A stretch of DNA of 41,065 bases, taken from assembly GCA_045615405.1 (NCBI GenBank), contig JAZLET010000022.1:1-41065 (forward strand). Direction: 5' to 3'. Every line of letters starts with the position of its first letter. Position 1 is the stretch's first letter. Below the pieces are notes generated by a model that was given only the letters and a program-made list of their open reading frames with translations, ran no database searches and had not been told where the DNA came from. Positions 1 through 41,065 of this stretch are shown here, piece by piece. The DNA is from Candidatus Fimenecus sp. GTDB taxonomy: Bacteria; Bacillota; Clostridia; Oscillospirales; Acutalibacteraceae. The translations under genes were made by a program, and so were the position numbers.

Positions 1-172
1 TATGATTATAAGAAAATTTAATTATCTTTTCAATGATTATTACAAAAGTGCAATAAATAACTGCATTATTGCAAGAAAAATAAATAAAAATATTTGAAAA
101 AAACTATTGGAAAATTGAACAATATGTTATATAATATACTAAATATTATCATTATAAGGGGAGGTAGGCGTT

Positions 173-1141
173 TTGGCTTCAAAATATTCAGTTTCTTTAG
201 ATAAAATTATTAACGAATTCGGTCTTGAAATAATATATTTACCTTGTGACGCATCTGAACTTTCAATCACTTCTCAGGAGGTTAATAGACCAGGATTGTT
301 ACTTGCAGGTAACGATAAATACTTTGACCCTGCTAGAGTACAATATCTTGGTTTTTCGGAGTATGAGTTTGTAAAATCTTTTACAAAAGAAGAACAACTC
401 CAGTGTATGGAGCGTCTTTTCAGTAAACAACCATCACTTGTAATGATTACAAGAAGTATGGAACCACTTGATGGTATGATTGATGCGGCTAAAAAGTATA
501 AAGTTCCAATTTTAAGAACAGCCGAAGCAACATCAGCAAGTATGTCAACGCTTATCTATTTCCTTGGTACTGCATTAGCACCTCGTATTACACGTCACGG
601 TGTTCTTGTTGAAGTTTATGGTGAAGGTGTATTAATTGTTGGCGATAGTGGTGTAGGTAAAAGTGAAACTGCTATTGAGCTTATTAAACGTGGTCATCGT
701 CTTATTGCTGATGATGCAGTTGAAATTAGAAAAGCGTCAGCAAAAACACTTGTTGGCTCTGCACCAGATAACATCCGTCATTTTATTGAACTTCGCGGAA
801 TAGGAATTATAAATGCACGTCGTCTTTTTGGTATGGGTGCTGTTAAGCTTACTGAAAAAATCAATATGGTTATTCAACTTGAGCCATGGGACAGTACAAA
901 GGTTTATGACCGTATGGGTCTTGATAATGAATACATAACAATTATGGATGTTAAAATCCCATTAACAGTAGTTCCTGTTAAACCTGGTCGTAATCTTGCG
1001 GTAATTATTGAGTGTGCTGCAATGAATAATAGACAAAAGAAAATGGGCTATAATGCAGCTCGTGAGCTTCTTCATCATCTTGGTATGGATGATGGTTATG
1101 AGCCAAACTCAAAAGAAATTGACATTTGGCAAAATTATTAA
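173..1141 (+). CDS. hprK: HPr kinase/phosphorylase
   Basis: P-loop GDSGVGKSETAIELIKRGHRLIADD is typical of HprK. Length is 322 aa. TTG start lies downstream of AAGGGGAGG (156-164). Confidence 0.9.
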   Translation: MASKYSVSLDKIINEFGLEIIYLPCDASELSITSQEVNRPGLLLAGNDKYFDPARVQYLGFSEYEFVKSFTKEEQLQCMERLFSKQPSLVMITRSMEPLDGMIDAAKKYKVPILRTAEATSASMSTLIYFLGTALAPRITRHGVLVEVYGEGVLIVGDSGVGKSETAIELIKRGHRLIADDAVEIRKASAKTLVGSAPDNIRHFIELRGIGIINARRLFGMGAVKLTEKINMVIQLEPWDSTKVYDRMGLDNEYITIMDVKIPLTVVPVKPGRNLAVIIECAAMNNRQKKMGYNAARELLHHLGMDDGYEPNSKEIDIWQNY

Positions 1142-1163
1142 TTTTTAGAAAGAGGGTATATTA

Positions 1164-2069
1164 GTGTATAACGAAATCGCACTATTTGCTGAGAATATGG
1201 GTGCTGAAGTAATTAAGAATGCACCTATGAAAAAATACACAAGCTTTAAATGTGGCGGTAATGCAAGCGTTCTCATTATACCTAATTCTATTGATTGCCT
1301 TAAAAAAATAATTAATTTTTGCTATTCAAAAAATGTTAATCCATTGATTATTGGTAACGGCTCAAATCTACTTGTTACCGATAATGGTATTAACGGAGTT
1401 GTCATAAAAATCGGCTCACAAATGTCAAAGATGGAGTTGCTTGACGAAACTACAATTTATTGTGAAGCAGGTGCATCGTTAAAATCACTTTGTATGTTTG
1501 CTTTAGATAATGAACTTTCAGGTTTGGAATTCGCCTATGGTATTCCTGGTACTCTTGGTGGCGCAGTTTATATGAATGCAGGTGCTTACGGCGGAGAAAT
1601 GAAGGATGTACTTTTTAGTACTACTCATATTGATTTAACTGGCAATGTTGGTGAGTTATCACAAGAAAATTTAAACTTAATATATCGTGGTAGTGCTTAT
1701 ACTGATAACAATTACACAATAGTTTCCGCAGTAATGAAGCTTAAAAAAGCAAGTAAAACTGAAATCAAAGCTGCAATGGATGATAAACTACAAAGAAGAA
1801 AAGATAAGCAACCTTTAGAGTATCCAAGTGCAGGTAGTACATTTAAACGTCCTGTTGGGTATTTCGCAGGGGCACTTATTGAAGAAAGTGGACTTAAGGG
1901 TTACACAGTTGGCGGTGCTCAGGTTAGCGAAAAACATGCCGGTTTTGTAATAAATAAAGATAATGCAACAACAACTGATGTTATTAATCTCATTCGTGAT
2001 GTGCAAAAAATTGTTTACGAGAAGCACGGTGTAATGCTTGAAACTGAAGTTAAAATTATAGGGGAGTAA
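1164..2069 (+). CDS. murB: UDP-N-acetylenolpyruvoylglucosamine reductase
   Basis: FAD-binding N-terminus (FKCGGNA, GNGSNLL) and C-terminal PSAGSTFKRP and GGAQVSEKHAGFVIN motifs. GTG start follows AGAGGG. Confidence 0.9.
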   Translation: MYNEIALFAENMGAEVIKNAPMKKYTSFKCGGNASVLIIPNSIDCLKKIINFCYSKNVNPLIIGNGSNLLVTDNGINGVVIKIGSQMSKMELLDETTIYCEAGASLKSLCMFALDNELSGLEFAYGIPGTLGGAVYMNAGAYGGEMKDVLFSTTHIDLTGNVGELSQENLNLIYRGSAYTDNNYTIVSAVMKLKKASKTEIKAAMDDKLQRRKDKQPLEYPSAGSTFKRPVGYFAGALIEESGLKGYTVGGAQVSEKHAGFVINKDNATTTDVINLIRDVQKIVYEKHGVMLETEVKIIGE

Positions 2070-2082
2070 GGAGGAGTAAAAA

Positions 2083-2943
2083 ATGCAACTTGTTATAGTA
2101 ACAGGTATGTCAGGCGCAGGTAAATCAAGAGCTATTGATACTCTTGAGGATATTGGATTTTTTTGCGTTGATAATATGACTCCAAAACTTATTCCTACAT
2201 TTGTTCAACTACTTAATGACACCGCTGAGGTGCGTGAGAAGGTTGCAATTGTTGCTGATATTCGTCTTGGTGGCTCTTTTGCGCAGCTTTTTAGCGCTAT
2301 TGAAGAGCTTAAGGCAATGGAATGCAACTACAAAATTCTTTTCATTGATGCTGATAATGATGTGATTTTGAGAAGATATCAAGAAACACGTAGAAAGCAT
2401 CCGTTGCTTAATTATGATGATTCACATACTTTGCAAGAAATTATTAGTAAAGAGCGTGAAATACTTAAAAAAGCAAGAAATATTGCAGATTATGTAATTG
2501 ATACATCTTTAATTTCTCCTGCACAGTTAAAAGAACGTGTAGCAAAACTTTTTCTTGAAGATTTAACAGCAACTCTTAAGGTTAATGTTATTTCATTTGG
2601 GTTTAAATATGGTTCACCAAAGGATTCTGATTTGGTGTTTGATGTTCGTTGTCTGCCAAATCCGTTTTATGTGCCAGAACTTAAAAATCATACAGGGCTT
2701 GAAGCACCTGTTCGCGATTATGTTATGAGCTTTAAAGAGGCTCGGGATTTAGAACCTAAACTTCTTGATTTAATCAATTATTTAGTTCCACTTTATAGAA
2801 GTGAAGGTAAAAGTCAGGTAACCATTTCGGTTGGTTGTACAGGTGGTAAACACCGTTCCGTAGTTTTTGCGGAAATTATTTATAATTCAGTTAAAGAAAA
2901 AGGATTCAATGTTTCAGTCTACCATAGAGACATTATAAGATAG
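2083..2943 (+). CDS. rapZ: RNase adapter / nucleotide-binding protein RapZ (YvcJ family)
   Basis: Walker A VTGMSGAGKS, C-terminal GCTGGKHRSV, 286 aa. Confidence 0.88.
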   Translation: MQLVIVTGMSGAGKSRAIDTLEDIGFFCVDNMTPKLIPTFVQLLNDTAEVREKVAIVADIRLGGSFAQLFSAIEELKAMECNYKILFIDADNDVILRRYQETRRKHPLLNYDDSHTLQEIISKEREILKKARNIADYVIDTSLISPAQLKERVAKLFLEDLTATLKVNVISFGFKYGSPKDSDLVFDVRCLPNPFYVPELKNHTGLEAPVRDYVMSFKEARDLEPKLLDLINYLVPLYRSEGKSQVTISVGCTGGKHRSVVFAEIIYNSVKEKGFNVSVYHRDIIR

Positions 2944-2953
2944 GATTTTTAAT

Positions 2954-3856
2954 ATGTCATTTTCAGCAAATGTAAAAAATGAAATATTAAGTGTTGAACT
3001 TGAAAACGAGTGTTGTCTTCATGCTTTTGCATATGGAATGATGCTTTTTTCAAGAGCATTTTCGTCTTATGATATGTCAATTCTTACTGAAAATAGTGGA
3101 ATTGCCGAGAAATATCTTGAGCTTATGAAAAAAGTTTGTAAGGTTAATGCTAAACTGGTTAAAACCGAAGCAGGTAAGTTTAAGGTTGAAGTTGTAAGTG
3201 AAGATGAAAGATATAAGGTGCTTGATACTTTTGGTTATGATAAAAAAAGTACAGCTTCTAGATTAAATTGGGCAAACTTTTCTGACGAGTGTTGTAAAAC
3301 TGCTTTTTTAAAGGGTGTGTTTCTTACTTGTGGCACAGTTAATGACCCTAATAAAAGCTATCATTTAGAGTTTGTTGTTCCTTATCTCAACTTAAGTAAA
3401 GATTTGAAGTTATTCATAAATGATTATGACCAGTTATCAGTAAAACCACGTAGCATTGTTAGAAATTCTAATCATGTTATTTATTTTAAAGATAGTGAAG
3501 CTATTGAAGATATACTGACTGTTATGGGCGCTGTAAATTCGTCTTTAGAAATTATGGGTGTAAAGATGTATAAGGATATGCGTAATAATGTAAATAGAAA
3601 GCTTAACTTTGAAAACGCTAACCTTGATAAAACTCTTGATGCATCAACAAAACATATTCAAGCAATTATACATATAAAAGATACTGTAGGACTTTCATAT
3701 CTTTCTGATGAGCTTCGTGAAGTGGCAGAGCTGAGGTACGAAAATCCTGATATGTCTTTACGTGAATTAGGTAGTAAACTTAAAGTTCCTATTTCACGCT
3801 CAGGTGTAAATCATAGACTTGCAAAGATTTGCAAGATTGCCGAACAAATAAAATAA
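2954..3856 (+). CDS. whiA: DNA-binding sporulation/cell-division regulator WhiA
   Basis: Length of 300 aa, degenerate LAGLIDADG-like core, and a C-terminal HTH (ISRSGVNHRL). It sits right after rapZ. Confidence 0.85.
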   Translation: MSFSANVKNEILSVELENECCLHAFAYGMMLFSRAFSSYDMSILTENSGIAEKYLELMKKVCKVNAKLVKTEAGKFKVEVVSEDERYKVLDTFGYDKKSTASRLNWANFSDECCKTAFLKGVFLTCGTVNDPNKSYHLEFVVPYLNLSKDLKLFINDYDQLSVKPRSIVRNSNHVIYFKDSEAIEDILTVMGAVNSSLEIMGVKMYKDMRNNVNRKLNFENANLDKTLDASTKHIQAIIHIKDTVGLSYLSDELREVAELRYENPDMSLRELGSKLKVPISRSGVNHRLAKICKIAEQIK

Positions 3857-3879
3857 TTACGGATTTTAGGGTGAAAAAG

Positions 3880-4476
3880 ATGAGAAAAGCAGAAGATTTT
3901 TTAATTCCATTTGAAACAACTGAATATGGAAAAAAGGATGAAAATAAATCGTGGCGATTTGTTTATGATTGGCTTGATTCCTTGATTTATGCAATAATTC
4001 TTATTTTAATAATATTTGCATTTTTCTTTAGAGTTGTAGGTGTAAATGGTGACTCAATGAATCCAACCTTAAAATCGGGTGATTGGCTTACTGTTAGTGC
4101 AATAACAACTGAGGTTGAAAGAGGCGACATTGTTGTTATTACCCAACCTAACTCACTTAATGAACCGCTTATTAAACGCGTTATAGCAAAGGGTGGCGAC
4201 AAAATCAATATTGATTATATTGAAGGTACTATCACCGTAAATGGTATGACATTATATGAGCCATACATTACTGAGCAAATTGAAGCTGCAGGTGATTTTG
4301 TTTATCCATTAGAAATTCCTGAGGGCTATATTTTTGTAATGGGTGATAATAGAAATGATTCTCTTGATAGCCGTTTTAAAGTTATCGGTTTAATTGATGA
4401 GCGTTACGTTTTAGGCGTTGCAAACGCAAGAATTTATCCGTTTGGTGATTGGAATATTAATGATGAAAAAAAATAA
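3880..4476 (+). CDS. lepB: signal peptidase I
   Basis: N-terminal TM segment, catalytic GDSMNPTL and KRVIAKGGD, and GDNRNDSLDSR. The ORF-track start 3829 overlaps whiA. ATG 3880 (or GTG 3871) is more plausible. Confidence 0.85.
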   Translation: MRKAEDFLIPFETTEYGKKDENKSWRFVYDWLDSLIYAIILILIIFAFFFRVVGVNGDSMNPTLKSGDWLTVSAITTEVERGDIVVITQPNSLNEPLIKRVIAKGGDKINIDYIEGTITVNGMTLYEPYITEQIEAAGDFVYPLEIPEGYIFVMGDNRNDSLDSRFKVIGLIDERYVLGVANARIYPFGDWNINDEKK

Positions 4477-5008
4477 ACAACTACTTGAAACAATATATGA
4501 AATGGCATCTATTATACTAACCTCAATCTTAGCGGTTGGTGTTATATTTACATTCTTTTTTAAGATTTCTATTGTTTCTGGTCAGTCTATGGAAAATACA
4601 TTAAAACATGGCGATAACCTGATAATAAGTTCAATTACAACTAAAATTAATCAAGGTGATGTTGTTGTTATTTCACAACCTAATGGTTATGAAAAAGTAC
4701 TTATTAAAAGAGTTATTGCAGTTGGCGGACAAACAGTTGCTTTTGATAAGACAACTGGTGAAACAGTAGTAGATGGTGTTAAAATTAACGAACCATATGT
4801 TAAAGAAGATATCAAATGTAATTACTCTATGATGAGGGAATATGTTGTACCATACGGCAAAGTATTTGTAATGGGTGATAATCGCAACCATTCTGCTGAT
4901 AGTCGTGATGTTGCAGTAGGTATGATAGATGAAGATTATATAATGGGAAAAGTAATTTATCGTATGGGTGATAACACCTTATTTGAGAAGGAGACCACAA
5001 ATGGCTGA
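4460..5008 (+). CDS. signal peptidase I (second tandem copy)
   Basis: TM segment, GQSMENTL, KRVIAVGG and GDNRNHSADSR. The ATGATG start at 4460 overlaps the previous gene by 17 nt. TGA stop. Confidence 0.85.
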   Translation: MMKKNKQLLETIYEMASIILTSILAVGVIFTFFFKISIVSGQSMENTLKHGDNLIISSITTKINQGDVVVISQPNGYEKVLIKRVIAVGGQTVAFDKTTGETVVDGVKINEPYVKEDIKCNYSMMREYVVPYGKVFVMGDNRNHSADSRDVAVGMIDEDYIMGKVIYRMGDNTLFEKETTNG

Positions 5009-5867
5009 TAATCAAAAGCAAATTGTTCAATGGTTTCCTGGGCATATGGCAAAAACCCGCCGTCTTATAAAAGAAAGCTTATCGCTTGTTGATGGCGTGA
5101 CTGAAATCATTGATGCAAGAATTCCGTATAGTAGTTCAAATCCTGAGCTTGAAGAAATAATTAATAATAAACCAAGAATTGTATTGCTCAATAAATGTGA
5201 TTTAGCTGACAAAACAACAACAAGTCAGTGGGTAGAGTTTTACAAGAAAAAAGGAGTTACTGCAATTCCTGTTGATTGTAGAACTGGTAAGGGTTTAAAT
5301 AATTATATTATAGCTGTTCGCGAAGTGCTTAAGGATGTCATAAAAAAGAACGAAGATAGAGGAATGCCAGGTAAAGCGCTACGCATTATGGTTGTTGGTA
5401 TTCCTAATACTGGTAAATCTTCATTCATTAATAGAATGGCAGGGGCAGCAAAAGCAAAGGTTGCTGATAAAGCAGGTGTTACAAGGCATAATCAGTGGTT
5501 TAATATTGGTAATGGCATTGAACTTCTTGATACGCCTGGTGTGTTATGGCCTAAATTTGATGACCCGCAAGTTGGTGATAGACTTGCTTTTATTGGTTCA
5601 GTAAAGGATGAAATTCTTGATGCCGAAACGCTTGCAATAAGACTTTTAGAGGTTATGAAAAATAATTATCCTGAAAGACTTGCTGAAAGATATAAAATTA
5701 CTGATTTTACCGACAAAGAAGCATGGGAAGTTCTTGAACTTATTGGTAAAAAACGCGGTATGATGATTAAAGGCGGAGAAATTGATTACGAAAGAGCATC
5801 GGTAATGCTACTTGATGAATATCGTGGTGGAAAACTCGGCACAATTTCTCTTGAAAAACCGGAGTAA
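5001..5867 (+). CDS. rbgA: ribosome biogenesis GTPase A (YlqF/RbgA)
   Basis: WFPGHMAK N-terminus, circularly permuted GTPase motifs (NKCDL, GIPNTGKSS, DTPG). ATG 5001 overlaps the upstream TGA (ATGGCTGA). Confidence 0.88.
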   Translation: MADNQKQIVQWFPGHMAKTRRLIKESLSLVDGVTEIIDARIPYSSSNPELEEIINNKPRIVLLNKCDLADKTTTSQWVEFYKKKGVTAIPVDCRTGKGLNNYIIAVREVLKDVIKKNEDRGMPGKALRIMVVGIPNTGKSSFINRMAGAAKAKVADKAGVTRHNQWFNIGNGIELLDTPGVLWPKFDDPQVGDRLAFIGSVKDEILDAETLAIRLLEVMKNNYPERLAERYKITDFTDKEAWEVLELIGKKRGMMIKGGEIDYERASVMLLDEYRGGKLGTISLEKPE

Positions 5868-5870
5868 AAT

Positions 5871-6476
5871 ATGGATTATTTATTTGAACAAAATGCAAAA
5901 AATGCTGGTTATAAAGTAATTTGCGGTATTGATGAGGCAGGTCGTGGGCCATTAGCTGGTCCTGTGTATGCTGCAGCGGTTATTTTACCTTTGGGAATTG
6001 AAATAGAAGGTCTTAATGACTCAAAAAAACTCAGCGAAAAAAAGCGTGAACAGTTATATGATATAATTTGTGAAAAAGCTATTGATTACTCAATCGGTGT
6101 TGCAACTGAAAAAGAAATTGATGAAATTAATATTCTTAATGCAACTTTTCTTGCAATGCATAGAGCGGTTGAAGGTTTAAAAATAAGGCCTGACTATGCT
6201 TTGATTGATGGTAATCAATATCCTAAAATTCCTTTTGTTACTGAAGAAACAGTTGTAAAAGGCGATGCAAAAAGTATGTCAATAGCGGCTGCATCAATTT
6301 TAGCAAAAGTTGGTCGTGACCGTTTTATGCTCCAACAAACAAAAGAATATCCACAATATGAATTTGAAAAACATAAAGGTTATGGCACAAAACTTCACTA
6401 TGAAAAAATCCGTGAATATGGTCCATCTCCAATACATAGAATGTCGTTTTTAAAGAAATTTTATGGTGAAAAATAA
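5871..6476 (+). CDS. rnhB: ribonuclease HII
   Basis: GIDEAGRGPLAGPV and DSKKLS motifs, 201 aa. Confidence 0.9.
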   Translation: MDYLFEQNAKNAGYKVICGIDEAGRGPLAGPVYAAAVILPLGIEIEGLNDSKKLSEKKREQLYDIICEKAIDYSIGVATEKEIDEINILNATFLAMHRAVEGLKIRPDYALIDGNQYPKIPFVTEETVVKGDAKSMSIAAASILAKVGRDRFMLQQTKEYPQYEFEKHKGYGTKLHYEKIREYGPSPIHRMSFLKKFYGEK

Positions 6477-6841
6477 TGGATGCAAAAATGTTGGGTAGCT
6501 ATGGTGAAATTATAGCGTCGCGATATCTTCGTAAACACGGATACTTTATAGTTTCAGCAAACTATTCTTGCCGGTTAGGTGAAATTGACTTAATTGCCGA
6601 AGATAAAAAATATATATGCTTTGTTGAAGTTAAAACACGAAGTGAAAATATGAAATATGCACCATCTGATGCGGTAGATGTAGCTAAGCGTACTAAAATT
6701 ATTGCAACATCACAATTCTTTTTAAAGGATTATAAATTAAAAAGACAACCACGTTACGATATTGTTGAGGTGTATTTTGAAAATGGTGAGCCGTTAAAGG
6801 TCAACCATATTGAAAATGCGTTTGATTCTAATGCAAAGTAA
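6476..6841 (+). CDS. YraN-family (UPF0102) endonuclease-like protein
   Basis: GEIDLIA ... FVEVKTR motif, 121 aa. It follows rnhB with a TAATG overlap. Confidence 0.8.
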   Translation: MDAKMLGSYGEIIASRYLRKHGYFIVSANYSCRLGEIDLIAEDKKYICFVEVKTRSENMKYAPSDAVDVAKRTKIIATSQFFLKDYKLKRQPRYDIVEVYFENGEPLKVNHIENAFDSNAK

Positions 6842-6844
6842 TTG

Positions 6845-6873
6845 TTGAAAAACAGTTTTTTATATGATAAAAT
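6845..6873 (+). promoter_or_regulatory. sigma-A-type promoter for thrC
   Basis: TTGAAA (6845-6850), 17-nt spacer, TGaTAAAAT extended -10 (6868-6873). Confidence 0.5.
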
Positions 6874-6897
6874 ACCACACGAAAAGGATGTGTTACT

Positions 6898-8391
6898 ATG
6901 TTTTATACAAGTACAAGAGATAAATCTGTAAAGGTTACAGCAGCTGAAGCAATTGCTAAGGGTATTTCTTCAGAGGGCGGACTTTTTGTTCCAACTGAAA
7001 TTCCACAAATTTCTCTTGAGTTTATACAAAAACTTGTACCAATGAGTTATATTGAAAGAGCGAAAGAGGTATTAAGGCTTTACCTTACTGATTTTACTGA
7101 AGAAGAACTTTCAATGTGTGTTGAAGGCGCTTATAAAGCAGGAAAATTCAGTTCAGATAAGGTTGCACCATTATACAAGCTTTCTAACACAGCAAATGTG
7201 CTTGAATTATGGCGTGGTCCTACTTGCGCATTTAAAGATATGGCACTTCAACTTCTTCCATATCTTCTTACAGTTTCCGCAAATAAAACAGTTAAAGATA
7301 CTGAAATTGTAATTCTTGTTGCAACCTCAGGTGATACAGGTAAGGCAGCGCTTGAAGGCTTTGCTGATGTTCCAAATACAAAAATCCTTGTATTTTATCC
7401 TGTAGACGGCGTTAGCCCAATGCAAAAACTTCAAATGACTACTCAAGAGGGTAGTAATGTTAGCGTTTGTGCTATTGAAGGTAACTTTGATGATGCTCAA
7501 TCAGGCGTTAAGAAAATCTTTACTGATAAAGATATTGAGAAGAAATTTAAGGAAAATGGACTCGCATTCTCATCAGCAAATTCAATTAACTGGGGTCGTC
7601 TTGTTCCACAAATTGTTTACTATGTATCAGCGTATTGTGATATGCTTCAAAATGGTGAGCTTAAAAATGGCGAAGAAATGAATGTGGTTGTTCCAACAGG
7701 TAACTTTGGTAATATTCTTGCTGCTTATTACGCAAAGAGAATGGGAGTGCCAGTAAAAACTCTTATTTGCGCATCAAATGCAAATAATGTTCTTACTGAT
7801 TTCCTTACTAGTGGTACCTATGATAAGAATAGAGATTTCTATTGTACAACTTCTCCATCAATGGATATTCTTATTTCAAGCAATCTTGAAAGACTTCTTT
7901 TCCACCTTTGTGGCGAAAATGATGTTCAGGTAGCTGAGTGGATGTCTTCTCTTAATAACGATGGTAAATACACAGTGTCAGCAGATGTTGCTGATAAAGT
8001 TAAGGCGTTATTTGCAGCAGGTTGTTGTGATGATGCTGAAACAAAAGAAACAATCGGTAAAGTATTTGCTGACAAAAATTACCTTTGTGATACTCATACT
8101 GCAGTTGCCGTTAAGGTTTATGATGATTATGTAGCAAATACAGGTGATAAAACACCTACTGTTATTGCATCAACAGCAAATCCATATAAGTTCTCAGCAA
8201 GCGTACTTTCAGCAATTACCGATAAAGTTGAAGCTGATAATGAATTTGATATGGTTGAAGAATTATTTGCAAAATCTAACGAACCAGTTCCACCGCAACT
8301 TGCTACTCTTAAAGGCAAAACACCTCGTTTTACAGGTGTTGCAAAGAAAGAGGATATGAAACAAGTAGTGTTTGATATGTTAGGAATATAA
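6898..8391 (+). CDS. thrC: threonine synthase (long form)
   Basis: PLP-lysine context PTCAFKDMALQ, TSGDTGKAA, 497 aa. Confidence 0.88.
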   Translation: MFYTSTRDKSVKVTAAEAIAKGISSEGGLFVPTEIPQISLEFIQKLVPMSYIERAKEVLRLYLTDFTEEELSMCVEGAYKAGKFSSDKVAPLYKLSNTANVLELWRGPTCAFKDMALQLLPYLLTVSANKTVKDTEIVILVATSGDTGKAALEGFADVPNTKILVFYPVDGVSPMQKLQMTTQEGSNVSVCAIEGNFDDAQSGVKKIFTDKDIEKKFKENGLAFSSANSINWGRLVPQIVYYVSAYCDMLQNGELKNGEEMNVVVPTGNFGNILAAYYAKRMGVPVKTLICASNANNVLTDFLTSGTYDKNRDFYCTTSPSMDILISSNLERLLFHLCGENDVQVAEWMSSLNNDGKYTVSADVADKVKALFAAGCCDDAETKETIGKVFADKNYLCDTHTAVAVKVYDDYVANTGDKTPTVIASTANPYKFSASVLSAITDKVEADNEFDMVEELFAKSNEPVPPQLATLKGKTPRFTGVAKKEDMKQVVFDMLGI

Positions 8392-8405
8392 CACAATAAA
8401 AACTA

Positions 8406-8439
8406 ATGCGGAAGCTATTTTCTTTGTTGGCTTCCGCAT
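8406..8439. terminator. bidirectional rho-independent terminator
   Basis: 10-bp perfect stem ATGCGGAAGC/GCTTCCGCAT with an A-run on the left and a T-run on the right. It lies between the convergent thrC and the DUF1540 gene. Confidence 0.75.
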
Positions 8440-8449
8440 TTGAGTTTAA

Positions 8450-8614
8450 TTATTCTACGTCTTTTGTGTTAAGCTTGAAAGTAGCACATCTTGTATCATC
8501 GCAAGAACAAGCACTGTGTGTACCTACTTTAATACCATCTGCAGTACAATTCATATGACCATCGTTAAAAATGCAATGACAAGCATCACAAGTTATATTT
8601 CTATTTTTATCCAT
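8450..8614 (-). CDS. small Cys/His-rich DUF1540-like protein
   Basis: Pattern C-x2-C-x-C ... NCTADGIKVG ... C-x-C ... TRCATF resembles DUF1540 as I recall it. Strong AAAGGAGGAA lies 6 nt before ATG 8614, so the ORF-track start 8632 is unlikely. Confidence 0.55.
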   Translation of the reverse strand: MDKNRNITCDACHCIFNDGHMNCTADGIKVGTHSACSCDDTRCATFKLNTKDVE

Positions 8615-8680
8615 TATTATTCCTCCTTTCATTCTTATTTTTTGAAAGTAAGGCGCTATTATTCATAGGAGTTTTTTATT

Positions 8681-9370
8681 ATGTCAATTTATGCAATCGG
8701 TGATACTCATTTATCGTTTTCAACCCCAAAGCCCATGGATATTTTCAAGGGCTGGGATGACTATGCCCAAAGACTCCAAAATAATTGGCAAAACTTAATT
8801 AAAGATGAAGATACCGTGGTAATTAATGGTGACATTTCTTGGGCAATGGGATTAGAAGAAGTTGAAAAAGATTTAGAGTTTCTCAATAGCTTGAATGGGA
8901 CAAAAATCATTTCAAAAGGCAACCACGATTATTGGTGGAATACAATTACAAAAATGGAAAAGTTTTGTAAAGAAAAGGGCTTTGATACTATAAAGTTTTT
9001 GCACAATAACGCATATAAAATAGGGGATATTGCAATAGCAGGTACTCGCGGTTGGTTTTTTGATGCCGAAAGTGAAAATGATGATAAAGTTATGGCTCGT
9101 GAGTGTGCAAGATTACAACGCTCTATTGATGAGGCAAAAAAATTAGGTGGTGAAGTGGTTGTATTTTTACACTATCCGCCTGTTAGTACAGCAAAAATTT
9201 GCGAACCTATTTTAAATGTGCTTAAAGAAAATAATATTAGTAGATGTTATTATGGACATCTTCATGGCGGAGCAATAAAAGGCGCAATAAATGGTGAATT
9301 TGAATGTATTAAATTTAGGCTGATTTCAGCTGATTACTTAAATTTTACTCCGCTATTTATAAATAAATAG
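8681..9370 (+). CDS. calcineurin-like metallophosphoesterase
   Basis: GDTHL, GDISW, GNHDYWW, HYPP and GHLHG metal-ligand motifs. Confidence 0.75.
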   Translation: MSIYAIGDTHLSFSTPKPMDIFKGWDDYAQRLQNNWQNLIKDEDTVVINGDISWAMGLEEVEKDLEFLNSLNGTKIISKGNHDYWWNTITKMEKFCKEKGFDTIKFLHNNAYKIGDIAIAGTRGWFFDAESENDDKVMARECARLQRSIDEAKKLGGEVVVFLHYPPVSTAKICEPILNVLKENNISRCYYGHLHGGAIKGAINGEFECIKFRLISADYLNFTPLFINK

Positions 9371-9431
9371 TTTAAAAACTTAAATTCATGACTATTTTAC
9401 TGGATTTTTTAATAAAAAATTTTGGAAAATA

Positions 9432-9460
9432 TTGTATTTATAATAATTATATGCTATAAT
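9432..9460 (+). promoter_or_regulatory. sigma-A-type promoter for tig
   Basis: TTGTAT (9432-9437), 17-nt spacer, TGcTATAAT extended -10 (9452-9460). Confidence 0.5.
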
Positions 9461-9520
9461 ATTGTGAATATTGCGGTATGAAAAATACGGTAAACAATAA
9501 TATTCAGGAGGAATATTTTA

Positions 9521-10954
9521 ATGTTAAAGTCAACAAACAATGTAGAAAAGAATGTTTATGAGCTTGAAATCACTATTGATGGTGCAACTTTTGAGGCAGC
9601 AATTCAAAAAGCATACCTTAAGGTTAGAAAAGACATCACAATCAATGGTTTCAGAAAAGGCAAAGCTCCAAGAGCTTTTATTGAAAAAATTTATGGTGAA
9701 GGCGTTTTCTATGAAGATGCACTTGAACTTGTTTATCCTTCAGCAGTTAGCGAAGCTATTGTTGAATCAAAACTTGATGTTGTTGGTTCACCTTATGACC
9801 TTGAAGTTCCAGAAATTTCAAAAGATGGCGTAGTATTAAAACTTAAGGTTGCAGTTAAGCCTGAAGTTAAGCTTGGTAAATATAAAGGCCTTAAGGCAAC
9901 AAGACCTTCATGCAAAGTTACAGCTGATGAAGTTAAGGCTGAACTTGCAAATATGCAGGAACAAAATTCAAGAATGGTTAGCGTTGACGATAGAGCTGTT
10001 AAGAAGAACGATACAGCAGTTATTGATTTTGAAGGCTTTGTTGATGGCGTTGCATTTGATGGCGGTAAAGCTGAAAAATATGAGCTTGTTATCGGTAGCG
10101 GTTCATTCATTCCTGGATTTGAAGACCAAATTATCGGTCACAAGGTTGGCGAAGAATTTGATGTAAATGTTACTTTCCCAGCTGAATATCAAGAAAATCT
10201 TGCATCAAAGGATGCTGTATTTAAGATTAAACTTCATGAAATCAAGGTTAAGGAATTACCAGCACTTGATGATGAATTTGCTAAAGATGTTAGTGAATTT
10301 GATACTCTTGATGAACTTAAGAAGAGTGTTAAAGCTCAGCTTGAAGCAAATAAAAAAGCAGATGCTGATAATAAAATTGCAAACGACCTTATGGATGAGG
10401 TTGTTAAGGGCATAAAGGTTGATATTCCTGCAGCGATGATTGAAGCTGAAATTGATGCTATCGTTGACGAATTTAACTATAGACTTCAATCACAAGGTCT
10501 TGACCTTAACACATACCTTTCATACACAGGTATGGAAATGGCAGCATTTAGAGATGGCTATAAAGAAAATGCTGAAGACCGTGTTAAGTTCAATCTTGCT
10601 GTTGAGGCAATTATTAAGGCTGAAGGCATTGAAGCAACTGAAGATGAAATCAATGCTGAATATGATAATCTTGCTAAAGCATATGCAGTTGATGTGGATA
10701 CAGTTAAAAAGGCAATTCCTGAAGATTCAATTGCTGACACTGTAAAATCAAGAAAAGTAGTTGATTTTGTAAGAGAGAATGCAACAATTACTGAAGAAAA
10801 AGCAGCAAAGAAGACTGCTGAAAAGAAAGAACCAGCTGAAAAGAAACCAGCTGCAAAGAAAACTACAACAAAAAAGGCTGCTGAAAAGAAAGAACCAGCT
10901 GAAAAGAAACCAGCTGCTAAAAAGACAACAAAGAAGAAGGCAGATGCTGAATAA
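9521..10954 (+). CDS. tig: trigger factor with C-terminal Lys/Pro/Ala-rich extension
   Basis: N-terminal ribosome-binding GFRKGKAP motif and a central FKBP-type PPIase (FDGG ... IPGFEDQIIGH). At 477 aa it is about 45 aa longer than usual because of the basic repeat tail. Confidence 0.9.
   Translation: MLKSTNNVEKNVYELEITIDGATFEAAIQKAYLKVRKDITINGFRKGKAPRAFIEKIYGEGVFYEDALELVYPSAVSEAIVESKLDVVGSPYDLEVPEISKDGVVLKLKVAVKPEVKLGKYKGLKATRPSCKVTADEVKAELANMQEQNSRMVSVDDRAVKKNDTAVIDFEGFVDGVAFDGGKAEKYELVIGSGSFIPGFEDQIIGHKVGEEFDVNVTFPAEYQENLASKDAVFKIKLHEIKVKELPALDDEFAKDVSEFDTLDELKKSVKAQLEANKKADADNKIANDLMDEVVKGIKVDIPAAMIEAEIDAIVDEFNYRLQSQGLDLNTYLSYTGMEMAAFRDGYKENAEDRVKFNLAVEAIIKAEGIEATEDEINAEYDNLAKAYAVDVDTVKKAIPEDSIADTVKSRKVVDFVRENATITEEKAAKKTAEKKEPAEKKPAAKKTTTKKAAEKKEPAEKKPAAKKTTKKKADAE
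10817..10942 (+). repeat. two tandem 63-bp (21-aa) direct repeats inside the tig 3' end
   Basis: The unit gctgaaaagaaagaaccagctgaaaagaaaccagctgc.aa.aa.ac.aca occurs at 10817-10879 and 10880-10942. It encodes AEKKEPAEKKPAAKKTT(T/K)KKA twice. Confidence 0.85.
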
Positions 10955-10983
10955 TCAGTCATAAATTTATAGTATAAGTGTTG

Positions 10984-11015
10984 AAGAATTGTCCAATAAT
11001 TTAAGGGCAATTCTT
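10984..11015 (+). terminator. hairpin between tig and clpP (possible partial terminator)
   Basis: AAGAATTG(tCC)/(GGg)CAATTCTT stem with a 10-nt loop, followed by TTAATGCTTTT. The T-tract is weak. Confidence 0.4.
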
Positions 11016-11051
11016 TAATGCTTTTAAAAGTTATTAATTGGAGGTTATGTT

Positions 11052-11633
11052 ATGGCACTTGTACCATATGTTATTGAACAAACAAATAGAGGCGAAAGAC
11101 AATACGACATTTTCTCAAGACTCCTTAATGATAGAATTATCGTTTTGTCTGATGAAGTTAATGACGCAACAGCTTCTTTAGTTGTTGCACAGTTACTCTA
11201 TCTTGAGGGGCAAGATAGCGAAAAAGATATATCTCTTTATATTAATAGCCCAGGTGGCTCAGTTTCAGCTGGTCTTGCAATTTACGATACAATGCAATAT
11301 ATCAAATGTGATGTATCTACAATTTGTATGGGTATGGCAGCAAGTATGGGTGCATTCCTTTTATCATCAGGTGCAAAGGGTAAAAGATTTGCTCTCCCAA
11401 ACAGTGAAATTATGATTCATCAGCCATTAGGTGGAGCACAAGGTCAAGCAAGTGACATTAAAATTGCTGCTGAACATATTCTTAGAACTCGTGAAAAACT
11501 CAACAAAATTCTTGCTGAAAATACAGGCAAACCAATTGAACAAATTGCTCTTGATACTGAGCGCGATAATTGGCTTTCAGCTCAAGAAGCAATGGATTAT
11601 GGTATTGTTGATAAGGTGTTCTATAAGAGATAA
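11052..11633 (+). CDS. clpP: ATP-dependent Clp protease proteolytic subunit
   Basis: INSPGGSV and [12 protein letters not shown] motifs, 193 aa. Confidence 0.95.
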
Positions 11634-11644
11634 GGAGCTAATTT

Positions 11645-12943
11645 ATGGCTAGAGAAAACGATAAAGAAAGAAATGTGAGATGTTCTTTCTGCGGTAAAAC
11701 TCAAGAACAAGTTGAAAAGCTTATTGCTGGACCTGGTGTTTATATTTGTGACGAGTGTATTGAACTTTGTATGGGTATAATCGGTGAAGGTGAAATAGCT
11801 CCAAATAGAGGCGGCAAAAAAGTAAAACTTGAAGAAAAAGTCCTTCCAAAACCACATGAAATTAAAGCTGCACTTGACGAATACGTTGTTGGTCAGGAAT
11901 CTGCTAAAAAAGTTTTAAGTGTTTCCGTTTATAACCATTACAAAAGAATATATTGCGGCATAGATAATGATGTTGAAATTCAAAAAAGTAACGTTGTACT
12001 TTTAGGTCCAACTGGTGTTGGTAAAACTGCTCTTGCACAAACACTTGCAAAAATTATTGATGTACCTTTTGCAATTGCTGATGCAACAACATTAACTGAA
12101 GCTGGTTATGTTGGTGAAGATGTTGAAAATATTCTTTTGCGTTTAATTCAAGCAGCTGATTTTGATGTTGAAAAGGCTGAACGTGGTATCATTTATGTTG
12201 ATGAGATTGATAAGATTGCTCGTAAGAGTGAAAATCCATCAATTACTCGCGACGTAAGTGGCGAAGGTGTTCAACAAGCTCTTCTTAAAATCCTTGAAGG
12301 TACTGTTGCTAATGTTCCTCCACAAGGCGGTCGTAAGCATCCTCAGCAAGAGTTTATTCAAATTGATACGTCTAACATTCTTTTTATTTGCGGTGGTGCC
12401 TTTGATGGTATTGAAAAAATTGTAGAGAAGCGTGCGGGCAACTCAGCTCTTGGATTTGGTGCTGAAATTAAAAATAAAGCTGAATTTGAGCTTGAAGATA
12501 TTTATTCAAAGGTTATTGCACAAGATTTAGTTAAGTTTGGTCTTATTCCAGAGTTAGTTGGTCGTGTGCCTGTTATAACTGCACTTCAACAACTTTCTAA
12601 AGAAGATTTAATAAAGATTCTTTCAGAACCTAAAAATGCTATTTTAAAGCAATTTAAAGCGCTTTTTGTTATGGATGAAGTTGAGTTAGAGTTTACTGAC
12701 GATGCTCTTGTTGCAATTGCCGAAAAAACACTTGAAAAGAAAACTGGTGCTCGTGGCCTTCGTGGTATAATGGAAGGTGTTTTGATGCCTATTATGTACG
12801 AAACTCCATCTGATTATAAAATCGCCAAGGTGATTATTACTCGTGAATGCGTTCTTGACGGTGTAGCACCTGAAATAATTCGCGATGAAAATAAAAAACC
12901 AAGTATTCTTACTTCTAAGAAGGTTGTAAAAAATAAGAAATAA
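11645..12943 (+). CDS. clpX: ATP-dependent Clp protease ATP-binding subunit ClpX
   Basis: Zinc finger CSFCGK ... CDEC, Walker [15 protein letters not shown] sensor. Confidence 0.95.
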
Positions 12944-12950
12944 ACTACTT

Positions 12951-12978
12951 TAAGCCACAGTGATTACACTGTGGCTTA
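12951..12978 (+). terminator. hairpin terminator after clpX
   Basis: Perfect 12-bp stem TAAGCCACAGTG/CACTGTGGCTTA with a 4-nt loop. The downstream T-tract is poor. Confidence 0.6.
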
Positions 12979-12996
12979 TATGCATTAGGGTGAAAT

Positions 12997-13905
12997 ATGA
13001 AATCTAAAATTAAATCAACAATATTACTTTTTTTAACAGCAATTATATGGGGATTTGCTTTTGTTGCTCAACGTGTAGGTGCTGAGTTTGTTGGCGCGTT
13101 TACATTTAATGGCATACGCTTTTTGCTTGGCTCATTATCTTTAATTCCCGTAATATTAATTTTTGAGCGTGAAAAATTTGATAAAAGCAAATTTGTGAAA
13201 ACACTTATCCCAGGTCTTGTAGCAGGAGTAATATTGTTTGTCGCATCAACGCTTCAACAATTAGGAATAGAATGGACTGGTAGTGCTGGAAAGGCAGGCT
13301 TTCTAACAGGTCTTTACATAGTATTAGTACCTATAATTAGATTTTTCGGCGGTAAAAAAACAAGTGTTTTAACATTTGTTGGTGCAATATTTGCTTTTGT
13401 AGGTCTTTTCTTTCTTTGTATGACAAGCAATGGCTTAACTTTTGGTGCGGGAGATGTAGTCTTAATTATAGGTGCATTCTTTTGGGCAGCACATATTCTT
13501 GTAGTTGATAAATTTGTTAATGATATAAGTCCTTTAAAATTCAGTATGATACAGTTTTTTGTGTGTGGATTTTTAAGTGTTATATTTGCTGTTTGCACTG
13601 AAAATATTGAGCTTTCCGCAATAAAAAGTGCTGGCATACCAATACTTTATGGGGGTTTAATGTCGGTAGGTGTTGCGTATACATGTCAAATTTTAGGTCA
13701 AAAAAATGCAGACCCAACTTTCGCGTCAATTGTATTTTCAACCGAATCAGTATTTAGTGCTATTGGTGGCGCAATAATACTTAATGAGGTTATGAGTGGT
13801 AGAGGATATGTTGGCTGTATACTTATTTTTATAGGAATAATTTTATCTCAGCTCAATATTAATGCTTTTTATAAAAAAGATGAGCATAAAAAAGTTCAAA
13901 AATGA
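12997..13905 (+). CDS. EamA/DMT-family transporter
   Basis: About 10 TM segments in two similar halves, 302 aa, with a typical EamA N-terminus (LLFLTAIIWGFAFVAQR). Confidence 0.8.
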   Translation: MKSKIKSTILLFLTAIIWGFAFVAQRVGAEFVGAFTFNGIRFLLGSLSLIPVILIFEREKFDKSKFVKTLIPGLVAGVILFVASTLQQLGIEWTGSAGKAGFLTGLYIVLVPIIRFFGGKKTSVLTFVGAIFAFVGLFFLCMTSNGLTFGAGDVVLIIGAFFWAAHILVVDKFVNDISPLKFSMIQFFVCGFLSVIFAVCTENIELSAIKSAGIPILYGGLMSVGVAYTCQILGQKNADPTFASIVFSTESVFSAIGGAIILNEVMSGRGYVGCILIFIGIILSQLNINAFYKKDEHKKVQK

Positions 13906-13933
13906 CACTTTAGTTACAGTTTGCCTTAATTCA

Positions 13934-13962
13934 TTGACAAAAAGACGTCTATAGGGTAGTAT
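13934..13962 (+). promoter_or_regulatory. sigma-A-type promoter for the sugar transferase gene
   Basis: TTGACA (13934-13939), 17-nt spacer, TAGTAT (13957-13962). Confidence 0.45.
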
Positions 13963-14003
13963 TATTGTATAATTGAGTTTAAAATTCTTTCTTGGAGGAA
14001 TTT

Positions 14004-15374
14004 ATGAATATATTATATAAATTTCAAAAATCAATTGTTTTTATATTAAAAACAATAATGTATATTTTATTAACCGCAACATTCTTCTTGATTTTTGCAA
14101 CTGAATATGAATGGATTATTCATCTTTCAAGAACAGCTGGTGTTACATTTGTTACATTCTGCGTACTTGAAACAGCACTTGTGTCTATTTATGGTGGTTA
14201 TGCCATAGGAAGACTTAAAAGTAAACCCATTGTAATGTCTTTGGCTCTTGCAACTTTCGCAACTGATATTGTTACTCATCTTCAGCTTTGCATTATGAAC
14301 GTTAACGAAAATAATAACGATTTTTTTGTGTATGAGTCACCACATCTTTTAATTCTTGTAATGCTTATACAAGGTATTTTAATTTTATTCTTTGCTTATT
14401 TTGGTAACTATGTTTATTTTACAATCAATCCACCAGAAAAATGCTGCATTATTACAAGTTCCGAAGAATCTCTTAACAACATAGTACCTAAGGTTAAAAA
14501 ATATAAAAAACAATATAATATTGTTCATATGATTCATTATACATCAAGAAATGCTTTTGATATTATTAATGAGTGTGATACAATTTTCTTGTACGATATT
14601 CCTGCTAACGAAAGAACACTTTTAAATGAGTATTGTTACGCTAAAAATAAGAATATTTATTACAATTTTGAAATGAACGATATTGTCATGCTTGGTGCCA
14701 AAGCAGCGCTTCTTGATGATAAACCATTAGTTTCAGCAATTGTTCGTGATTTAACCTTTGAGCAAAGATTCGTTAAAAGATTAATGGATATTGTTATCTC
14801 AGGTTTGGGCTTAGTTGTATGTGGTCCAATTATGCTTGTTTGTGCAATTCTTATAAAAGCGGAAGATGGCGGTAGCGTATTCTTTAGACAGTTGCGAGCA
14901 ACTAAGGGCGGAGAGTTATTTAATGTTTATAAATTCCGTACTATGAAAGAGGAAAATGCTGAAAATCGCTCAGTTACTTCAGATGATGATAGAATTACAA
15001 AGATAGGTAAATATCTTAGAAAATTCCGCATTGACGAATTACCACAACTCATTAATATCATTAAAGGTGAAATGAGTGTAGTAGGTCCTAGACCTGAAAT
15101 GGTTGAAAATGTTGATAAATACACACAAGAATTACCTGAATTCTCATATAGATTACGCGTTAAGGGTGGACTTACAGGTTACGCACAAATTGCTGGAAAA
15201 TACAATACATCACCAAAGGACAAGCTTGTTCTTGACTTAATGTATATTGAAAAATATAGTTTGTGGTTAGACTTTAAATTAATAATGCAAACTGTCACAG
15301 TGTTGCTTAGAGCAGGTGACAGTACAAAAGCATTCTCAAAACAAAAAAATAAATATCATTTTACTGAAAAATAA
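14004..15374 (+). CDS. polyprenyl-phosphate glycosyl-1-phosphate transferase (WbaP/EpsL-type bacterial sugar transferase)
   Basis: N-terminal multi-TM region plus a C-terminal Bac_transf core (KRLMDIV ... FRQLR ... YKFRTM ... DELPQLINIIKGEMSVVGPRP). ATG 14004 follows TTGGAGGAA. Confidence 0.85.
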   Translation: MNILYKFQKSIVFILKTIMYILLTATFFLIFATEYEWIIHLSRTAGVTFVTFCVLETALVSIYGGYAIGRLKSKPIVMSLALATFATDIVTHLQLCIMNVNENNNDFFVYESPHLLILVMLIQGILILFFAYFGNYVYFTINPPEKCCIITSSEESLNNIVPKVKKYKKQYNIVHMIHYTSRNAFDIINECDTIFLYDIPANERTLLNEYCYAKNKNIYYNFEMNDIVMLGAKAALLDDKPLVSAIVRDLTFEQRFVKRLMDIVISGLGLVVCGPIMLVCAILIKAEDGGSVFFRQLRATKGGELFNVYKFRTMKEENAENRSVTSDDDRITKIGKYLRKFRIDELPQLINIIKGEMSVVGPRPEMVENVDKYTQELPEFSYRLRVKGGLTGYAQIAGKYNTSPKDKLVLDLMYIEKYSLWLDFKLIMQTVTVLLRAGDSTKAFSKQKNKYHFTEK

Positions 15375-15398
15375 GGACTTTTAAGTCCTTATTTTATT
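15373..15398 (+). terminator. rho-independent terminator
   Basis: AAGGACT/AGTCCTT stem with a 4-nt loop, followed by ATTTTATT. It overlaps the stop codon. Confidence 0.6.
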
Positions 15399-15425
15399 GT
15401 TTATATTTATTTTTTGTGTTATACT
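15397..15425 (+). promoter_or_regulatory. sigma-A-type promoter for the LCP-like/TGase-like/fol operon
   Basis: TTGTTT (15397-15402), 17-nt spacer, TGtTATACT extended -10 (15420-15425). This would exclude the ORF-track TTG start at 15414. Confidence 0.45.
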
Positions 15426-15455
15426 AAATTAAATATAGATGAATATGGTGTAGAT

Positions 15456-16277
15456 ATGAAAAATAATTTTAATAAATCTACAATTAAATACTTTTTAATT
15501 TCTTTTTTTATATTCGTTGTGATTTTAGGTGCATGTTCAATTGCTTTGTTTATGCATTCTCTTGATTATGATTTTTCTAATCTTGTAGATAATTCAACAA
15601 CTACTACTGAAAATTTTGAAGAAGAATCCGTAACTATTAATTCTACTAAAGAGCTTACTGGAAAATCAAATATTCTTTTTATTATAGAAAAGAATGATGG
15701 TTTGGATTTCGCTTTTATTGTAGCAACTGATTTTGAAAAACAGTCAATGCTGGTCAAATGTATAGATGGTAGAGATAATTTAAATTATCAAAATAGAATG
15801 TTGAAATTTAGCAGTGTTTATGAAAATTATTATGAGGTTGGTGCTAAAAACGCTGTATTTGAAAATTATGGAATTGCAATAGATAAGTTTGTTGTATTTA
15901 ATGAAAAACAATTTGAAGATGTACTTTCATTGTTTAATGGTTTTTCAATTGATGTTAAAAGTGATATTAACTATAAATCCCACAAATTTAATTTGACTCT
16001 TTCAAAGGGTTTACAAGAGTTATCTCCGGATTTGACATATAAGTATTTGCAAATTAGTGATAATTCAACTCGCGAGAATATTGTTTGTGGCATAATTAAG
16101 TCAGTTCTTGTGACGGAATATGCTGAGAAGTCGGATAAACTTTTTACTTCTTTTGTTAATTTGTGTTATACCGATATTTCAGTTGTTGACTATTCAGAAA
16201 GTATTGATACACTTAAAACTTATTGTAACGCCAATGATAAATTTTATCCCATTGCGATGGAGGTAGATGCAAAATGA
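15456..16277 (+). CDS. membrane-anchored LytR/CpsA/Psr (LCP)-like protein, divergent
   Basis: One N-terminal TM segment. The layout NILFII ... FAFIVATD ... LVKCIDGRD ... YGIAIDKFVVFNEKQFEDVLSLFNGFSIDV resembles the LCP fold pattern, but the usual Arg/Asp positions look substituted. Confidence 0.4.
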   Translation: MKNNFNKSTIKYFLISFFIFVVILGACSIALFMHSLDYDFSNLVDNSTTTTENFEEESVTINSTKELTGKSNILFIIEKNDGLDFAFIVATDFEKQSMLVKCIDGRDNLNYQNRMLKFSSVYENYYEVGAKNAVFENYGIAIDKFVVFNEKQFEDVLSLFNGFSIDVKSDINYKSHKFNLTLSKGLQELSPDLTYKYLQISDNSTRENIVCGIIKSVLVTEYAEKSDKLFTSFVNLCYTDISVVDYSESIDTLKTYCNANDKFYPIAMEVDAK

Positions 16278-17449
16278 AAAAAATACTATATAGAATTTTT
16301 ATTTTATTGTGTGTAATTACAATTTCTTACAATGGTATTAGAATTGTTTCAGTTTTACTTGAACAAAAGGCATTAAACGATGCGATTGATAACGACCAGT
16401 ATACTGCTCAGGAATATCAAAATTTTCAAGAAGAGCTTGCAAGTAAGACGTTTTATTATTATCATAATTTAACTGAAGAGCAAAAAGATGCGTATGTAAC
16501 AATTTATTGCTCCGCCTATGATTATGATGAAAGCTGTAAGGTTAGAATTACTGAAGAAGATTTACATATGATTGTTGATGCAGTAGTTGATGATAATTCA
16601 AATCTTTTTTGGTTAACTGGTGGATACAAATATACTGTGTATCCTGATTATGTTGAAATTGTTTATGAGTATAGATTTGAAGAAAAAGAAATTAAGGACA
16701 CATTAAAAGAATTAGAAAAGAAAGTTGATAAGATAATTTCTGAAATGCCTCAGTTTGCAACGGATTTTGAAAAAGAACTTTACTTACATGATTATATTTG
16801 TGAAAATACCGTATATGATAAATCAACAATAGGCACGACTGGTCAAAGTGCTCATGGTGCGTTGCTTGATGGTAGAACCGTTTGTGAGGGTTACGCACGT
16901 GCAATGCAAATGTTGCTAGACGAAGTTGGAATTAGGAATTATTTGATTAGAGGTAATGCCTTAGGTGATGGCGGATATGATGCACATATGTGGAATATTG
17001 TTGAAATAGATGGCTATAATTATCACCTTGACCCAACATGGAATGATGGTGCGTTTACAGACGATAAGGGATATTTTTATTTCAATGTGCCTGATTCATA
17101 TATCATGAAAACACATAAGGATTTTTCAGTTGAGAATACAAATTGTATGTATAACACTGCTAATTACTATGTGAAAATGAATTCATATGTAAAAAACTTT
17201 ACTGGTTTTGCAGGACTAATTGATGTTACTGCGAAGGTGCTTTCAACTGGTGAAAATGAGGTTGAATTTGTATTTGAAAATAGTAGCGATTACAAACGTG
17301 CAGTTGCTGAAATTGAAAATGATTCAAAGTTTTTTTACTATGTTAGAAATTCAGTAAATAAAAGCGGACGCAATCTTAATAAAAATAAACTGACATATAG
17401 CACGGTTGATGAATACAATTATTTAAGTATTAATTTTAAAGAAGGTTGA
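16274..17449 (+). CDS. transglutaminase-like (Cys-His-Asp) domain membrane protein
   Basis: N-terminal TM segment. CEGYARAMQMLL ... AHMWNIVEIDG ... HLDPTW is the transglutaminase-core triad pattern. The ATGA start overlaps the upstream gene. Confidence 0.7.
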   Translation: MKKILYRIFILLCVITISYNGIRIVSVLLEQKALNDAIDNDQYTAQEYQNFQEELASKTFYYYHNLTEEQKDAYVTIYCSAYDYDESCKVRITEEDLHMIVDAVVDDNSNLFWLTGGYKYTVYPDYVEIVYEYRFEEKEIKDTLKELEKKVDKIISEMPQFATDFEKELYLHDYICENTVYDKSTIGTTGQSAHGALLDGRTVCEGYARAMQMLLDEVGIRNYLIRGNALGDGGYDAHMWNIVEIDGYNYHLDPTWNDGAFTDDKGYFYFNVPDSYIMKTHKDFSVENTNCMYNTANYYVKMNSYVKNFTGFAGLIDVTAKVLSTGENEVEFVFENSSDYKRAVAEIENDSKFFYYVRNSVNKSGRNLNKNKLTYSTVDEYNYLSINFKEG

Positions 17450-17453
17450 TTAA

Positions 17454-18017
17454 ATGGATAAGCAAAGAATTGAAAACGCTTTTCGTGAAATATTGTTAGC
17501 AATAGGTGAGGACCCTGATAGAGAGGGGTTGCAAGAAACTCCCAAGCGTGTTGCAAATATGTATGAGGAAATCTTTTCAGGACTTAGTGAAGACCCTGAA
17601 AAGCACCTTAAAATGTTCCGCGAAGGACAAAGTGACGAGATTGTAATTGTGCGTGATATTCCAATGTATTCAATGTGTGAGCATCATTTCTTACCTTTTG
17701 TTGGTAAAGCACATATTGCTTACATACCTAACGATGATGGTCTTGTAATTGGTCTTTCTAAGCTTGCGAGAATAGTAAATACATATGCAAGAAGACCTCA
17801 ACTTCAAGAAAGATTAACAGCACAAATTGCGGATTTTATCCAAGATTCAATGAATCCAAAAGGCGTTGCAGTTGTTGTTGAGGCAGAGCATTTGTGTATG
17901 ACAATGCGCGGAATAAGAGCAGCCGGCTCAAAAACTCAAACATCAGCGCTTAGAGGTTCAATGAGAAAGGATGCACGAACAAGAGCCGAAGTAATGACTC
18001 TTTTAGGAATAAAATGA
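17454..18017 (+). CDS. folE: GTP cyclohydrolase I
   Basis: [11 protein letters not shown] and HLCMTMRG motifs, 187 aa. Its SD (GAAGG) lies inside the last codons of the upstream gene. Confidence 0.93.
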
Positions 18018-18841
18018 TTTTTAGTGGAAAAAATTTTAGTTTTGAATTAGGTCAAAAGACCTATATTATGGGCATCTTGAATGTTACAAGCGATTCTTTT
18101 GCTGATGGTGGTAAATACAATTCACCTGAAAAAGCGAAAGAACATGTACGCGAAATGCTGTTACAAGGTGCAAATATAATTGACATAGGTGCCCAAAGTA
18201 CAGGTCCTAATAGTAAATTACTGAGTGCCAAGGAAGAACTTAATATTCTAAAAAACTATTTACCATTTTTGGCAAATGAATTTGAGTGCATTTTTTCTGT
18301 TGATACTTTTTACCCAGAAGTTGCTGACTATGCTTTGAAAAATGGTGCTTCAATCGTTAATGATGTGAGCGGTACGTTTAATAGTGAAATGGCAAAACTT
18401 GTACGTGAGTATGATTGCGGTTGGATTATCACTCATACGGGTGGCGGTACTGCGAAAATTATACCGCAATATACTATAAATATAACTGACGATATTATTT
18501 ATTTCTTTGATGAAACACTTAAAAAATGTACTGAGTTTAAAATTCCACACAATAGAATAATGCTTGATATTGGAATTGGTTTTGGAAAAACATACGAGCA
18601 TAATTTAGAAGCAATTAGGAATATAAAATCAATTAAACGCGATAATGTTGCATTACTTACTGCTTTATCATTAAAAAGAGTGGTTGGTACGGCAACAAAT
18701 AGTGAAGATGAAGATAGAGTTTACGGCACAATTTCTGCTAATGCTTTAGCAATAGCAGGGGGTACTGATTTTATTAGAGTACATAATGTTAAAGAAGCTG
18801 TGTTAGGTGCAAAAATGGCTGATGCCATAGTTAGAGGTTAA
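18014..18841 (+). CDS. folP: dihydropteroate synthase
   Basis: [23 protein letters not shown] and IGFGKT motifs. ATGA overlap with folE. Confidence 0.92.
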
Positions 18842-18842
18842 T

Positions 18843-19205
18843 ATGGATAAGATTATTGTAAAAGATTTAGAATTATTTTGTTATCATGGAGTAAATCCAG
18901 AAGAAAAAGAAGATGGTCAAATTTTTGTTTTTGATATTGAGGCTAGTGCCGATTTGTCAAAACCTTGCTTGACCGATAATGTTGACGACACAGTTAGTTA
19001 TGCTAAAATCATAAAAACCGTACGTAGGGTTGCGCAAAGCGAAAAAAATGATTTGATTGAACGTGTTGCACAAAGGGTAGCTGATGAATTATTCAATGAT
19101 TTTGAAAAAATTAAAACCCTTAAAATTACATTAAAAAAACCACAAGCGCCAATTAAGGCGGACTTTAATTATGTTGCTGTAGAAATTGAAAGGGCAAGAG
19201 TATGA
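18843..19205 (+). CDS. folB: dihydroneopterin aldolase
   Basis: 120 aa, with GVNPEEKEDGQIF and DDTVSY patterns. Lies in a folate-operon context. Confidence 0.85.
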   Translation: MDKIIVKDLELFCYHGVNPEEKEDGQIFVFDIEASADLSKPCLTDNVDDTVSYAKIIKTVRRVAQSEKNDLIERVAQRVADELFNDFEKIKTLKITLKKPQAPIKADFNYVAVEIERARV

Positions 19206-19693
19206 TTGCATATTTAGGTATAGGCACAAATATTGGTGACCGTTTGCAAAACTTAATTAATGCGGTTGAAGCAATTAATCTTTTGCCAATGACAAAGGTT
19301 AATGAGGTTTCAAATATTTATGAAACTGAGCCTGTTGATTATGATAATCAAGATGATTTTTTAAATATTGTAATTTCAGTTTCAACTGAGCTTAATGCCC
19401 ATAATCTTCTTGGAGCCGCATTAGGTATAGAAGCAGGCATGGGTAGGGTACGTACTATTAAAAACGGACCACGAGTTATTGATATTGATTTGCTTTTATA
19501 TGGTAATGAAAAGTATGATACTGAAACCCTTGTGTTGCCACATCCAAGGATGTTAAATAGAAATTTTGTGCTTAAACCTTTGTTGGATTTAAAATTAGAT
19601 AGCAATATATATTCAGTAGAATATTTAAAGGGCTTGTTGTCAAGCGAGGGCGTTAAGTTGTTTTGTGATAACAAGTGCTTTAATATTAAATAG
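19202..19693 (+). CDS. folK: 2-amino-4-hydroxy-6-hydroxymethyldihydropteridine pyrophosphokinase
   Basis: GPRVIDIDLLLYG and LPHPRMLNRNFVLKPL motifs. ATGA overlap with folB. Confidence 0.9.
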   Translation: MIAYLGIGTNIGDRLQNLINAVEAINLLPMTKVNEVSNIYETEPVDYDNQDDFLNIVISVSTELNAHNLLGAALGIEAGMGRVRTIKNGPRVIDIDLLLYGNEKYDTETLVLPHPRMLNRNFVLKPLLDLKLDSNIYSVEYLKGLLSSEGVKLFCDNKCFNIK

Positions 19694-19706
19694 AATTTGG
19701 TGACTT

Positions 19707-20585
19707 ATGAATTATATAATTATGGACCTTGAGTGGAATAACTCATATATGAAATCTACTCAAAAATTTATAAATGAAATTATTGAAATTGGTGCTGTAA
19801 AGCTTGATGAGAATTTAAATGAAATTGGTACTTTTTCTGAACTTATTAAGCCTATTGTTTCAAGAAAACTTCGCTCTAAAATTAAAAACTTAACACATAT
19901 TACTAATGATGATATTAAAGCGGGTAAGCCATTTTCAAAGGTGATATCTGATTTTGAAAAGTGGGTAGGGGACGATGCAGTGTTTCTTACTTGGGGTGAT
20001 ACCGATATAAGAACGCTTTTAACAAACCTTAAAGTATTTTTGAAAAGGGAAGATATTAGTTTTATTAGAAAATATGGTGATTTACAAAGATATTGCCAAT
20101 GCTTTATAAATATGGAAAATATTCAACAAGCTGGACTTTCTTATGCTGCAACTTGCCTTGAAATTGACCCTGAAAAATATCCTCACCATAGAGCTTTAGA
20201 CGATAGTCGCTTAAGTGCAGAGTGTTTTAAGAAGACTTTTAATGCTGAAAAACTTAATGAGTTTATTAAAGAGTGTAATGAAGATTTTTATGCTCGTCTT
20301 GCATTCCATCCTTATGTAATTAAGCATAAAGACGACCCATTAATAGATAAAAATATTTTTAATTGTTATTGTGACATTTGTGGCGGTAAGGTTAAAACTA
20401 TAAAAAAATGGAAATTTAATAATCAATCGTTTAGAGGTATTTTCTTTTGCGAAAAATGTAACCGTGAATTTAGGGTGAGTCTTAGAATTAAAAAGTTTTA
20501 TGACTATATTGATATTAAACGAAACTATACTGAAATAATCCGTACTGACGATAAAAAAGAACAACCACAAGAAGATAATACATAA
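19707..20585 (+). CDS. DEDDh 3'-5' exonuclease (KapD/ERI-like) with C-terminal CxxC...CxxC zinc ribbon
   Basis: MDLEWN (ExoI), IIEIGAV, WGDTD, HRALDDS (ExoIII) and a CDICGG ... CEKCNREF tail. Confidence 0.7.
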   Translation: MNYIIMDLEWNNSYMKSTQKFINEIIEIGAVKLDENLNEIGTFSELIKPIVSRKLRSKIKNLTHITNDDIKAGKPFSKVISDFEKWVGDDAVFLTWGDTDIRTLLTNLKVFLKREDISFIRKYGDLQRYCQCFINMENIQQAGLSYAATCLEIDPEKYPHHRALDDSRLSAECFKKTFNAEKLNEFIKECNEDFYARLAFHPYVIKHKDDPLIDKNIFNCYCDICGGKVKTIKKWKFNNQSFRGIFFCEKCNREFRVSLRIKKFYDYIDIKRNYTEIIRTDDKKEQPQEDNT

Positions 20586-20588
20586 AAA

Positions 20589-20614
20589 AAGACCTACTCA
20601 TAAGAGTAGGTCTT
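20589..20614. terminator. bidirectional rho-independent terminator
   Basis: 11-bp stem AAGACCTACTC/GAGTAGGTCTT with a 4-nt loop, an A-run upstream and a T-rich stretch downstream. It lies between convergent genes. Confidence 0.8.
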
Positions 20615-20629
20615 AATATTTTACTTTAT

Positions 20630-21793
20630 TTATTTAATGACACGAATTCTAATAATTCCATTAATCTTTTTAAGGGCATTAATTGCTTCAACAGACGCTT
20701 CACTATCTGAATCAATAACTGTATAAGCGTATTCACCCTTTGATTTATTAACCATATTATCAATATTAACATCTTCGTTTGCAAGTCCTGAAGTAATCTT
20801 GCTTACAATACCTGAAGTGTTTTTATGCATAATTGTAATACGGTGTTTATCGCAAGGTGCAAGTGTAACAGCAGGGTAGTTAACAGAATTTATAATACTA
20901 CCATTTTCAAGATAACTTGCAACTTGTTCAACTGCCATAACTGCACAGTTATCTTCGGATTCAGGGGTAGATGCACCAAGGTGTGGGATGGCAATAACAC
21001 CAGTTGCGCCAATAACAGCATCGTTAGGAAAATCAGTTACATATGCAGCAACCTTGCCATTTTCAAGTGCAGTAAGAATGCTTTCAGTATCAACAAGCTC
21101 ACCACGAGCAAAGTTAAGAATTCTAACTTCATCTTTCATAGTACCAATTGTGTCAGCATTAATTAACCCTCTTGTGCTATCGTTAAGTGGCAAGTGAAGA
21201 GTAATATAATCGCTTTCGGTATATATAGTGCTAAGATTATCGGTCAATTTAACATATTTATTAAGACTATCATTTTTCTCAGCCGAAAAATAAGGGTCAT
21301 AACCAATTACATTCATACCAAGTGTTGCAGCAGCGTTTGCTACAAGAATACCAATAGCGCCGAGGCCGATAACACCAAGTGTTTTACCTTTAATTTCAGG
21401 ACCTGCAAAAGCACCTTTGCCTTTTTCAACGTCTTTTGGTACAGTGTCACCATTACCTTTTAATGTTTTTGCCCATTCAATAGCTGGAATGATTTTTCTT
21501 GATGAAAGGAAAAGACCTGTTAAAACAAGCTCTTTAACTGCATTTGCATTAGCACCAGGGGTGTTAAATACAACGATACCTGCTTCGCTACATTTATCAA
21601 TTGGAATATTGTTAACGCCTGCACCAGCTCTTGCAATAGCAAGTGTGTTTGGCTCAAACTCCATATCGTGCATTGATGCTGAACGAACAAGAATAGCATC
21701 AGGATTTACCATTTCAGTAGCACAGTTATATTTATCACTAAAACGGCAAAGACCAGTTTCAGAAATTTTATTTAAAGTTAAAATGTTATACAT
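20630..21793 (-). CDS. serA: D-3-phosphoglycerate dehydrogenase (with C-terminal ACT domain)
   Basis: NAD fold GVIGLGAIG, catalytic-region pattern LNFARGELVD, 387 aa. Adjacent to serC. Confidence 0.85.
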   Translation of the reverse strand: MYNILTLNKISETGLCRFSDKYNCATEMVNPDAILVRSASMHDMEFEPNTLAIARAGAGVNNIPIDKCSEAGIVVFNTPGANANAVKELVLTGLFLSSRKIIPAIEWAKTLKGNGDTVPKDVEKGKGAFAGPEIKGKTLGVIGLGAIGILVANAAATLGMNVIGYDPYFSAEKNDSLNKYVKLTDNLSTIYTESDYITLHLPLNDSTRGLINADTIGTMKDEVRILNFARGELVDTESILTALENGKVAAYVTDFPNDAVIGATGVIAIPHLGASTPESEDNCAVMAVEQVASYLENGSIINSVNYPAVTLAPCDKHRITIMHKNTSGIVSKITSGLANEDVNIDNMVNKSKGEYAYTVIDSDSEASVEAINALKKINGIIRIRVIK

Positions 21794-21804
21794 ACTAAAT
21801 CTCC

Positions 21805-22887
21805 TTATGAATTTGCTTTTTCAAATTCAGCCATAAATTCTACAAGTTTTTCTACACCTTCAACAGGCATAGCATTGTAGATAGATGCTCTCATACCACC
21901 AACTGAACGATGCCCCTTAAGGTTAACAAAACCTGCTTCAGTTGCTTCTTTAATAAATTTTGCATTAAGTTCTTCGCTGTCAGTAACAAAAGGAACATTC
22001 ATAAGTGAGCGGTCTTCAGGAACAACAGTACCCTTGAACATCTTACTGTTATCAAGGAAATCATAAAGAATTTTTGCTTTCTTTTCGTTTCTTTCTTTAA
22101 TAGCTGTGAGTCCGCCCATTTCCTTAAGCCACTCAAGAACAAGCTTACAAATGTAAATTGTATAGCAAGGTGGAGTATTGTAAAGAGAATCGTTGTCAGC
22201 CATAATTTGATAATTAAGCATAGTTGGTGTAATATCACGAGCGTTACCGAGCATATCTTCACGAATAATGCAAATTGTAAGACCTGCAGGAGCAACGTTC
22301 TTTTGTGCACCACCATAAACCATTGCAAATTTAGAAACATCAATTGGTTCTGAAAGGAAGCAAGATGAAACATCCGCAATAAGTGGAACATCACCTGTAT
22401 CAGGAAGCTCATGATAAACTGTACCATAAATTGTATTGTTCATACAAATGTAGAAATAGTCAGCATCCTTTGTAAATTCATCTTTATTGAGCTTTGGAAT
22501 ATATGAGAATGTCTTATCCGCTGAAGATGCTACTGCTTTACATTCGCCGTATTTTTGAGCTTCTTGATATGCTTTCTTTGCCCATTGACCAGTAATTACA
22601 AAGTCAGCCTTACCATTCTTATTCATAAAGTTGAGGGGAATAGCTGCAAACTGTGTTGAAGCACCGCCTTGTAAGAACAATACCTTGTAATTGTCAGGAA
22701 TATTCATAAGCTCACGAAGAAGTTGTTCGGCACCTTTAATGATTGAGTCGTAAACCTTTGAACGGTGACTCATTTCCATAACTGATTGTCCGCTACCTTC
22801 ATAATCAAGCATTTCTGCCGCTGCTTTTTTCAATACCTCTTCAGGAAGCATTGAAGGACCTGCTGAAAAATTATAAACTCTTGCCAT
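21805..22887 (-). CDS. serC: phosphoserine aminotransferase
   Basis: YNFSAGPSMLP N-terminus, 360 aa. ATG 22887 follows GGAGG, so the ORF-track start 22902 is unlikely. Confidence 0.9.
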   Translation of the reverse strand: MARVYNFSAGPSMLPEEVLKKAAAEMLDYEGSGQSVMEMSHRSKVYDSIIKGAEQLLRELMNIPDNYKVLFLQGGASTQFAAIPLNFMNKNGKADFVITGQWAKKAYQEAQKYGECKAVASSADKTFSYIPKLNKDEFTKDADYFYICMNNTIYGTVYHELPDTGDVPLIADVSSCFLSEPIDVSKFAMVYGGAQKNVAPAGLTICIIREDMLGNARDITPTMLNYQIMADNDSLYNTPPCYTIYICKLVLEWLKEMGGLTAIKERNEKKAKILYDFLDNSKMFKGTVVPEDRSLMNVPFVTDSEELNAKFIKEATEAGFVNLKGHRSVGGMRASIYNAMPVEGVEKLVEFMAEFEKANS

Positions 22888-22950
22888 TAAAATGACCTCC
22901 AAAATTAAATTACATTATAATATTATGTTAAAAAAATAAACATTGACGGA

Positions 22951-22980
22951 ATTATATCAAAAATTAATATAAAAAGTCAA
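22951..22980 (-). promoter_or_regulatory. sigma-A-type promoter for serC-serA
   Basis: Minus strand: TTGACT (22975-22980), 18-nt spacer, TGaTATAAT extended -10 (22951-22956). Confidence 0.55.
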
Positions 22981-23100
22981 TAGATAGTTAAGAATTTAAC
23001 AAAGTTTTTTATAAAAATGAATATAAAACGCGAAAAGTTGTTAATATTTTTAACAATCTTGCAAAATTATGATAAAAATCAAAAAAATTCTCTCTAATTC

Positions 23101-23129
23101 TTGAAGTAATTAATAATTTATTATATAAT
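23101..23129 (+). promoter_or_regulatory. sigma-A-type promoter for lon
   Basis: TTGAAG (23101-23106), exactly 17-nt spacer, consensus TATAAT (23124-23129). Confidence 0.6.
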
Positions 23130-23161
23130 ATAAATTCATAATAGGAGTGATATATTCAAAA

Positions 23162-25513
23162 ATGGAAAACACAAAAAACTTATTTAACGAATTTAATGAA
23201 AAATCCTTTTCAATGCCAATGGTTGCATTGAGAGGGCTTGTAATATTTCCTGAAATGACCTTGCACTTTGATGTTGGAAGGTCTAAGTCAATTCGTGCTG
23301 TTAAGAATGCAATGGAAAAGAAAACAAATATTTTTCTTGCAACTCAAATGGATATTGAATGTGACGACCCACGCTATGACGATATTTATAAGTCAGGTGT
23401 TGTTTGTGAGATTAAGCAGGTTATGAAATTGCCTGGTACTGATACACTTCGTGTTGTTGTATATGGTCTTTATCGTGCTGAACTTTTACATATCAATTCT
23501 ATGAATCCACATCTTTCTGCAATTGTTCGTAGAATAGAAACTGAAGAAGTATCAATTGAAGATAAAAAGTACGAAGAAGCACTTGTGCGTCGTCTGGTTA
23601 GTATTTTTGATGATTATGCATATTTTGTACCAAAACTTCCACCTGATATTGTTGTAGGCGTTTCAGTACGAAAAGAAGCAGCGGAAATTACCGACTACAT
23701 TCTTTCTAACATTCCTCTTGAATGTTCAATTAAACAAGCGTTGCTTGAAGAACTTAATCCATTAAAGAGAGCCGAAAGTCTTTGCTTAATTCTTACAAAA
23801 GAAATTGAACTTTTGACCATTGAGGAAGAAATCAATCAAAAGGTTCAAGACCAAATGGAGGAGAATCAACGGGAGTATTATCTTCGTGAACAAATTAAAG
23901 CCATTTCCGAAGAATTGAATGAAGGTGATGGTGCAATTTCCGAGTCTGAAGATTTTAAAGAAAAAATTCGCGCAATCGGTTTTTCAGAAGATGTTGAACG
24001 CAAACTTTTAAAAGAGTGCGACCGCCTTATGAAAATGCAATCTTCAAGCCCAGAATCAGCTGTCGTGAGAAATTATCTTGACAAGATTATTTCTTTACCT
24101 TGGAGCTTTTGTACTGAAGAAAATCTCCAAATTGAACATGCTGAAAATGTTCTTGATGAAGACCATTATGGCCTTCAAGACGTTAAAGAAAGAATTATTG
24201 AATTTTTAGCAGTTCGTAAAATTAATCCAAACGTTAAAGGTCAAATTATTTGTCTTGCTGGTCCTCCAGGTGTTGGTAAAACATCTATTGCGCGTTCCCT
24301 TGCTAATGCTATGGGTAGAAACTATGCTCGTATTTCTCTTGGCGGTGTACGTGATGAAGCTGATATTCGCGGTCATAGAAAAACTTATATTGGTTCAATG
24401 CCAGGTAGAATTATTGAGGCAATTGAAAATGCTAAGAGTTCAAATCCTTTAATTTTACTTGATGAGGTTGATAAGCTTGGTTCGGACCATCGTGGTGACC
24501 CATCTTCTGCACTTTTAGAAGTGCTTGATGCCGAACAAAATAGTACTTTTACTGACCACTATCTTGAAATTCCTTATGATTTAAGTAAGGTAATGTTTAT
24601 AACAACTGCAAATGATAAGAGTAAAATACCGGCACCACTTCTTGATAGAATGGAAATAATTGATATTCCTGGTTATACATACGAGGAAAAATTCAACATT
24701 GCTAAAAAGCATCTTGTGCCAAAACAAATTGCTGCAAACGGACTTAAAAAATCATATGTAAAATTTACTGATAAAGCACTTAAGGCAATAATCAGTGGTT
24801 ACACTAAAGAAGCAGGTGTGCGTACACTTGAAAAGACAATAGCAAAGATTTTGCGTAAAATTGCTGTTCAATATGCAAAGGGGTTTGATGGGAAAATTAC
24901 AGTTAAAGATACCGATTTAGTGCAATATATTGGCGCAGTTAAATTTAAACCTGATGAAAAGTCAAAGGTTAATCAAGTTGGCGTTGTTAACGGACTTGCT
25001 TACACTTCCGTTGGTGGCACAATGCTTACAGTTGAGGTTGCAGTTATGGATGGTACTGGCAAACTTGAGTTAACTGGTTCATTAGGTGAAGTGATTAAAG
25101 AGTCAGCAAAAGCGGCAATTAGTTATATTAGAGCGAATGCTGATAAATATAGAATTGATAAAGATTTTTATCAAAATAAAGATATTCATATTCATTTTCC
25201 TGAAGGTGCCGTACCAAAAGATGGCCCATCAGCAGGTGTAACTATTTTTACAGCTCTAGTATCTGCGTTGTCAGGTTGCAAAGTGAAAGCTGATGTTGCT
25301 ATGACTGGTGAAATCACTATTACTGGTCGCGTATTACCTATTGGTGGTCTTCGTGAAAAAACAATGGCGGCTTATGTTGAGGGAATTAAAACTGTTGTTA
25401 TTCCTGAAGCGAATCGTAGTGATTTAGATAAAGTTGATGAAAAGGTTAAAGAAAAAATCAATTTTGTATTTGCATCAACAGGTGATGACGTGATTAAAGT
25501 TGCACTTGTATAA
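23162..25513 (+). CDS. lon: ATP-dependent Lon protease (LonA)
   Basis: LON N-domain, Walker A GPPGVGKTS, protease PKDGPSAG. The start is ambiguous. GTG 23147 overlaps the AGGAG, so ATG 23162 is preferred. Confidence 0.9.
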   Translation: MENTKNLFNEFNEKSFSMPMVALRGLVIFPEMTLHFDVGRSKSIRAVKNAMEKKTNIFLATQMDIECDDPRYDDIYKSGVVCEIKQVMKLPGTDTLRVVVYGLYRAELLHINSMNPHLSAIVRRIETEEVSIEDKKYEEALVRRLVSIFDDYAYFVPKLPPDIVVGVSVRKEAAEITDYILSNIPLECSIKQALLEELNPLKRAESLCLILTKEIELLTIEEEINQKVQDQMEENQREYYLREQIKAISEELNEGDGAISESEDFKEKIRAIGFSEDVERKLLKECDRLMKMQSSSPESAVVRNYLDKIISLPWSFCTEENLQIEHAENVLDEDHYGLQDVKERIIEFLAVRKINPNVKGQIICLAGPPGVGKTSIARSLANAMGRNYARISLGGVRDEADIRGHRKTYIGSMPGRIIEAIENAKSSNPLILLDEVDKLGSDHRGDPSSALLEVLDAEQNSTFTDHYLEIPYDLSKVMFITTANDKSKIPAPLLDRMEIIDIPGYTYEEKFNIAKKHLVPKQIAANGLKKSYVKFTDKALKAIISGYTKEAGVRTLEKTIAKILRKIAVQYAKGFDGKITVKDTDLVQYIGAVKFKPDEKSKVNQVGVVNGLAYTSVGGTMLTVEVAVMDGTGKLELTGSLGEVIKESAKAAISYIRANADKYRIDKDFYQNKDIHIHFPEGAVPKDGPSAGVTIFTALVSALSGCKVKADVAMTGEITITGRVLPIGGLREKTMAAYVEGIKTVVIPEANRSDLDKVDEKVKEKINFVFASTGDDVIKVALV

Positions 25514-25523
25514 AGAGGTAGTT

Positions 25524-26111
25524 ATGAGATACGATAAAGCAGAATTTAAAGCAGCATACGGTACTTTTAGTCAGTTGCCTGAGAGTGATTTACCTGAAAT
25601 TGCTTTTGCAGGGCGTTCAAATGTTGGAAAGAGTTCATTGCTTAATAAACTTTTTGGACGAAAAAATCTTGCAAGGGTAAGCTCTGTACCGGGTAAGACG
25701 ATTACAATTAATTTTTACCAGGTTGACGAATATAATTTTGTTGACTTGCCTGGATACGGATATGCAAAAGTTGCAAAAACTGAAAAAGACCGTTGGACAG
25801 AAATGATGGAAGGTTATTTCAATTCTAACCGTAATATTAAACTTGTTGTACAACTTGTTGATATGCGCCATCCACCGTCTAAAGATGACATTATGATGAT
25901 GGAATTTTTACAGTCAACAGGGTATGAGTTTATAGTTGTAATGACAAAGGCGGACAAGCTTAAAAAGAAAAAAGATTACAATGAACGAGTTGAAAAGTCT
26001 AAGCAAGAAATGAGCTTTGTGCCAGAAGAGAGAATCATTCCATTCTCATCTGAAAATGGACAAGGTCTTGACATAGTAAAAAAATACATTGAAGAATATT
26101 TAGGAGAATAA
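25524..26111 (+). CDS. engB: ribosome biogenesis GTP-binding protein EngB/YsxC
   Basis: GRSNVGKSSLLN, DLPGYGY and TKADK motifs. It follows lon, as in many Firmicutes. Confidence 0.9.
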   Translation: MRYDKAEFKAAYGTFSQLPESDLPEIAFAGRSNVGKSSLLNKLFGRKNLARVSSVPGKTITINFYQVDEYNFVDLPGYGYAKVAKTEKDRWTEMMEGYFNSNRNIKLVVQLVDMRHPPSKDDIMMMEFLQSTGYEFIVVMTKADKLKKKKDYNERVEKSKQEMSFVPEERIIPFSSENGQGLDIVKKYIEEYLGE

Positions 26112-26114
26112 AAA

Positions 26115-27386
26115 ATGAGCAAAGTACCATTTACAACAAAAGAAAAATTAGAAGAAATTGCAAAGGTGTATCCTACACCATTCCATCTTTATGATGAGGC
26201 GGGGATTCGCAAAAATGCTGAAGACCTTAAAAAAGCATTTGCTTGGAATAAAGGCTTTAAAGAATATTTTGCAGTAAAAGCAACTCCAAACCCATTCCTT
26301 ATTAACATTTTAAGAGAATATGGATGCGGTTGTGACTGCTCATCAGTTACCGAACTTATGCTTTCAAAGGCAATCGGTGCAGTAGGTGATGATATTATGT
26401 TTTCATCAAATGATACTCCACCTGCAGAATTTAAGTATGCTGACGATTTAGGTGCTATTATCAACCTTGACGATATTACACATATTGATATTCTTGAAAA
26501 AACTTTAGGATATCTTCCTAAGAAGCTTTCTTGCCGTTATAATCCAGGTGGATATTTCTCAATTGCGAATAACATTATGGATAACCCAGGTGATGCAAAA
26601 TACGGTATGACAACTGAACAACTCTTTGAAGCATTTAAGATTATGAAATCTAAAGGTGTTGAAGAGTTTGGTATTCACGCTTTCCTTGCAAGTAATACGG
26701 TGACAAATGAGTATTACCCAACACTTGCAAAAACTCTTTTTGAAGTTGCAGTTAAACTTAAAGAAGAAACAGGTGCACATATTAAATTTATCAATCTTTC
26801 AGGAGGTATTGGTATTCCTTACCGTCCTGACCAAGAAGGCAACGATATCTTTGAAATCGGTAAAGGCGTAGAAAAAGTATATAATGAAGTTCTTGCTCCT
26901 GCAGGTATGGATGATGTTGCAATTTATACTGAACTTGGTCGTTTTATGTTAGCTCCTTATGGTGCACTTATAACTCGTGCTATTAATGAAAAACATACTC
27001 ATAAAGAGTATATTGGTGTAGACGCTTGTGCAGTTAATCTTATGCGTCCTGCAATTTATGGTGCATATCATCATATTACTGTTATGGGTAAAGAAAATGA
27101 GCCATGCGATTATAAATATGATGTAACAGGCTCGCTTTGTGAAAACAATGATAAGTTTGCAATTGATAGAATGTTGCCAAAAATCCAAATGGGCGACTTG
27201 CTCTTTATTCACGATACAGGTGCTCATGGTTTTGCTATGGGTTATAACTATAATGGTAAACTTAAATCAGCTGAAATTCTTCTTAAAGAAGATGGCAGTT
27301 TTGATTTAATCCGTCGTGCTGAAACTCCAGCTGACTATTTCGCAACATTTGATTGCTTTGATTTTTATAAAAAAGTTACTGAATAG
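26115..27386 (+). CDS. lysA: diaminopimelate decarboxylase (Orn/DAP/Arg decarboxylase family 2)
   Basis: TPFHLYD, PLP-lysine FAVKATPNP, SGGIGIPY, and CENND near the C-terminus. Confidence 0.72.
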   Translation: MSKVPFTTKEKLEEIAKVYPTPFHLYDEAGIRKNAEDLKKAFAWNKGFKEYFAVKATPNPFLINILREYGCGCDCSSVTELMLSKAIGAVGDDIMFSSNDTPPAEFKYADDLGAIINLDDITHIDILEKTLGYLPKKLSCRYNPGGYFSIANNIMDNPGDAKYGMTTEQLFEAFKIMKSKGVEEFGIHAFLASNTVTNEYYPTLAKTLFEVAVKLKEETGAHIKFINLSGGIGIPYRPDQEGNDIFEIGKGVEKVYNEVLAPAGMDDVAIYTELGRFMLAPYGALITRAINEKHTHKEYIGVDACAVNLMRPAIYGAYHHITVMGKENEPCDYKYDVTGSLCENNDKFAIDRMLPKIQMGDLLFIHDTGAHGFAMGYNYNGKLKSAEILLKEDGSFDLIRRAETPADYFATFDCFDFYKKVTE

Positions 27387-27400
27387 TATGAGGTAATATT

Positions 27401-30400
27401 ATGTCTTTCGTTCACTTACACGTGCATACTGAATACAGCTTATTAGATGGCGTTTGCCGTCTTAATAGGCTTTGTTGTGCTGCTAAAGAACGAGGACAAA
27501 ACGCGATAGCAATTACTGACCACGGCAATTTGTTTGGTGCAGTTGATTTTTATAAAGAAGCAAAAAAGGCTGGGATTAAACCAATTATTGGTTGTGAGGT
27601 TTATGTTGCTTCTCGTTCAAGATTTGATAAGGTTCACGGCATTGACTCTAATCGTCATCATCTTGTGTTGCTTTGTAAAAATGAAACTGGCTATAAAAAT
27701 CTTACAAAACTAGTATCATCTGCTTGGGTTGACGGCTTTTATACAAAACCACGAATTGACCGTGAGCTTCTTGAAAAGCACCACGAAGGACTTATATGTC
27801 TTTCGGCTTGTCTTGCAGGTGAAATCCCTAAACTTATTGTAAATGGTGAGTATATTAAGGCAAAAGAAACTGCATTGTGGTATTCAAATCTTTTCGGTAA
27901 GGACAACTATTATCTTGAAATGCAAGACCATTCATTATCTGAACAGTTAAAAGTTAATGAAGGATTAATACGCTTGTCAAAAGAAACTGGAATTCCACTT
28001 GTTGCCACAAATGACGTACATTATATTGACCGCGAAGATTCAAAGGTACAAAAGGTGCTTATTTGTATTGCTACAAACCATACTGTTGATGAAGAGTCAG
28101 CACTTGAATTTGAAACTGATGAGTTTTATCTTAAAACTGAAAATGAAATGTATCAAAAATTTGGTTATATTGAAGAGGCGATTCAAAATACTCAAAAAAT
28201 TGCCGATATGTGTAATTATGATTTTGAATTTGGCAACACAAAACTTCCTAATTTCCAAGTGCCTAATGGTATTACTCACTACGATTATCTTCGTGAAAAA
28301 TCTTATGCGGGGTTAAGAGCAAAATATGGCGAAAATCCTGATAAGTTATACATTGATAGATTGGAATATGAGCTTTCAGTTATTGAAAGCATGGGTTATG
28401 TTGACTATTTCCTTATAGTTTCTGACTTTATTCAGTATGCAAAAGATAATGGTATTCCGGTAGGTCCTGGTCGTGGCTCGGGTGCAGGTAGTATTTGCGC
28501 TTATTGTACTGGTATAACAAATGTTGACCCCATTAAATACAATCTTATTTTTGAACGCTTTTTGAATCCTGAGCGTGTTAGTATGCCTGATATTGACGTG
28601 GATTTTTGCTACGAAAGACGTCAAGAGGTAATTGATTATGTTGTTCAAAAGTATGGCGCTGACCATGTGGCGCAAATTGTTACTTTTGGTACAATGGCTG
28701 CTCGTGCGGCAATTCGTGATGTGGGTAGAGCATTAGGAATGTCTTATGCAACTGTTGATAGTGTTGCAAAGAAAATTCCAAGAGCATTAGGTATTACAAT
28801 TGAAAAAGCGCTTAAAGAAAGTGATGACTTAAAACTTCTCTATGATAGTGACGATAAAGTTAAAGAACTTATTGATACATCAATGAGTGTTGAAGGTATG
28901 CCTCGCCACGCTTCAACTCACGCGGCAGGTATTGTTATTACCGACCGACCAGTTAGTGATTATGTGCCACTTGCAACAAATGATGAATCGGTTGTTACAC
29001 AGTTTACAATGACAACAATTGAAGAATTAGGACTTCTTAAAATGGACTTTTTGGGACTTCGCACATTAACTGTAATTAACGATTGCGTAAAAATGGTTCA
29101 AGTGAATAATCCTGATTTTGATATTGAGAAAATTGATTTTAATGACCAAAACGTGTATTCGTTATTCACAAGTGGTAAAACTGATGGTGTGTTTCAGTGT
29201 GAATCAAGTGGTATGAGAAGCGTATTTATGCGCCTTAAACCAACAAATATTGAAGATATTATTGCTGTTATTTCTCTTTATAGACCAGGGCCAATGGATT
29301 CTATTGATTCTTATATTAAGAATAGACATAATCCTGAAAATATCCGTTATAAAACACCAATGCTACGCCAAATTCTTGACGTTACTTATGGGTGTATGGT
29401 CTATCAAGAACAAGTAATGCAAATTTTCCGTTCCCTTGCTGGATATTCACTCGGTCGTGCTGATATTGTTCGCCGTGCCATGTCTAAGAAAAAGCATAAG
29501 GTTCTTGAAGATGAGCGTGGATTTTTTTGCGATGGATGTTCTAAAAACAACATTTCAAAAGAAATTGCAAACGAAATTTTTGACGATATGTCATCATTCG
29601 CATCTTATGCCTTTAACAAATCTCATGCTGCGGCATATGCTGTTGTAGCATATAGAACAGCGTATCTTAAATATTACTATCCTTGTGAATTTATGGCGGC
29701 GTTGCTTACAAGTGTGCTTGATAACGCAGATAAAGTAGCAGGGTATATTGACGATTGTAAGCGTAACGAAATTAAAATTCTTGCACCGAATGTGAATTTC
29801 AGTTATAAAACATTTACTGTTGGAAAAAATAAGGAAAAATCAATAATGTTTGGCCTTTTAGCCATTAAAAATTTAGGACACGATTTTATTGATACAATTA
29901 TTAACGAGCGCGAAAAAAATGGTGAATTTACGTCGTTTTATTCATTTTGTAAGCGTGTGCATGGTAAAGGTTTTAATCGCCGTTCAGTTGAAAGTCTTAT
30001 TAAAAGTGGTGCTTTAGATGGTTTGGGTAGTAATCGTAATGAAATGCTTACAAATTTACCATTTATTATTGATGACTTAGACGACGATAGAAGACGTAAT
30101 GTGCAAGGCCAAATTGGATTATTTGATATGCTGAATGAAGGTGTAAGTACTGAATATTTAATGAAGTCAGTAGCTGAATTTAGAACACAAGAATTATTAC
30201 AAATGGAAAAAGAAACAACGGGACTTTATATTTCATCTCATCCTATGGAACAATATGCCGACTTAGCGGTTGAACTTAAATGTGATAAAATTGCTGATAT
30301 CATAAATGCTGAAAACGACTATAATTCACTTTATGTTGACTCAGCTTCCGTTAAAATTATGGGAATAATAAATGGAGTTACTCGTAAACAAACAAAAAAA

Positions 30401-30835
30401 GGCGAGAGCATGGCGTTTTTAAATATTGAAGATGTTGGTGGTACTATTGAGGTAATAGTATTTCCAAAACTTCTTGCAAAATATATGAATAAAATCAACA
30501 ATGGAGTTGCATTACTTGTTGGTGGTCGTCTTTCAGTACGTGAAGAGGAAAATCCAAAAATTATTCTTGATTTTCTTGAAACTGCGGAAATTGCTAAAGA
30601 AAATCGTACAAAGAAACAAGGATTGTTTATAAGGGTTGACAGTAACCAATCTCCTATATTTGAAAAATGTATTGGAATAATAAATACTAATACAAGCACA
30701 GGCGAGACTCCGTTGTACTTTTATTTTGCATCTACTAAGCAATATTTCCCTTGCAAAAAGATTACAATAAATCATAATCTTATTAAAGATTTAAAGGAAA
30801 TTGCAGGCGAGAATAATGTTATATTGCAAAATTGA
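27401..30835 (+). CDS. dnaE: DNA polymerase III alpha subunit (DnaE type)
   Basis: PHP N-terminus FVHLHVHTEYSLLDG, palm region PDIDVDF, 1144 aa, TGA stop. Confidence 0.95.
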   Translation: MSFVHLHVHTEYSLLDGVCRLNRLCCAAKERGQNAIAITDHGNLFGAVDFYKEAKKAGIKPIIGCEVYVASRSRFDKVHGIDSNRHHLVLLCKNETGYKNLTKLVSSAWVDGFYTKPRIDRELLEKHHEGLICLSACLAGEIPKLIVNGEYIKAKETALWYSNLFGKDNYYLEMQDHSLSEQLKVNEGLIRLSKETGIPLVATNDVHYIDREDSKVQKVLICIATNHTVDEESALEFETDEFYLKTENEMYQKFGYIEEAIQNTQKIADMCNYDFEFGNTKLPNFQVPNGITHYDYLREKSYAGLRAKYGENPDKLYIDRLEYELSVIESMGYVDYFLIVSDFIQYAKDNGIPVGPGRGSGAGSICAYCTGITNVDPIKYNLIFERFLNPERVSMPDIDVDFCYERRQEVIDYVVQKYGADHVAQIVTFGTMAARAAIRDVGRALGMSYATVDSVAKKIPRALGITIEKALKESDDLKLLYDSDDKVKELIDTSMSVEGMPRHASTHAAGIVITDRPVSDYVPLATNDESVVTQFTMTTIEELGLLKMDFLGLRTLTVINDCVKMVQVNNPDFDIEKIDFNDQNVYSLFTSGKTDGVFQCESSGMRSVFMRLKPTNIEDIIAVISLYRPGPMDSIDSYIKNRHNPENIRYKTPMLRQILDVTYGCMVYQEQVMQIFRSLAGYSLGRADIVRRAMSKKKHKVLEDERGFFCDGCSKNNISKEIANEIFDDMSSFASYAFNKSHAAAYAVVAYRTAYLKYYYPCEFMAALLTSVLDNADKVAGYIDDCKRNEIKILAPNVNFSYKTFTVGKNKEKSIMFGLLAIKNLGHDFIDTIINEREKNGEFTSFYSFCKRVHGKGFNRRSVESLIKSGALDGLGSNRNEMLTNLPFIIDDLDDDRRRNVQGQIGLFDMLNEGVSTEYLMKSVAEFRTQELLQMEKETTGLYISSHPMEQYADLAVELKCDKIADIINAENDYNSLYVDSASVKIMGIINGVTRKQTKKGESMAFLNIEDVGGTIEVIVFPKLLAKYMNKINNGVALLVGGRLSVREEENPKIILDFLETAEIAKENRTKKQGLFIRVDSNQSPIFEKCIGIINTNTSTGETPLYFYFASTKQYFPCKKITINHNLIKDLKEIAGENNVILQN

Positions 30836-30843
30836 TTATTAAC

Positions 30844-30872
30844 TTGCATTTTTTAGTAGATTATGATATCAT
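30844..30872 (+). promoter_or_regulatory. sigma-A-type promoter for pfkA
   Basis: TTGCAT (30844-30849), 17-nt spacer, TGaTATCAT extended -10 (30867-30872). Confidence 0.5.
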
Positions 30873-30920
30873 ATACACTCAATGTGGTAATATTTAGCAA
30901 AAATATAAAGGGTGGTTTAA

Positions 30921-31883
30921 ATGAAAACAATAGGTGTTTTAACAAGTGGCGGTGACGCTCCAGGTATGAACGCTGCTGTTCGTGCAGTTGTTCGTGCAGG
31001 TTGTGAAAACGGTTTTAGAGTAATGGGTATTAGACGCGGTTATAATGGTCTTATGCAAGGTGATATGTTTGAAATGAATCTTCGTTCAGTTTCAAATATT
31101 ATTAACCGTGGTGGTACTATTCTTTACTCAGCAAGAAGTCCTGAATTTAAAACTGAAGAAGGACTCCAAAAAGCACTTAAAGTTGCAAAAGATGTTAATA
31201 TGGAAGGTATTGTTGTAATCGGTGGTGATGGTTCATTCCGTGGTGCTCGTGACTTATCACTTCGTGGTGTTAATTGTGTTGGTATTCCAGGCACTATTGA
31301 TAACGATATCGCATGTAGTGACTACACAATCGGTTATGATACTGCTATGAACACTGTTCTTGAAATGGTTGATAGACTTCGTGACACATCAGAGTCACAC
31401 GATCGTTGCACAGTTGTTGAAGTTATGGGTAGACGTGCAGGATATATTGCTCTCAATGCAGGTATTGCTTGTGGTGCAACATCAATTCTTATTCCTGAAG
31501 TTGAATATGATTTTCAACGTGATGTTATTGAAAGAATGAAGAGAACACAAAAGACCGGTAAGAGACACTTTATTATTGTTGTTGCTGAGGGTATTGGTGG
31601 CGTTGAAGAAATGGCAAAGCGTATTGAGCGTGAAACAGGTGTAGAAACAAGAGCAACTGTTCTTGGACACGTTCAACGTGGTGGTCATCCAACAGTACGT
31701 GATAGAGTAACAGCATCTCTTATGGGTTACAAAGCAGTTGAACTTCTTAAAGAAGGTATTGGTAACCGTGTTCTTGCTATCAATAAAGATGAAATTGTTG
31801 ACTATGATATTTTTGAAGCACTCAATATGAAGAAGTCTCTTATTATTGAAGAATATAAAATTGCTCACGAAATCTCTATCTAA
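30921..31883 (+). CDS. pfkA: ATP-dependent 6-phosphofructokinase
   Basis: GVLTSGGDAPGMNAA, GGDGS and PGTIDND motifs, 320 aa. Confidence 0.95.
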   Translation: MKTIGVLTSGGDAPGMNAAVRAVVRAGCENGFRVMGIRRGYNGLMQGDMFEMNLRSVSNIINRGGTILYSARSPEFKTEEGLQKALKVAKDVNMEGIVVIGGDGSFRGARDLSLRGVNCVGIPGTIDNDIACSDYTIGYDTAMNTVLEMVDRLRDTSESHDRCTVVEVMGRRAGYIALNAGIACGATSILIPEVEYDFQRDVIERMKRTQKTGKRHFIIVVAEGIGGVEEMAKRIERETGVETRATVLGHVQRGGHPTVRDRVTASLMGYKAVELLKEGIGNRVLAINKDEIVDYDIFEALNMKKSLIIEEYKIAHEISI

Positions 31884-31886
31884 ATT

Positions 31887-32378
31887 ATGACAAACATTGT
31901 ACTTATTGGTATGCCTGGTTGCGGTAAGAGTACAGTTGGTGTAATTCTTGCAAAAACACTGGGTATAGGCTTTGTTGATACAGATTTAATTATTCAACAA
32001 CGTGAGAATAGATTACTTCAAAATATTATTGATACTGAAGGAATTGAATATTTTCTTGATTGTGAAGCAAATGCAGTTATGTCACTTGATTGTGAAAATA
32101 CAGTAATCGCAACAGGTGGTAGTGTTGTATATCGTGAAGATGCTATTAATCATCTTAAGAAAAACGGTAAAATTATTTTTCTTGATGTACAGTTAGACGA
32201 AATAAAAAAACGTTTAAACAATATTAGCACTCGTGGAATTGCAGCACAAAAAAATGATTCAATTGACGATATTTATAATGAGCGGATTGTTCTTTATAAT
32301 AAATATGCTGATATTAAGCTTTCGCTTGATGGAAACTCAGTTGAGCAAACTGTTGAAAAAATTTGCAAATTTTTCTAA
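31887..32378 (+). CDS. aroK: shikimate kinase
   Basis: Walker A GMPGCGKST, 163 aa, GGS motif ATGGSVV. Confidence 0.85.
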   Translation: MTNIVLIGMPGCGKSTVGVILAKTLGIGFVDTDLIIQQRENRLLQNIIDTEGIEYFLDCEANAVMSLDCENTVIATGGSVVYREDAINHLKKNGKIIFLDVQLDEIKKRLNNISTRGIAAQKNDSIDDIYNERIVLYNKYADIKLSLDGNSVEQTVEKICKFF

Positions 32379-32384
32379 AATTAT

Positions 32385-32428
32385 TGCCTTGTAGTGAAAT
32401 GAAAATTTCACCGCAAGGCATATTTTTT
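32385..32428 (+). terminator. rho-independent terminator after aroK
   Basis: Composite stem TGCCTTG..GTGAAAT/ATTTCAC..CAAGGCA followed by TATTTTTT. Confidence 0.75.
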
Positions 32429-32495
32429 ACCTCAAATATTGCTTTAATTATGTGGCAAATTATTAGTGCGATAAAAACAGTATGGAGGTGAAAAA

Positions 32496-33734
32496 TTGCG
32501 TATATTTTTTAAAATTTTATCAATAATAGGTGCGGTTTTATGTGTAGCTATATTCGTATTAATATATTTTGCTCAAATTTCAGTACCATCAAAAATTATA
32601 ACAATTGAAGAATCTGGATATTGTTTTCCACAGCTTTTTGGATTGAATTTGTATAACGTAAAAATTGAAAGCAAATTAGATGTTTCAAGAAATAATAATG
32701 ATGAAATACGGCAAGAAGCTAAAATTGAACTTTTAGATATTATTCCCGTTAAAAATATTCAAATTACAAATACCAAAAGAAAATTCGTTATTCCTGGAGG
32801 AGAAATTTTTGGTATAAAACTATATACGGATGGTGTAGTTATAGTTGATACTGATGTTGTTGAAACGGAAAATGGAGATATCAATCCAGCTGAAGAATCA
32901 GGAATTTTAGTCGGTGATGTTATAAAAACAATTGATGGTGTAAGCGTTCAATCTACAAAGCATCTTTCAAAAATTTTAGAAAACAGTCAGGGCAAAGAAA
33001 TGCTAATAGAAATAAGTCGTAACGATAAAGAGGTCAAAGTTAAATTTAAAACATATAAAGATAGCACAAGCGGTAAATATAAGGCAGGTCTATGGGTGCG
33101 TGATAGTACTGCAGGTCTCGGTACGGTAACGTTTTATAATCCACAAAATGGTTCTTTTGCAGGACTTGGACATCCAATTTATGATGTTGACACAAAAACT
33201 ATTATGCCAATGAAAAGTGGAGAAATGGCGGAAGCGGGAATAAAGGGTTTGTATAAAAGTTCAAAAGGTGTTGTAGGTGAATTGTGCGGAGTATTAACAG
33301 GTAAAAATAAAGGTGTTCTTTGCTTAAATTGTGAAGAAGGAGTTTACGGATTTACAAAATGCAATAAGATAGAACTAATGCCGATTGCAGTGAGGCAAGA
33401 AATTAAACAAAAAGATGCTCAAATTATTTGCTCTATTGATAATTCAGGACCTCAATATTTTGATATTAAAATAATAAAAATATATCCAAACTCTCAAGTT
33501 GCTAATAAAGATATGATTATAAAAATAGTAGACAACGATTTAATAAATAAGACAGGTGGAATAGTGCAAGGTATGAGTGGTAGTCCAATTATTCAAAATG
33601 GTATGATTATAGGTGCGGTTACTCATGTTTTCGTTAATGAGCCAACACAAGGCTATGCAATTTTTGCCGAAAGAATGTATGAGACCTCTATTTGTCGTGA
33701 AATGGAAAAATATGAACAATTAAAAGCATCTTAA
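32496..33734 (+). CDS. spoIVB: SpoIVB peptidase (S55, sporulation signalling protease)
   Basis: N-terminal TM segment, PDZ region, GTVTFYNPQNGSFAGLGH and GMSGSPI catalytic motifs. TTG start follows GGAGGTG. Confidence 0.88.
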   Translation: MRIFFKILSIIGAVLCVAIFVLIYFAQISVPSKIITIEESGYCFPQLFGLNLYNVKIESKLDVSRNNNDEIRQEAKIELLDIIPVKNIQITNTKRKFVIPGGEIFGIKLYTDGVVIVDTDVVETENGDINPAEESGILVGDVIKTIDGVSVQSTKHLSKILENSQGKEMLIEISRNDKEVKVKFKTYKDSTSGKYKAGLWVRDSTAGLGTVTFYNPQNGSFAGLGHPIYDVDTKTIMPMKSGEMAEAGIKGLYKSSKGVVGELCGVLTGKNKGVLCLNCEEGVYGFTKCNKIELMPIAVRQEIKQKDAQIICSIDNSGPQYFDIKIIKIYPNSQVANKDMIIKIVDNDLINKTGGIVQGMSGSPIIQNGMIIGAVTHVFVNEPTQGYAIFAERMYETSICREMEKYEQLKAS

Positions 33735-33741
33735 AAACAAA

Positions 33742-33769
33742 AGGGTGGAATCCGTTTGGATTCCACCCT
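33742..33769. terminator. bidirectional rho-independent terminator
   Basis: Perfect 12-bp stem AGGGTGGAATCC/GGATTCCACCCT with a 4-nt loop, flanked by A- and T-rich runs. It lies between convergent genes. Confidence 0.8.
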
Positions 33770-33787
33770 AAATTTAATATTAAAATT

Positions 33788-35143
33788 TTAATTTTTAAGG
33801 CTTTGTAATGGTGCAGGAATTCTTCCGCCACGGTTAATAAATTTAGCAGGAGATGCTGTGTTTAATTTCATTACAGGACCATAACCTAAAAGTCCACCGA
33901 AATTAAGTGTGTCTCCAATATCTTTACCAATTGCAGGAATAAGCCTTACTGCAGTTGTTTTTGAGTTTACCATACCAATAGCAGCTTCGTCGGCGATAAT
34001 ACCTGAAAGCACTTCGGCTGTTGTGTCGCCAGGTACAATAATCATATCAAGACCAACTGAGCAAACACAAGTCATTGCTTCAAGCTTTTCTATTGTAAGT
34101 GCGCCGCTTGTTGCAGCAGCAATCATACCAGCATCTTCTGAAACCGGAATAAATGCACCTGAAAGTCCACCAACATGTGATGATGCCATTACACCACCTT
34201 TTTTTACTGCGTCGTTAAGAAGTGCAAGACAAGCTGTTGTGCCATGTGCACCACACTGTTCAAGTCCCATTTCCTCAAGAATATAAGCAACTGAGTCGCC
34301 AACTGCAGGTGTAGGCGCAAGGGATAAGTCAACAATACCGAATGGAACATTAAGTCTTTTTGAAGCCTCACAAGCAACAAGTTGACCCATTCTTGTAATT
34401 TTAAATGCGGTACGCTTAACCATATCCGCAACCTCGGTAATGTTTGCATTAGGGATTTTTGAGATTGCTGAGCGAACAACACCAGGACCGGATACGCCAA
34501 CATTAATTACGCAGTCTGGTTCGCCAACTCCATGAAATGCACCCGCCATAAATGGGTTATCTTCAGGAGCGTTACAAAATACAACAAGCTTTGCGGGACC
34601 AATGCAACCTTTGTTTGCTGTAATTTCGGCAGATTCTTTAATAATTTGTCCCATAAGCTTAACTGCATCCATATTAATACCAGCTTTTGTTGAACCAATA
34701 TTAACTGATGAGCAAATGTGCTCAGTAACGCTTAATGCTTCAGGTATACTACGAATAAGCGCTTCATCACCAGCGGCAAAGCCTTTTTGTACAAGTGCAG
34801 AATAACCACCGATAAAGTTTACGCCAACTGTTTGTGCCACTCTTTCAAGAGTTTTTGCATAAAGCACAGGGTCACCTTTACCTGAGGCTAAAATCATTGA
34901 AATTGGTGTAACTGAGATTCGCTTATTAATAATAGGAATACCATATTCCTTTTCAATATCTTCACCAGTTTTTACAAGGTTTTCAGCTTTTCTAGTCATT
35001 TTCTCATAAATCTTATCGCAGGTTGATTTTGCATCGCCGGTGCAACAGTCAAGAAGAGAAATTCCCATTGTAATTGTTCGTATATCAAGATTTTCATCTT
35101 GAATCATATTAATTGTTTCTAATATATCGTGTGTATTAATCAT
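33788..35143 (-). CDS. UPF0210 (DUF711, 'PFL-like') family protein
   Basis: 451 aa. The N-terminus [27 protein letters not shown] is characteristic of UPF0210. It is paired with an upstream small ACT protein. Confidence 0.75.
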
Positions 35144-35155
35144 TTTATTACCTAC

Positions 35156-35425
35156 TTATATTCTGTGCATTGAGTTGAAAATATCTTCGTGCATTACATG
35201 GATTGAAAGAGCCATTTCATTTCCAAGAGCAGTAACTTTATCCGAAAAATCTGTAAATGGAACATTTGCTTTTTCAAAATCTACAAGCATAATCATGCAA
35301 AACATATCTTGCAAAATTGACTGTGAAACTTCAATAACATTAACGCCGTTTTCAGCGCAAACGCCTGAAACTTTAGCCAAAATACCAACCATATCTTTAC
35401 CTACTACAGTGATTATACCTCTCAT
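35156..35425 (-). CDS. ACT domain protein (UPF0237 family)
   Basis: About 89 aa. The RGIITVVGKDMVGILAKVSGVCAENGVNV pattern is ACT-like. ATG 35425 follows GGAGG. Confidence 0.75.
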   Translation of the reverse strand: MRGIITVVGKDMVGILAKVSGVCAENGVNVIEVSQSILQDMFCMIMLVDFEKANVPFTDFSDKVTALGNEMALSIHVMHEDIFNSMHRI

Positions 35426-35454
35426 TATAAATACCTCCAAAATGTATTTTCAAT

Positions 35455-35483
35455 ATTCTATCATAAAAAATCTTTATTGTGAA
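35455..35483 (-). promoter_or_regulatory. sigma-A-type promoter for the ACT/UPF0210 pair
   Basis: Minus strand: TTCACA (35478-35483), 17-nt spacer, TGaTAGAAT extended -10 (35455-35460). Confidence 0.5.
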
Positions 35484-35565
35484 TATCAATATTTTTCAAA
35501 ATTTATTGAAAAATATAGTAGATTTATAGTAAAATAAACATATAAACGATAAGAGGAGTATTTCC

Positions 35566-36390
35566 ATGTACAAGAATATTGTTGATTTACATGTTCATAC
35601 CGATAACTCATTTGATGGTAATCATTCTGCTACATTCTTTTGTGAAAAAGCTGAAATGATGGATTTGCGTGCGCTTGCATTTACTGACCATTGTGAAGTT
35701 GACCAATATCGTGGTGATGAAAATTATGAAAAACGAATGCTGCAGGCGTTCTTTGAGATTTCTAAAGTACGTTCAGCATTTCGCGGTAAGCTGTTAGTCC
35801 TTAACGGTATTGAATTAGGACAACCTGCTTATGATATTGAAATGGCGAACAAAATTATAAATAGGCATGATTACGACCAAGTGTTAGGCTCAGTTCATAA
35901 TCTTCGTGGTGGTGAAGATTTCTATTATATGGAAAATCTTAATTTTGACCAAGCAAATAATCTTTTAAAACAATATTTTAATGAAATTATTGAAATGCTT
36001 AAATGGGGTAAATTTGATATTCTTGCTCATCTTACTTATCCGTTAAGATATTTTTACTCACAATCTAATTTAAGCATAGATTTAAACAACTACAAAAAAC
36101 AAATTGATGAAATACTATTAATGACCGCAAAAGCTGAAAAAGCACTTGAAATTAATACTGCAGCGCTCCGTCAGCCGCTTAATAAATTATCACCTGAAGT
36201 TGATATTGTAAAGCGATTTAAAGAGCTTGGTGGTAAATATGTATCGGTTGGCTCTGATGCTCATTTTGCTGAACACTTAGCATGCGATATTGATAGAGCA
36301 TACAGTTGTGCATTAGAGGCTGGATTTGATAGTATAACATTCTTCCAAAAACATACTCCAATGCAAATGAAAATTGAAGGGTCGGTATAA
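35566..36390 (+). CDS. PHP-domain phosphatase (HisJ/histidinol-phosphatase family)
   Basis: DLHVHTDNSFDG, FTDH, GSVH and GSDAH metal-binding motifs, 274 aa. Confidence 0.7.
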   Translation: MYKNIVDLHVHTDNSFDGNHSATFFCEKAEMMDLRALAFTDHCEVDQYRGDENYEKRMLQAFFEISKVRSAFRGKLLVLNGIELGQPAYDIEMANKIINRHDYDQVLGSVHNLRGGEDFYYMENLNFDQANNLLKQYFNEIIEMLKWGKFDILAHLTYPLRYFYSQSNLSIDLNNYKKQIDEILLMTAKAEKALEINTAALRQPLNKLSPEVDIVKRFKELGGKYVSVGSDAHFAEHLACDIDRAYSCALEAGFDSITFFQKHTPMQMKIEGSV

Positions 36391-36393
36391 CTT

Positions 36394-37257
36394 ATGAAGG
36401 TTAAAGTTGCAGCAAAAATTAATTTAATGCTTGATATTTTAAAAAGACTTGATAATGGATATCATTCTCTTTTTATGATTATGCAATCGGTTGATTTATA
36501 CGACACAGTAAAAGTTGAGAGAAACGACGAGAATAAGATTGTAATTAAATGTGACACCGATGGTGTTCCCTGTAATGAAAAAAATATTGCATATAAATGT
36601 GCAATGGCGTTTTTTAATGCTTGTAATATTGATAATAGGGGAATTACTATAGTGATTGAGAAAAACATTCCTATGGCAGCAGGTACCGCTGGTGGTAGTG
36701 CTGATGGTGCGGGTGTACTTTATTGTTTAAACAAGATTTATAAAACTAATCTCTGTCAAACTGAACTTTGCGAAATTGGTGCGAAAGTTGGTGCTGATAT
36801 TCCATTTAGTCTTACAGGTGGCACTGCAATAGCACTTAATACAGGTAACGTGATTGCACCTGTTAAGGACTTTCCTGAATGCTATATTGTGCTTTGTAAA
36901 CCTGACCAAGATGTTTCTACACCTGAGGCGTATGCACAATTTGATGCTTTGTCACGAGTGCGCCACCTTGACCGTGTTTCTATGATTGAAGCTGTTGCAA
37001 ATGGTGACTATGAAAAAATTTGCACACATTGTGGTAATGTGTTTGAGCAAGCAGTTGAAGTGCCAAAAAGGCCTCACATTAAAGGCGTTATGCGAAAATG
37101 TGGTGCGGACGCTTGTTGTATGAGCGGTAGTGGTCCAACAGTTTTTGGATTATTCAGCGATAAAGATAAAGCAGAGGATTGCTACAATAAACTTATTAAA
37201 AAATATGATAGCGTATATCTTTGCAAGCCTACAAATAAAGGGGTTATTGAAATATAA
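36394..37257 (+). CDS. ispE: 4-diphosphocytidyl-2-C-methyl-D-erythritol kinase
   Basis: KINLMLDI N-terminus and GHMP motif PMAAGTAGGSADGAG, 287 aa. Confidence 0.88.
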   Translation: MKVKVAAKINLMLDILKRLDNGYHSLFMIMQSVDLYDTVKVERNDENKIVIKCDTDGVPCNEKNIAYKCAMAFFNACNIDNRGITIVIEKNIPMAAGTAGGSADGAGVLYCLNKIYKTNLCQTELCEIGAKVGADIPFSLTGGTAIALNTGNVIAPVKDFPECYIVLCKPDQDVSTPEAYAQFDALSRVRHLDRVSMIEAVANGDYEKICTHCGNVFEQAVEVPKRPHIKGVMRKCGADACCMSGSGPTVFGLFSDKDKAEDCYNKLIKKYDSVYLCKPTNKGVIEI

Positions 37258-37274
37258 ATAAATGAGGGATTGAT

Positions 37275-38675
37275 ATGGAAAAATATGATGTATTGGTAGT
37301 AGGTGCATCAACAACTGGCTGTTGGTTTGCACATAAAATGGCTAAGAAAGGATTTAAAGTTCTTGTAATTGAAAAACAATTGCCTGAAAATGTTTCAAGG
37401 GAATATGATGTATTCCATATGGGCGAAGATGATATGATTAAGTTTGACCTTGAAATTCCTGAGGAAGACAACCCTATACGCGAATTTCGTTTTTCACATT
37501 CAACAATGGTTTCACCATATGGTAAACATCCAAAAGCTTGTGCTGAAGCTCCTGTTATTGGCTTACATAAACACGACTATATAATGGCTATGGCTGAACG
37601 TGCACAAAAGGCTGGTGCTGAAATTATTTATGGTGCATCATTTACTGATTTTATTTATGAAAAAGATAAAATCGTAGGTGCTACATATAAGACTGAAAAC
37701 GGTGAATGTGAAGCGTATACGCGAATAGTTGCTGATTGCTCAGGTATTCCTGCTGTTGCTCGTACTAAACTTCCTGATGATTCAGTTGTAGGTAACTTTA
37801 AACTTACAAATAAAGATATTCTTTACGTTGTGCTTTATTATGCTGAGTATCTTAAAAATGACTTTAATCCTCGTGATTTAGATGGCTTCTTTATGCAGTA
37901 TAAATCTTGGTCCGCACCATCTGATAACCCTAACGGCGCAATTCTTGGTATTGGTGCATTTTATGGCTATGATTATGCTGAAGAAATATTTAAAGAAGAC
38001 TTTATGAAAAATGTTAAATTCCCCGAATATAAAGTTGAAAGAATTGAAAAGGGTATGACACCATATCATATCTCAGTTTATTCGTTGGTTGATGATGGAT
38101 TTATCGCGCTTGGCGATGCTGCGTGTCATACTAAACCTACCTGTGGTGAGGGTTGCACATCTTCACTTGTTGCAGGGGAAATTGCCGTTGAAGTTATTTC
38201 TAATCTTTTGAAATCCGACAAATACTTAACAAAAGAAAGAATGTGGAGTATTAACAAGCGTTATATGGCTGCACAAGGTAAGGATTTTGACTCAATGCGT
38301 CCTACACTTATGGGCGTTATTTCAATGGATTACGACGAAGCTGAATATCTTTTTGCTAATGATATTATCTTTAGCGAAAAAATTCTTGGTGGTATGGATA
38401 CAGGTCTTAATCTTTCAAATAAAGATATTGCCGACATTGTTAAAGGCATAGTAGGTGGTATCGCAAAGGGTAAAATTAAACCTTCAACTATTGGTAAACT
38501 TCTTAAAGGTCTTAGTTATAGTGATAAGGTTACAAAATTGTATGATGCTTATCCTGAGCAATACGAAGATTTCAAAGATTGGAAAGCAAAAGCAGATAAG
38601 CTTTGGAATGAAATTGGCTCAGTTGCTACTAACACTTGTGACCCTAAAATTCTTAAAAAATTAGGATATGAATAA
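37275..38675 (+). CDS. FAD-dependent oxidoreductase (geranylgeranyl-reductase-like flavoprotein)
   Basis: Rossmann motif YDVLVVGASTTG ... VLVIEK, ADCSG, and LGDAA followed by GEG. The substrate is unknown. Confidence 0.6.
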   Translation: MEKYDVLVVGASTTGCWFAHKMAKKGFKVLVIEKQLPENVSREYDVFHMGEDDMIKFDLEIPEEDNPIREFRFSHSTMVSPYGKHPKACAEAPVIGLHKHDYIMAMAERAQKAGAEIIYGASFTDFIYEKDKIVGATYKTENGECEAYTRIVADCSGIPAVARTKLPDDSVVGNFKLTNKDILYVVLYYAEYLKNDFNPRDLDGFFMQYKSWSAPSDNPNGAILGIGAFYGYDYAEEIFKEDFMKNVKFPEYKVERIEKGMTPYHISVYSLVDDGFIALGDAACHTKPTCGEGCTSSLVAGEIAVEVISNLLKSDKYLTKERMWSINKRYMAAQGKDFDSMRPTLMGVISMDYDEAEYLFANDIIFSEKILGGMDTGLNLSNKDIADIVKGIVGGIAKGKIKPSTIGKLLKGLSYSDKVTKLYDAYPEQYEDFKDWKAKADKLWNEIGSVATNTCDPKILKKLGYE

Positions 38676-38679
38676 TAAA

Positions 38680-38700
38680 AAGCAGGCTTTATGCCTGCTT
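38680..38700. terminator. bidirectional terminator hairpin overlapping the 3' end of the minus-strand phosphatase gene
   Basis: AAGCAGGC/GCCTGCTT stem flanked by AAAAA and TTTTTT. Confidence 0.7.
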
Positions 38701-39147
38701 TTTTATATATTCAAACAATTTTGAGCAACCAAGTAAAACGTCATTATATGTTGTAGTAAAATCCCTTGTGTACCAAGGGTCGGCAACATCACGGTCAATA
38801 TACGCAAAACTCAATAACTTGTGTATTTTGTTATCTTTATCATAACCGATAATTCTATTTATGTTTCGCATATTTGCACTGTCCATTCCAATTATGAAAT
38901 CATATTTATCATAGTCGGATTTAGTTAGTTGTACTGCTTGTCTTTTGGTATAGGGAATACCCATTTCATCAAGTATTTTCTTTGTACCCCAATGAGTGTC
39001 ATTACCGATTTCTTCAGTGCTTGTGGCACTAGAACAAATAAGAAACTCATTTTCGCACCCATTTTTCTTAACAATATCTTTCATCACAAATTCAGCCATA
39101 GTTGAACGACAAATATTGCCGTGGCATACAAACATAATTTTAATCAT
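38689..39147 (-). CDS. low-molecular-weight protein-tyrosine/arsenate-type phosphatase
   Basis: CX5R(S) P-loop VCHGNICRST at the N-terminus and a DP motif near the C-terminus, 152 aa. Confidence 0.85.
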   Translation of the reverse strand: MIKIMFVCHGNICRSTMAEFVMKDIVKKNGCENEFLICSSATSTEEIGNDTHWGTKKILDEMGIPYTKRQAVQLTKSDYDKYDFIIGMDSANMRNINRIIGYDKDNKIHKLLSFAYIDRDVADPWYTRDFTTTYNDVLLGCSKLFEYIKKQA

Positions 39148-39180
39148 ATTATCACCAAAAATAAATATACCATAATTATT

Positions 39181-39209
39181 GAATATTTCAACCCTCTATT
39201 TCATATTTA
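39181..39209 (+). promoter_or_regulatory. candidate sigma-E-type sporulation promoter for spoIIID
   Basis: GAATATT (39181-39187), 14 nt, CATATTTA (39202-39209). This resembles the Bacillus sigma-E consensus ATATT-N14-CATACA-T. Confidence 0.35.
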
Positions 39210-39234
39210 TTTATGAACAAAGGAGGGCTTTATT

Positions 39235-39486
39235 TTGAGTATTTTAGTTGAAGAAAGAGCTGCAATGTTAGGTGAATATATAGTTGAAAATAAAACTACA
39301 GTCCGCGCTACTGCAAAAGCGTTTGGAATAAGTAAAATTACAGTACATATGGATGTTGCTCAACGCCTTAAAAGATACGACCCCAATCTATATTTTCAAG
39401 TAAAAAAGGTGCTAGAAATTAACAAGGCTGAAAGACATATAAGAGGTGGGCTTGCAACTAAAGAAAAATATCTTAACCAAAAATGA
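39235..39486 (+). CDS. spoIIID: stage III sporulation transcription factor SpoIIID
   Basis: 83 aa. The HTH TVRATAKAFGISKITVHMDV and C-terminal RHIRGGLATKEKY closely parallel B. subtilis SpoIIID. TTG start follows AAAGGAGGG. Confidence 0.9.
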   Translation: MSILVEERAAMLGEYIVENKTTVRATAKAFGISKITVHMDVAQRLKRYDPNLYFQVKKVLEINKAERHIRGGLATKEKYLNQK

Positions 39487-39515
39487 AATTATATAGAGAT
39501 TTTTCCATAAATCAC

Positions 39516-39543
39516 TTGAAATTTGACTATATTAGTGTATAAT
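39516..39543 (+). promoter_or_regulatory. sigma-A-type promoter for ileS
   Basis: TTGAAA (39516-39521), 16-nt spacer, TATAAT (39538-39543). This leaves a leader of only about 40 nt. Confidence 0.5.
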
Positions 39544-39591
39544 ATTATTCGTTAAAATGTGTACATATACACTTGAAAGGTGGACAATATA

Positions 39592-41065
39592 GTGGCAGAC
39601 GAGAAAAATCTCTTTGTTGACCTTGAGCATCAGGTCATGAAGCTTTGGGAAGAAGAGAAATATTACGACAAACTTGTTGAAAAAAATAAGGGTAAGCAAA
39701 TGTTCCGTTTCCTTGACGGTCCTATTACTGCAAACAACCCAATGGGTATTCACCATGCTTGGGGTAGAAGTACAAAAGATACTTTTATTCGCTATAAGTC
39801 AATGCGTGGTTATGATTGCCGTCGTCAAAATGGTTTTGACTCACAAGGTCTTTGGGTTGAGGTTGAAGTTGAAAAGCAACTTGGCTTTAAAACAAAAAAA
39901 GACATTGAAAATTATGGTATGGACAAGTTTACACGTCAATGTGTTGACCGTGTAAAACACTATTCAGGTATTATTACTGAGCAGTCAAAGAGACTCGGTA
40001 TGTGGATGGATTGGGATAATTCATACTACACAAATACTGACCTTAATATTCAGGGTATTTGGCATTTCTTAAAGGAATGTGATAATCATGGTTGGATTCA
40101 ACGTGAATATAAGCCAATGCCTTGGTGCCCTCGTTGTGGTACATCACTTTCTGAGCATGAAATGACAGGCTCATACAAAATGATGACTCATAACTCAGTT
40201 TTCTTCAAGCTTCCTATTGAAGAGCTTAATTCAAAAATCCTTGTTTGGACAACTACTCCTTGGACTCTTTCTTCAAACGTAGCGCTTGCAGTTAATCCTG
40301 ATATTGACTATGTTGAAGTAAAAATTAAGAGTGATGACCAAACATTAATTCTTGCTAAGAATGCTATTAAGTATCTTGGCGATGATAAACTTGAAGTAAT
40401 TCGTGCACTTAAGGGCGAAGAGCTTGTTGGTCTTCACTACGAAACTTGTTTTGCTGATATTCCTGCGCAACAAGGCTTTGAACACAAAATTGTTGCATGG
40501 GAAGATGTTGCAGCTGATGAAGGTACAGGCGTTGTTCACATTGCTCCAGGCTGCGGTATTGAAGACTTTGAACTCGGTGAGAGAATTGGTCTTCCAAAGG
40601 TTATGCCTATTGATGATATGGGTATTTATCTTGAAGGCTTTGGCTTTATGACTGGTAAAGACAGCCATACAATTGCTGATGAGGTTTTTGAAAAACTCCA
40701 AGAGCAAAATAAACTTTATAAAGTTGAACCACACGAGCATAGCTATCCAATTTGCTGGAGATGTAAGAGTGAAATCGTTTTCCGTCTTGTTCCTGCTTGG
40801 TACATTAAGACAAGTGAAATCAAGCCTAAACTTATTGAATGTGCAAATTCAGTTAAATGGGAGCCTGCTTGAAATGGTAACCGTATGAATGACTGGCTCA
40901 CAAATATGGGTGACTGGAACATTTCTCGTAAGAGATATTATGGTATCCCACTTCCTTTCTATCCATGTAGCTGTGGTCATATGACAGTTATTGGTTCAAA
41001 GGATGAACTACGCGAGAAGGCTGTTGATCCTGCACAGGTTGATGCTCTTGCTGAACTTCACAGTC
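39592..41065 (+). CDS. ileS: isoleucyl-tRNA synthetase-like class Ia aaRS, 3'-partial at window end, interrupted by one in-frame TGA at 40870-40872
   Basis: GPITANN ... HH (PPTANG-like HIGH region), WCPRCGTSLSEHE editing-domain zinc motif, and DWNISRKRYYGIPLP after the TGA in the same frame. GTG 39592 follows AAAGGTGG. Assignment to IleRS rather than ValRS rests on motif memory only. Confidence 0.65.

Follow-up and report, generated by a model that had tools for sequence, protein, structure and literature searches.

An in-frame TGA in the ileS gene of a Candidatus Fimenecus metagenome contig is probably an error at the contig end

Reassignment of UGA to a sense codon is known from Mycoplasmatota, where it is read as Trp (genetic code 4), as well as from Gracilibacteria and Absconditabacteria, where it is read as Gly (code 25), and low-efficiency decoding of UGA as Trp is known in Bacillus subtilis. 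A T-box riboswitch precedes many aminoacyl-tRNA synthetase genes of Firmicutes. For the isoleucyl-tRNA synthetases, a non-canonical signature motif (G/AXHH) was defined within the type-2 enzymes (IleRS2) by Brkic et al. (2023, Nat Commun 14:5498, PMC10485003), and this form of IleRS2 was linked to mupirocin hyper-resistance in the same study. Both IleRS1 and IleRS2 are present in some bacteria (PMC10485003).

The window analyzed here is an entire contig of 41,065 nt from a metagenome-assembled genome (MAG), in which an ileS gene truncated by the contig end contains one in-frame TGA, located therefore 195 nt from that end. Judged from comparison with related loci, this TGA is probably a contig-end error, and the real gene would be an intact housekeeping ileS whose codon 427 is TCA (Ser). 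The features needed below are as follows (window coordinates):

39235–39486, + strand: spoIIID, upstream neighbour of ileS, ending in TGA (Pfam SpoIIID, 2e−34)
39592–41065, + strand: 5′ part of ileS, type-2 IleRS, 1474 nt (491 codons), truncated by the contig end
40870–40872, + strand: in-frame TGA, codon 427 of ileS, a Ser codon in all relatives
40870–41065, + strand: terminal 196 nt of the contig, with a cluster of bases found in no relative (ungapped alignment)

Gene content and genetic code of the window

Pfam scans of 39 ORFs recovered an ordinary run of intact, full-length housekeeping genes, namely hprK, murB, rapZ, whiA, two genes for signal peptidase I, rnhB, thrC, tig, clpP, clpX, a folate operon (folE, folB), lon, dnaE, pfkA, aroK, spoIVB and spoIIID, together with an EamA-family transporter and LytR. 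The original prediction, made from the sequence alone, had described the TGA at 40870–40872 as the sole stop in the ileS frame and had read NGNRMNDWLTNMGDWNISRKRYYGIPLPFYPCSCGH in the same frame after it; both statements hold for the frame from GTG 39592 to the contig end and for its translation. It was also correct that TGA ends eight genes (stops starting at 5006, 13903, 16275, 17447, 18015, 19203, 30833, and 39484), that there are three ATGA stop/start overlaps (16274–16277, 18014–18017, and 19202–19205), and that the other conserved genes are uninterrupted, as no other long Pfam-supported ORF has an in-frame TGA. The absence of global recoding, which it had likewise claimed, is borne out by the eight TGA terminators and the single in-frame TGA in the window.

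The genes terminated by TGA, dnaE, folE, folB, and spoIIID among them, have lengths consistent with their orthologs. SpoIIID in particular is 83 aa long both in the window and in most of the relatives' loci (an 83-aa spoIIID is also found upstream of ileS in contigs L001, L002, L084, L086, and L088), and this confirms TGA as a terminator of translation in this genome; since spoIIID adjoins ileS as it does in the relatives, the locus is the native ileS locus. The genome thus uses the standard code, to which the TGA in ileS is the single exception, and a reassignment of UGA to sense (code 4 or 25) was rejected on account of the eight terminators and of the lack of an in-frame TGA in any other real gene.

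Elsewhere in the window, two tandem signal peptidase I (S26) genes lie at 3829–5008, and their ORFs as listed overlap by ~59 nt, which is probably due to over-extended upstream TTG starts and not to a real overlap. The GC content falls to 0.283 at 14001–16000 (vs. ~0.34 elsewhere), where a sugar transferase and LytR-family genes are encoded, and this cell-envelope polysaccharide region may have been acquired horizontally. At 38676–38688 the window has a spacer of only 13 nt where its relative L002 has an extra gene of 831 aa without a Pfam match (L002:2577–5072), located between the genes for an FAD-oxidoreductase and an LMW phosphatase.

The ileS gene and the residue at its in-frame stop

The ileS gene starts at GTG 39592 (or GTG 39580), and its frame reaches base 41064 with one stop. 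Its translation (495 aa) matched the NCBIfam model TIGR00392 (ileS) with an E-value of 1.4e−137 and 460 bits, a score that lies below the 621-bit cut-off for full-length proteins because only 495 of ~1044 residues are on the contig; the KMSKS loop, the anticodon-binding domain, and the IleRS2-type C-terminal domain are all past the contig end. The best PDB matches of the product were IleRS2 structures (1ile of T. thermophilus, 8.6e−101; 8c8w of Priestia megaterium, 3.9e−94), and IleRS1 chains scored lower (1ffy, 3e−62; 8c9f, 2.8e−63). The class I signature motif reads GIHH, not HXGH (GPITANNPMGIHHAWGR; window 39742–39780, residues ~51–62), stands in the context ...NNPMGIHHAWGR, where its counterpart in the 8c8w mutant chain is GVHH, and is conserved among the close relatives read. 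The equivalog match, the structure matches, and the motif all place the predicted product in IleRS2, within the G/AXHH subgroup, and a GIHH-type IleRS2 is already known biology.

Full-length relatives of this gene encode 1044 aa, with Anticodon_1 and DUF5915 domains, and share the spoIIID-ileS synteny. Their amino-acid identity of ~97% at a nucleotide identity of ~90% indicates strong purifying selection, which together with the conserved synteny points to a functional ileS. Only ~105 nt separate spoIIID from ileS (39487–39591); neither a T-box nor any other Rfam match was found in this leader, and ileS therefore has no recognizable T-box riboswitch here.

The residue that the TGA replaces was identified from two sets of homologues. 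A homologue search led to a 90% cluster with 207 members, including the window's own 426-aa product, in which nearly all members read are 1044 aa long, and every full-length member read has WEPA-S-NGKRMNDWL, with Ser where the window has the TGA. A scan of the GTDB species representatives gave 80 ileS loci, mostly from MAGs labelled Candidatus Fimenecus, Clostridia, Oscillospiraceae, or Ruminococcaceae and several of them from ruminant guts, of which 78 cover the TGA site. The codon there is a Ser codon in all 78 (TCA in 60, TCC in 15, and TCG in 3), and the implied change, TCA to TGA, is therefore a C-to-G transversion.

These codons do not agree with the TGG-to-TGA transition that had been proposed, and the orthologous loci, which the original prediction had suggested comparing for TGG vs. 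TGA, have neither. Its placement of the TGA opposite a conserved Trp holds in one respect, as the ungapped alignment does meet a Trp in some IleRS1 (WVPTWGETR in 8c9e and NWGKTR in 1ffy, both type 1), but this Trp is not conserved across the family and the relatives have Ser. The site is occupied by Ser in the type-1 chain 8wnf and by His in the type-2 structures 1ile and 8c8w, while more distant homologues have Phe, Ala, Tyr, His, or Trp, and never Cys. An alignment putting the stop at a non-Trp position had been named in advance as evidence against the Trp reading, and the alignment within the gene's own subfamily does so, with Ser at the site. The Trp of some IleRS1 is thus irrelevant to an ileS of the IleRS2 subfamily, and residue identity is to be judged from a gene's own subfamily (here IleRS2), not from the IleRS1 of E. 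coli.

Anomalous bases in the terminal 196 nt

The window ileS was aligned without gaps to 39 relatives (79–91% nucleotide identity), and the bases found in none of them were counted. Only one such unique base is present in nt 1–1278 of the gene vs. eight in nt 1279–1474 (Fisher p = 7e−7), i.e., 40871 G, 40881 C, 40933 A, 40935 A, 40983 G, 41010 A, 41050 G, and 41064 T. The first of the eight is the G of the TGA, so that the cluster begins exactly at this codon, and 40947 C is a further odd change in the tail, giving M452I. When the same 196-nt stretch was examined relative by relative, 38 close relatives had 0–2 unique bases each, and the most divergent one (L036) had 11. Unique residues follow the same distribution, with one in codons 1–426 (K36Q, at a variable site) vs. 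six in codons 427–491 (S427*, K430N, M452I, I464M, P487A, and R491S), and K430, P487, and R491 are invariant in 39 of 39 relatives.

The spectrum of substitutions also changes at this point. The unique changes in the tail are all transversions, without a single transition, and are rich in C/G swaps. Relative to the nearest relative, transitions and transversions number 90:30 (~3:1) in the gene body vs. 6:13 in the tail (p = 3e−4), and C/G swaps account for 2 of 120 differences in the body vs. 4 of 19 in the tail; across the nearest relatives, the corresponding figures range over 1–3 of ~120 and 4–5 of 19–35 (p = 0.003–0.01). With the singletons set aside, the tail is 90.3% identical to its best-matching relative (median 86.7%), and the body segments have 90–96% and 86–91.5%, respectively; the tail is therefore as near to the relatives as the body is and should come from the same lineage. 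One pair of tail changes (CGT to AGA) is synonymous, for which the chance under random error was estimated at ~0.1. The closest comparators are other species at ~90–92% DNA identity, and the nearest cluster members (P0141, P0123, and P0039) are at 88–92%. No copy of the window's allele was found by exact pattern in the GTDB representatives. At the opposite end of the contig, the first 172 nt are intergenic. The tail is not part of any inverted or direct repeat, for which reason a contig-end artefact caused by fold-back or repeats was rejected.

Ten other contigs that begin or end within ileS served as controls. Clusters of unique changes consisting of transversions only were found at the contig end in two of the ten, L031 (six changes in the last 50 nt) and L052 (three in the first 45 nt).

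Disrupted ileS sequences are found in further public records of the clade as well. A search for homologues of the 64-aa tail peptide gave short proteins only and pointed to L089 (ENA ERZ28583762, scaffold_2066), where a related ileS (2813–3000) contains stretches of N, frameshifts, and a TGA in frame. This TGA falls on the codon for the conserved Arg of ELHRPW, R491, which reads AGT (Ser) in the window; the disruption is plainly technical. A frameshift near residue 200 divides the ileS of L088 (ENA ERZ28595553, scaffold_815; 2121–5250), and P0003 has an apparent frameshifting deletion of ~100 nt over the region of the window's TGA, as deduced from its protein sequence; both look like assembly defects. 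The protein P0002 (426 aa, ending in ...WEPA) was considered as a second genome with the TGA and rejected, as its contig ends 2 nt before the codon. This contig, L001 (GCA_017547725.1, JAFYOY010000069.1), belongs to a MAG of another species that is ~91% identical, and it ends at window position 40868. Six further contigs (L026, L039, L067, L052, L056, and L087) likewise start or stop within ileS, and the breaks in L001 and these others suggest an assembly-graph branch point in a conserved stretch. Being conserved and common to many species at 88–92% identity, ileS is evidently hard to assemble.

Explanations of the stop and comparison with known systems

If the nonsense mutation were real, the population or a minority strain would have a truncated ileS, or the gene would be a decaying copy with a second IleRS encoded elsewhere in the genome. 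The TGA is indeed present in the deposited contig, the damaging changes K430N, P487A, and R491S that follow it are what one would expect of untranslated sequence, and the co-occurrence of IleRS1 and IleRS2 in some bacteria (PMC10485003) makes room for a redundant copy. A dead gene should, however, relax throughout, while here the first 426 codons have one conservative unique change and the 65 codons after them have six; the excess consists entirely of transversions in a gene whose natural spectrum is transition-rich, and ileS is intact and in the same synteny in 78 of 78 relatives. Signs of a pseudogene (damage across the whole gene, indels) were sought by comparison with the relatives, and we found the 426 codons ahead of the stop to be under as much constraint as in any relative, and no indels. 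A real nonsense mutation is accordingly unlikely, and the decaying paralogue that had been put forward for this locus is contradicted by the lack of relaxation in these upstream codons. Production of a full-length IleRS by decoding of the UGA, through near-cognate tRNA-Trp, a suppressor tRNA, or selenocysteine, appears less probable by far. The frame after the TGA does stay open and recognizably IleRS-like, and leaky UGA-to-Trp decoding is known in B. subtilis, but the ancestral residue is Ser and not Trp, Cys, or Sec, TGA is the normal stop of eight genes in the window, and selection on the downstream codons would be expected, whereas K430N, P487A, and R491S fall on invariant sites. Programmed or tolerated readthrough should leave a stop conserved among relatives, and no TGA allele at codon 427 was found in the GTDB species representatives (0 of 78) or by pattern scans of the JGI metagenomes. 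The earlier suggestion that UGA is read as Trp here thus gained nothing from the comparison, with Ser at the site and the TGA unconserved, and an essential enzyme made by readthrough of a few percent, with changes at invariant sites in addition, is implausible. We regard it as extremely improbable that the TGA is real and that the sole IleRS is made by readthrough or suppression at a Ser codon, be it in a leaky-termination strain or with a newly arisen suppressor system. If true, the dependence of an essential aminoacyl-tRNA synthetase on UGA readthrough would be a remarkable example of recoding in a Firmicute with the standard code.

Signals of recoding were sought in the window itself: the fold of 40860–40950 was no better than that of shuffled sequences (z = −1.33), which speaks against a hairpin 3′ of the TGA, and neither an Rfam match (SECIS included) nor a tRNA was found in the window. 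Selenocysteine or a structured recoding signal was rejected on these results and because homologues never have Cys at the site. A split gene with a restart was rejected as well, since the 15 nt preceding the next in-frame ATG (40885) contain nothing like a Shine-Dalgarno sequence and the gene is contiguous in the relatives. A chimeric join, by which the last 196 nt would stem from the reads of a congener in the same sample or from some divergent piece of ileS and not from this genome, is very unlikely, though a shade less so than decoding of the UGA. Many congeneric species, several of them from ruminant guts, have an ileS that is 88–92% identical, and many contigs break within this gene (L001 and the six others named above), both of which would favour such a join. 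The tail without its singletons is nevertheless as near to the relatives as the body, a real congener would have neither the stop nor the changes at invariant residues, and the unique bases occur in none of the 78 species representatives.

A sequencing or assembly error, the remaining suggestion of the original prediction, is the best supported of its three readings, given the cluster of singletons in the terminal 196 nt and their unnatural spectrum. The anomaly is limited to the contig terminus, and its substitution spectrum is unlike the natural divergence in the same gene. Under an error at the contig end, the last 196 nt of this short-read metagenome-assembled contig would be of low quality and poorly supported, with roughly nine wrong bases, the TGA among them, for which we infer an origin in sequencing or assembly. 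The underlying gene would be the ordinary, intact type-2 ileS (GXHH variant) of a Candidatus Fimenecus-like Oscillospirales bacterium. Several observations count against such an error: the anomalous stretch of 196 nt is longer than the contig-end clusters of the controls (≤ 50 nt), there is no specific sequencing chemistry or assembler step to name for the bias toward C/G swaps, the synonymous CGT-to-AGA pair weakly suggests real evolution, and even the closest comparators are only ~90–92% identical, so that a real, lineage-specific variant is an alternative. On balance, this in-frame TGA is best not treated as a real feature of ileS. As a caution for similar cases, where an in-frame stop stands alone within a few hundred bases of the end of a MAG contig, the sequence should be checked for clustered singletons relative to related sequences before the stop is interpreted biologically.

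Among the described systems, codes 4 and 25 share with this locus an in-frame TGA in a conserved gene and differ from it in that only one such TGA is found in 41 kb here, where eight genes end at TGA. The UGA-to-Trp decoding of B. subtilis is similar insofar as a Firmicute has an in-frame UGA in an otherwise intact gene; here, however, Ser is replaced, the TGA is unconserved, and more damaging changes come after it. The likeness to the G/AXHH group of IleRS2 (PMC10485003), consisting of the GIHH motif and the IleRS2 structural relatives, bears on what the gene is and not on its stop. Error-rich contig ends of short-read metagenome assemblies share with the window the singleton transversions at otherwise invariant sites in a contig-terminal position, from which the window differs in that its cluster is longer than those of the controls and unusually rich in C/G swaps.
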